This document shows positions 1 to 64,000 of a DNA stretch of 64,000 nt, piece by piece. Position 1 is the first letter of the stretch. Each line of letters starts with the position of its first letter. The translations under genes were made by a program, and so were the position numbers. The stretch is from Trichosphaerium sp. ATCC 40318 (lineage: Eukaryota; Protista; Tubulinea). The DNA is taken from contig JALMLS010000466.1 in assembly GCA_038496445.1 (NCBI GenBank), positions 248,001 through 312,000 on the forward strand, read 5' to 3'. The notes under the pieces are model-generated. The model was not told the origin of the DNA. It was given only the letters and a program-made list of their open reading frames with translations, and did no database searches.

Positions 1-3000
1 GTCGGCAGTGTTTAGTCTCTTCAAGATTACATCTGCCATCTTTACAAGGTTTTGTAATAGCTCAAAGCATCCACTTATCATAGACCACATTTGAGGGTAC
101 TCAGAAAATGTGTTGAGCAAGTTAAAGAGCTCATTGTAAAGCCCGTAATATCTAGACATATCAAGAATACTATCATTACGCAGCCAGCTCTTCATGCACG
201 TTGATAAGCAAGAAGCTTCAAGCATAGAGAGAACTTGTGGAGATAGTTCAGTGTCCCTAAAAAAGGCAATTAGAGTGGTGTTATAATAAAACAACAGGTG
301 ACGCTCACGCCGAATTCGGGGAGAAAAGCACGTACTTATTATTGGACTTAACAATAGCCGCAATGACTTGAAGCAATGTTGCTGTTTGTGCAGCTTGAGC
401 CTTTTGTTCTTTGACATAATTATCTGCACTCCAATCTACAATAGAACATCAGTAAGAGAGCCCCAAAAAGAAGAAAAAGAAAAAGAAAATTCAAACGAAC
501 AAAAACAATCAACGTACTTTGCGTTAAAGCATCATCAGCGCTTGTACCATAACCAGTACCCTTCGCCCAATGCTTACCATCAGAACCGGTGCCTTTATCA
601 GGCTTCTTGATGTCTTTAGCAGGCTTCTTACGCTTTTGGAACGGAGGAAGTGGATGTCCTGCTTTTCGTAAAGTTTCTGGATCAGCATGTGAGCAAGTTG
701 TCTGTACAGACAAGGTCTCTAGTAAGTATCCCAAGAAACCTGACTTTACTAATCCGACTTGAAGTTCATCAGACTTTGTTTTTTGCTTGAGACGTCTTTG
801 TAGTGGGTTAAGAAGAGTAGCAAAGTTGAATAGTTCAGAGCTCTTATCAGAAGGCTTTTGAAGTGTTGCAGCAAGAGCGTTAATGAAGCCTTCAGATTGT
901 AGTAGAGTATGTTGAAGTGTTTGTATATCAAATAAAAGATTCGCAGCAGTTAAGAAGTGTACTTGATTCTGTAACTGTGTAATCTTTGCTTCTGCTTTTT
1001 TATCTTTACTTGGATCTACTTGTTGTTCTGCTTCTAGCCTTGGCGTTATTGTGTCTATAAGGATCTTGAACATAAGTTTAATGCCACCCTAAGAAAGCCA
1101 GACATAAGACAAAAGAAGTACAAAAGTTTTAAGGTCCATACCTTTTCTACAAATGAAGACATGAGCTTCGAAACAATCTTGCCTAATGGCGGTCCGTTTG
1201 ATTTTGATTTCTCTGGTTTCGTTGTTGTAGGATGTAAGTATAAGTTTACTAATGGCGATTGATCTTCTGTAGGTGCTATAGATTCAATAGATGACATGTT
1301 ATCAAGTTCTTGTTCTTTTTGTGGATCAAAAGATAATGTAAAGTTCTCTGTTCCAACTGCACGTTGTATGCAAGATTGTATATGGTTCATAGTCATGAAT
1401 GAAGGGAATTTGAACACAGGTGCGGCTACTTGGTAACCAATAGCCTTAGACCAACCTATAAAAAATTATTAAACAAGCAACAACACAAAGAAAATAGTAT
1501 CCAGAAAAAGAAGAAAACTGTTATGTTTGTTATTTTTTCACTTACCAGAAAGTTGATAATCAGCCAAGTTATACGTTGTTGTCTTACTAGTATCCTTGTC
1601 ACTTGTGCCATGATTGAAACTATAATTAAAAGAAAATGATAAGTACAGGCTAAGAATAACAAAACTGTTAAAAGTAACAACTCCTAAAAGAGCTCCAAGA
1701 AGTGGAAGCACTAATGGCGTTTAGTTGGCATAGAACGTACCTAATACAATGTCCTGGATCTAACATAGATACAGCTGGATACAGTGTATTTCCTTGGAAA
1801 CCTTGAGACCTGAAAGCTACTTGAGGAGTAGATCCATTCACACCGAATGCAAGTGTATCATTTTCAAAGTCAATCTTAACTGTGACAATATCGCCTTGTT
1901 TAAGCTTATCACCATATGTCCTTGCAACACCATTATTATATACTTGTCCAGTACTAAAATAAGCCCATCCTCTAGAGCGTTTCGCTTTTTGTTGACCGAC
2001 AAACATTCCAGTGTTAGCGTTCTTCTCACAGACACCAATAGCCAAGCCAGATGGGTGTGGGCATTTTTCAATCTTAAGAGACCAGCTGTAGGCACCTAGG
2101 GATAGAATAAGTTAGCGTTGATGGAAAATATTTTTGAAAACTGTTTTAAGTTTCTAGTAGTAATTCATGTTCGATTGACACTACAATAATGCATGTGGAA
2201 ACGTTTAAAAACACTATAGTTCTTACTATGGCAATAGGTCCGCACGTGATTTTAAAACGCTGTAAAGTCTTTTTGGCAACCAAAAAAGAAGGAAAAGGAA
2301 GATGAAAACATACCTGAACTCAGAGGTTTATCGACAATAGCAGTTTGCCATCCATACCCTTTAGCACTTGTGCTAACTTCAGTACCATTTTCTGATAGTT
2401 TAAGGTACTTGCTCAAGTAGTTTTTAGTAAGGACTATAGCGACTTCTTGAACGACTGTTTCATTCGTTTCACTGGCGCCTTCTACAGATCCATACTCAAG
2501 GTAATGTCTTAGAGCAAATGCATATTCTCTTGGATGGAAAGCAACATAGATATGTGGCTGATAAGAGAACACAAGGTTGGTCAAAGAGATAACACAAGCC
2601 TTAATGCCAGCGTTCTTTTCATCATCACTATTATCTTGAATAGCAGATAGCAACGCAACTGTCTTGGTTGTAATACGTTCAACATTTTCAGGTATATCCC
2701 ATATAGAAGCTTCTAACAAGTCACTTGTAATTACATATCGAACTAGCAAGCGTAAGAACAAAAGTCAAGAAGAATCAACTCGTCAATAAAATAAACTTTT
2801 TCTTTGGATATAAACTTACCTTGTTCTGTTGTATCATTCTTCAAGCTCTTTGCAAGCAATGCCTCGAATAAGTTATCTCCAATCCACTTACGCATGTTTT
2901 TCTGGTAAGCAGCCAAGCTGAAGAATCTCATAGAAGCTTTGAGGCTATCACTTGTATCTATAAGTTTACGCATATCTGAAACACATGAATGATCAACAAG

Positions 3001-6000
3001 AGCTTTACATGTCATATCTGTAGCGTTAGACAAGACTGCAATAGCATCTTGGTATGCGACTTTTCCAGAGAAGTTTGTGAGGAGTTGTGACCAAATATTC
3101 TCTCCAGTGGTTCCAGACACTTGAAGGAATACAGAAATGAAGGATAAACCACCTAAAAGAAATTGTTAACAGTTGTGTATCGGAGTCATCAAAAAATCCG
3201 TACCTTGATGCTCAAGCGATCCAAAAGCACCTGCAGCACTCCACATGAATAAGTTATTTATCAATTCTGTTGTCCATTTAGATACAATAGAAGGTGATGA
3301 ATCACCACTCTTGTACTTCAAAAATAGAGCTTGAGAAAGCGCATTTAAGGTAGGTACAATACGAGGTGATAGTCCTTGTTTGCTGTCAGATACAATGCTT
3401 ATAACATGGTCGTTCAACTGTTCTAAGTCTCCTAGAGCGCCAAGCTTTCCTGCAAGAAGAGCGTGAGCTTCAGTATGCCCAGAAAGAGCCATAGCAAGTA
3501 CTCTAAAGTAAAAAAAGGGATTAGTAAAGCGACAACATTAGAGTGCTACAATTGTCTTACCTTGTATGCATTGAAGCATCAACTGTTACTATGCTATCCA
3601 ATATACGTGATACTGAAGGTAGAGTAATATGTGTAAGATTTTTGATGAGTTTACTAGCAAAAACATCAAGTTCAATAAGGTTCTTTGAAACAGCTTGTTT
3701 TATAACATCGTGGAAATTACAGATAGATGCCATAACAGAAATACAGTCCATATTTCTTATTTTAGGTGCGCTTGCATAATCCTTATCCAAAAAGTATTAG
3801 TAAAGTGGATATGAGAAAACATGGTTTTCAAGAGATTTTTCGAGCGTACATTGGCAAGTTCTTCAGGAATATCTTTTATGTTGTAACCCATGATTTGAAT
3901 GTTAGAAACCGAGATAATACCAGTGCCCTAAAGAGAGGTTTAAAAAGGAACAAAATAGTTCTAGGTCGTCAATAAATAAACTGGTTCTTTTTTTTCGACA
4001 ATCACATTTTACTTCTTGTTGTTTTGTTTGTCGTACCTTGAACGTGAAAGACATGTATCTGAATGAATCAATTTTATGCAGGTTTATCCTGAACGCATGT
4101 GTTGTCTTGCCTTGTGGATCAGAAGCAACAAATCGGTGTGAAACCAAAGGGAATAGTTTTCCTGCTGAAAACCCACCACAGAGCAACAACTCTTCAGGGT
4201 AAACTGCAGCGCCCTGACGTGCAACACATTCGATAACAATAGAACAAACAGTACGATCTCGAGGGAGCTGAATAAGAATACAAGGTGTCTCTTTTGAAGA
4301 ACTCTTGGTAAAGTTGAAACCCCAAGTATCAGCATATGTCGTTAAAGGATAAGCAGTGCTGAATAGCTTGCTTGCTTGAGACTTGCTAGGTGCACTAACA
4401 ACTCTTACATTCTTAGCTATGTTTATCTTTCTAACTTTTGTAATCTAAACACAATATCATGTTAGCTAAGGTCCAAACCATTGACTTAAACGTGCCTCTG
4501 TTGGTACAAAGAAAGGTGCTGTACGATTAGATTGGCTTTGTTCTAATTGTTTAGAAAGGAATCCAAGCATATCAAGCTCCAACGCAGCAACTGTAGCTGG
4601 GTGAGAAGATTCGAACAAATCCAATAGAAGAGGCTCCACTTTAGCGTTATAAAGTTTATAGCTATTAAACGCCATACGAAGTATGTCAATAGTAGCCTTT
4701 TTATCCTTCCCGAGTGCAGTAAGAATACCACGGACGCTTTTACTAATAAGAGAAATTTGTTCATCACTACTCTTGTTTTTAAGAGCCAAATAAGATGACA
4801 ACAGTTGTGTTACTAAATCAGATAAACTATCATCTCTGATGAGTTCACTGACAGCTTCAGATGTGATGTTTGGAAGAGTGAGATAGTGTAGAACAAGGTC
4901 AACCAGTAAAGCCAAGTTTGTAGCATCAACAGGTTGCTCCAAGTCTTTAAAGTTAGACAATAGAACACTTGATACACAAAGCAAAGACTTAACACTTGAA
5001 GCACGCTCTTTTGTTAAAGATGCTGGTAAAATACGAAGCTTCTTGACAAATTTGCCAATAAGTAGATTTGAAGAGAACCAAGTTGCGCCACCAGGTCTGC
5101 CTAGAGTAAAAAAAAGGTCAGTATAGCGAAAATGATGAGGTTTTTTTTGCTTTTCAAAACGTACTGCCGACACTGCATAGTATATCTATAGCTTGTACCA
5201 AATCATCTTCAGAAGAAGCCAATTTTCTCTTCACACATTGTACTGCATTAAGGAAGCCGTCCTCTAGAATAGACTGTGTGGACCTGTCTGCAATGAGAAG
5301 TCTTTTAATCATCTAAGAAAGTTGTGAGTTTTTTTGCCTGAGGCAAAGCGCTTCGCTATGAGCGTACTTTAAATATAGCTTTGACATCTGGTGTGGATGC
5401 CAATGGTAAGAATGATAGTAATAATCCAAAATTATTAATGGCAAGTGGCTTATGAGCAAGCTCATCATGTGTGAACGCCAAAGCACCAGCACAAGCATTA
5501 TTTATATATTTTGTGAGAGCGGCAGTATCAGCACTGCTTAATTGACCTTGGTCAACACACATGGACGTCAAACGAAGAAGGAAGGGTGGACTATCAAGTC
5601 GAGTAATACTAGTCAAAAGAGGTAGTACTATAGCTCTAAACGGAAACATAAGCTACAAGAACAATTTAAGTCAAGTAAATTGTACCTTAACCCTGCTAGA
5701 ATATCTTTTGTGATAGTCTTGCTGCTGCGGTTGTGATGGAAGATATTGTATACAGTAGTAAGGAACTGAGAAGCAACAAGAGAAGATGATGTAGCCAATT
5801 GAGTCAATACAGGGCCGAGATTCTCAGACTTCAAAACACATGATATGAAATCATTTCCATTGTATCCATTTTGTTTAAATAATGTATCAAGCAAAGACAA
5901 AGAAGGTCTCACGAGTTGAACATTATCATTTTTAAGAGCAGTATAGATAGACCTCATAACAGTACTGACTTGTTGTTCATTAACATCTCCTACTTTTGTG

Positions 6001-9000
6001 AAGCTCTCTGTAGATGGTTCCGGAGTTGAGCTTTGTTCCCTTTGTTCAAAAAGTCAGAGGAGAAAAAAAAAGAACTTGACTTACCCTTCGTCAGCTGGTG
6101 TATTACTTTTCTCTTTTGTGACATCTGGAATACTCTTAGAAAGAGGGTGAGACTCCCCTTCCCCACTTCCAGATAAAGAATCACTAAGATGCTCTACGTT
6201 ACTCTTAGATCCTTCAGACTCGCGATGTTTCTCATCGAGTATTCTGTTCACGAAGCGTAATAACCAATAACTGAGTTCAACATCTGTTCCAACAGCAGTA
6301 TCCAATAAGTTAAATATTTCAGGAACAACAGCATCTACAGCTTCAGGAGATCCTTTGTTTCCTTCAACCAATGAAAGAATCGCTTGGAATACTTGAACTT
6401 TAGGGAACAAGTCACTAACATTGTTGCCTCTTGACTTTTCAGAGAAAGTCTCAGAGATGAGGTTACAAGCAAGTCGAGCCTAATAGAATCGATTAATTAA
6501 CTTCAACAGTGGCCAACTGATATATATACGTACATGTTTACCAGCACCTAGTTCTTTGATAACTGTTGTAGCAGCCTTACGAAGCGATTGAGTCGAATAA
6601 AGACAAAACTGCTTGAATATAGCAACCAGCATCTCCTCTGAAGCAGGTTCAGGTTTAAGAGATTGATGACTAGCACTAACTGCATTTAAAAGAAGTGTAG
6701 CGCTCATAATTTGTCTTTCAACATGGCACTCAGAAGCATCCAAAGAATAAGCACTATCAAGTTTTCTCGTAGAATACTTAACGTATGCTTCTCTACAAGA
6801 TGATACAGCCTCTTTACATCAGATCTATAGCTAGAAATTGATTCACCACCAATTTGAGCTCTATCAATGAGTCTCAGAAGAGCTTCTCGTTTTTCTTCAA
6901 ATTCTAAAAAAAAAAGAATAAGAGGAAGGGTTGTTTTGGGTTACGGGCACTTACGTTTGAAGATATGTTGATCATAAGCTGGTTTACTATTATTTAATGC
7001 TTCATTGAACAATGAGGATGTCTCTAGTATAAGCTGATCTTCACCGACAAGAGATCTAATGACATTATAGTATGGAGATCTGTCATTAACAATTTGTTTT
7101 CCGATATCAAATAGACTCATGGAAATGCCATCAACAGCAGCTTTAGTATTAGCATCCCAACAGACTCTCAAAAGTGTAAAGAGCTCATGTAACCCTTAAA
7201 AAAAAAAGTGTCATTATTACCATAGAATACAAGCCAAGATGGATGCGAAGCAGAAAATAAAAAATCTATTTAAATTGATGTATTTCAGCGCTTTCAGCAA
7301 AATAGGGTACCTGAGATAGTTCTGCATCTCTTAATAGCAATAGAGATAGCATAAAGTACTGATTTTAAAACTTTCTCCTATTGGTTCTATGTGAGCAAAG
7401 CGAGAGATTGATTGTAAGGTACAAACCTTGAACTCTTGTAATTCTTTTGTTTCTGATCCAAATAAAGCCACAGCTGAAGTAATCATCCTGCATGTAGTAG
7501 CAGAACTTGCTACAGACATAGTATCGACAACATTAAGAGTTAGAAGCGCTTGTAAATCAATATCAGCAACCATCTTGACCTTTTCAGACGATTTGAGAAA
7601 AATCTCTTCAACAAGACCAACAGAAAGCCTTCTAACAAGATCACTGCGTTCTACGACATTACAATTAGATTATCACACCTAACATAATGTCTAGAGTACC
7701 TGGAGATACAGACGCTGTCAAGAGGGTCTCATAGAAATTTGGATCAGAATACAAAGCCATACGTCTTTGTCTAAGGTTATTTCCACTAGCATTCTCTAAC
7801 TGCTGCATGCGGATAGCAATTGTTTTTATATAATTCGGCTTTGTATCAAGACCATCTGCAGATTCCATTAAGGATCCGTATAATTCAATACCAGCTATAC
7901 ACCTAAACCACAATTAGGTTAATGATAAGAAGAGGAGCAAATGTAATGAACAGATTCTAACAACGTACAAATATGCTGCGCCTTGAGATTCGTTGCCCAT
8001 GCAATAATTTCCTTTCTGTAGTACTCTGAAGTATCTATAATATTCTGTACCTTCCTCTAAATGCATTGTCGCTGTATCAAATCCTTCTTTGAAAGGTGTC
8101 TTACCACCAGTATGAAGTACAGTCCATTCATTTAGATCATGACTGCCTTCAAAAACCCAGTTCTAAAAGCACAAACCTCGTTAACAAACTCTTTGTCTTT
8201 AACTAACTAGTACGTACTTGAATATAACTGTTTGCTGCCTTGTATCCATGTCGTAGTGTGTAATCTGTACATTGTAGTCTACGAGACTCGCCCAAGTCAA
8301 GAACAAACCAAGTAGGTATATCACCACCCCAGAAAGTATCAACAGGGTTAGCATATGATAAAATGCGATGTTTTCCAAGTTCGTGTTGTTTAAGAGGATG
8401 TGATAATGTTATATTAACAAGACCATCTTGTGCTGGGTTCACATAATCCTCACTAAATCCCTTAGAACCAATATAGTAAACAACACCTTTCTTATCAAAA
8501 TCACTCGAATAAGAAAAGTATTTTGGTTGTGTTCCAGTAACAACAACAGATGCTTCCTCTTTCCGTGGTTTACAAGTTAACACAAGTCTTAGTAGCTGTG
8601 ATTTCTTTGTAGAACTAGTGTTGATTGAAAAGGTAATATCATTAGCTGTACGCCCTCCATCATTACGTAATTCACTGTTTAGAGGATACTTCAAACCATC
8701 TTGTTCCCATTCTCCATTAGAATCATTCAAACGAAACACGGACAAGGTATACTCAGCTCCTATGTTCCATGCTACAGCAGAAGAAGTATTAGTAACAGAT
8801 ACGCATTGTGAGGAATTAAGGCGTACCCCTAGAACGTTGTAATGTAATACTAACAGTAATAGCATCAACGTGACTTGGTTTAGTTAATTCAAAGTCAATT
8901 GCATAGTCCTGTTTCTCTTCCCATAGTTCATGGTTCATTTCGAAACGTGCTACCTTTCCATTCTCCTGAGATCGTGATAGAAGATCAATAGGTGGGTATG

Positions 9001-12000
9001 CTGTTATTTCAAGGTTTTCAAAGAGAGCTGCTGTAACAGTAGTCAAGCTTTCCTCAGTCAACTCTCCGAATGATACTGTTTCTTCAGTTTCAGTCTCATC
9101 TTTCTTCTCAGGTAACTTTGGAGTAATACAATACTGATAAGAGAATCCCTGTTTATGGTCAGTTAGTGTTCTACCCAAAAAAATACATCCAAAAAAAACT
9201 TACAGCATCATCAATCAATGTCAATACATCTTCGGCATACTCTGCATCATACTTGGCTGATATTACGTTTATCTCCTTTCCTTCAAAAGGATCCAATGTA
9301 CTGATAACAGCCAGTGTACCTGTATGTGTTGTATTGAAGAACCAAATCTTTCCAGTTGACATAACAACACAAATAACACCACAAGCATTCTTAACAGATG
9401 CTGAATCACCTTCTGGAACATCTTCATCAACATTAATGTATAACACACGGCAAACTTTTGATCCTTCTTTGACAGCAAAAGACTGAGCCCTAGGATGCTC
9501 CATGAGACGATTACAAACAGTAGAAGGTACATTACGTACGAAATAAATGTTACACGGCAAGATTTTGGGTCAACAACAAAAGAAGCCAAAGAACGCTCGG
9601 AAGCTCCGTTTTCATGGACAGAAAACAACATCTCAATGTTTGAAGCATATGTATAATCAAGTAGAGGTCCTGGGTGCTTGTATTCGCACGTTTGCATCCA
9701 TTTAGGGTTTTTACCAATGAGGTAAAGAATCCAGTTTGTTGAATTTTCTAGTTGTCTTGGATACAATAATATAGCGGATTGCGTATTAAAGCTATCAAAA
9801 GAGGCATCTGCGCCACTACCACTATCTTTTGGTAATGTGGCAACTTGGTCTAGAGGTAGAGCAAGAACATTTCCTCCGTCTTGCACGCGTACAATAGCAG
9901 TATTGCCTTGTATATTCAAAATTATTGCTGAAGATCCTTTAGATGGTCCAGATAATACTCTAACACGCTCTTGACCTTTTGGTTTAAAAGGAACAATCTA
10001 TGATATCATAAGATACAAGCAACCTTCAAAAAGGAAATGAAAACAATGTTACCTGTTTAATAGGCACGTGGATAACCTCTTGTAAACCTAGTAAATCCAG
10101 TTAATATCCAATAAACATCAACTCGTTTTTACGTACCTTTGAGAAATACACTTATAATTTCATTTGATACAACATCAAATACCACTCCTTGGACGCCATC
10201 ATATGCGCCACCAGTGATGAACACCTCAATACCTTCTGTACACCTACCAACACATTAATAAGCTTGCTTATTGTCTTCCTCGCTATTGTACCATTCAATC
10301 CATTTACCCTTCTTCTTTTCTTCAGCTGGGGCTACTGTACCGGTATATCTTATTAGAGATGGCCCAACATACGTTTTCGGATCAATTTGAGTCCCATCGC
10401 CATTATTTTCTGGTTGTTTTGTTAAAACTTTACCATTTACTGGATCAAACGCATATAAGCGCTTAAATCCCAGCTGGGTTTCCAAAATAACCTAAAATGC
10501 ATTAGAATACAGCGTATTAAACATTTAGCGCACCATCGAGCCGTTCACCAAAGTACAACACGTGAGTGAACCACCTTTAAAAAAACCTTAAAAACGCGAA
10601 TAACTGATGTAACAACAAAAATGACATACCTGGTAGAGAACACATGTGAGCTACTGGGCTTCCCAACTCTTCACAAGCTGAATATAGAGATGCAGCAATT
10701 GGTACATTACCACTCTTCTTACCAGTGACAAAAGGGCTCTTTGGACTGCGCTCGCAGTGTAAATCGAATGGAGTTTTTTTAATTGAAGCCCATCCTGAAA
10801 CAGCAATAGTGCTACCATAAGTTGAACAACTATCTAATCCTTTCACTTTGTTTCCAGGTAATAACTTGACATTGGGGTTATGATAAAATCCAGCTTTAGC
10901 GAGCTCGCTCGGATATGGCAAATTGTCCTCTTGTTGCCAAAGATAAAACGATTTCAACTAAAAAGAAAAACAGGCATCAGCAATCTTATCATCACTCATG
11001 TGCTCTTACTCTATTGTACTCAGATGCCATCTCTTCAATGACACCATCTTTTAAAGTATCTAGAAACTCAGTGAGATGAGGTAATATACGGCGTATAGAG
11101 GACAAGGATAAAACATTAATATAAACAGAATTCATTTCAAGTAAATTCTGTTGGCTAGAACGTGAACGTACGTGAATCCCCAAACCTTTTACCAGCTTTA
11201 GAAAGCTGCTCGTATATTATAGACGCAGGAAGGAACGCATTTGTGTCTTTAAGGTGTGAAACAATCTGCCCAGCTACTAGTTTAAGAGCAATGTAGTCAC
11301 ATTCGATGCCAACACGGCCGTACTTCAAAGAATGTTAGTGAAACAATAGAAAACTACTCCAATTCGGTTTTTACGCTCATTATTCCGCGTTGATAAAAAA
11401 ACGTACTGCTATGCGTTTATTTGACTTTCTTTTCTGTATTGATTGGATTTGATCATCCAATTGCGTAAGTAAAGGTGATATGCTTTCAATGATACCATCT
11501 ACAATTAAAATGACGAATAAGCAAGTGAATTTTTTCCTTGTTTTCAATAAAAAATGACTAACCTATTCCATCGACCTTTTTCTCATCCTTGCTTGCTTTT
11601 ATTATCTTCCTTATACTGCTGAGCAATTGTACAGCCTAGTACAAAAGTTAAAAATACGAGACAGTGAATACGGAGCACAAAGTACGTGAGAGTAAGCTAA
11701 TTCTATGCGAATAGGGCTATCGCTATTCTTTGGTCTAGCTGAGGGGTCTAAAGTACCCAAAGAGAAAGACCCTACATTAATTTAGACAAGTGCTGTTGTA
11801 TACATATATTTTGTTGAACAGTGTCATATGAGCATATACCTTCTGGTGCAATACGTGCAAGACTCCATAATTGCTTATCACGAGATACTGTAAACGTTTT
11901 AGATAATGTAAAACGGTTGCGACGTCAGTTAAACGCCAAAACGCGTACCTAGCATTCTAGACGCTGAAATCTTGTGAATAAGAAAGCCACTGCCTAGCAC

Positions 12001-12246
12001 GAATTGAGTAAAACAAGCACGAAACTCTACAATGGTTTACTAAGACGCACTGGCATCTTGCGATGTAAATGAGTCCAATTGTTGGCCAGACACAAGATCC
12101 AGCACTAGAACAGACTGAGCATTACTGTCGCCTGTTTGGGTAGTAGAAACTACTATTTGCTTGTCTATTTGTTGTATGCTAGCATCGCTGGCAACCTTAG
12201 CTTCAAATTGAAGTTTAAGAGGTGACCGCAATGGTACCACGAACAT
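1..12246 (-). CDS. BIRC6: Giant BIRC6/BRUCE-like protein (N-terminal BIR, propeller-like region, discoidin/F5-8C-like module, helical repeats, SPRY); multi-exon; 3' end and expected UBC domain lie beyond the window start
   Basis: BIR-like exon 10630-10957 (ELAKAGFYHNP...GW...PFDLHCERSPKSPFV) followed by BIRC6-like GNVPIA. HWAKGTGYGTS near 540-575 matches the motif that precedes the BIRC6 UBC domain. SPRY at 1740-2400 (GWAYFSTG...LYPAVSM). F5/8C-like module at 7870-8520 (SDFDKKGVVYYIGS, WFVLDLG, YTLRHG). GT-AG introns link the ORF fragments checked. Confidence 0.8.
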
Positions 12247-12499
12247 TATAAACAAACAACCGTAATGCTAAAAGGAGGTACAACAATTACAAAAAACACT
12301 GTTTGAATGTTGCCTAAATTGCTCTTTGCAAAAATACGTCAGCGTTGACTTATATTTTTATTCATCAGGCTCTCGCACACTTGCCTATTAAAACCAGCGT
12401 AACCAAACAGTGGTTCGCATTTTGTACAATCGAATTGGCTGCCTTTAATGGCACTAGCACCATAACCTCCTAAACGCAATTTACCAACGGTAGCGCTCA

Positions 12500-15445
12500 A
12501 TGTCTACGTACGTCCTAGACGTTAGGAATGCGCTTGCAGTTTTTTGCCAACAAAAAGGCTTGCTTTTAGTTTTATTGCTTCCTGGGTAATATTCTAGGCT
12601 ATATGTTCGTAGACGCTAGTTATGTCCAATTTTGGTGCAGCCATAACAAATTGGCTGTAAAATTAGCGAGTTATCATAAATGTACGACAATGACCGAGCT
12701 TATACGCTATAGGCGATTATCTCGCGCTGAGCGCAGGAAGAAACGAGAAGAAGAGGCAGCAAAATTCGATGAGGAAATGAAGAAAGCTAGAGAGGTACTA
12801 TAACAGCCTATTGTACCACCTATTAATTAAGTAACTTCCCAAAGGCAAGAGAGGCTAAAAGAAAGGCAAGAGAAGACGCCAGACAAAAGGAAGATGAAGA
12901 ATTTAATAAACGTATGGAAGAGCGTAAGAAGAAGCGTGAAGAGCGAAAGCAGCGAAGAAAAGAAGAGGAGGCTAAAGAGAGGATAAGATTACATAGGCGT
13001 AGTAATTCCTCTGTCAACTTGAAAGTAGGAGGTGATAAAAGAGCATCAATAGAATCCCGCCGCATCAGTACGTATTAGAGTGACTTGTAACATCATTTTT
13101 TGACACGCATGTTCTACAGCTTCAAGCCATCAAAGGAGTTCGTCTGTACTGAACAGAGAAGAATTAACACGTCTTCGAGAGAAAAAGGATAAGAAGGAAG
13201 AAGAGGTAGGCGCTTAACTGAATTTTGCTTAAATGTGTGAGTAAACTAATTTTGAATCCCAAAAATAGCAAGATGAGGAAGACGAATTCGCTCGTAAACT
13301 TGCTGAGAGGAAGAGGCTACGTGCTGAGAAACGTAAAAAAGCTCAAGAAGAGAAAAAGGCGGCGGAAGCGAAAGAAGAGCAACAAGAAGCTTCAGAACCA
13401 ACAAAAAAGGAACTGAAACAACAAAAACAAGCTGCTAAAGACGAAGAAAGGCAACAAAAGAAAAAAGCTAAGCATGCCGCTAAGGAAGAAGAAAAGCAAC
13501 TAAAGAAGGAGAAAAAGGATTCTAAAAAGCTTCAAAAAGCTGATAAGGAAGCGGTGTCTGCTGAAAAGACAGAGAAGGAGGCTGAAGAACTAAGTAAATT
13601 GAAGCCTGCATCTTCTGCTGAAATCAGGCGCATAAAACGCGAAGAAAGGAGACAAAGGCGTCTCAGTCAAACCTTGGAAGGAGTTAATGTAAAGGAAGCA
13701 TTAGCTGTTCAAGCGCCCGAAACCAAAGAAGTTGTGACAGACAAACCTACTGAGACAACAGCAGATGCTCCTCCGTCTGATGATTCCAGGTATTTAGTGA
13801 ATGTTATATTTATATTAGTGACTTTAATGTTAGTGTCGACGACATGGTCAACTCTGTTGATAGTTGGTGGGATGATAAGGCACCTCAGGTGATTGTTTTT
13901 TTTGCACTTCTCTTCTCTTCTCTTCTTCCTTTTTTTGGAGAATCTCGGCTTACTTTTTTATGTCTAGGAGCATCCAATACAAGAATTTTTTGATGTACAT
14001 GGATTCAACAAGGATATTGCAGCAAAGTTTGTTGCTGGAGGATTCCAAAACTTGAGTGATATTGATGATGAAGATTTACTGGCTTATGGAATGGTAAGGG
14101 GTCAAGTAAGGAAATGGCGTAGGCTTTACGATAAGCTTAAAGCACAAGGAGCTTTAGCACATCTCGAAACTAACACAGACCAAGTACGTTTTTTTACCAT
14201 TAAAAGATACCCTTCATTGTGAGCTCTAAATAATGGCCTAGGATGACAATGATGTATTGGATACTACCTTTGAAGTATCAATTGAGAGTGACCCAGAACC
14301 AGAAGAACCTAATCCTTCTCATGTTCTTGATGATTGCACTCTAAACTTCACACCAGAAGGTACATATTTTATTTTTTTTTGGATATTGTTATCCACGACA
14401 AGTTATTTATGGAATGGTATATTAATATTTCTATGTTAGGTTTCTCATTAGAGGGTAAACCTAGACCTGCGCCTGCAGGTCAATTGATAACTACAGCTCC
14501 AGCAGAGGGTATGAAACAGAACTTTTCTTAGGCTGGCATGTTTCAAGTTTATTAATATTGTATTTAGCGTATGTCCTCACTTCTGGAGAAACTGTTACGC
14601 AATGTCCTACAGATACTAAAACTGTGGCATCTATAATTACAGCTACAGATGCAGTCTATTATATTGGATCATGGCGTACGTTTGTTTTTTTTTCATTTTT
14701 TTTCGCTTTTTTTTCTGTTTTAACTTTTTTCTATCCAGGTGAGGAAGATGATACCCCAGAACAACAGGAAGAGTTTGGACAATGTACTTTGCATGATGGA
14801 CCACAAATTCCATACAAAATTGTTAAGTTTTGGATACGTGATTATTTCCTTATTGATGCAACTCAACTACCAATGACACTACGTGCTATGGTTGCAGATA
14901 TATCTGTTCAAACACCTCATACAGGTGCCTATGGAAGCACAGATGAGGTGCCTACATATATATCAAATTTTGTGAACGGAGACAAAGACTTGAAGTTCAA
15001 GCCTCTTGAGACGTTTACCATGGTTATTTCACAGAATTGGGAACGCCTTGGTGAGATGAGATTAAAGATTACTGAGGTACTAGTTGATGCTGTAGCATTA
15101 AGATATAAGACACTTGATGATGCTATTAAAGATAGCTGTATAATACAGCCTATGGTGAACTTATTCTTCAAGCATAAAACATGTAATGTTTTTCATGCTT
15201 GTTTCTCTCAGCTAATTCTAAGAATTATGGCTGGTAGGAATCAAGGTCTTACTTCTCATGTACTTGAAGAAACAGACTATGTAAAACGTATTATTGATGG
15301 ATATAATTCTGATAAAAAGGAAGGTTACTCAGCTCATATATCAATGATGGTTGAGGATATACGTTCTTGTGAGAATGAATTTCCTATTGTCAAAAATGTG
15401 CTATTAAAAGTACCTGAATGGCAAGAATTTTCAAAAACACTGTAA
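12500..15445 (+). CDS. Charged coiled-coil + SAM-like domain + C-terminal SAPS/PP6R-like helical region; multi-exon
   Basis: ATG 12500, intron, then K/E/R-rich exons. Exon at about 13970-14180 reads EHPIQEFFDVHGFNKDIAAKFVAGGFQNLSDIDDEDLLAYGMVRGQVRKWRRLY (SAM-like). The C-terminal LFFKHKTCNVFH...EGYSAHISMMVEDI resembles the SAPS motifs LFFxYPWNNFLH and GYMGHL. Confidence 0.6.
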
Positions 15446-15606
15446 CATACGAATAATAAATAACAAAATATACAAAGACATTACCGTTATATTTCAATGA
15501 AAGCCCAGAAGATAGTCCACAGTACTGAATTTTTTTTTGATGAAGTCGGAAGAAGGTAAAAAAACAAGTTAAGATTTTAAAATAGTCTTCTTTGTAGTAT
15601 TAATTT

Positions 15607-15693
15607 GCTTTCTTTGTACCTAAGTTGAGACATGCGATTTACCCTTACACTTTACGAACGAAGACATCGCAAGTCTTCCCTGCTCCAATATAA
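15607..15693 (+). pseudogene. Orphan copy of the terminal exon of the neighbouring surface-protein gene
   Basis: AFFVPKLRHAIYPYTLRTK...stop aligns without gaps to 19054-19140 (AFFVPKLRRAIYPYTLRTK...stop). Both are 87 nt and end in TAA followed by CACT. No upstream exons were seen. Confidence 0.75.
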
Positions 15694-16679
15694 CACTGTA
15701 ATGCAACAAGGGTTCGTATTAAGTTATGTTTTGGCGTTTGTAAGCTTTGATTTTTTTTTATAAGGTTTTTCAGCTTTTTTGAAGTTATCGTAGGTGACAC
15801 GTGATAAATAAACGCTGCATGCAACCTTAAATCAAAATTACAGCGTATGTTAGAATGCCAGTGTCGCCTTTCTATCATATCACTAGGTGTAGGCTGCATT
15901 CGCTTTGTACTATTTTTTGAAAAAATAAAACTAGTTCTAAATAAAAGGTTAATTGCTCAGCTCTCAAACCATAACGAAAGTATTCGCTCGATTCAGTACT
16001 GGCAGGTACTTCCTGATGTACATCTATAGCTTGATGCATGACTATTTATTAACGTAAATAGAAAGTTTGAAAAAACTTTAGTTTTCACTGATCATGTCTC
16101 GTTACCGCTTTTGTTACTGTACGTGTCTATGGTAGCAAAACTGTTTAGTAATGTTATGGAGTATCGTTGCACCTACGCATAGGTGCTGTTATTACACATA
16201 AAGCCACTTTCTTACAGGATAAAGTTTGGTTTTTATGGATGTACAGTTTTTTATTTGGAAGCGTCTTGTAAATTGCGAAAACATCACCTTTGAGGAAGCA
16301 ACATGTAACGCTCCGTACTCTAGAAACATATTGACTATAAGAACGATGTACATAAAGTAAGTTAGTTTTTAATACAATCTCGTATACGTTATCTCTTGGA
16401 ACCTTACAACATGATTCAATAATTACAATAAGAATGATAATTTGGTTCACCTTCAAATGATTCACTTTTTGGTACACAAAGCGTTGTTAAACAACTCAAT
16501 GTCATTAACAGCGTACTCAGACTTTATAAATCGTTTAACAATCTGAAGAGCGGAAAAATTATACCAAATTGCTGAGAACAGATCACACTTTGTAGTTCAG
16601 TGCAGTTTCAGAAAGCATCACGTGGGTATTTAGAAAACGCTTCGTTACACGCCTAAAATGCTTATGCCTGCTATAGTAA

Positions 16680-19140
16680 ATGGTTTTGTGTTATTTCTGT
16701 ACTACCTTTATTTTCTTCGCTCTCGCCGCACCTATCCACGGTAACACAAGTACGAATACTATTCAGTGCGATATGACGTTTTATTTATTTGTACCAAACA
16801 CCTTAGTCGTAACTTCAAGTGACCATGTTTGTGGCACTAATATGGATTGCTACTTGAGCGAAGGACCTTCTACGCTTATTCTCAATTCGACCGGATTAAC
16901 TTTTCCTGCCAACCTGTTTAGTGTTCAGCTTAACGAAACTATAGAAATTTTTGGTATGTTGGCGGTTTTGAAAGGTTCTTTTGTAACATTTTATTTAGCG
17001 TACAATAAAGGCATAAATGTTTCATGCACACTTCAAAAGCAGACGGTGATAGGGTATCAAAACATAAGTATAGCATTGTCAGGATTTACGTTTGATGGTT
17101 GTAAAATCAGCTTGAACGACTTTGCAAATGTTTATCTAGAGTACAATCACAGTTTTTATTAATCAACTGGCAACTAACGATTGTAGTAATATGGTAGTTA
17201 CAGGCACAGAGAGTTTTATTCAAATATTTGGAAGGTACACGTGATTTATTTAGATTTTGTCACATTTATTGAGAAAAATCAAAACGTTGCATTTAACAAA
17301 TGATCAGATTACAAGGCCCACTAAATACGAAAATAGTCGAAGAGTTATTGTAAGCAATTCACTTTTCCATGAACTGTTCGATGACAGAGGAAGATTTGCC
17401 GAGCCTTTGGGATTATGGATTGAGACAACCGAAACAGTATCCGTGAATAATTGTCATTTTCAACATAATTTTAAAGGAGGAAGTCTTGCGAATAGACTGC
17501 TTGGGAGAGGTAATATATGACACCCAAATTTCGTTGATGATAACTAGTTAAGTATAGGAATTCTTGCTACATTCATAGCTGTTGAGAGAGTACCCTCACA
17601 ATGTTGGTGGTGCCTGCTAAAGTTTATTTAGGTTGCAATCAACTCTTGTTTGTTCAAGGACAATAATGTACTTGCACGAAATCGTCGTACGCCCCCTGAG
17701 TCCATGTACATTCTCATTTGTATAGCACAATCTGAATACTATTCTGCGATAGTATACTTAAATTCAGATGATGTACAGATATTTAACTCAACTTTTACTG
17801 GGAATAGTATGGAAGAACTTAAACCAAGGTTCGAGGACAGATGTACTGGTACACGTGTTCTAACCAAGCTTGACGTCATATTAATTACCTAGTACTATAG
17901 TTAGCTCTTTGGCTTTGATTGGTATATCAAACAATGGTTCCGCAGAGATAGATTCTTGTGTGTTTGAGAATATTACATGCGTGTAACTTTCTACTTAATT
18001 GTAATAGCCATTAACTGAATTCTTGTTGTTTAGAAAACTAATACTAAATAATTCAACAATTATGAGAACCCCAGCATTGATTGGCTCTTCTATGAACATT
18101 AAGATAAGGTAAACTACTTTTATATTGTTACATGCGAGAATGCTAAAGCGAGGTTTAGAAATACAACAACATTTGAAAACGATGGTAATGTTACAAACAA
18201 TTGTATTGTTCTGATTTCTGAAATAGATACTGGAGGTGTATTTGATTGTACTTTAACAGCAACAGATTTCACATGCGGCTACTCTGATATCACCAGGTTT
18301 TTTGGAGATTGTCAAACTAATGGTACAGTATTTGTACTTACTCGCTTACAGTGTTGAATAGTTACTTGCGAAGGCAACACTTTGTTTCCTCCGCCAACCA
18401 CTCCTACAGTATCACCAACTTCTAAAGCTACAGCCACACCGTCCACTCCTCTTACAACGTCACCTACATATGCACCAACAGTGGGTAGTCTACCACCTGA
18501 AATAGTGCTATCTAGCCCTTTGACAATAGTTGGTGACTTTGTAAACTCAGAGATAGCAACAATTACTCCAGGAGGCTTTCTTCAAGTTGAAGGTATGTCT
18601 TTTGTGACAAGTTATTAAGAACACGTTTAACCAATGTTTAGGATGTATTGTGATACCATCAAATACAACGTTCATAATTGATTTCACACGTGATAACACA
18701 ACAAGTGTTGGTGAGATGAGAAGAGAAGTAATACGAAGCAACAGTAACTGTATCAATGGAACTTTTACACTAGTATCACCAAAATGTTTATTGGCGAGAA
18801 TTGAGAGGACTCTTTCATCGTATGCTGTTTATCTTTGTACTAACCTTTAACTTTCACTAGTATAATTGTGATCACATCAAGATCTGCTAGTTGTGATAAT
18901 GGAACGGGATCAATACACATCGGTTTGGTATTAGGTATCATATTCGGCATTCTTGTATTCGTATGTGAATTATATTACTTTCTTTCTTTTCTTGTTTATT
19001 TTATTTTTCGCAAACTAAAATTTGTATGGTAGATCGCTGCGGCTCTGATCATCGCTTTCTTTGTACCTAAGTTGAGACGTGCCATTTACCCTTATACTTT
19101 ACGAACCAAGGAATTAGAAATCTCTTCTGTTCGGGACTAA
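16680..19140 (+). CDS. Type I membrane surface protein: signal peptide, parallel beta-helix-like ectodomain, P/T-rich stalk, TM, short tail; multi-exon
   Basis: Hydrophobic N-terminus MVLCYFCTTFIFFALAA. Beta-helix-like strands (VSVNNCHFQHN, VQIFNSTFTGN). PT-rich 18382-18500. TM IGLVLGIIFGILVF/IAAALIIAFFV, stop at 19140. Confidence 0.7.
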
Positions 19141-19245
19141 CACTTAAATACTCATCGTCCCAATAATCCTGGACTTTGCTCAAGAATAAAAAAAACCCTC
19201 AGAACAAGGATAACTTTCAGACAGAGTACTATATTTCTTGTTTGG

Positions 19246-21429
19246 CTAGCTTATTTTACATTTTATCTGCTTTGCGTTATGTTCGTGAGCTATGACATCC
19301 TTGGTGAATGTATCACTTTGAAGAGTATCAAGGATTTTATTGAATGTTGGTCTCGCTGAAGAAGGAAAAAACCAAGTTAGATTTATCTTTTTCATTATAG
19401 CGTACCTGTTTGTGACACGTTGCAACAATCACGCATTAAGGATTTCCATTTTGGAGCAAAATTCTTATTTTTTAAGCGTTCTTCAGAGTATACACTAGTC
19501 ATTAAGATCTACACATATTAAGGTAAGATTCTGCTAAAAAAACGCAGAAATATCGAACTCAGACTATAAAATCATTGCTTAGCACTTACACTAACCCACT
19601 GATCGTATTGAGTAGGATCACGAATACTAGAATCTTCAAGTGGATAATGCCCAACACATAGAAAATACCTTGAAGGAGTAAGGAAGCAGAGCATTTATTC
19701 TATTAAAACCATGTAACTTCTACGCACATTAAAGTACCGAATGCATACACATCTGTACTCTTGTTATACATAGCCTCTTTACCAGTTATAGAGTCAATGA
19801 ATACTTCAGGAGATAGAATTTGGGGATCTGATTCAAAATCAGCTCCATAAACTATTCTAGTTTGATGTTATTTCTGTTCATTTGTATCTGATGGTATGTA
19901 CATACGCATAAGCACCATAAGTGTATTTATTACTGCCAATATTAATAATCTTGACTTGAATGGGATTAAAGCTAGAAATCATTATGTTGCCTAAAAAATA
20001 ATAAGCGACTGTTTATTGGAATTAAGAAAAAACAAAGAAAGATGGTAAACTCGCATAAATAAAAAGGGGCCACTTGTTTACCTGCATGTAAGTCTGTGTG
20101 TATGATATCTTGATTATGCAAATATATCATTGCTTCTGCTGTTTGTCTCAGTACGTTTAATTGCTGTCGTGTTGATGGATATGCTCTATAAAGGTCTTTG
20201 TATGGTAACCACTCCATTACTAATCCGAATTTAACCAAATCACACATGTCATACCCTCCTAATAGATGAACGCCATAGTACTTAAGTATACTTGGGTGGT
20301 TCAAGGCACTAATAATCATGTTAAGAGATGAGAAAATTACTTTTTTTAAAGTGAGTACCATAAAGAGTTTATCTGCTCAAGTAATCCTTTCTCTTGGGTT
20401 GGCTTAACTGTAAGATGCTTTACTGCTACATCTATTACTTTATCATTTATCTTCAACTGTTTTTTTGTAACTTTGTTCGCCGTGATAAAAGCAAAACGAT
20501 AATCAGTAATGTGCTTAACATTTTCTTGACTTGAGATAATTTCTTGTATTTCAGGAGGTTCTCTTCTAATCCTAAATCTTATTTCGATTGGTCTATCTGT
20601 TCCGTGAGCCTTTTGTTCAGCTTTGAATCCTTAATTTTACGTCAGCACAAAGTTGTTGATGAAAATAAAATTGTGGCAGTTAAAAAAAAAAAATTCTATT
20701 TTTTGTGGCCGGGGCACGTGTCTGAAATTTCAGGTAAAATCATATGGATTACCGGCTGGTCATCTACCATTAAATTCTTTGATATTGCATTACATAAATC
20801 AAGAGGTATTAGGCGCTATAGTCTGTATACTTCTTAATGTTGACCATTACAATAAATTGTATTTTCAAGATCCGGAGTGGACTTTCCTTTGTCTTACCTT
20901 TACCATGAGCGAGTTGTACAACATGCGTAGAATTGTTAATAGTAAACTCATCTGCAAAGTTGTAACCAATCCCAATGTCTTCAAGAGGCAGAAAATCAAT
21001 AAAGCTCTTAAAATTAGGAAAGATAGTGTGTGGGAATCGTCGTGTTAATGCTGAAAAGAACAGTCAACGTCAACACCCAAAATGCGTGTAGAACGTAGTG
21101 CTATCGACTGCATAGTTAAAATACGTGTGTACGTACTCTTTTGTGTTTCTTGGTAAGTGAATGAGACAATAAACGTTATAGCACTCGAGTCATGCAATAT
21201 ATCAAGGTTTGGTATCTAAGTAAACTGTTTTAACGGGTTTTGGATTGTTTTAATTAAATAGAGCTTAAAGTGACATGATAATACTATTACGTACCCACAA
21301 ACGCCTTGAAACGTCTGTAACTGATCTCCACAATGAATTGACAGCTCTGATACTTCTGAGCGTGTCTAGTTCAAATTGTTTGACAAGATGGACTTTGGTT
21401 TCGTTGGGTAGTGTATCCATGAGGCTCAT
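19246..21429 (-). CDS. F-box + protein kinase-like protein, copy 1 (probable pseudokinase: DFG position reads NIG)
   Basis: First exon MSLMDTLPNETKVHLVKQFELDTLRSIRAVNSLWRSV (F-box pattern). Kinase motifs VAVKH, HPSILKYYG, HTDLHAGN, KIINIG, ILSPE, DVYAFG, RPTF. Confidence 0.8.
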
Positions 21430-21848
21430 TTAGTTTACAAAGATAATCGTGGACCAAATTTAAGGATTTATGGACAACAATATTTTTGAAAAATCACGTG
21501 ACGTTTCAAGTTTTGTGAGCAAGTTTTAGCAAAATTCTGAATCCTTTTTCAAACTCTACTGTCCTTGTAGAGCAATAAAAAAAGTGGTGTGTTAGCTACT
21601 GCAAACTCACAAAATTTTGAAATTATCACTTCTCCATAACATCTCTTTACTTTGTTCACTTAAAATCACTGTGCCTAAGCGGTAAGTGTTAGTCGACAAA
21701 ATATAGTACTTTGTATACAGCATATTTCTTCATTGGCAACTTCAGCCTTGTTTAACATATGGCACGAAAACGATGTTGTTTCTTGCAATAATACAAAGGT
21801 AGAACTATGTCTAAAAATCGACAGTTGTTTACTTTATTTCTTGTTTGG

Positions 21849-23872
21849 CTAGCTTTTTTACATTTCATCTACTTTGCGTTATGTCCGTGAGCTATAACAT
21901 CTTTGGTGAATGTATCACTTTGAAGAGTATCAAGGATTTTATCGAATGTTGGTCTTGCTGAAGAAGGAAAAAAACAAGTTAGATATTTTTAATTTTTCTT
22001 TTTCATTGTAACGTACCTGTTTGTGACACGTTGCAACAATCACGCATCAAGGATTTCCATTTTGGAGCAAAATTCTTATTTTTTAAGCGTTCTTCAGAGT
22101 ATACACCAGCCCTTAAGGTCTACACATTAAGGTAATTGTAATATTCTACAACAAAGAAAAATAAAAGAATAACTAAGAATTAAAATCGTTGCTGAATGCG
22201 TACACTCATCCATGGGTTGTATCCATCAGCAAAAAAACTAAACTCTTGTAGTGAATATTGCTTAACCCATAGAAAATGCCTTGAAAAGGAGTTAAGAAAG
22301 CAGAGGCAATTTAAACCAGATAACACTAATAATATGCATACATTAAAGTACCGAATGCATACACGTCTGTACTCTTGTTATACACAGCCTCTTTACCACT
22401 TACAGAGTCAATGAATACTTCAGGAGATAGAATTTTGGGATGTGATTCAAAATCGGCTTCAACACCACCGAAACAATATAATCTAATTTGGACGTTATGT
22501 TTTTCCATAGATGGTATGCGTACGAGTAATCAGCACTCCTGAGAGTATATTTATTACTTCCAATATCAACAATCTTGACTCGAATGGGATAAAAGCTAGA
22601 AATCATTATGTTGCCTAAAAAATAATAAACAACGTTTATTGGAATACTGAGCGACATTTGTTTATTGGAATTAAGAAAAAACAAAGAAAGATGGTAAACT
22701 CTAATAAATAAAAAGGGGCCACTTGTTTACCTGCATGTAAGTCTGTGTGTATGATGTCTTGATTATGCAAATATATCATTGCTTCTGCTGTTTGTCTCAG
22801 TACGTTTAATCGCTGTAGTATTGATAGATTTACTCTATAAAGGTCTTTGTATGGTAACCACTCCATTATCAATGCCAGTGTTTTCTCTTGTACAAACATA
22901 GGTTTACTTGGTTCGGAAGGTCCCCTCATTAACTTTACCATACCTCCCCACATTACTACATAAGCGCCGTGGTATTTAAGTATACTTGGGTGGTTCAAGG
23001 CACTAATAATCATGTTAAGAGATGAGAAAATTACTTTTTTTAAAGTGAGTACCATAAAGAGTTTATTTGCTCAAGTAATCCTTTCTCTTGATTTGATATT
23101 ATGTCTATATGCTTTACTGCTACATCTATTACTTTATCATTTATCTTCAACTGTTTTTTTGTAACTTTGTTTGGCCCAATAAAAAGCATATGATGATCAG
23201 TAATGCGCTTAACATTTTCTTGACTTGAAAACATTTCTTGTATTTCAGGAGGTTCTCTTATCAAGGTAAATCCTACTTTGACAGGATGTATTCCACAATT
23301 TCTTTGATCATCAAAGAATCCTTTAAGTTTTAGGTCAGTTAGCTAACTACGAAAGAACGAAAAATCCCGAAATTAGTAATATTTTGAGAAAAGCTAGTAC
23401 TGTTACTATGTGTATAATACGTTTGGGTATGTGGGTAATCGTCAATAGTAAACTCATCTGCAAAAGTGTAACCAATCCCAATGTCTTCAAGAGGTAAAAA
23501 ATCAATTAAGCTCATAAAATTAGGAAAGATAGTGTGTGGGAATCGTCGTGTTAATGCTGAAAAGAACAGTCAAAATTCGGTTGTAAAGAATATAGCTGAA
23601 TAAACAGTTGAATACGTACCCTTTTGTGTTTCTTGGTACGTAAATGACACAATAAACGTTTTAGCTCTCGAATCATGCGATGCATCAAGATTTGGTATCT
23701 AAACCTGTTTTAGCGAGTTTTGGATACTATTAGGTACCCACAAACGCCTTGAAACGTCTGTAACAGATCTCCATAATGAATTGACAGCTCTGATACTTCT
23801 GAGCGTGTCTAGTTCAAATTGTTTGACAAGATGGACTTTGGTTTCGTTGGGTAGTGTATCCATGAGGCTCAT
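21849..23872 (-). CDS. F-box + protein kinase-like protein, copy 2 (tandem paralog; DFG position reads DIG)
   Basis: Near-identical F-box exon (about 23735-23872). Motifs VAVKH, HTDLHAGN, KIVDIG, ILSPE, DVYAFG. Intron positions shared with copy 1. Confidence 0.8.
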
Positions 23873-24086
23873 TTTAGTTTACAAAGATAATCGTGGACCA
23901 AATATTTATTTTTCGCTTAGATCACGTGCTTACCATAATATAGTCTTGGTCTGAATATCGCTTTGGTGAGGAAAAACTTGCCTCGTGCCACAACCGTTAC
24001 GTGCAATTATACAAAACTATTTCAAGTGCCCTATCTTTGTTTATTTATGGGCTACAATGTACATCTCTTTACATACACCTTAGCGC

Positions 24087-24536
24087 TCATATATGTGTGA
24101 CTGTACCAATATACGCTTTGCATTCAGGACAAGAGTGAACTGTGTCTTTAATACTATCTATCAAGCATGGAATCCAAGCACAAAGACAGAACCCAGCCTT
24201 GTAAACAAAAATTAATCGGATATCGCAGAAATCCACCTTAATTGTATTTTTAAAACGTACGAGTGCTGTTCCACCTACTGCAGCCCAAGTTAAAAGACCA
24301 ATTTCTTTCTTAGTAACGGTGGTAATACTCGCTTCACACTTTGGGCACGTGGTTGAAATAGGGCTACAGTTGTCAATATAAAGAATCACAAAAGATTTTT
24401 TTTCTTTCGGGTATAACCCCTTTTTAAAGTTACAGTATCCTTTCACGTACAAATGGTCCTTGCCCAATGTAGAAGAAACATTAACTGTAACGGTTGCTCC
24501 ATTTTGTGGAAACTCTTGCTGTGGCGGTCCGCTCAT
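24087..24536 (-). CDS. LITAF-domain zinc-ribbon membrane protein
   Basis: TTCPKC ... hydrophobic segment GLLTWAAVGGTAL/GFCLCAWIPCL ... HSCPEC is the CxxC / HxCxxC LITAF signature. Two introns read through in frame. Confidence 0.9.
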   Translation of the reverse strand: MSGPPQQEFPQNGATVTVNVSSTLGKDHLYVKGYCNFKKGLYPKEKKSFVILYIDNCSPISTTCPKCEASITTVTKKEIGLLTWAAVGGTALVRFKNTIKVDFCDIRLIFVYKAGFCLCAWIPCLIDSIKDTVHSCPECKAYIGTVTHI

Positions 24537-24895
24537 CCCTACAGTCCTTATGATGAGTGTTTTGGCGAGTTGGCTAAGTAAAAAACGAAAAAGAATGACA
24601 TCCTGAAGGCATAGTCGAAAGGAGAGTTGATCAGTTAGAGTAGTTTTAAATTAGATAATATGTTGTTTTGTACCTTTTAGTTTGTTGTGTAAAGAGTGTG
24701 GCTTAGGGCAGTGCCCTTAAATTATGGAAACTCACTTTGACTTTTCAAATTTGGATTAAAGCTCGTACTGCGAGTAATAACCAGTGTCTACCTGTTAGTC
24801 AAGAATCTGTACATGCTCTTACTTTCTGGCCCTTTGAATTCTGCTACCAAGTACGCAATATGTATTTATTTTACAAACATGTTTACAAGTATTAG

Positions 24896-27628
24896 TTATT
24901 GGCTAGTTTTCTGTTCCTCAGACCAACGTAACTTTCCAAGTGGCAAACGCTTCCTTAAAGCTGTAAAGGCCTTTCTAACGTGTTTATGCCTAACAACACC
25001 GTCGTTGGCATTTTGATCTTCATGTTTTTGTACATCAGGGCTTCCAATTATTTGAAGCGCTTCTACAAAAGTGTCAGCCGTGGGTATCAAATTGTGAAAA
25101 AAAAAACATACTTGGGCTCTCATTGTCGAACATTATATCACAGATGTTTGAAAGGCCGTCAGCGAGTTTCTCGGAATCAGGATTATCCGGTAGAACTGTT
25201 GTATATTCTAAACTACTACCTGTAAAGCTTTGGTGAGCGAGGTATGAACGGAAAGTACTTTCTTATTTTTTTCTTGACGTTTTCGAACTAAAAAATAAGC
25301 TGTACCTTGTCTGACCTTGAATGCAACCTCTGATTTGTTTTTTTTTGATTTTGGTTTATTACTCATTGGTATAGGCAATACCTTTCTGTTTGGTAGTACC
25401 AATTTTTTCCGTATCATCGCCTGTACAGCTTTTCGTACTTGGTACTTTACTAAACCACAAAAAAGACAAAGTTAACAACCATAGTTGGAAGCTTTTAGGT
25501 AAAGAATACGCACGTGTATCAGCAGTCTTTTTAAGTAAGTGATTTTGACTACCTTTTCTACCAATCTCAACGTCAATACCCAAACTTAGCTCAGGCTCTA
25601 AAGAGAAAGATAAGCTACATCAAAAAAAAAGTTATTATTTACCTTTGTGAAACGCTAGTACGAGTTTATCAGACGGGAATGGCGGAATACGTATTGAAAC
25701 CTGTAGTGCAAATTTAGGAAAGAGTATACAATATGCTACGCAAATCGTACAGGTCCTGATAATTTCTCTAGCGAGATAGTCATGTTTGTTGCAATTTTTG
25801 CAAGGTTAGCCATCTGGAATGACAGCTGTACGACCAATCTTACTGATACAGTTAAACTATCAACCACTTCCATATCAGCGTTTATACACTAATACATAGA
25901 GTTAAAAGAGGAAGACAATATGTTATTTTATAGCCATCAAATAGAACGTACCAAATCGCCTGATTGGTCTTCATTCCCTGGTGTAACAAGTTGAATATTA
26001 CTCAATACTGGTGGTTTATTTAGAGCCAAATTAGTAATTACAACATCAGTCTGAGAAAAGTGAATAGTTAGTCACGTGATTGAATTTAAAAAAAAATCAG
26101 AAAGTTTAAAGAAAATAACTCACTACAAGAGACTGCAGATTCTTTTTCTCGATTTGTTTCTCGATTGCGCCAGCAATGCGCTTAAAAAGCATTGATTGTA
26201 TTTTCGTAGACTTGTTTAACGTAAGAAACATGCGGCTTAACAGAGAATTGAACCAGATTGCCTACAAGCAAACATTAATAAAAACCGAATTACGTTAATG
26301 CTCTAGTACCGATTCTTTGCCCTCTGACCATTCAGCAGGCTTCCAAGCTTTAACAGTTGTTAATTTACTCTAAAGGGACCTGTCAAGATATGAATTTTGC
26401 GAAAGAGTTGCTTACGTAGGACTCATAGCCACTGCAAAACTTTGAAAGAGCACCAGCCAATTCAACTTCTCGCCCTTTACAATAAACAAAGAGATAGAAT
26501 GTCTTGTGACTCTCAGAGAGCGTATTTGCAAGTGGATGGTAAATATGTGCTGCCATTACCTCGCTTGAAGAATAAAGGGTTAACGGTGCACGATAATAAT
26601 AATCGAAGAGATTTACCTGCCATTATGGTCAACAGTCGTTTGCTGACAAACACATCCTTTCAAGTAGAAACCAGTAGGTTTTATAGCTAAATGCAATGTT
26701 AGCATTATATATGGCTTAGCATATACAAAAGACATACCGGCCTGTTTGTCGACTTCTTTCTTTCTTCCACTCAAGTGCGTCTTAAACTAAAAAAACCGTT
26801 AACATTTCTTCAACTTCTTTGTTTGCAAGAAAAATAAAGACAACAAATACACGTGTAAAAACATAGAGTACTTTTCTCTCTTAAGATATTTCTCTAAGTG
26901 AAGAAAAGATACCATTTTCTTGAACAGTCTATTCTCACAAAAGAAAGAGGAAAAGTTCTTCATGTTAATGATGTTTTCAAGTGTGATATCAGAATTATAT
27001 ATACTTAGTAGACTCGCCTTCCTGTAGTATATACAATTTCCCTTTATCCATATTGTAACACTAGATGACCCTAATTTATTTGAGTCTCTAGATAAATGTC
27101 CAACTCCTTCAAAAGCAGTTTTCTTTTGCCAGTGTTCATCGATTATTTTATCAATAGATTTCATAGGCGTAGTGGTATTAGAAGCCTTCTTTTTTGACTC
27201 TTCTTTAGCTCTATTTTGTATAAAAAAGTCAGATCATGACACAGAGTCGAAACATAAAAAAAAGTACAAGAAAAAAATTAAATTGAAACTACAAAAAAGT
27301 ACACGTGAGTTGCACTACCAACGACGCTCCAAAAGTGAAATATAGAGTTAATAGGAAGGCCCATGAAGACTAAGAGAGTTATGAGAATAGATAACGGCCA
27401 GAATATCGAAGCCAGTATGAATCCTACGCCAAGGAAAGTGCTGTAGTAAAACCTAAAAAAAGAAATGTCACCTGCCGTTTTTTTGTGTTTTCTCCGTATG
27501 CTTAGAAAAGAGGATAGGTTGTAAAATGCTGAATTCGTTACGTACAAGCTTGCTACGAATAAAACCAACGCTATTATTGCAAATGATCCTGTAAGCCATT
27601 TTTTTATGCTTCCACGCGATTTAGCCAT
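24896..27628 (-). CDS. TEX2/Nvj2-like lipid-transfer protein (N-terminal TMs, PH-like domain, SMP domain); multi-exon
   Basis: TM helices in 27278-27628. SMP-type start AIWFNSLLSRMFL at about 26225-26260. PPVLSNIQL, IRIPPFPSDKLVLAF, EPELSLGIDVEIG and KKLVLPN match the SMP pattern. Confidence 0.7.
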
Positions 27629-28067
27629 TTTATAAAGCGTGTGAAGGCGTTATTACGGCGGTTAAAGTGTTTTTGATTAAACTATATTACGGTAATACAG
27701 TCCGCTTCTAATAACACAAAAATTATTCAAAGGAGTACCACGTGTAAGAATAAAGCGAAATTGAACTACTTTAAAGACCATCAAAAATGATCAATAAATA
27801 AACATGGAAAAAACAATGCACGTACCGTTCATAAGCGCTCTAGAGGAAAAACTAGGAGATTCGGTACAATAGATTTACAAAAGGACGAATAACATTGACT
27901 TATCTGATTGTGGATTCGCAGGTTTTCGAGTAGTGGTCTTTTCTCCTAACGCATTCGATAGAGTATATGTATAGCGAAACCTACTGGGCTTCAACTAAAT
28001 GACACGGAACGTTTGGTACAAAGTCTGGATTACATTGAAGACTGTTTATTCGAGAGTACTCTACATT

Positions 28068-31000
28068 TTACGCAGATAATAAATCTACACCATCTTCGTC
28101 ATCATCATAATCAGTTGCAGAAACTCTTGTATAGTTATGATTTGATGAACCGCCAATACCAAGTGTATGAGAAAAGAAATTCTTGAACCTAAAAAGCTAT
28201 GAGCTTCGGAACAAAAAAACAATCAATCAGGGCGAATATTTGCGTACCTGTCACTCTTGCGCCATAGAAGCGCTACAGCAGCAACAATGACAATAAGTAC
28301 TATCAAGCAAAATACAATAATCAACACAACTTTCATAGCACTATTGTGCTTTATGGGAGTAGTTCCTCCATTGATAACTGCTGGAGCTTCTCCAGGAGCA
28401 GTAGATCCAGCGGTAGGAGGAACAGGTCTATTAGTTGAAGTAGTAGGTGCTATACTGGTAGGTTGTACAGTTGCTTCTCTGCTTGGTGGTACAGTCGTTT
28501 CTTCTGATGGAGAATACCTGCATTCTGCTGCACCTTTAGGCGGATTTTTCATTTCTCCTGAACACTTGAAGAGGTTAAAAAGGAACATCACTCAAATATA
28601 AGGGTACCTCAGTGCCAGCTAGTTTCCTCCATCCATATGGTACAGGGTATACTCCATTACAATATAATGAAGGCTTATAAGATTTGATACGAGTAACTTG
28701 GTCATCATCCTCCCAACAAGTGAAAATACAATTCTCTTCCTCTTCATCGTATTCAAAGCACTCAGCACTAAAAAACAAACACATTAAAATAGGATCACAA
28801 AAATCTTATACGTACCACTCGTAATCGGTGAGACTACATTCACAAACCTCAAATGTAGGTTCTACTTTATGGTCTGGACCATTATAACACTTAGAGTCAC
28901 GTTTTCTTCTCTTGTAAGTATCTTTTTTACCAAGGACGCATCGTGACCCAAAGAAGTTTGGTTCCCATACTTCGTAGTCTGTATCTGTACACTCCTTATT
29001 GAGCGCAGTTGTAAAATTAAGGTGTACGGCAACTGCTTTGCCTTGTTTGTTAGATCCTAACAACACAAACTCTCTAATATTGTGATCTAGTGCTACTTCA
29101 ACCTTGTAGATATCAATAGCTTCCGTAGAAAACTCACAACTTTCCCAAGAGTCACCCTAAAAGAAAAGTAAGACATCATCAAATAGAAGAAGGTATACCT
29201 CGTCAAGACTGTATAGAAATCTGTTATCGCTCTTTACATTATCGGTTAGTAAAATAATAGCACCATGGTTACCAATAGCAGCAGCCCTATAGACAGTAAA
29301 TTAATAAAAATATCATTGATAAAAATCCAAAACTAACCAATGTCCTGCTTCTACTTCTTGCCATGTCCAACCACCATCTCTGGAAAAGTATGTGTTTTGA
29401 TCAGACTGATCACTTGACATATGGCTACCAACATTGCCGCTTGCAATTATCATTCCTACGCGTCATGTTAATAAAAAGGTATAAAACAAAAACATTTTTG
29501 TTACCAACAGCGCTTTCTGGGGCTGAAAACGTTTGAAATAGATTATCACTGTTTAACAGGAATATGCCACATCCTCCCTAATCGTTAATTTAAATTTAAA
29601 GTCCTCACAGTAGCGAGCGAAGTGATAGAAATTGAAAAGATAAAAAAAACAATACTTACAGTGCACGAATAATGGTGACCATGACGGTCGACACTTGGAA
29701 CTCTAAGGCCCTGCCAAGCACCTCCTTCATTAGCAGAAATACTTGTTGTTATGGCATCTGTTTCTATAGGCGTTTCACCGCTTGGAGTATATTGGTTTGC
29801 AATATAAACGCCCTTAATGCTGTTGACGCTCTTAAAAGGAGCACCTCCAAAACTAGCCGGAACAAAAGGTAGGGAGCGAGAGAAATCCTCATCATAAGCA
29901 TTACTATGAAATACATCACCGTAAATAGTTTCATCTCCTCTAACTACTTGTATAAACAAAGAGTCCTGAAGCAAAAAATAAGCGAAATAAATACTAAAAC
30001 AACATGAAGGAAAAATCATAAAAAAGCTTCCAAACACATACCTTATCATCATCAAGAACGATAATATTACTGGTTTCGTATTCAATATTGTGTATCTCTG
30101 GAAAGTCCACAAGGTTTTTACTTTCACCAAGCGCCCTAACAACCCATATTTGTACATCAAGAGTATCATTCATGCTCTTTCTTGTTGTAACAAACATATC
30201 ATCAGGAGCTTCTGTGATTACTTTGTAGTTACAGACGTTCTCCAGAATAGTCTTTTTGGTAGTGAAAAAATCCGTACTCACTACCAACCTTGCGTCACAC
30301 ATAACACCTTTTTGTATTACCTCAACAGCATACATGGCATTCTTCATGTTAGGCATAGCAGATGCAAATCCTATTGGATAAAAGAAGTCCAAGACTCCAC
30401 TTCTACAAAATCCATTAGTATTTCGCAGTGACAAAGAATTGTAGCCTTACAAAGCACCATTGAATGGACGTAGCTCTTCCCAGGTTTGCGCGAAATCTGT
30501 TGTCTTATACAACATTCCTGTTCTCCAATGTACTGCAACAGCGATGGATGCGTTATACGGATGGACTTTTAAGGCATCAACTTCCTAGAATGGTGTTAGT
30601 ACAATCATGAGGCAAGTCAAGGCAAAATGAATACAACATCATACCTCTAACCAAGCTGCTCTAGTATACTCGGCTTTCTAAAAGAGTTGTTAACGTAAAC
30701 TGCGCTAGAACTGAATAGTTTACCTCACTAGTAGCATTCATTGTCGTGTAAAGACCATCGCCCAATGCGGTAATGAAGAGCATCATATTTGGATCCGCTG
30801 TAAAGAATATTTTGCCGATACCATTAGATTCTGCTACCTATCAAAACAATAAATCAGGTCAAAGGAATAGCAAGAATAAAAACGTACACCATCCATCTTG
30901 GCGTTAATAGATTCCTTTGTCCAGTGTGCACCACCGTCCACGCTCTTATATAGAGAACCTGATGAACTTCTAGTAAATTGTTAGCCACAAATCAACTTAA

Positions 31001-34000
31001 TAAAATTCATACTGAGACCACATAGCACTAAGAGAACCGTCGGTATACTTGTGCTGTTTCAAGTAAACCCTGCTGGAATCAAACACAGTTTCAGTAATGG
31101 CGACTTTATCAACACCACAAACTGATGTACGAACAGGTAATACGTCATGGTCTACAAAAAATAAACACGGATACAAGATAGCAAAAGAAAATGGGACTTA
31201 CGATCACATTCTTGTACAATAGGTTCCAAATGCGCTGTACTTCCATCTTGTTCACAAACGTTACCACTTATACGAACATATCCACGAGTTTCATTCCATG
31301 TTGTCGCAGTACCAAGAGCACACGCATGTGGAGGCATATTAGGGTCAAATCGATCGCAATCTTCATCATCTAGGATGCACTACAAATAGTATTAACGCTT
31401 TTTTTTATGTAAAGTGTAGATCGAACCTTGGCATCTTCAGATTCCTCATCAAGCTTGAAGCAATAGTCGCAACGGTAATCTGCTCTAGTGCACATCTACA
31501 AGAAGGGTTTAGTCTCATTAATAGAAAGCTTAGAGCATACACAGGTCTCATCTACAGTAAATGCAGAAGGATCGAAATCAAGCGGATTATGACATCGTCG
31601 ATCAGAGATGCGTCTAACGTATGAAATCTTTCTACCGTTCAAACATTGTCTGCTTCCATAAACGTCATCATGCGGAGACCATAGTTCGTAGTCAGAGTCT
31701 TCAGTGTTAGGAAGGTCATATCCGACACAGTATCTGTCGTGATAGTCACTAAAATCAAATTGCAAGAGCAGACCCTTAAAGAAATATTAGTACTTGAAGC
31801 TAGCCTCGATTATAGCATGTACCTCCCCATCGCGTTCGCCATAAGCAATGAACTTAGGAACGGTAGCGGAAGGTTCTGACACTATCTTAGTAATAGAAAC
31901 TCCATGCCCATCAAAAGAACAATTCTCAAAAGTCTTTCCGTGATCCCACGTGAACCTACATCACGAGATTAGAATCAATTCGTGTTATTTATCCTCAACG
32001 CACGATACTTCATCAACTGGCCCATCATTGCTTGCAATAAGTACAATACCACCATGATTAGCAACCTAAAGAAGAATACGCATTAATTAAGTGCTGTAGA
32101 TTAGAACAAGTTTCTAACCTCATAGACTTTGGATCCATTTTGTAGTTTAGACCATCTCCATCCAGCATTAGAACTAAAGTATGTGTTCGTGTCTGCTTCG
32201 TCATTTGACAAGTATTTCGATGAAGATCCTGTGCCAAGTATAATACCCATAGCATTCTTTCTAGTGTAAACCCCACTGAAGCTAGTAGTGCTCTTTCCAT
32301 GCAAATTAAGCACACACTAGACAGTGAATTAACAACGAAAAAACCTGAGCGAAAAACAAAGGCACATACCCCAGCAATGTCACCATCCTGGCAATCATGA
32401 TCTGGAGGAGTTAATAATCCCCACTCTCCACCAGCATCATAAGTAATCTTTGTTTGAATACCAAGTTGCTCGTCTTCCAATCCAAGCATGTACTGAAAAA
32501 AAAAGTGATAAGTTGTTGCTATTTCTCAAGTACAATACCTCATTTGCAATATAAATACCATGAAGGCCTTTAACTCTAGTAAAGTCCACACCATGATGCA
32601 TATTACGCTACAGATACAAATATTAAGCCTAGCCTAATGAGCATGATTTTACGTACGACGTTATGCTCCATTGTCAACGTGAACTTGTTCTCTATTAAAT
32701 CACTCTCATATAAAATACCCCAGTCCAAGTTATTGTATTGTACATTAATAAAAACATTTCCTTCGCTTGTATCCAATATAGTGTAACGCTATTAACAATC
32801 AATACACCAAACAAGATATGCCACTATCGTACAGATTCGCGTAAATGACCAGGAAACTTTACTTCAGTCCAAACATCTCCTCCAGTCTCTGAAGCTTTCA
32901 AAATGTTCCCATTTGCGCCATGCTAAGTAAAAAGTTAGCTAGACGCCTAGAACTCATCTCTGATAAAAGACATTACCTGAGCAGCTATAATTAGGGGACC
33001 AGAGTACTTTGAAACAATCACGCCAGAAAGAGATCCGTTAACGATTACATTGACGTTATTTGCGAAAAAGTCATCTGATCTTGTTAATATACGCTCCCCA
33101 GAAGGCTTTTCAAGCCAGTTTCCTGTCTTCTCTGAGAATTCAGCGATGTAAATCTAAAAAGACAATATGTAACTATTTGAGTACAAAAGTTTTTGCTTTG
33201 ATCTCGGTTCGTACGCGTTCTTTTGGTTCTGTCGACTTGTCATACTGTGGTTGGCCCCACCATAGTCCCCAGTGAGGTTGTATGTACGTTCTAATGACCT
33301 TCCAAGTAAGACCCATATCGGTACTTAGGACAGCCTAGTAGAGAAAGAAATACGCTTAGTGGTGTATTTTGTAAAGTGATGAAACGTTGCAAGTTTGGCT
33401 TTTGGGTTGTACCTTTACTGAGCAATTAAAATGGCCAAAACCTCTACACTGCGTTCCATCCTCTGCTAGTAACCAAGAGCCAACGGTTGGATGAGTTTTA
33501 ATGTTTTGCACAGTAAAACCTGGCGTAGTTAGTTGCCATGTTACGCCACTATCTATTGACGTGTAAACGTTCTCTCCCTTGTTTAAGTGTCAACAAGGAG
33601 AATTACAAAGTTCAAAGCGTACGTTTGTACTTAGCACACAAACGTGCTCCTTGTCTACGCCAATATGAACAGATGCGATGTCTTCTGTGACGCTTGCTTC
33701 TAAAGCGAAAGTTTTACCGTGGTTCCGGCTCAAATACAACTTATTCAACGTTGTAAGCACTATTACAACCTACAACTATAGTCAATACAATATTTTAACC
33801 GTTTTTCGGGTTAGTGCCTCATTCGATTTGCCTGTCCAATAAATGTCGCGTACAGAGCCATCTAATGAACTCTACATATACTATAAGCTTAAAAATAAAA
33901 CTAAACAAAAAAACTTTCCTCAGAAACGGTTACTTTATGATCAGCACATGGTGCAGTATAAATAGCGCATGCGCAAAACGCGACAAGCAAAATTACCGCT

Positions 34001-34008
34001 CGTTGCAT
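28068..34008 (-). CDS. Vps10/sortilin family sorting receptor with two Vps10 propeller + Cys-rich (10CC) modules, TM and sorting tail; multi-exon
   Basis: Signal peptide MQRAVILLVAFCACAI. Asp-box repeats (STDMGLTW, TYDAGGEW, SNAGWRW, SVDGGAHW, SRDGGWTW). Two 10CC segments (DYELWSP...CLNG; DYEVWEP...CVLG). TM VVLIIVFCLIVLIVIVAAVALLW. Tail with YTRV and DGVDLL. Confidence 0.9.
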
Positions 34009-34200
34009 CGCCCTGTGCCTTAATTTTCTAAATCTAGAAGATTGTGTTAAGTAAGAGTTCAAACCGTTGCAACAAAGTTTAAGTCAGCAAGTGATTACGC
34101 AAAAGATATTGAGTAGTGACTGGCGCTACAGCTTAGGTCGTAAAATGTTTCTTTGATTAACTTTAATAAATAAATACAAACAAGTGTAATGGTAACTAAA

Positions 34201-37200
34201 CTATTCTTCTACAAATTTTCTTGTTTTCCTGCGAGTTACTTTTCTTTGCTGATTTGGTACACCTCTCATTGTTCTTCTACTAACCGTTGATCTGAGTCTT
34301 CTCATTGATGCTTTTTTGTTTATCTTCCTATTGCCACTTGCGCCCATAGTGCCAACAAGTGATGCAACAAGATCTTGTCTGCTTGTCCTAAAATAATGTG
34401 AACAAATTGGAAGTAAAATTTGCTTGTACTTCGCCATCTTCTTCTTTATAGCAACACGTCTCTTTTTCCTTGCTTCGTCTCTTTCTCTTTGCATATTATC
34501 TTTATTAGCTCTCTAGATAATAATCAGAGGCAACATTGAACACACAACAGACCTCATAGGCATCAGCAAAGGCACCAAAATGACCAAAGAAAACTTCTGG
34601 TGTCACACTGTTATCTTCTCCAAAAAACATTCTTGCACGTGCAAAAGTTGTCATCATATCTGCATATTCCTCTTCTAGCTTTGTAATAGTTTCTTTGAAG
34701 CGTGGTGAAGCCTCCTAACACAAACAATAAGTACTTGTACGGTCGAAAAAAAAATAAAGCCAATACCATAAGCGTTGCAGTATGAGTATCGTTTGGCGTT
34801 ATCTGCTTAATCTTAGGTAACACTTCATAGATCTTCTTGAATAGAGACGATAAGGATGCAATATCAGCACGTATAGTATCAGATGAGACTGGCGTGCCAT
34901 GTTAGATTCTCAGTGTGAAAAAAAAAACAAGAGAAGAAGTTATACTTGCCTGTCAATGCCTCTCTTATCATTTTGAATTCCTTTTCAAAATTAACTTTTG
35001 GAAGCTTGTTGCGCATATAATTAGCCAACCAATGCATTAATGTCAAACCTCCTGTGGCCTTGGTATCTTGTAGCTTATTTCTCAAAATAAGAAAAAAAGT
35101 GGATTAGATAGATATTTTACCTTTGCAAGCGAGGCAAGCTTGAATCCTTGATAGTTCCCTCTGAACGTTGAATTATTTATAAAATTACCTATTTGAAGAA
35201 TAACCTACGTTTACAGGGTTAAACTGATTGAGAAAGGGTTTGAAGTGAGGTACACCTACTTTAAATAAAAGCTGAAAGTTCTTTGATTTCAACACCCTCC
35301 TGCAAGCTCCTTTCAGGATTACAATCAACTAATCGTAAAAATAAGCTCTTTTATAGTGTCGGTATGATGTACGCACAGGTTTAACCTCTTCAACTTTTGA
35401 AGGAAACTGCACATAGTACATAAATCCTTGTAATCGCTCAGCCATCATAGGAACAGCCAAAGTCTAAAAAAATAAGCTATCATCCAAGTTTGGGTTCTGT
35501 AACATACCTTCATACAAAAGCGTTCAGCGGCACCTAATAGTTGAGGATCGTTTTTAGCTTTTATGTAGTCGTTGATGGCTTCGGCCTAGTTTTCAATTTT
35601 AATCACGTGAACAATAAAAAGTAAAGTAAAAAAACAAGATCGTACATCTTCTTTTGAAGGTAGCTGATTCAATAGAGCCTTTACAGACTCCATATCAGTG
35701 AATAACTTTGAATCAAGCGCCAATATGCCATTGATAATATCGTCATGAGACTTTCCTTTATACTTAGATAAAATAATAGCTAACAAGAGTTGTTAGAAAA
35801 CTAGCTGGTAAACAAAATATGTCTAACCCAAGTTTTGAGCTTTCTGACCACTGATAAGTTTTAGTGATACTTTTTGTTGCGTAGGGTTTGCAGTTTTTTT
35901 CTTAGCAACCTTTGCAGCGAAGGTTGTTTCAATATCTTTGAAGTCTATCTCAAACTCCTTGAAAAAAGTCACTATTGATCAAAGTCAACAGAATGCCTTA
36001 CCGTATCAGGTAACGAAGCGAATACGGTATCTTTGATCTTATTAGGAGGAACCTAAAGACGTCTTAGCAAGTAAAATCCTCCTCAATATTACGTCACCTT
36101 CGCCCACATGTATCCTTTCAATTTTGGTCCAGATCGTTTAGCTCCAGGAGCGCCTGGAGGAAGAGGTGCTCCGGGCGGTGGAGGTGCACCAGGAACTCCT
36201 GGTACTGGTGGTGGAGGGGGTGCATTTGGAGCTGGTGGAGCTGGCGGTGGAGGAGGTGGTGGCGGAGGTGCTGCAGCTGCTGGAGGTTCTTCTTTTGTTG
36301 GTTCTGGTACCTTCTCAGGCATTTCAGATTGTTCTTCCGCTAGTACAAACATTAAGGGGACTTTGTCCAAGAAACCTGGTTAGTAGTACCATCAACTAAT
36401 GAATCTTCTTCATCATTTATATCTACAACTGTACTGTCTGCAACGTCTTCATGAAGCTTGTCCCATTGTTTCATTGCTGTCAAAGCATCATCGTCATCAT
36501 TGCTATCATCATTGCTGTCGTCTGTTCCTTGTTGGTCATTGTCTCCTGTAGCTGGTTTGTCCTCCTCTTCTGGATCACCACCATCTGTACCTGGTAGTAA
36601 TTATTGACATACTGAAGAGAAGACTTGCTTACCATTGAAAATATCATCGTATTCAAGTCGGTCGTTTACAAGCTTGCCTACATTTGTCATTTGAGCAGTC
36701 AAAATTGGCTTGACCTAGTTTTTGTCTCCGAGCTGAATCATCTACTTTTCCCTCTCCCTGACGAGCGTTTACAGCAGTGTTTACTACGTATTCATCCACT
36801 TGCTCCCAAAAAGAAATGCTAAATAAAAGAAAACAGTTAGCTTCTTTGTCGGCGTTAAATGAGACATACCATGACCTGTGGTCATTTGGTATAAGTACCA
36901 AGTGTCTTACTATACTGTAAAGAATATCCGAATTACCAAGTTCGTCTAGAGATTGCTTCAAATACGTCACCATTTCTCCCAAAGAACTTAACATAAAGTC
37001 AAAAAACTGCAGTACTTTTAAGGTATTATATGTACTCTGGGTTGACTTTCTCATTCTTGTATAAATTAATCATCTCGTCTACATCTCTCTCCATTTCATA
37101 CTCAAACAAATCTAGGATTGTTATTTATAAATAATTTATTGTGAAATGAGATGCGTACCAACTTGCGTGTCAAGGTCAATCTGTAAATCTGGAGAATCCA

Positions 37201-38884
37201 TTTTTAATTTCTTGAGTTCCTGAATACGAAAATAAAAAATTTAAGTAACCAGAAAATAACAAGGTCATACCGTGATTGTTTCTTGCATGCCTAGTTGCAT
37301 AAATTCCTTACGTATACCACTACGCACTACAACGTCCTCATGTGTGTTGATGAGACTGTTTATGAATAGGAAGAAATCGAGCTAAAAGTACAATCAATAA
37401 ACTGAGCGCTGCAATAAAACACGTCGTTCTCACTTGCCTGTAGCCTTATATTCTTTTCTGACTGAAATTTTTGAAATATTAACTCGAACCTAGTAGAATC
37501 TGGATCACATAGTTTATCAAAAGACGTCGTTATTAGCCTAAATAACTGTAAAAAAAAATTTCAAAAAAAGACTTGATTACTCTGGTCCAGTTGGGAATAA
37601 CAGAACGACAGTAAGTGCTTGTAGTAGAAGTGATCGCCCTTTTTCTGTAAGTTTTCGGTGGCTCATGCATCCAAGTATTGCTTCGATATTAGGTTCTGTC
37701 AATAATTCTTCAAAAGACGGCTATATCACGTGATAAATAAGAAAAACTTTTCAACTCATCAAAACTTACTGGATACAATCTTAACAGTGTTGCAGTTGTG
37801 GAAATTAGTTTTTCAAGCATATCAGTCACCTTAATATCGCCCGGTATAGACCTCCTGTACAATGGTTAGTCGCGAAATAAATAAAAAATACAAAACGCGC
37901 TTTTTTTCACTTAGAAGCTTCACAAGTAAGTCTATCAATATTTGTAGGCCTTTCAAGTCAACAAATGATTTTAACCACGGCTCAGGGTTCGCTTGAAACC
38001 TCTCCACTAAGATATCTAGCTCTTCCAAAGTAGGATAATCTTTTTTTTTCTGTATAGTCTGTTAACTCTACCAGACTTACTGATAAACACTTACCAGAAC
38101 TCCTACGCTACAAATATGTTAAATAAACATTCACAGTTATAAAACTTGTACTCACCTATGTGCTGGCATCTCTTCCTCATAGAGACGTACTTGTTGTACG
38201 CCAACATCAAAATCTAAAGCAATAAATAAAAAATAAAATGACGACATCACGTGCCAACTGCAACAACTTGTAATTTAATGACAACACCATTTTTTTTAAT
38301 CATAATAGACTTTCTTTTTCCCTAACACCAAAAAAACAGGATAATTAGACTCAACCCAATAAGTACAAAAAGAGCTTTGGCGTACTTTATTTAACTCTAA
38401 CGATGTAATACGAAGTTTCTGAACAGGTAGAGCAATAGGAGACTTATTTCTAACCACTATCATTGGAGAAAAAGCGACGTAGTCGTTATCAATATCATTA
38501 AATCTTATCCTAAACGATCGTTACTACAAAATTAATATCACGTGACCGATAAAAACTGAAAGTACTTACTTTCTTGTAGCGTTAAAGGTAAACTTGCCAT
38601 TTCTCATTTTTTTGGTCTAAACAGGCGTTAACTAAACGTTTGAGCGGCATCTACTTCAAAAAAGGCAACAAGATTACTAATAGTATTTAAAGAGTATTCT
38701 ACTATTGTATTTCGAGTACACGTGCCTTAGTAAGAGCGTCAATACCGCAGCACGTGATAGTAATGTAAGAAGAGCATTGGGCAACAAGACTATCGCTTTT
38801 TCTATGTTGAAGCAAGTCTCGCGTGCTTGGCTGTACTACAGGTGGGTACGTAGCGTCTACGATCTTAACCACAAGCGTGGGCAT
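34201..38884 (-). CDS. Diaphanous-related formin with N-terminal C2 domain (C2-GBD/FH3-FH1-FH2-DAD); multi-exon
   Basis: N-terminal exons assemble to MPTLVVKIVDA...SYITIT...TKKMRNGKFTFN...KLQVVAVDF (C2-like). GBD WLKSFVDLKGLQIL. Poly-Pro FH1 at about 36130-36280. FH2 motifs KLKGYMWAKV, GNFINNSTFRGN..GFKLASL, LQDTK...TLMHWL. DAD-like DLVASL followed by a basic tail. Confidence 0.9.
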
Positions 38885-39576
38885 CGATAGTTGTGAATAA
38901 ATAAATTGGAGTTTTAAGTCAAGGTTTTGTGACGTAGTTATGTCGTCAACTTGTAGTTTAAAGTAATTAGCCTGTTTTAAAATACTGAAAGGAATTTTTT
39001 CATCTCGCCAATCGTTGCTGACTGCAGATGCAATTTCTTGCGATGTATTATCTACACTTACTCCGATAAGGTATTAATATATATATAGTTAAAACGGAGA
39101 CATAAACGGCTGTCACTTATTAATTACATTTTTAAATTGTTATCCAGGAATGTGGTTAAAGTCAGAAATCACATGGACAGTTACAATGACAATCAACGCT
39201 TGCGACATAGCCTGCAAAAATTGCATAGGAACCTACGTACGCTTTCTCAATTTTGTAGACACCAAGAAAATAAAGTAGCGCGACGACTGGCAAATAACGG
39301 CTATACTTTAGCGTAATTAGCCAAATGCGGAACATTTCCCTGGCTGCAAAGCAAAAAGAGTGCTTCTGACCTCAGACGCTTTTAAAGTTATGGTGAAAAG
39401 CACGTTCCCATTTTAGCGTTCCGTGAAAGATGCATACCAGCAATGCGCCTAATGAATTGGTATGACGGTACTTCTGCTACTCAGCCGACACGGAACTTCC
39501 TGACATGGAATTCGATTCTTTTTGGAATAGTACTTCGTATAGAAAAACACGCACCTAACACTCACAACAACACCTA

Positions 39577-41621
39577 ATGCAAGTATCACTATTTGGTTGC
39601 ATAGCCTTAGTGTTGATTGTAGCCCCTCATGCATCAGAAGCCGCTAGAATAATGATCGACGGTGAAAACTACATCCAAGGTGAAGGCGTTCGACGGAAGT
39701 TTAAAGAAGACCGTGGTGCATCAAACAGCGGTTTTGTAGACTACGGTCGCATCCACTCTTATGCTGAATGGAACGTAAACAACCCTGCCGGTAAACGAGT
39801 CACCGCAACAATCACAGTTGTCTACTACAACGGAGACTCAGAAGGTCGCGATGTTACAGCCTCCGCAAACCTTGGCGAATACACTCACCTTTCCCTACCA
39901 CCAACAGGCGGATGGGACAGGAAGCACTAAGTCTCTTTCAAAGTTAAGCTCGAACGAGGAAATGATGTTGTTCGATTGCAAGCAAGCACACAGGCTGGAG
40001 GTCCAGATGTTGATTACTTATTGGTTAACTACAACGGTCCAAATCTTCAACCAACACGCAAACCAACACCTAAACCAACGCCTATACCAACGCCTAAAGC
40101 ATCACAACCAGCGAACACAGGTTGCAACATCTTTGAAGAACGTAACGGTGTCATTTCCATTGAAGCCGAAAACTACTTCAAAAAGTCTCGCTCCTCTACT
40201 TTCCACGTTGGAACACGTCACCCTGCTGAAGGTCTTGGCAAGTGCAGAGATGTTTCTTTCAGAAACTGGAAGCCACTCATTGGTAAAGCCCTCTTCTTTG
40301 GGCCTTTGGCGCAGGACAATGGGTTCAATACAAAGTCCGTTTCAATTAGTGGTTGTTGGTAAACGGCTTATTTAACCGGCTTAGTCATTTGGCTGTTACG
40401 AAAAAAATAAATGACTTAATTGACTTAAATCTTTTCGGCTGAACCAAGTAGCGGAACCAAAAAACGTCTACGAACAAGAACTGCTGATGTTTTTGCTTAT
40501 GGACCATGATAGACTCGCCTGATAAGGTTTCTTGTGCCTATTGTCAAGCACCATTCAGTCGCAACTCCAGCACTGATACACTTCGCAAGCATTTACAAGT
40601 TTGTAAATTGTGCTTAAACGATGGAACAAAAGCCCAGCTGAAACAACTATCGCTTACCTCAATGGGATTCAAAGCAAACCCTACGCTATTGCATGAAGAT
40701 CAAGTGCGCGGACAATTTGTTACTGAGATGGGTTCTACGAAGATCAAAACCATGGCAAGTAACATGTTGCTTCCGCTCTTGATCCTCGGATTCTTTTTTT
40801 TTTTCGAGAACTTTTATTTTCTTTTTTTCTTAGATTGCCAAAGAACTGAAGCAATACAGACGGATGCCTGCACTTGCCTTAAACCAGTGTCCATTAACAT
40901 GGTGGCGTGGCAACCGTTCTTACTTTCTCCTTTCAGCTTTGCCTAGAGTGTACTTAGGAATGCCAGCAAGTTCCGCAACAGTTGAGAGAGTATTTTCTCG
41001 TGATGACAAGCAAACGTACTAGTCTGAGTACAAAATCTCTAGAACTGCAAGTTTGTGTTGCAGTTAATGCTGAGTACTTAGACTACATAAACTACAAATA
41101 AATTTCCAAACACGTGTTTTATTGTAACAATTTGGAGCCGGTTAGCCAGTTAAATAGAGTTGTTTTTGTTTGAAAAGTCATTTAGAGCTGAGCCGTTAAC
41201 TTTCAACCACTAGTTTCAATAGCCCTGGAAAGTACTATTTTACTCAACTTGGTCACTCGCCAGGTTACAATGCAGACAATCTGCTTGTCTTCTTTGGACG
41301 CGATGCTGGAAGGACTGTACAGAACGTAACGGGTGCAAAACGCCTACGGACGACAACATCAACAAGGGAAAACTCAGAGATTACGAGATGATGGTACCAC
41401 ACAACAGAAGCGGTCAAGATCTCAGGTGGCGTTCTCAAGTCCAAGATTACTCAAACTCTGGTCACGACAGAATACCAAATGACTGTGAGTGGTATGGTGG
41501 TACTACTTCCATTATGGCTCGACCAACGTGGACAATCACTAGACCAGGAGAGTATATTTTTACACTCTTGAAAGCCGAAGACCCACAAAACAGAACACGA
41601 CGGATGTCAAATGACCCTTGA
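39577..41621 (+). pseudogene. Intronless secreted carbohydrate-binding protein (CBM35/CBM6-like + PT linker + IEAE jelly-roll module), disrupted by a stop, frameshift(s) and a hAT insertion
   Basis: Signal peptide; SNSGFVDY, LPPTGGWD, GPDVDYL (CBM35-like). TAA at 39928-39930 is in frame with ORF 39976. FEERNGVISIEAENY follows. VQYKVRF|NSPGKYYF is rejoined across the insertion in a shifted frame. Confidence 0.75.
40347..41212 (+). mobile_element. Non-autonomous, internally deleted hAT DNA transposon (866 bp)
   Basis: 8-bp TSD GTTTCAAT at 40339-40346 and 41213-41220. TIRs TAGTGGTTGttgGTaAACGGCT vs TAGTGGTTGaaaGTtAACGGCT (18/22 identical). BED finger CAYC...LRKHLQVC. hATC remnant PLTWWRGN...YLGMPASSATVERVFS. 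Confidence 0.95.
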
Positions 41622-41948
41622 TAAAATGGTATTTTCAAAGAATCCTGCCTACCCACAGCAGGAGGATTTAGCGTAGCATAAAAGTTACAGCCAGCATCGC
41701 AACACATTTGGAGTGCTTGGTTAGCTGTTGAAGTGCTAAAAATACGATAGACAATCACGTGGATGTGTATTAACCAAAAGCAAATATTTATCTAAGGATG
41801 CTTTTTTGCATGATTAGATCAACACATGCCTTGTTACATTCTTCTACAATTGGCAATTACGCCATGAACGTACGAATGTGTTCGACAAAAATGGTATGCA
41901 CAGTCACCTCTTTTCTCTGAAATCAGTTGAACGGGTGCCTTTTCAGCA

Positions 41949-43890
41949 ATGTATGGTAAACAGCCAGAAGGCTTAAAAAGTACAAATTATACATTATACA
42001 AGCGTAGATGGTACATATTACTCGTATTTTCCCTACTAGCGTACTCTCAAGGCTTAATATGGTTGACGTTCTCTCCTATAGCGGTACGTAACAAGAACAT
42101 ACTAACACAGGCGTCTTATAAGTCGTAGGTATCAGCGCAATCATTTTTTGACACTGACGCTAGCGTTATTAATCTTTGGCTCTCTTGGGGTTGTATTGCG
42201 TATATACCAAGTTTGTTTGTATTTTTTAGAGCCATAAAGACAGAGGTAATCTTGTGTGATTTTTAATGAGTTTTCTGGTTGACAACTCAAATTCTGATCA
42301 AAAAAAATTACATTGAAACGTCTTTGCTGACGATTGTAGAATGGACTTAGTAATGTCACACTTGCTGGAGCTTTCCTATGTTTTGTAGGTAATATAATAC
42401 AACGCACTTACCGTTAAAACTAATACAACACAGCTGCAGCACTTCGATGCTTTACAATAAACAGCCCGAAAGTAAGTGATATTAATATTTCTTATCAATT
42501 GTCAGTTCTTGTTTAGAACCCATGGAGTTTATCAATTATTCATATGGCACAATTCATAAATGCCGTTGTTGGACCTATAGTCATGGCGTCACCTTCATAC
42601 TTGTCAGGTACTTTCGATTCCATTGTTTTGTTCTAACTTGGTTTTAGTCACGTGGTTCCCAGAAAACGAAAGAGCAACAGCTACTGCGATAGCATCTACT
42701 AGTGGTATTTTAGGGTCTTCTGCTGGTAAGTACTTTAATAGTTTTTATTACTACCAATCACCCCTTTGTAGCGTTTTTAGGTGGACCTCTAATTGTAGAA
42801 CAATTTGGAGTAGCTTCGTATATCAAAATACAGGCTATTCAATCAGCACTAATCTTGATTCCTGTTCTACTTTACTTCCCACAAAGTCCTCCATCGCCTC
42901 CTTCGGCTTCTGGAGCTTTTGAGAGTTCATTAAAAGAAGAAAAACACTCAGGAGGTAAGGTTGCTAATAATACAAAGTACGTTAAGTCTATGTAAGGTAC
43001 AGCGCCTTCGTACTACTGGGTGGAACTAAAAAACATATTCAAAGATGTCAACTTTATGGTGTTTGCTTGTGCTACTGGATGCCAGTTAGGAATATTTCAG
43101 GCATGGTCTGGTATGTAGTTAAATTTAGGCAAAATACAAGCGTGTTAACAGACCATCAGGTATGTTCGCTATCATCATTTCTGGACCACAATACACAGAA
43201 ACATTTGTTGGTCTTCTCGGTTTTGGAGCATCAACTTCAGGCATTGTATACTTGCTGAGATAACACTGTTAACGCTCAATATAGGTATTGTATCTGGTAT
43301 TCTTCTTGCGTATCTGGCAGATCACTACTTTCAAAGAAAGTTCAAGGTTGTTACATTAACTCTTTTGTTTGTAAGCTGTGCCATTCTTGGTGTTTTTTCA
43401 TTGTGTTTTCCTACTCCATTGTCTTCTGAACCTTATTTCATCGTGAGCAAGTGGTTTCTAGTGGTTATAGTACGTATACAGCATAATTTATACTCTAACA
43501 TTACCCAAGGTAACTGCTGGAGGCGCTTTGATTGGAGCTGTAAACCCTCTTTTCTATGAGCTAGCAATTGAAATAACCTTTCCAGTGGTATGTTTTTGTT
43601 TCCGTGTTTTTGAGTAAATCTCTGACCCTGAGCAGAACGGAGGAATGGTTGTTGGTATAATAACTGCATGGACAAACATATCTTGTTTGATTGTACTCAT
43701 AGCTGGGTCATACATACCCACGCAATGGTTAAACAGTAAGAGAAATCAATGTAATTATTACATTAACTGGTTTTTTTTTCTAGTTGGATCAACTGCCTTG
43801 ATTGCTCTGTGTGCTATTGCTCTTATTTTCGTAAAAGATTCTTACAAGAGATCTGATTTTGAGCATAAGGAATCCCAACATTTGCAATAA
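41949..43890 (+). CDS. MFS transporter, SLC49 (FLVCR/DIRC2)-like; multi-exon
   Basis: YKRRWYILLVFSLL...WLTFSPIA; WFPENERATATAIAS; PQSPPSPPS; PLFYELAIEITFP; multiple TM segments. Confidence 0.85.
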
Positions 43891-44912
43891 ATATTATTTC
43901 AAGCAATGGGAGCACTGTTTATTTTCGCATCTACAACAATGTACAGGCAAGTGAGTACAGCGAAGTTTTTGCGTTTGATTCCAGTTGCTGCCTTTCATGC
44001 TAGCCTACAAAACAGTAATACCGTTGGACTGCCGTTTCACTTAGCTGAAATACACGTGGCTTAGAATGTACTTATTTTATTTTGTTTCATAACAGATGAA
44101 GGTATCAACGCTTGCAGTACATACATTTGAGTTAGAACGAAAGCTAGCAGTCGTAATAACTAATCAACGTCCAGTTTTTACCCACATGTGGTAAAATGGA
44201 TCGCCAAATACACGAAGAAGAAGGTGGAAAGCGTTACGCCCAAACTATCACAGCTATCCTTTTCACACGGCTGAGTTTAATAAAGATAACTCGTCACTTG
44301 AAAGAGGTTCGAAGAAGTGGTTCTTAATCTAACGGAAATCTTTCGGACCTACGAGAAATGCAGGGCAAAGCTTTCGCGATATCCTTATCACGTTTATCCT
44401 CGAGAGCTGAACCCAGATTTCTTAACCACTTAGTTTTAGTCTTGAGGCAACGCCTAAACATTTACGAGGTAAGAAGACATGACGATCGTTGTAAGAAAAA
44501 TCGCGCGGTCATTCTAAACTAAGAAAAACTTACCTACTATTTATTCGGGATACGCTGTGATAAATACAGATAATGATTAATTTAAATGGTTTGTGGATTG
44601 TTGTTGACCCCGTTCTTATTGTTCTCAACCAGGTATTTTGTAAGGTTTCGCATTTCACCCCACGTGTAGACCGCGTGATTCATAAGAACTAACAATACGT
44701 TTAAGTGAGCTTTTACCATCTAAAGCTTATTCGAATGCACTTTTCTCTAGATTTCTTCGCACTTGCTTGCGACGCACAAAACACCGCCAAGTTCAACAAC
44801 AGACATCTCATCCATTGCACCCGTTTTGTCTTATCGATTTCACTCATCACAACAAAATTGTTTTATTTTCGTAACAGTGTACAACCTTTTGCTCTAAAAG
44901 CACAAGAAATAT

Positions 44913-46245
44913 TTACTTTTTGCTCTCATGAGTCCTTGGCTTCTTTACAGGATGATCTGGTGCTAAACAGGAAGTTGCTTTCCTCTTGTTCCCGTCTTCG
45001 ACAACTGTATGTTCGGTTGATTTTTCTAATTCCGTTTTCAACAAACGAATTTCAGCTTTTAGGCGCTGATTCTCCGCTTTATATTGTTGAAGCGAACTTT
45101 CTGCTCTCTCAGCTTTAATTTTTGTGGTGTTGTACTTTGCGTCGAATTCTAGACGTTTCATTTTTTGCGCAGAAGCCAGCTTGAGTTGGACAGGTGCCTT
45201 TTCGTTGTACTCGTCAACGCACGAGTTTAAGATTCCTAAAATAGAAAGTAAGCACGTGTTTCAAAACGTCTACGAAAAAAAGTTTGCGTACCGTCGGTGC
45301 CCCGCCTTAATTTGTAACTAGGTTGGAACTTTAGAAGTTCCAGGACGCGTAGAACATTTGCTACTCCTTCCTCAAGGTAAGTTGAGTATCTGAAAGTATA
45401 GGATATTTTTCTTGACGGTCTGGAGAAGTTCTTAGATAGCACTTCCCATGAATCATTGATTCTTCGAATCAAGCTTAGTAATGGCTCGCTCTGGCCAGAG
45501 GTAAGGCTGGATACATAGCGAAAGGATACAATATTACTGTGGAGGAACTCACACCAGTACTTGATCAACGCCGGATAATTAACGTCGCCCTTCCAGGCAA
45601 CGTTTCCTAGCCCGCGCAACTTCACTTCCCCTAACCTCTCGCATAGCTCATCTACAGCACAACGAAAGTGGGCCCTCTTTAAAACATCACCATTGCGTGG
45701 GCTAGTGAAGGTAGTCAGTATTTACATTTTGTAGGAAGAGTAATCAATCAAAGAAAAAAAAACGTACATCAAGGGTTTCGCTGTGCATGCGTTTTTTTCT
45801 ACGCAAAGTTCGTTAATACAATGTGGATAATACGAAGGGTAGGACGAATGAACGTACTTCGCAGAGCATTTTGCCTTTGTATGGCTTGTATTTGCCGCCT
45901 CCCTTCGCCAGTATGTATTGGGTTGAGGCCACTAGCACCTCTAAATCGAAATTAGTCTGCAACACGTTTGATGTTTTAAAACAGTTTTTCGTCTAACGTA
46001 CCTTGAGTAATAGGGTCTCCTAGCCCGTTCGTCTGGGGTGTTTGCATCCACTAGGATTTGTGGAGTGGGTGTTTCGGTAACTAAAAAGCTGTTAGCGAGT
46101 TATCACTGAGCTATCAATAGCCGTACACGAGCCACCGGTAGCACTTGGTTTAGCTAGGGATAAATGTTAGGTAGGCTTTATACACGTGTGTATACGTACT
46201 GGTTGAATTATGACTATCATTTTGTTGAGCTGGTTTCTTCTCCAT
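44913..46245 (-). CDS. Hypothetical protein with C-terminal coiled coil and basic tail; multi-exon
   Basis: Spliceable exons from MEKKPAQQ through ORF 45236-45625 to the heptad-like ESSLQQYKAENQRLKAEIRLLKTELEK. No family recognised. Confidence 0.5.
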
Positions 46246-47015
46246 TCTATTGTGCTTTTTACGTAGTTTGGATTTCGTTTTGTGATTTTTAGAAGTTGAC
46301 GAGGGTTGACAGTTTATACACTTCGAAAATTTACAAGTTCGAGTTATACATGAAGTCAACAACAGTCTCATTACAGGCATTATAGAGAATAAACAGTAGT
46401 CCTTTGTATATGCATCCCTACGCATTAATTTGATGTAACAATTGGCTTTCGCGCCTTTATATTCTTTTTTATGTACTTCCTGCAAATTGCAAGCCAAGTA
46501 GGGCTTTGAGTATTTTTGGACCGCCTTTACGCTCTATAGTGAATATCAGTGATATTATAGAATGTATGGACCACAGCGGCGTCTGTTTTCACGAACTGAG
46601 AATTTTGTTTTTCAATCACTTTTCTCTTGATTGAAGATTTAGCTTCAATCTGGTACTTGTCAGTTTAAGACCGTACAACTAAGTGGTTTTATCAACTCAT
46701 TTCTTCATTAGGATCACAATACTGTTAAAAACATGGAGGATCCCATTGCCAAAAAAAAAATAATCACGTGGTAGTGTAAAATTCAGTAAATCTCAGTTTT
46801 TTCGCAGTTGCTTGTTACAAACCAGTCTCGTAGTACATAAAGCGTGATTGGATACCTGGCCAATTGGTATTGAAATAATGGTGACACAGGATAAGGGAAG
46901 ATATAGGCAATGTACGAAAGTCTAGGTTCAGGTATTTCTGAACATGAAATGATTTCTTTTAGAGGATATACATTAAACCAAAAGCTGATATACAGAAAAA
47001 TTCGACAATAGATAA

Positions 47016-48845
47016 CTATGTCATATATTTCTTACGCCATACAGGGTCTACACTTTTACCCTTGCGCTCAGCTTGTTTTTCCTTTGGTACATTTTCCCAC
47101 ATCTCAGGATAGACATTATCCATAAACCACTCGAAAGACTTACATTCTAAGTCTTCTCTAAGCTGTTTTCTTTCCGAAAGATCTCCCATATCAATACCTT
47201 TCGCGTATGGATGAAGCTTGTAAAAGTATTCTTTGTACTCATCCAACCAAACCTCAGCTAAACGACCCTTGTTTCTTAAAACAGTTGTACTGTGCCCGAG
47301 TTTTCCCCAAGTGTAAGGGAACCAACCTAATAACAACATGAGAGGAAAATATGGGAAAATAGAAATATAAGAAAAAAGTTTTGGTGCGGACCTGTACGGA
47401 ACACATGTCCAACATGAGAACAAGGTACAATCTTCATGGATCCTAAATAAATACTGTTACATACTACATATCGAAAATATTGAACGATACCTCCACATGC
47501 CCAAGCACGAATAGATACTTCAACATTTTCACCACCCCAAATTAACCTTTTGTTGACAGTTAATTTAAACAGTTTCTCAAAAGTAAGAGGTACGTACATT
47601 CCCGGATCATATTGACCTAGAACTTTCCACCATTTAGCCTGAACAGCAAAGAGTCCACCAGACATGCAAGGTAAGTTGATATGAGAATTTTTTGGCTTTG
47701 CTTTATCTTAAAACAAACAAGTTAGCTACCACTCCAGTAAAAGTCGACTTTAAGCGTACCAGAAGCTGTGTATCCAATCCATTTGAAGTTGAGATTAAAA
47801 TTGAAACCTCCACGAGCTTCAGCAGAACGTTTATAAACATAATCGTTGTCCATAATAACATCAACAACAGGTACAGCAATAAGTCGGGGTTCATCTTTCA
47901 CAGCCTGTTTTAAAAACAATTAACAAACGTAATCTACGTTATACGTACTTGTAAAAGAGGTTCGAGCCATCCATCGTTGGCCTCGCAGTGAGACTCTAAA
48001 AATACAAGAACAGAACCACGTGCAGCTTCGGCTCCTATTAAGCACTATTAATACATCATAACGCTTGCACCGCACGTACCTGTGATTTTTGAGCGAATAA
48101 GACCTTCACGCTTTGCATTATGCACAACACGCACTTTAGGATGAATCTATACAGCATTTAATCGAATATCAAAAGCAGGAAAAATTTTCTTCAAAAAAAA
48201 ATAAAGAACAAAAAAAATTTCAGTCTCAATAAATGTGCTCTGAGTACCTTCACGAGCGTGTCAAGATTCTGAGGATCGAGGTCATCAACTACAATGATCT
48301 CTTCAAGCAAGTGATCAGGTGTACGGTACAATAGAGACTTGATAGTGCGAACCTATACAGCAGTTAGTTTCACGTATATTCTTTTTGTAACAAGGCTAGC
48401 GTACAATTATCGTTTTTGATTCGTTGTGGAACGGAATGATTATTGACGCTCTAGGGAGCGTGTCATCATAAACTATAGGCTTACATAATCCCGGTCTCGT
48501 GTCAGGTACATCTACATGTTATAAATACGTGTTTTCTAACGCCTGCGAACCTCTAACTTTGAATTTGTTGTGATTATTAAACGCTGCGGTATCTACAACA
48601 AGCGTATTTCCTACATAGTACGTGAGATTACACCAATAAAACGCGTGTACCCCCATCAGAAGTATGTTTGGCGAGGTTGTCAACTTGGCGTTGTAAAGAA
48701 GCAATTACAGAGTGTGAGTAGTTTAGTATTAAAAATATCGCCACCATTTGAACTGTTTGACATTGTTAAACGTGTTCAAAATAAAAACCACGTTGATAGT
48801 ACCTAACACCAAAACATACAACTTATTATTGCATATCAACGCCAT
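47016..48845 (-). CDS. Polypeptide N-acetylgalactosaminyltransferase-like (GT27), type II membrane, lacking the ricin lectin domain
   Basis: N-terminal TM; VPDTR; [10 protein letters not shown]; EIIVVDD; REGLIRSK; VFLESHCE...WLEPLL; MSGGLFAV; [17 protein letters not shown]; [10 protein letters not shown]; [10 protein letters not shown]; [13 protein letters not shown]; stop about 25 residues later. Confidence 0.9.
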
Positions 48846-49102
48846 TGTGCGGCTTTGTGGTTGCCTACCAACAATTATTACATTTATTGTTATTATTCAT
48901 TATGTACTTCTTCATGATGCCTCTATAGATGCACCAGTGGTAGCTATTGATTCTAGACTGCTTCTAATGAGATCGTGTAACAAAAACGGGCTTATCTATG
49001 CGACTTTCTAGCGGAAAAGACCGTAGCAGACTACCTCCGCGTTGTTCAATTGCTTACTACTTACTGCTAGTAGTACCTTGCATATCAGTCTTATCTTAGC
49101 AC

Positions 49103-50712
49103 ATGTCATCACAGGAAGAATCATCGGTGCGTAGTTTGCGAAGCAATTTCTTCCAGCAGCCTGAGATTGCGAACAAGTAGCTCATTTTTTAACTAGGAGG
49201 AGGTCGTTGCACTAGACTCCACTAAACAGGTACTACTTCCGGGCTATACCCACAACTTACCCGCATAGGAACAAGAATCGTACGTGGGTTATTCCGAGCA
49301 GCTCCAGACGCACAAAGATTCACAATATTAACTCGCAATCGTATAAAACATTATTTTATTGACCCCCAAATGCAGGGAAGAACCTGAAGAAAGCACCTCA
49401 GAGGAACAAGAAGAAACTGAGAGCGTAGAAGAGAGCGAAGAGGAAGATGAAGAAGACGGTATGAAACAACTAAAATACGCGTTTATAGCGTCATCTAATC
49501 GGTATTTCTGCAGAATCTACTGAAGTAGACGTAGAAGCAGAAGCAAATGTTGAAATCAACACATCTTCTCGCAGGCACAGAAAAGACAAAGAGCACAGGT
49601 AAAAAACAACAAAACGAAACCATAAAAAGTGTAGTAATAACATTGTATTTAGACATAAACATAAGGACAAAGATAAGAAGCATAAGGACAAGAAGCACAA
49701 GAGCAAGCACAAGGTATGTCAACTTGTTCATTCAACAAAAAAAAGTGTTTTCTAAACATGGTTTTTCAGAAAGAGAAAATTGATGCCGGTCATGACGATG
49801 ATGAAAAGAAAGCCGTCGAAGTATTTTGGGTTGACTACAATGAACCTAAGAGAAAGCTCTCTCCAGATACTGGTACGCAAGCTATGTCTTAACAAGAACT
49901 TGACAAAATGACTTTCGTTGTTGTCAAGTTTATTGCAATTAAATGTTACTTGTTTTAAAAATAACTTTTAAAATAGATCCAAAGAAATTCAAGAAAGTTG
50001 GCCGCTATGTGTGCTATGTTGAGAACTTTAACTGCAAGAAATGCTCAGCAGACTTTTCTGAAGTTCCTTACTTTACTCTACCTGCCGATTCTAATGGAGA
50101 GTCTCTTCACCCTAAACAAGGTATGAAACAGTTTTGGGGCATGGGGGATATAAAGGGGTAGTGTCAGTCACTTATTGTACTCACATTAATGGTTCTTCTA
50201 AGGTGGTGGTTTGTATTGCGAGGACTGCATTAAAAAAATGTGGAAGTCTGTCATTGATGAGCCTTTCCCTGATCAACCTAAACCCGAGTTTGAGATGGTA
50301 TGCACTTTTCTTTTTTTGATTATTTCTGTTTCTGGTGATAGCTAATAAATGGTTTTTTTAGACTCGTGGTCCTCAAACCACCAAGTACGCTAACTTGGAG
50401 CGTAAGATTGAGAAAGTAAACGCTCAAATTGAGAAGCACGAAGCTGCTATCAAAGAAAAGAAAGAAGCGCTCAAAAAACTTCATGCTACACGTGAAGAAA
50501 TGCGTGAGGACTATGCTAAGGAGCTTGAAGCTGATCCAGGTAACGTTCTATACTCAGTAGATGTTAATACTTAACTGGTATCTTTAGAAAAAGCTGCTCA
50601 AGTTCAAGATTTTGCTCGTAAGTCTTTTGAAGAGAGCAGACGTTCTCTCGATGCTACACGTATCAAGAAGCGTGATAAAAAAGCAAAGGCTGCTGCTAAA
50701 GCAAACAACTAA
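49103..50712 (+). CDS. Hypothetical nuclear protein: acidic N-terminus, His/Lys-rich tract, C2C2 zinc-finger-like motif, coiled coil
   Basis: E-rich exons; HKHKDKDKKHKDKKHKSKHK; CKKC...YCEDC; coiled-coil C-terminus ending TAA at 50712. Confidence 0.55.
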
Positions 50713-50978
50713 TTTATTGTGAATAAATTCATGCTTACTCTACTTTAAACAACGCTGTAGTTCTGTCAAGCTTGATTGTTATTTAACAAATGGTGTTCTG
50801 CCACATTACAGTAATTTAACCCTTACGCTACATTGTAAGGATGCTCAGTAGATATGTTATTGCGAAAACGGAGTTGCTTGACTTGTGATGTATTTTGTTA
50901 ACAAGTTTTTTCTCATTTTTTGTTATTTCTCTGAAACTATTGTTTTACGCTTTTTACATCTAAGCCACAGCTCGTAAA

Positions 50979-52516
50979 ATGCCACCAAAAAGTAGAAAAG
51001 CAGCTAGGAGAGCTAATGGTAATATGAGTAGACAACATAAACGGCAACAACGTAAACAAAAAGCACAGTTCTCTAAACGACAGGAAAAGGCTCAATATGG
51101 GGTATTTTAGTAAAATTGGGCGTTATTGGTTTAATTATGGCATAGGGCAGCGAATGGAAGAGTGAATGGGACAGATTTCTCGCACAGCTTAAAATACATG
51201 ATCTGGGGATAAAAGATGTTGCAGGTGATGGAAATTGTTTATTTCGGTAACGTCCTTTCCATATTATCATAATATTGCACTCACACATCTCTAGGGCAAT
51301 TGCCGATCAGATAGAAGGCAGACCAGGTAAGCATGGCACCTACAGAGCCCAAATCGTTGACTTTCTTGCTCAAAACAGAAATGGTACATAAAAAACAATC
51401 TTGCAAACAATCAGTCTCTAATTTACGATAAGACTATGAGCCGTTTATAGAAGATGATGGATCTTTCGATGGATACATTCAACGGATGAGAAAAAATGGC
51501 ACATGGGGAGGAAATATGGAAATAGTTGCTTCAAGTCTAAGATACAATGTTAACGTTTGTGTACATCAAGTTGATCAGCCACGGCATGCTTTGGTTTAGT
51601 GCAAGTTATGAGCTAATTGATTTGTTAGGTGGGAGATAATAAATTTTGGTGAGGGATCACGTACTATACATATATCATATCACTGGGGAGACCATTACTC
51701 AAGTGTTAGACGATTAGATAATTTAAAGTACTTTCATTTTTCTTTCAAAAAAAAGACACGTGCTCATATCTTTTAGTGGCAACCCTAAACCGATTATGCT
51801 ACAGTCACGACCAGCTAAAAAATCTAATAAATCTAATGTGAAATCACCTACGAATGAAGAAAATATGCTAATGGATGCAAGTGGTCATAGAAATCTTGAA
51901 TTTATTCGTGCTGTTATGGAACAAAACTATTTCGATGTTGAGGCATCTGTTGAGTTTTTACTGCTTATAGACCCTTCAGGTATGATAAAACATTTGCTTT
52001 TATATTTCTCATTCCTCTTTAAGACAAAGCGTTCGTTACTGAGTTCATCAGTGAGCATAAATTCACAACTGGTGGTTACGAGAATGAGTGGAAAAAATAT
52101 GAAAACAAACAGAATTACAACTACAACGACACTCATGAGAAGAAAGAGCATATAGAGCATGAAGTAGAACAAAATAATACATATAAACGCCAAACTGTAA
52201 AGCAACAAAAACGTAATAGACAAAGAGGTAGACAAGGAGGAAAGCGTGGAGGTAAAAACAAAAAAAAAAGAACTTTTACCATTTTTTTTTTCTGACTATC
52301 TGACTCTGTCCTTCTTTAGGTAAATCGAATGCGAATAACTTTAATAACTCTGGACCGGTTTCAAAAATACCTAAACACGAGAGTAATAAACAACGAAAGT
52401 TGAGGTTACGTCGAGAAAAACAAGAAGCTGCCGCTTTTGTACCTCCAAAAGAAAGACAACCACAGAATGATAGCACTAACGATGTTACTGAAGAGCTTGG
52501 GTCTTTGCAAATATGA
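50979..52516 (+). CDS. OTU-family deubiquitinase, OTUD3-like (OTU + CUE/UBA-like domain)
   Basis: VAGDGNCLFR|AIADQ, YEPFIEDD, GTWGGNMEI, ISYHWGDHYSSVR; CUE-like FIRAVMEQNYFDVEASVEFLL. Confidence 0.9.
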
Positions 52517-52668
52517 CCGTTCCCACAATCGGCTCATTGTTGTGATCTCATCATTAACAGAATTGCTGAAAACTTCGCGTTAAGGCACTTTATTCTTCCA
52601 TTTTCCCACTGTAGACTAAATTAAACACACAACCTTTAAACGTTCTATTTATTGTTCAAGGACATGTT

Positions 52669-55666
52669 ATGTATAAGAGTCACGCTTTAAAGATTGTTTG
52701 GTACGGGTTTTGATCAATTCTCGAATTTCTTCTTAAAGTACTAGTGTTGGGGATGCTAGCTCTAAGAAAGAAAGGCTAAATTATGCGTTTATACATCCAG
52801 ACGATACTGCGACCTTACAAAGGGTTAAATTCGCATTACCAACTGGAAGTACGTGCAATCGGAGCGTTCCATGAAAGCAAAGCCATCGAAAGAACCGTCT
52901 TCATTGAAATTTCTTTGTGACGCGTTGTCAACACGATCTAAATCGTTCTAGCGTCATTTGAAGCAGAAACTATAGTAAACGATAAACAAATATCCCTGTT
53001 ACTAACAGATGTGCATGGTACGCAACATACAGTAACCAAGGTTGACAAAGGCAGGCCTTGAGGGACCCGAAAAATTAAATGAGCGACAAAGCACTTATAA
53101 AGACGCAGCAGTATTTATCGTAGCGTTCTCAATAGCAGACCCAAACAGCTTTGACAACCTGGTGACAACCGTGCGTAAATGCATTTAAAGAATTGTAGAA
53201 TGCTGAATTCGCGATTTAGTGGGTAAAAGAATTGACAGGTTACGATAGTAATGTTCCAATTCTACTTGTTGGCACTGACTGTCAAGTCCGTGAAGATTTT
53301 GATGCTTTAACTCGATTGAAGTGTAAGAAGATAGTCCCAGTAACAAAGAAAAAGGCTGAGAAGCTAGCCAAGAAGCTAGGATTTCAATATTTCGAGTGTT
53401 CTACATACCAAGGCATTGGGATTGGTACGTTAACGTTTTTGGATGATTGTGTGTTTTAACAACAAGCTTTAGAGCCTATTTATGATGAAGCGACTTCTAT
53501 AGGGTTACAGAAGCTTTCTGATGCTGTAGCTAAAGCAAGAGAAGCTACTAGACGCCAAAAGAGCTTGCTTAAAGTAGAGAAGAGTTTTAGGAAACCACAT
53601 TCGGGTAGACCTCACACAGCGCGTGAAAGGTAGCCTCACAGTAATTGTTTGTTGGCACTAATTGTTTTACAAGGATTGATGCTACTGATGCGACACTTCG
53701 TCATTTTGGCGTATTGCGCGGTAATGGAGGTGGAAGTACACCTGTAATACAGACTGTAGCAAAACCTGGATCTCGTACAAGCCTTGGGATACCAAAGAAG
53801 AATAGTCTTCGTCGTGCAAACTCTGATAATGGCATGCATAGACAAAGAAAACAAGTACAACTATTTGCGTCATTGTGTGATTTTAGTAACGTCGCTAAAG
53901 CTGTTTGTACGTACAACATTGACCTGACAAAATAACAATCTGTGCTGAGTTGACTCTACTTTTATAGCTGATACTTTCGAACGTACGAGGCCACAGATAC
54001 GTATTCATGAATTAGCAGATGTTAAGCCACAGCAAGTGTTTCAAGGTGGCTCTGAAAGTGGTACGCAAAAAAAAGGGTTGAGTTTTTGTTCTTCTCTTAT
54101 GATCTTCCTAGGAGCTTCATTTGAGTCCTTGAATGATATTGTAGGAAGTAAAGTTGTGTCAACTACGAGCAAAGGACAAGACACAAGCAATCTACCACTA
54201 CATAGGTATGATAGTGTGATACTTGATTATCAACTAATTGGTTTGTTTTTACAGTTTCATGGTTGAGTACTATGACAATCAAACGTTATTTTTGGCAACA
54301 TCAACGGCTAAGCAAGGTCAGAAGAGAGCGCTGCGTATTTGTGAAAGTGCATTTATGGAGCACATGAGGGTACGTTGTTAGTTGGTTTTTTTTTTGAATA
54401 GATTTTACTTACATTTTTTGTTTAGGATAGGCAACCCCAAGTATTTAATTCACATCAAATTATAAAGAGTTGTTTGCAAGCTATTAGTTTTGCACACTTC
54501 GAGGTAGGAACAACTGGACGCTGTCAGGTTATTGGCGGCTTAGTAGTAAAAATGAAGACTGTGCGTCAGATAGCAATAAGTTTCATCCTTCTTATGACCT
54601 TTGTAGGCCCCAGGTGCTAGTAAAGAAAAATGGCTATTTGTGGGCGTGGGCGTAGGTTCTACCAAGGTATTTCAGTACACTCCCGGAATTAAGATGCAAC
54701 AAGTGACAAAAGACAGTCTAGTTGGTACGTTTTTGCCAAAAAAAGTTGGTTGTTTTTGTTAGCGGGATCTTACTTTCTTTTTCAGGTGGTTACGGTTCTA
54801 TTGGTACAGACGAGGGACCTCCTGAACAACTAGTACATTGCTATCAACAAGAATGTAAACCTGGAGACATATTCATATTTGCAACACACGTGCGTCTTTA
54901 ACAACAATTTGATGTTCTTTTTGCTTGATCCTTTTCTTGGTTTTATTTTTATTAACTTCCTGCTTAGTCTACGTATCTTAACTTTGATCCTGAATATTCA
55001 GGCGTACCTCCTTCACAGCTCCGTGTAGATAGTGCTATCTGGTCAAGTAGGAAAAAAGTTGATCAACGTGCAAAGGACAAGTACATTGAAGAACGGTTAC
55101 AACAAACAGTACACAAATGTGCTGAAACAAATCCAAAGAGTATTTGCGCCAGGATACTCATGGATGCTAAACATACAGCATGGAAGCCTAGAAGTAACTC
55201 TGTTACGCAACCTGGAGTGATAATTGATTGTCCATTGACTGAACACAAAGGATTCTGTGGCGTCATGTGTTTTGTTGTTGGCAATGTCAAAGATGATACA
55301 AGAAGAAGGTCTTCAACTGTACCTATGGTTCGTAAGCGTTCTCCACTTGTAAGTAAGCGAAAAGAACATACACATACAAGTAGAGAAAGATTACTAATAC
55401 CTGGACAAATACATAACAATGTAAGAAAAGTAGAAAAGAAGAAAGAAGTCATACAAGATACAAAGCCAAAACAAAAACCAAAACCAAAAAAAAACTTTGA
55501 AGAAAAAAAAGAGAAACTACCGATTGTATCTGTTACAGAGACAAATGCTTTTACTTCTACTCTTGGTGCTGATGATGAGATGTTTGAAAAAGATGATAAG
55601 CACGTTTTTGCTTCTCTAGGTTTGTTCCAAAAGCCTTCATCGTCTGAAAGAAGTAGCAAGGAGTAG
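52669..55666 (+). CDS. Fusion of a degenerate Rho-family GTPase domain and a degenerate PP2C-like (TipA/CG9801-type) domain; multi-exon
   Basis: KIVCVGDASSKKE, LLLTDVHG, FSIADPNSFDNL..WVKEL, PILLVGTDCQVR, YFECS (Rho fold). Then KWLFVGVGVGSTKVFQY, ECKPGDIFIFATH, YLNFDPE, GFCGVMCFVVG (PP2C-like fold). Confidence 0.7.
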
Positions 55667-55723
55667 AGTTGTTATTTAACTTAGATTCTCTGCTTTCTTT
55701 GTTGTGAAGAGATACTTGTAATT

Positions 55724-57421
55724 TTATTTGTCCAAGTTTGTAAAAAATGTTGTACATATTTGGCTTGCTGCCATTGATGGGCTGAGTATGCCTATTGAAT
55801 AAACTTAATGCTCAAAAAAAAAACTTGTGTTTTTAACACTTATCGTCACAAAATGGAAATTGAAATTGAAATTGATTCAATACCTTCATGGACTTGTTTT
55901 TGAATTGATGGTAAAAGCTTTGCAACACTTTCATCAGAATGAAGGCGCTTATTAATCTCTTCGTCAACAAGTTGCCACATCCAAGTTTGACGCTGATCAG
56001 CCCTAAACAAGCAATCAACTCACAAAAAAACCATGTTAAGCTACTCTCGTTTGTTTTAACGAACCTCTTTTTGTGTAATCGATTGTCTCTAGACATCTCT
56101 TTGTAATATGATTCAGCTAACTCCCATACCTTATCTATACCTTCTTTAGCATAGGCTGAACACTTGACTGTCTATAAACTTATAAATAAGCAGTTGAGAA
56201 TAATAATAATGTTTGATCTTACAGATGCACGCCAGAAATTTGTTTTTGGTCTTAGGAGCTTTAGAGCTGATGAATACTCGAATTGTGCAATTCTTGCTGA
56301 GTTTTTTAAATCTCCATCATCTTTAGTTATTATGACAGCATCCGCAATTTCTACAACTCCTTTCTTAAGACCCTACAAAACACATTTAGACATTGTGCGA
56401 AAATATACATGCTAGAGGTTTTTTGGATGAACTCGTACCTGTAATTCATCACCTCCTGCTGGCGGTACAAGCAAACAAAACATATCTACCTATGATTAAA
56501 CAATTAAAACAGTACGGCAAAAAAAAGTGACACGTGATATCAATGTTTCAAAATGTCAATAGCAATAATACCATTGACTCCACAGCTACTTCTGACTGGC
56601 CTACTCCAACTGTTTCAACAAGAATAACATCATACCCAGCTTCTATACTCACAGTGTTATCTAAAAGAGTAATATCATCACCTGCGTACCTTCACAAAGC
56701 AAAACAGTCTCCGAAGTACTACGGGTTACACCTCCCAGAGAACCTGTAAAAAAAAACGTTTAAACTCTGATCCTTAGCACTAAGCAGGCATCGTACCTTT
56801 TGACGGAGACGGTCTGACATATGCATTCTCGTGTAACGACAGCGTTGGCATACGTGTTTTATCTGCCAAAATTGCTCCTCCTGTACGAGTCGAAGAGGGA
56901 TCTACTGCCTACTTTTTCATAAAAAATCATGAAAAAATCGGAGTTCTTGTACCAGAACTGCAACTTTTTTGTTCTTAGCAATCAGATACATCCCAAAAGC
57001 TTCTATAAATGTAGATTTACCAACGCCAGGGGCGCCTGAAAGTCCTATTCTGTAGATGTCAAGCTTTGACGTTTTTTAGATTGTACCTGAACGTTTTCTT
57101 TGGGTTTTTGGCTCTATGGCGTAGAATATTATCAACTAGAGCGTTGGCCTCTAAGTTATCGTTGTGGAGTGAAGATTCAACTAGTTTTAATGTGAGAATG
57201 TTTGTACAGTCGTTTTTAGATGTACTGAGCGTAATGCTTCTCGCTAGAGAGCGTCTACTTCCAGTTCTAATTTTTTCAAGCGTTTTCGCTGCTCTTGCTT
57301 CTGGAGTAGCCGCAGTTGAGTATGTTCTTAGTTGTATGAGGCTTTTTTATGTTTAAACGTTGGCCTACCTGCATTTGTGCTTGACAATACTACGTGCAAT
57401 CCCACCGCGAATTCTAAGCAT
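55724..57421 (-). CDS. MMAA: Mitochondrial methylmalonic aciduria type A GTPase (MeaB/ArgK family)
   Basis: Arg-rich presequence [11 protein letters not shown]; [15 protein letters not shown]; [19 protein letters not shown]; ETVGVGQSE; [13 protein letters not shown]; TKDDGDL. Confidence 0.92.
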
Positions 57422-57736
57422 CACTAAAGCATGTGGTAATAACGGAAAGTTTGCCCAAGCGGTGTTTTGCAGGCAAAATCTGACATTTCACAAAACCTGT
57501 CGCTAAAACGGAATAAACACCTTCGAACGTACGACTGAATTCGTCAAGTCATAAACAACAGTTAATCAGCCCATACAAAGTAGCGCTACATTACGTACGA
57601 ATACGTACTTTCTAGAAACTGCCACACGTTTCGTATATTATAAATATCTCTATGTTACTTACACTAGATTTTCTAAAACTAGCTGATTGCCAACAATCAA
57701 TTTGTACAAAACTAATAGTAAAAATCTAGGAGTTCA

Positions 57737-59864
57737 ATGAATACAAGTCAACAATCCATCTGCGTTTTTCTACTTTTGTTTGGGATTACCCTTACAAATG
57801 GCTTTATGTTTCCACAATCTCATGTCAACGTAGACCTTCAGGAAGAGGTACTAAGCTGTGTACAAGCAAACCTTTTTTTTACCAATCCATTTAGATTCCT
57901 GAGGCTTGTCCTGTTCAACCCCAACCGTTGGAATTACCTACACCATTACCCAGTAAACTAACAGACGCGCTAAATGCTGCGGAGCAAGAACTGAAAGCGC
58001 TCATGGCGAGTAATACTGTACGAATACTTTATTTCTTTTTTTTTCTTATCACAATTTTAAGTCTTGCTTTGCTCCTGGTGCCTCTGCTATTGCTGTTTAT
58101 CAAGACAAAGTAATTTGGTCTTTCAACTCAGGAATGATTGACAAATCAAAACCAACCCTCGCACCCACTGGAGATACACTCTTTCGGCATGTTGCATACT
58201 TCTAACCTCAATAACTTTTTTCCATAGCATTGGAAGTGTAAGTAAACTATTCCCTACTCTCCTCCTATACCAAGCAGCTTCTGATCCTAACATTCTCGTA
58301 AGCAAACAGAATTAGTATGATGTCGTACTCACGAACTTGTATAGCTATCACTTGACGATGATATAACTAAGCAAGTGCCAAATTTCTCAATATTAGATTC
58401 AAAAGCTGTTCCTACATCAGTCACGTGGAGAGCCGTTGCTTCGCAGCTCTCAGGTCTTCCTAGAGAGGCACCATGTACCCTCATTGAATGCTCAGCGTCT
58501 ACGGATGAAATTCTAAAAAGACTTTCAACAAAAAGGCAGGTGTTCCCAATGTGGAAGCGTCCATCGTATTCAAGTGAGTACATACTTTTCTTACAATCTA
58601 TTTTTGTTCTTCTCCAGTTAACTTTCTTTTTTCTAGACTTGGGGTTTGATCTAATTGGTCACTTGATTGCCGAGAAAGTATACAATACTAATTTCGAAGA
58701 CTTGGTGGCAAAGAACATTACAGACAAGCTGTCTATGAAAGATACCGGTTTTGTGCTTTCACCAAGTGTCAAAAGCCGTATGGCGAAAGCATACAATATA
58801 GCAGGTGTTGAAATGCCACTATACGATCTAGGTACACTTTATACGGGAGTACTTTATTCTAACATCTCACAGGATGGTCAAGTCCAGCAGGTCAGATGTA
58901 CTCCTCCACAAATGATCTCGCAAAATTTATGATAATGTACCAACTCTTTAGCGACTTTATTTAACACATGATTATCACGTGTACTAAATTTATTAGGTTC
59001 TTAAAGGATAACAATGGTACTTCAGAGATACTTCCTGCTAAATGGTACTTGCTCCATCTCAAATGGAGGGTATTTTGACAAAACTGTTAGGCTTGCTGAA
59101 ATGATGAATCCAGTTTTTGTTAACCAAGATGGACAGTCGGGGTTTGGGTGCGTTTAGTTGTAATGTATGAATGATAATAATCACGTATAGAACTCCTTGG
59201 GAGATGATGTATTTGCAAAACTACTGGGTGAAACAAAAAGGTGGAAGCTTAGGAGGGTACATTTTTAAGCCAAATACTTTTATTAAAAATTTACCTTGGT
59301 TTTGTAGATTCCTATCAAGCTTTAACGTCATACCTGAAATACAACTTGGTTTCTCTATATTGTTCAATGGCCCTTGTTCAACGAGTCAAGCGACTGATTC
59401 ATTTATGAACAACGTTATACCCGCATTAAAGTCTGTAAGTTATTTATATCCAAAGTCAAAAGACGTTTTCTAAACAATCTTAGGTACTCGATGATTTGGC
59501 TCCACCAAGCCCTCCACTACCACCTGATTACACTAAATACGAAGGTTAGTACTGCTTTCCTTTTGATTCTATTGATTGAATGTACTTAGGTGTTTATGAT
59601 CCTCAAACAAAGGTTGCGTATGTTGAAAGCTACGGATTGATTATCTATTTTCAACTTGCAAGCTATACTCATTCGTACTACCTATCTTGGACCGATGGTG
59701 ATAATTTCCAATTGTATGCTGGTGTTAATTTGATGGGTACTTGTATACAGGGAGAACTTGGCGCTGCAGTGGGCCAATGGGTTACCTTCACCGAAACGCC
59801 AAACGGAGGCATGTCATTCACAGTTGAAGGCCTTTTTGGTACTATCGTATTTACACGCCAATGA
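57737..59864 (+). CDS. Secreted serine beta-lactamase-like protein (LACTBL1/AmpC-type fold)
   Basis: Signal peptide; FRIGSVSK (SxxK); SGLPRE; PSYSNLGF (YxN); PAGQMYS; KGGSLGG. Confidence 0.85.
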
Positions 59865-60153
59865 AATATGTACCATCCACCGACAATAAATCAGTACTCG
59901 TGAAACACTTAATATTACATACCGCGCTCGTTAGCTAGAATTCTAAATCTTGAATTTTTTGTTGCAAAAACACGTGATATTTCTGTACAAAGAAGTCTGC
60001 ATAGAGCATTGGTGTATTGACGCCATGTTTACCTTACCCGATAGTGCTTTTTCCAAAAGCAAGGTTGGTTAGTGACATTGTAAAGTCAAGGAAATGTCAA
60101 AGTGAGTTAACGACTTTTTTTTTTCGATTAACTACAAAGAGGCGGGAAGTACA

Positions 60154-62575
60154 ATGCAATCGTCTCTAACTAGCTTCTTTAAAAGCGCACCAGGCAATAG
60201 TAAGCCAAAAGCGAGGTCTCCACGCAAACAAACAGAAGAGGAAAAAGAATACCTTAGTTTATTAAATAATGACTGGAAAGACGTCCTAAACGTTGAATTT
60301 CAAAAGGGATACATGCGTAGGCTATTTACATTCCTCAAAAAGGAGGAAGAAGGTGGTGCAGTTGTATACCCTCCAAAAATCGAAATATTCAGCGCATTCA
60401 ACTTAACATCATTCTCTAACGTTAAAGTCGTTATGATTGGCCAAGGTACTATTCGTTACAAAACAATTTTTTATCCATTTTATCCTTTGAGCCTATTTTG
60501 ACATGTTTTTACTCCAGATCCTTATCACAACCCAAAACAAGCCCATGGACTTTGTTTTTCTGTAAAACCTGGTGTCAGAAGACCACCAAGTCTAATTAAC
60601 GTATATAAAGAGCTCGAAAATGATATAGAGGTATGTCACGTGTTATTGTTTGATCAAAAGCAAAAGTTACAAAAAAAAAACAAACCGCTGACAATTTTTT
60701 GATGTTTAGGGATTTACAAGGCCTAAGCATGGTTTTTTGGAAAAGTGGGCTCGTCAGGGTGTCTTCATGCTTAACAACGTTCTTACAGTAAGACGTAATG
60801 AACCAAAATCTCACAGTAACAAAGGTAAGCTTCAATCATGATTCTGCTCATCTTCGTCATCTTCTTCTTCGAATGCTCACGTGATTTTCTTCGTAGGGTG
60901 GGAGACATTTACTGATGCTGCTATAAATGCTATTGCACGCAAATCGAAGGTACAAAGAAAAAATCCTTCCAGCTTTTACAACAATATGAATCCTTGAAGA
61001 GTTTTTTTGCTTACATTGCTTGTAGAATGTTGTGTTTATGTTATGGGGTAAAGACGCACAAAAGAAAGCACGATATGTAAATGAAAGCGAACATAAGGTA
61101 TTAAAAGCCGGACATCCATCACCACTTAATGCAAGAGGAGGTTAGTAAAAGTAGCTACTTTAAACGGAATATCTTTATCCAAAAAAAAAAAAAATTGGTT
61201 GCACTTTGCACTTGACTAACCCTCTTCTACTTAGGTTTTCTTGGTTGTAGACACTTCACTATTGCCAATGACTATTTGAAGAAACATGGTAAAGAACCTA
61301 TCGACTGGTGTCTAAGTGATACAGTCAATGAGAAGGCTTACTTTTCAAAGTTTTCAAAACCAAAACCTGCCCCAAAACCAATACCACCGAAACCTACTAC
61401 CCAAAAAACAAAGCCTAAGAGTACAAAACCTAAATCAAAGCCTAAAGATGTAGAAATGGAGGATGCGCCAGAGGTATGATCAGAAAAGTAACAACGGATG
61501 AGCTCTTTTTTTTCCTTTTTCTCTTTGTTTCTTTGTCTTACGTTCTTTTTTTGAAGGAATCCTCTGAGCCTGAGGTCGTAATACCACCAAAACCTAAAAG
61601 ACCCAAGAATGCATACATGTTTTATATTGCTGATAAACGTGAATCTGTTAAAGCAGAGAAGCCGGAGCTCAAGGTAACTTAGTTCATAAGTTTTTTTTAC
61701 TTAACTTATCTTCTTCTGTTTTGTTGGCTTTCTTTTTTTTTAAATGTCCCTTCGCTTATTATCATGTTAGCCTCAAGAAGTTGTTAGTTATGTTAGTGGT
61801 CTATGGAATGCTATGAGCAGTGAAGAAAAACAAGTACGAAGCAAATAGTAGAGTAACTTTAGTTCAACAAAAAAAATGAAAGATTCTGAAATACAACTTT
61901 CAACAAACATACTCACCTCACCTAGCCATACACAAAGAAAGCAAATAAAGATAAAGAACGTTATAGACGTGAGAACGAAATATGGAAAGCCAAGCACGGA
62001 TCAGACGAAGCTGCTTCTAAAAAAAGAAAGGCTCCTGACTCTTCAGACCAAGATGAACCGAAGTCTAAAAAACAGAAAAAATCGAAAAAAGTACAGAAAA
62101 AAAAAAAAGTTAGCACCACATACTTTTCTTGGTATTTTCTTTGCTTGTTAACCTTTTTTTAAGGATCCTCTAGCACCAAAGCGCTCAAAGAACGCGTTTA
62201 TGTTCTTTACAGAGCACATGAGGGTCGTCTTGAAAGGTACTTATACTTTTTTTCCTACAATATTCTGTTTCTTACTCCTTGGTTAGAAGAGCACCCTGAG
62301 CTTAAAGTATGCGATTTTAATACTCTTGAGTACAATTTTTATGGCGTTTTAACGTTTGTTTAGAAGCAGCAAGATGTTTTACGATTGATTGGAGAGCGCT
62401 GGAAGGAATTAAATGAAGAGGACAAAAAAGTACAATAAATTAAACAACTTAACCCTGTTCGTTTTCTAACGTTTTTTTTCTCTTCTAGCCTTTCTTAGAG
62501 AAACAAAAGAACGATAAAGAGCGTTATGCTACAGAAATGAGTGAGTATAGAGCTACTAAGACACCTGAAGAGTAG
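60154..62575 (+). CDS. UNG: Family-1 uracil-DNA glycosylase with N-terminal PIP box, fused to two C-terminal HMG boxes
   Basis: MQSSLTSFF (PIP box); [39 protein letters not shown]. The frame continues through a K/P linker into [11 protein letters not shown]...W...DKERY and [12 protein letters not shown]...GERWKEL...DKERY. Stop at 62575. Confidence 0.9.
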
Positions 62576-62730
62576 AATAAAAAGAAAACAACATAGAAGA
62601 CTTGACCCGTAAAATTAAATGTAAAAAACCCTTATAAAGTTTTTGAAGTAAGATCGTGCTACTTTCAATAGGCTTTTTCAACTGAAGTTATTGTGAGTTG
62701 TGAAAACGCTCCAAACTTTAATATAGACTC

Positions 62731-63103
62731 CTACCAAATGACAGTCGTCATCGCTATACATTTGATAGTAATGATGTTGAAAGAAGAGAGATTTTTCCTT
62801 ATAACTTGGTTGATAGCATGTGCTGCAACCACAAAGATTATAATCCAAATCGTCAAGATGATAGAGGTAATACAGCATGCTATGGAAGCTTGTAAAAGTG
62901 TAAACTTTGAAATTGCAAGGTCATTATCCATATCTTTATCACATAACTACAGAACATTGTTCCAGATCAAGATCTCAATGTTGCAGCAAGTGAACAAGAG
63001 GAGATAAATTGGTTGTCAATGGTGGCGCATTAGGTATTGCTACTGAACGAGCAAAAGAGCTTGGATAATTGATGGATTAATCACGTGTACAATTAGATGA
63101 CAT
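62731..63103 (-). CDS. Possible small single-TM hypothetical protein
   Basis: Hydrophobic ORF 62731-62931 plus small spliceable upstream exons. No family recognised. Confidence 0.3.
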
Positions 63104-63311
63104 TGATAAAAGTTTGTTGGTAGAACTTGGGTTCACAGTCTTTGAACACGTGTCAAAGCGATAAAAGCAAAGAAAAACAAGTTGTATTAGAAAATTATTT
63201 AATTAAATCACATAAACGCTATGTATGCTTAACAAACTTGTTCCATAATTAATCACATAAACACCATTCATAACATTTTTAAATTGAAGCAACACCCACA
63301 TAGGTACATAG

Positions 63312-64000
63312 CTATACCTTCTTGTCCATATCTTGGGCAATCTTTGCGAGCATTGCAATGCGTTCAGGGGAGAATTCATGAATCTCAGCCATAGTGTCCA
63401 TTCTCCAGACCATCTTTACATAGAATTTTCTTTCGAGCTTGATTACAGTCAGTTAGTGGTACTACGATCGCGATTTGAACTAACGCACCTCTAAATGACC
63501 TAAAGTTGTATTGGCTGCATTCATCAACTCATCTATGGCCTGAACAGCTCGTTTACTTTGAGATGGTTGTTTTATAAACCTTGAAAATATGTGGTTATCT
63601 ACGCGTTATCAGTAATGCTGTGATGTGTAATGCGATGACCGCCAATAAACAATAATCGGTAGTTATACCTATTGAGTTTGTTCCGAAGATTTTTAAAAAG
63701 TGCGAAGAATCCAATGATTTCTTGATCATCTTTATAGACTCCTTTATTTCCTCAGAATGCTTTTTTTCCTTGTGCTATTTTTTCGCGTGTAAGCGACAAG
63801 CATGTTTCATTGAAACTGAAAAAATACAAAGCGTTGTACCTGTACAAGTTCTTTAAGTAACTGTAAAGGTTGTATAACTAGATCTACATGTCGCGGTATT
63901 CTACAAAATATTGTTAGACAAACTTGACCTTTTCGTCTTTAAACGTACTTAACGTTGCCCAGTGTATTGGCTTTAGTGTCACAACGTCTTCTATCCGCTC
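63312..64000 (-). CDS. 3' end of a hypothetical protein that starts beyond the window end
   Basis: GT-AG-linked exons ending LERKFYVKMVWRMDTMAEIHEFSPERIAMLAKIAQDMDKKV-stop. Confidence 0.5.

What the first reader, a model, noticed from the sequence alone, without database searches (positions are those of the whole stretch)
60154..62575. Uracil-DNA glycosylase fused to tandem HMG boxes (PIP-UNG-HMG-HMG)
Seen: an intact family-1 UNG with catalytic GQDPYH and HPSPL motifs and an N-terminal QxxLxxFF PIP box. There is no stop after the usual terminal PIDW. The frame runs through a K/P-rich linker and a phase-0 intron (GAG|gt...ag|GAA, about 61474-61556) into two complete HMG boxes of the HMGB-like, non-sequence-specific type. 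Known: UNG enzymes normally end near PIDW, HMG boxes bind bent or damaged DNA and loosen nucleosomes, and mammalian HMGB1 acts in trans in base excision repair. Inference: this is a hard-wired PCNA-recruited repair module that bends DNA or opens chromatin for uracil excision. I do not know this architecture from model organisms.
Basis: partly seen in the sequence, partly recalled or inferred. Interest (0 to 1): 0.82.

Follow-up and report, generated by a model that had tools for sequence, protein, structure and literature searches.

The report
Uracil-DNA glycosylase fused to HMG boxes
An amoeba gene really does join a complete uracil-removing DNA repair enzyme to two DNA-bending HMG boxes in one spliced message. 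I found no such natural fusion in the papers or relatives I could search, and it would let one test directly how DNA-bending proteins help base excision repair.

Summary
Window 60154-62575 (+) holds a 13-exon, 505-codon gene with twelve GT..AG introns of 50-97 nt.

- **UNG part.** Exons 1-6 match uracil-DNA glycosylase (UNG) models colinearly. All catalytic motifs are intact, and a Q-x-x-L-x-x-F-F motif sits at residues 2-9.
- **HMG part.** Exon 6 runs 55 codons past PIDW. Intron 6 (61474-61556, phase 0) joins it in frame to seven exons encoding two HMG boxes.
- **Transcript evidence.** Spliced cDNA contigs from two runs of one sample bridge that intron. One 875-nt contig runs from exon 1 to exon 8. 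Box 2 (exons 10-13) has no contig cover, but it has no start codon of its own.
- **Distribution.** The genome has two other UNG genes, at least one ending canonically. Four other protist or metagenome UNGs I could read also end just after PIDW/INW. A Thecamoeba UNG with almost the same N-terminus carries a Macro domain instead.
- **Novelty.** No paper or scanned homologue shows UNG plus HMG, but I could not run an exhaustive architecture search.

The function is inferred: a nuclear, PCNA-recruited UNG whose HMG boxes tether and bend DNA. They may also help product release at the abasic site, as TFAM does in trans for human UNG1. The 'non-sequence-specific' label is only partly supported, because both boxes carry Asn at box position 10.

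The scan noted the same stretch before only as this same first reading (s1-409565).

The parts
60154..60445 (+). Exon 1: start codon, N-terminal tail and first part of the UNG core (ends ...VVMIGQ + first base of the Asp codon)
   Evidence: NCBIfam NF003589 positions 7-67, E 7.7e-16. PDB UNG hits to 2e-11. Covered by spliced contigs X1, X2, X4 and X6.
60157..60180 (+). PIP-box-like motif Q-S-S-L-T-S-F-F (residues 2-9)
   Evidence: Sequence. The same motif sits at the N-terminus of other eukaryotic UNGs: Thecamoeba MQTSLSSFF, Gocevia QSSITSFF, Physcomitrium QKSISSFF. It occurs in 10 of 157 N-terminal extensions against 0.4 expected from shuffles.
60518..60630 (+). Exon 2: completes GQ-DPYH (catalytic Asp98, Tyr100), HGLCFS and the RRPPSL loop
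   Evidence: NF003589 positions 69-104, E 9e-16. Intron 1 is removed in four runs.
60710..60824 (+). Exon 3: FMLNNVLTV with the uracil-recognising Asn157
   Evidence: NF003589 positions 105-141, E 8e-13. Pfam UDG E 0.024. Alignment.
60897..60949 (+). Exon 4: (G)[17 protein letters not shown]
   Evidence: Flanking introns are removed in X1, X2 and X4. At 17 aa it is too short for the family scans.
61026..61140 (+). Exon 5: LWGKDAQ and HPSPL (61113-61127; His221, Leu225)
   Evidence: NF003589 positions 161-196, E 9e-13. Pfam UDG E 0.004.
61235..61473 (+). Exon 6: end of the UNG fold (PIDW 61297-61308), then a 55-codon extension with no stop. It is K/P-rich ([30 protein letters not shown]) and ends acidic.
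   Evidence: NF003589 positions 200-225. Relatives stop 2-9 residues after the W. Run X2 carries an in-frame +AGT after 61419.
61474..61556 (+). Intron 6, the junction intron: 83 nt, GT..AG, phase 0. If retained, the frame stops after two codons (TGA 61477-61479).
   Evidence: It is removed in cDNA contigs X4 record 8 (875 nt, exon 1 to exon 8) and X2 record 7, with 99-117 letters on the shorter side.
61557..61673 (+). Exon 7: acidic spacer, then the N-terminal strand and helix 1 of HMG box 1 ([12 protein letters not shown]...)
   Evidence: Pfam HMG_box positions 1-27, 31.8 bits, E 1.9e-7. PDB TFAM, HMG-D, HMGB1 and NHP6A.
61771..61833 (+). Exon 8: helix 2 of HMG box 1
   Evidence: Pfam HMG_box positions 29-48, 14.2 bits. 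Joined to exons 7 and 9 in contigs X1, X2 and X4.
61926..62090 (+). Exon 9: helix 3 of HMG box 1 (to about 61988), then a 31-residue basic/acidic inter-box linker with KKRK
   Evidence: Pfam HMG_box positions 49-69, 15.3 bits. PDB HMG protein and NHP6A. Contig cover ends at 61997. Composition.
62164..62236 (+). Exon 10: start of HMG box 2 ([15 protein letters not shown]...). There is no in-frame ATG upstream of it.
   Evidence: Pfam HMG_box positions 1-19, 14.9 bits. Frame read. No RNA cover.
62287..62306 (+). Exon 11: 20-nt micro-exon, (E)EHPELK, end of helix 1 of box 2
   Evidence: It matches EKPELK of exon 7 at 5 of 6 residues. Model only.
62364..62429 (+). Exon 12: helix 2 of HMG box 2
   Evidence: Pfam HMG_box positions 28-48, 19.6 bits, E 0.0013. 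PDB TFAM and Abf2.
62489..62575 (+). Exon 13: helix 3 of HMG box 2 and stop codon TAG (62573-62575)
   Evidence: It matches exon 9 at 10 of 28 residues, including DKERY. No Pfam hit on its own.
62576..62581 (+). AATAAA directly after the stop codon. No AATAAA or ATTAAA lies between 61300 and 61560.

Best explanation
This is one gene, not two. It encodes a 505-residue protein with these parts in order:
- an N-terminal PIP-box-like motif (residues 2-9);
- a complete and apparently active family-1 uracil-DNA glycosylase (to about residue 254);
- a lysine/proline-rich linker of about 65 residues;
- two HMG boxes (about 322-390 and 429-498), about 40% identical to each other, separated by a 31-residue basic linker that contains KKRK.

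**Shown.** The gene structure, the intact motifs, and the splicing of UNG exon 6 to HMG exon 7 in RNA.

**Inferred.**
1. The N-terminal motif recruits the enzyme to PCNA at replication forks, as in human UNG2. The basic stretches act as nuclear localisation signals.
2. The HMG boxes and the lysine-rich linker give the glycosylase extra non-specific, minor-groove, bend-preferring DNA affinity. This would keep it on chromatin and on distorted DNA, and would favour base flipping where DNA is wrapped or bent.
3. The boxes may also compete with UNG for its abasic-site product and so speed turnover. Tandem-HMG proteins (TFAM, mouse TFAM, C. elegans HMG-5) do this in trans for human UNG1.

The fusion looks lineage-restricted. 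The two other UNG paralogues in the genome would cover the remaining UNG roles.
For: - **Gene model.** 13 exons, all introns GT..AG of 50-97 nt, one open frame of 505 codons.
- **UNG.** Five exons hit the UNG equivalog model NF003589 colinearly, with bits 58.4 + 58.2 + 48.5 + 48.4 + 24.3. The exon-wise alignment shows GQDPYH, HGLCFS, PPS, LNxxLTV and HPSPL all conserved.
- **HMG.** Exons 7, 8 and 9 cover HMG_box profile positions 1-27, 29-48 and 49-69. Exons 10 and 12 cover 1-19 and 28-48.
- **Fusion on RNA.** Joint 61473|61557 is seen in contigs of X2 and X4. The X4 contig starts with a SMART template-switch oligo tail (my own knowledge of that sequence), lacks seven introns and runs from exon 1 to exon 8.
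- **No independent HMG gene.** Retaining intron 6 gives a stop after two codons. There is no poly(A) signal between 61300 and 61560. The only ATG in frame with exon 7 (61476) would add a hydrophobic, polypyrimidine-encoded leader. Exon 10 has no upstream ATG.
- **Coding constraint in the linker.** The indel polymorphism there is exactly one codon.
- **Shared origin of the boxes.** They share two phase-0 intron positions and 31 of 77 residues.
- **PIP motif.** It is conserved at UNG N-termini well above chance.
- **Precedent for HMG helping UNG.** PMC11662936.
Against: - No biochemical or localisation data exist.
- The fusion joint is seen in two runs of one sample from one study only. Those are assembled contigs, not raw reads.
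- Exons 10-13 have no RNA cover at all.
- Both boxes have Asn at box position 10, a hallmark of sequence-specific HMG boxes (own knowledge; Murphy et al. 1999, not re-read here). The binding mode may therefore not be purely non-specific.
- UNG Ser247 of the Gly-Ser loop is Lys here, although it also varies in other amoebozoan UNGs.
- PMC11662936 also shows that high HMG occupancy inhibits repair enzymes, so a tethered HMG could restrain as well as help.
- The joined protein was neither folded nor searched as a whole.
Confidence: 0.6

Rival explanations
1. Mitochondrial nucleoid enzyme. The tandem HMG boxes with a roughly 30-residue basic linker are TFAM/Abf2-like. On this reading they anchor a UNG to mitochondrial DNA, and the basic, serine-rich, acid-free N-terminus serves as a presequence rather than a PCNA motif.
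For: - The best solved-structure matches of exons 7 and 12 are TFAM and Abf2.
- Two boxes are separated by a 31-residue basic linker.
- The first 27 residues have six K/R and no D/E.
- The genome has two further UNG genes that could serve the nucleus.
- TFAM-type proteins stimulate UNG1.
Against: - TFAM's top rank partly reflects two boxes per chain adding their scores. HMG-D, HMGB1 and NHP6A follow closely.
- The N-terminal Q-x-x-L-x-S-F-F matches the N-terminal motif of UNGs from Thecamoeba, Gocevia and moss, and of nuclear human UNG2 (own knowledge). Import would cleave it off.
- KKRK and KPKARSPRK look like nuclear localisation signals.
- No targeting predictor was available.
Confidence: 0.15
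2. Conjoined or read-through transcript. UNG and an HMGB-like gene would be separate neighbouring genes, and the spliced chimera would be a minor by-product.
For: - The joint is seen in only one sample.
- Four other readable protist or metagenome UNGs end just after PIDW/INW.
- Retaining intron 6 would give a UNG ending ...APEV*.
Against: - The HMG part has no credible start codon of its own.
- There is no poly(A) signal after exon 6.
- No contig shows intron 6 retained. The only X1 piece inside it is a 33-nt low-complexity match with loose ends on both sides.
- The junction is in frame at phase 0.
- The linker indel is a whole codon.
Confidence: 0.05
3. The HMG boxes give sequence- or site-directed targeting (Asn at position 10, Met wedge). 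On this reading the protein removes uracil at particular loci or acts as a DNA-binding regulator, rather than as a general repair enhancer.
For: Both boxes read K-R-x-K-N-A-[YF]-M-F, with Asn where HMGB, HMG-D and NHP6A have Ser (sequence; class rule from own knowledge).
Against: - The profile and PDB ranking puts SOX/TCF-type boxes last, at E about 0.7.
- The rest of each box (DPxAPKR start, DKERY helix 3) is HMGB-like.
- No target motif is known.
Confidence: 0.08

Closest known systems
Human UNG2 (nuclear family-1 uracil-DNA glycosylase)
   Same: The catalytic motifs are the same (GQDPYH, HGLCFS, LNxxLTV, HPSPL). A PIP-type motif sits at the extreme N-terminus, followed by a basic, disordered tail (the human sequence is from own knowledge).
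   Different: - UNG2 ends a few residues after PIDW and has no HMG box.
- UNG2 carries its RPA-binding helix in the same N-terminus. Here an RPA-motif-like helix (LTQEQLERIQANRLRALAKR) sits on a different paralogue (L005).
- The N-terminus here (M-Q-S) does not fit the human FAM72A degron AcM-[ILV]-G.
TFAM / HMG-5 / HMGB1 acting in trans on base excision repair
   Same: Tandem HMG boxes working with a UNG. In PMC11662936, TFAM, mouse TFAM and C. elegans HMG-5 stimulate human UNG1 at sub-saturating ratios. The paper shows TFAM displacing UNG1 from AP-DNA and forming Schiff-base/lyase products.
   Different: Those are separate polypeptides with adjustable stoichiometry. Here the ratio is fixed at 1:1 in cis. 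No lyase activity is shown for this protein.
Other natural UNG fusions found here
   Same: A family-1 UNG joined to another DNA-damage module:
- Thecamoeba quadrilineata PIP-UNG-Macro (P0041);
- an ENA protist UNG-GRF zinc finger (P0049);
- endonuclease III-UNG fusions (P0005, P0153 and others);
- tandem UNG in Plodia (P0001).

   Different: None carries an HMG box. The Thecamoeba protein shares the MQ[ST]SL[ST]SFF start but has a different C-terminal domain. Accessory domains therefore seem to have been added independently in amoebozoan lineages.
Repair and chromatin proteins with a built-in HMG box (human PMS1, SSRP1/FACT, polybromo; own knowledge, plus PMC4965029 for FACT in BER)
   Same: An HMG box hard-wired to a DNA-repair or chromatin-handling protein.
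   Different: None of these is a DNA glycosylase.

Membership tests
Family-1 uracil-DNA glycosylase (UNG) | Motif A GQDPYH (water-activating Asp, Tyr that excludes thymine) | tested here: met
   G96-Q97-D98-P-Y100-H, split by intron 1, which is removed in four runs
Family-1 uracil-DNA glycosylase (UNG) | Motif B HPSPLS (catalytic His, intercalating Leu) | tested here: met
   HPSPL at 61113-61127, residues 221-225
Family-1 uracil-DNA glycosylase (UNG) | Uracil-specificity Asn in LNxxLTV and stacking Phe in HGLCFS | tested here: met
   FMLNNVLTV (Asn157) and HGLCFS are aligned with reference UNGs
Family-1 uracil-DNA glycosylase (UNG) | Full-length colinear match to an equivalog model | tested here: met
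   NF003589 positions 7-67, 69-104, 105-141, 161-196 and 200-225 of 227. The simple sum is 237.8 bits against a cut-off of 223, without exon 4. Scored exon by exon, so the sum is rough.
Family-1 uracil-DNA glycosylase (UNG) | Uracil excision activity, Ugi sensitivity | not testable with these tools
   Needs recombinant protein
HMG box (Pfam PF00505) | Box 1 reaches the Pfam gathering score | tested here: met
   Exon 7 alone scores 31.8 bits (cut-off 25.4). Exons 8 and 9 add profile positions 29-48 and 49-69.
HMG box (Pfam PF00505) | Box 2 reaches the Pfam gathering score | tested here: inconclusive
   No single exon passes. Exon 10 scores 14.9 bits and exon 12 scores 19.6 bits at colinear positions, a rough sum of 34.5. 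Exon 13 has no hit but matches exon 9 at 10 of 28 residues. The joined domain was not scored.
HMG box (Pfam PF00505) | L-shaped three-helix fold | not tested
   Folding needs the joined exons, and that step was left out
HMGB/UBF-type (non-sequence-specific) HMG class | Closer to HMGB, HMG-D, NHP6A and TFAM than to SOX/TCF/MATA boxes | tested here: met
   PDB ranking: TFAM 1.6e-5, HMG-D 2.6e-4, HMGB1 1.4e-3, NHP6A 0.01, SOX about 0.7.
HMGB/UBF-type (non-sequence-specific) HMG class | Ser at box position 10 (own knowledge of the class rule) | tested here: not met
   Both boxes have Asn: [10 protein letters not shown] and [10 protein letters not shown]
PIP-box PCNA ligands | Consensus Q-x-x-[LIMV]-x-x-[FY]-[FY] | tested here: met
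   Q2-S-S-L5-T-S-F8-F9. The same motif occurs at the same place in other eukaryotic UNGs, 10 of 157 against 0.4 expected from shuffles.
PIP-box PCNA ligands | Binding to PCNA | not tested
   The genome's PCNA (C198, L019) is split over at least four exons and cannot be given by one reference. No complex job was sent.
TFAM/Abf2-type mitochondrial HMG proteins | Mitochondrial presequence | not testable with these tools
   No targeting predictor here. The N-terminus instead matches the PIP-type N-terminal motif of other eukaryotic UNGs.

The most novel reading that the evidence does not exclude
The fusion may be a self-contained 'excise and hand off' enzyme. After UNG removes uracil, the tethered lysine-rich linker and HMG boxes would capture the abasic site in cis. 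They would displace UNG from its product and perhaps nick the strand by Schiff-base beta-elimination, as TFAM does in trans. That would make this a natural, chromatin-competent, quasi-bifunctional uracil glycosylase/lyase, which would be a new kind of glycosylase as far as my searches reach.
Probability: 0.15. Interest if true: 0.75.

Novelty: new variant of a known kind. Interest (0 to 1): 0.55.

Why it matters
How glycosylases find and excise lesions in bent, wrapped or crowded DNA is an open question in base excision repair. So is how they let go of the toxic abasic product.

HMG-box proteins (HMGB1, TFAM, the SSRP1 subunit of FACT) have been implicated in this only as separate factors. Their effects depend on concentration, being stimulatory at low occupancy and inhibitory at high occupancy (PMC11662936, PMC4965029).

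A natural 1:1 covalent UNG-HMG-HMG protein is a 'Rosetta stone' fusion. It argues that the partnership is functionally meaningful. It also gives a simple system, full-length against HMG-deleted protein, for measuring what HMG boxes do for uracil excision.

The finding also shows that amoebozoan UNGs have picked up different C-terminal damage-response modules: Macro in Thecamoeba and HMG here. An unattributed ENA sequence carries a GRF zinc finger. Finally, such a fusion may interest people who engineer glycosylase-based base editors.

Tried and rejected
1. **Representative search with exon 1.** The best hits are only 44-54% identical. Of the nine top hits longer than 400 aa, I scanned six, plus four shorter ones, and none has an HMG box. 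Two of the three unscanned ones (P0067, P0101) have the UNG at their C-terminal end.
2. **Word search with the UNG domain of fern protein P0017.** It returned plants and Nth-UNG fusions, and only 120 of 1880 hits are listed. It is uninformative on architecture, so I did not spend a second costly search.
3. **ESM Atlas with exon 6.** No usable hit.
4. **Metagenome scan with exon 1.** No relative found.
5. **Pfam UDG over the own genome.** It missed this gene because the exons are short. The exon-1 protein search found it, plus two paralogues.
6. **PDB search with the N-terminal 30 residues.** Nothing relevant.
7. **Idea that the N-terminus is the substrate degron of this genome's FAM72-RING protein (note s1-378544).** The human degron is AcM-[ILV]-G and the start here is M-Q-S. 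The idea is not supported on motif grounds and I dropped it.
8. **PCNA-PIP complex prediction.** Not sent, because the PCNA gene is split into at least four exons.
9. **Specific TFAM kinship.** Rejected as unproven, since TFAM's rank benefits from two boxes per chain.
10. **Joined 505-aa product.** In one search a script joined the exons only to count length and stops. It kept the string in /scratch without printing it.

Full report
**Observation.** I read window 59500-64000 and translated the three forward frames. A script then fixed the exon borders.
- The gene has 13 exons on the + strand: 60154-60445, 60518-60630, 60710-60824, 60897-60949, 61026-61140, 61235-61473, 61557-61673, 61771-61833, 61926-62090, 62164-62236, 62287-62306, 62364-62429 and 62489-62575.
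- All twelve introns are GT..AG and 50-97 nt long, most with a pyrimidine-rich 3' end. The joined frame is 505 codons with a single terminal stop.
- The ATG at 60154 is the first in its frame, after a stop 17 codons upstream. AATAAA follows the stop codon directly.
That includes the phase-0 intron GAG|gt..ag|GAA at exactly 61474-61556.

**The UNG part.**
- NCBIfam uracil-DNA glycosylase equivalog models hit exons 1, 2, 3, 5 and 6 colinearly. For NF003589 the positions are 7-67, 69-104, 105-141, 161-196 and 200-225 of 227, with E-values from 8e-16 to 2e-5. Exon 4 (17 aa) fills the gap.
- Exon 1 also matches solved UNG structures down to E 2e-11.
- I aligned the exon pieces as fragments to reference UNGs. 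GQ-DPYH, HGLCFS, the PPS loop, LNxxLTV and HPSPL are all conserved.
- The only notable change is Lys for the Ser of the Gly-Ser loop. This position also varies in other amoebozoan UNGs in the same alignment.
- Reference UNGs end 2-9 residues after the [IV][DN]W motif. Here the exon continues for 55 more codons.

**The N-terminal motif.** Residues 2-9 read Q-S-S-L-T-S-F-F, which fits the PIP consensus.
- Near-identical motifs sit at the N-terminus of UNGs from Thecamoeba quadrilineata (MQTSLSSFF), Gocevia fonbrunei (QSSITSFF) and Physcomitrium (QKSISSFF).
- Among 157 fetched UNGs with an N-terminal extension, 10 carry a strict PIP motif. Shuffled extensions give 0.4 on average.
- The motif is therefore inherited, not a chance match. 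Binding to PCNA itself was not tested, because the genome's PCNA gene is split into at least four exons.

**The HMG part.**
- Exon 7 alone passes the Pfam HMG_box gathering score (31.8 bits, profile positions 1-27). Exons 8 and 9 match positions 29-48 and 49-69. Box 1 is therefore complete.
- For box 2, exon 10 matches positions 1-19 and exon 12 matches positions 28-48. Exon 13 has no hit of its own but shares DKERY and 10 of 28 residues with exon 9.
- The two boxes are 31/77 (40%) identical. They share two phase-0 intron positions, after PELK and after E[ED]K[QK]. This points to a common two-box or duplicated ancestor.
- The best solved-structure matches are TFAM, Abf2, HMG-D, HMGB1 and NHP6A. 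SOX proteins appear only at E about 0.7. TFAM's lead is partly due to two boxes per chain.
- Both boxes carry Asn where HMGB-type boxes have Ser (box position 10), next to a Met wedge as in HMG-D and NHP6A. That class rule is my own knowledge, not a test made here. The label 'non-sequence-specific' is therefore only partly supported.

**Is it one gene?** The look-up of sequencing runs found no run on record as RNA, but it did find four holders. Laying four runs on 59900-62900 gave spliced contigs, which can only come from RNA.
- X4 record 8 (875 nt) begins with the tail of a SMART template-switch oligo (my own knowledge of that sequence). It lacks introns 1-7 and runs without a break from exon 1 to exon 8.
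- X2 record 7 independently joins exons 6, 7, 8 and 9.
- X1 and X6 come from a second study. They confirm introns 1, 3, 4, 7 and 8 but do not cover the junction.
- No contig retains intron 6.
- X2 carries an extra AGT after 61419, which is exactly one Ser codon in the linker. This is what one expects if the linker is coding.

Several points argue against two separate genes.
- Retaining intron 6 stops the frame after two codons.
- No poly(A) signal lies between 61300 and 61560.
- The only ATG in frame with exon 7 (61476) would add a leader translated from the polypyrimidine tract.
- Exon 10 has a stop just upstream and no ATG.

There are also limits. The joint is seen in two runs of one sample only. 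Nothing covers the stretch beyond 61997, so box 2 is attached by gene-model logic alone.

**Distribution.**
- The genome (70.3 Mb, 642 contigs; window = C4:248001-312000) has two more UNG genes. One is on C16 and ends PIDWNL*. The other is on C33, and its N-terminus carries an RPA-motif-like helix. The HMG exons are single-copy. At least a dozen other HMG-box loci exist.
- The exhaustive representative search with exon 1 found 1412 UNGs but none above 54% identity.
- The long hits have other architectures: tandem UNG (Plodia), UNG-Macro (Thecamoeba), UNG-GRF zinc finger, and Nth-UNG.
- Four other protist or metagenome UNGs that I could read to their ends stop canonically (L006, L007, L010 and Gocevia P0269).
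- Exon-wise identity to any UNG is 47-55%.
- Paper searches found no natural UNG-HMG fusion.
- I could not run a true architecture query, because the joined protein may not be searched and the tools list only the top hits. 'Undescribed' therefore holds only as far as these searches reach.

**Mechanism.**
- *Shown:* an intact UNG and two HMG boxes on one spliced frame.
- *Inferred:* nuclear and replication-fork targeting through the PIP motif and the basic NLS-like stretches ([13 protein letters not shown]).
- *Inferred:* extra non-specific, bend-preferring DNA affinity from the K/P-rich linker (13 K/R and 11 P among the 55 residues after PIDW) and the HMG boxes.
- *Possible:* help with product release. 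PMC11662936 reports that TFAM, mouse TFAM and C. elegans HMG-5 stimulate human UNG1 at sub-saturating ratios. It shows TFAM displacing UNG1 from AP-DNA, forming Schiff-base intermediates and having lyase activity. It also reports that high TFAM occupancy inhibits repair enzymes. A covalent 1:1 fusion would fix that stoichiometry.
- *Rivals:* a mitochondrial nucleoid enzyme (0.15), a minor read-through chimera (0.05), and sequence-directed targeting through the Asn-10 boxes (0.08).

**Other agents' notes.**
- They call the organism a marine amoeba and mention a FAM72-RING fusion and a HELLS with an inserted HMG box in this genome. I did not verify any of these.
- I did check whether this N-terminus fits the human FAM72A degron AcM-[ILV]-G. 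It does not, since the start here is M-Q-S.

**Verdict.**
- This is a new variant of a known kind: a family-1 UNG with an accessory module I did not find described.
- Interest is moderate to good. It gives base excision repair a natural test case for what HMG boxes do for a glycosylase.

Noticed in passing
L004 (G000:C16:17388-20570), about 1381-2389 +: A second UNG paralogue, 34% identical to exon 1 over 62 residues. It has introns and ends canonically at ...TPIDWNL*. Its motif A reads GQDPYF rather than GQDPYH.
   Followed up: partly
L005 (G000:C33:368456-371608), minus strand, about 1907 down to 170: A third UNG paralogue, 47% identical to exon 1 over 51 residues. Its N-terminus carries LTQEQLERIQANRLRALAKR, which resembles the RPA-binding helix of human UNG2 (own knowledge). 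The PIP and RPA modules of UNG2 thus seem to be divided between paralogues here.
   Followed up: partly
P0041 (Thecamoeba quadrilineata, EukProt) and P0049 (ENA contig): Other protist UNGs carry different C-terminal modules. P0041 has a Macro domain and an almost identical MQTSLSSFF start. P0049 has a GRF zinc finger.
   Followed up: partly
window 61419/61420: Run X2 has an in-frame AGT insertion (one extra Ser) in the K/P-rich linker. X4, from the same sample, does not show it. This is probably an allele.
   Followed up: no
window 60418: The X4 cDNA contig starts here with a template-switch oligo tail, inside exon 1. This is either a truncated reverse-transcription product or an internal 5' end. 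An internal start would lack the PIP motif and part of the UNG fold.
   Followed up: no
G000: C1:584545 / C429:6360; C77:19923 / C179:7607; C88:208552 / C5:761503; C115:8165 / C498:4286: HMG-box matches come in pairs with equal or near-equal scores on different contigs. This suggests haplotigs or recent duplicates in the assembly. The UNG-HMG gene has no such twin.
   Followed up: no
G000:C11:483200-483325 (L002): A weak UDG-superfamily match (21 bits, profile positions 1-43) that is not a family-1 UNG. It may be one of the UDG-like genes noted by other readers (s1-397201, s1-409521).
   Followed up: no
window 59580-59864 +: The last exon of an upstream + strand gene ends at 59864, only about 290 nt before the UNG start codon. 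The intergenic spacing is compact.
   Followed up: no
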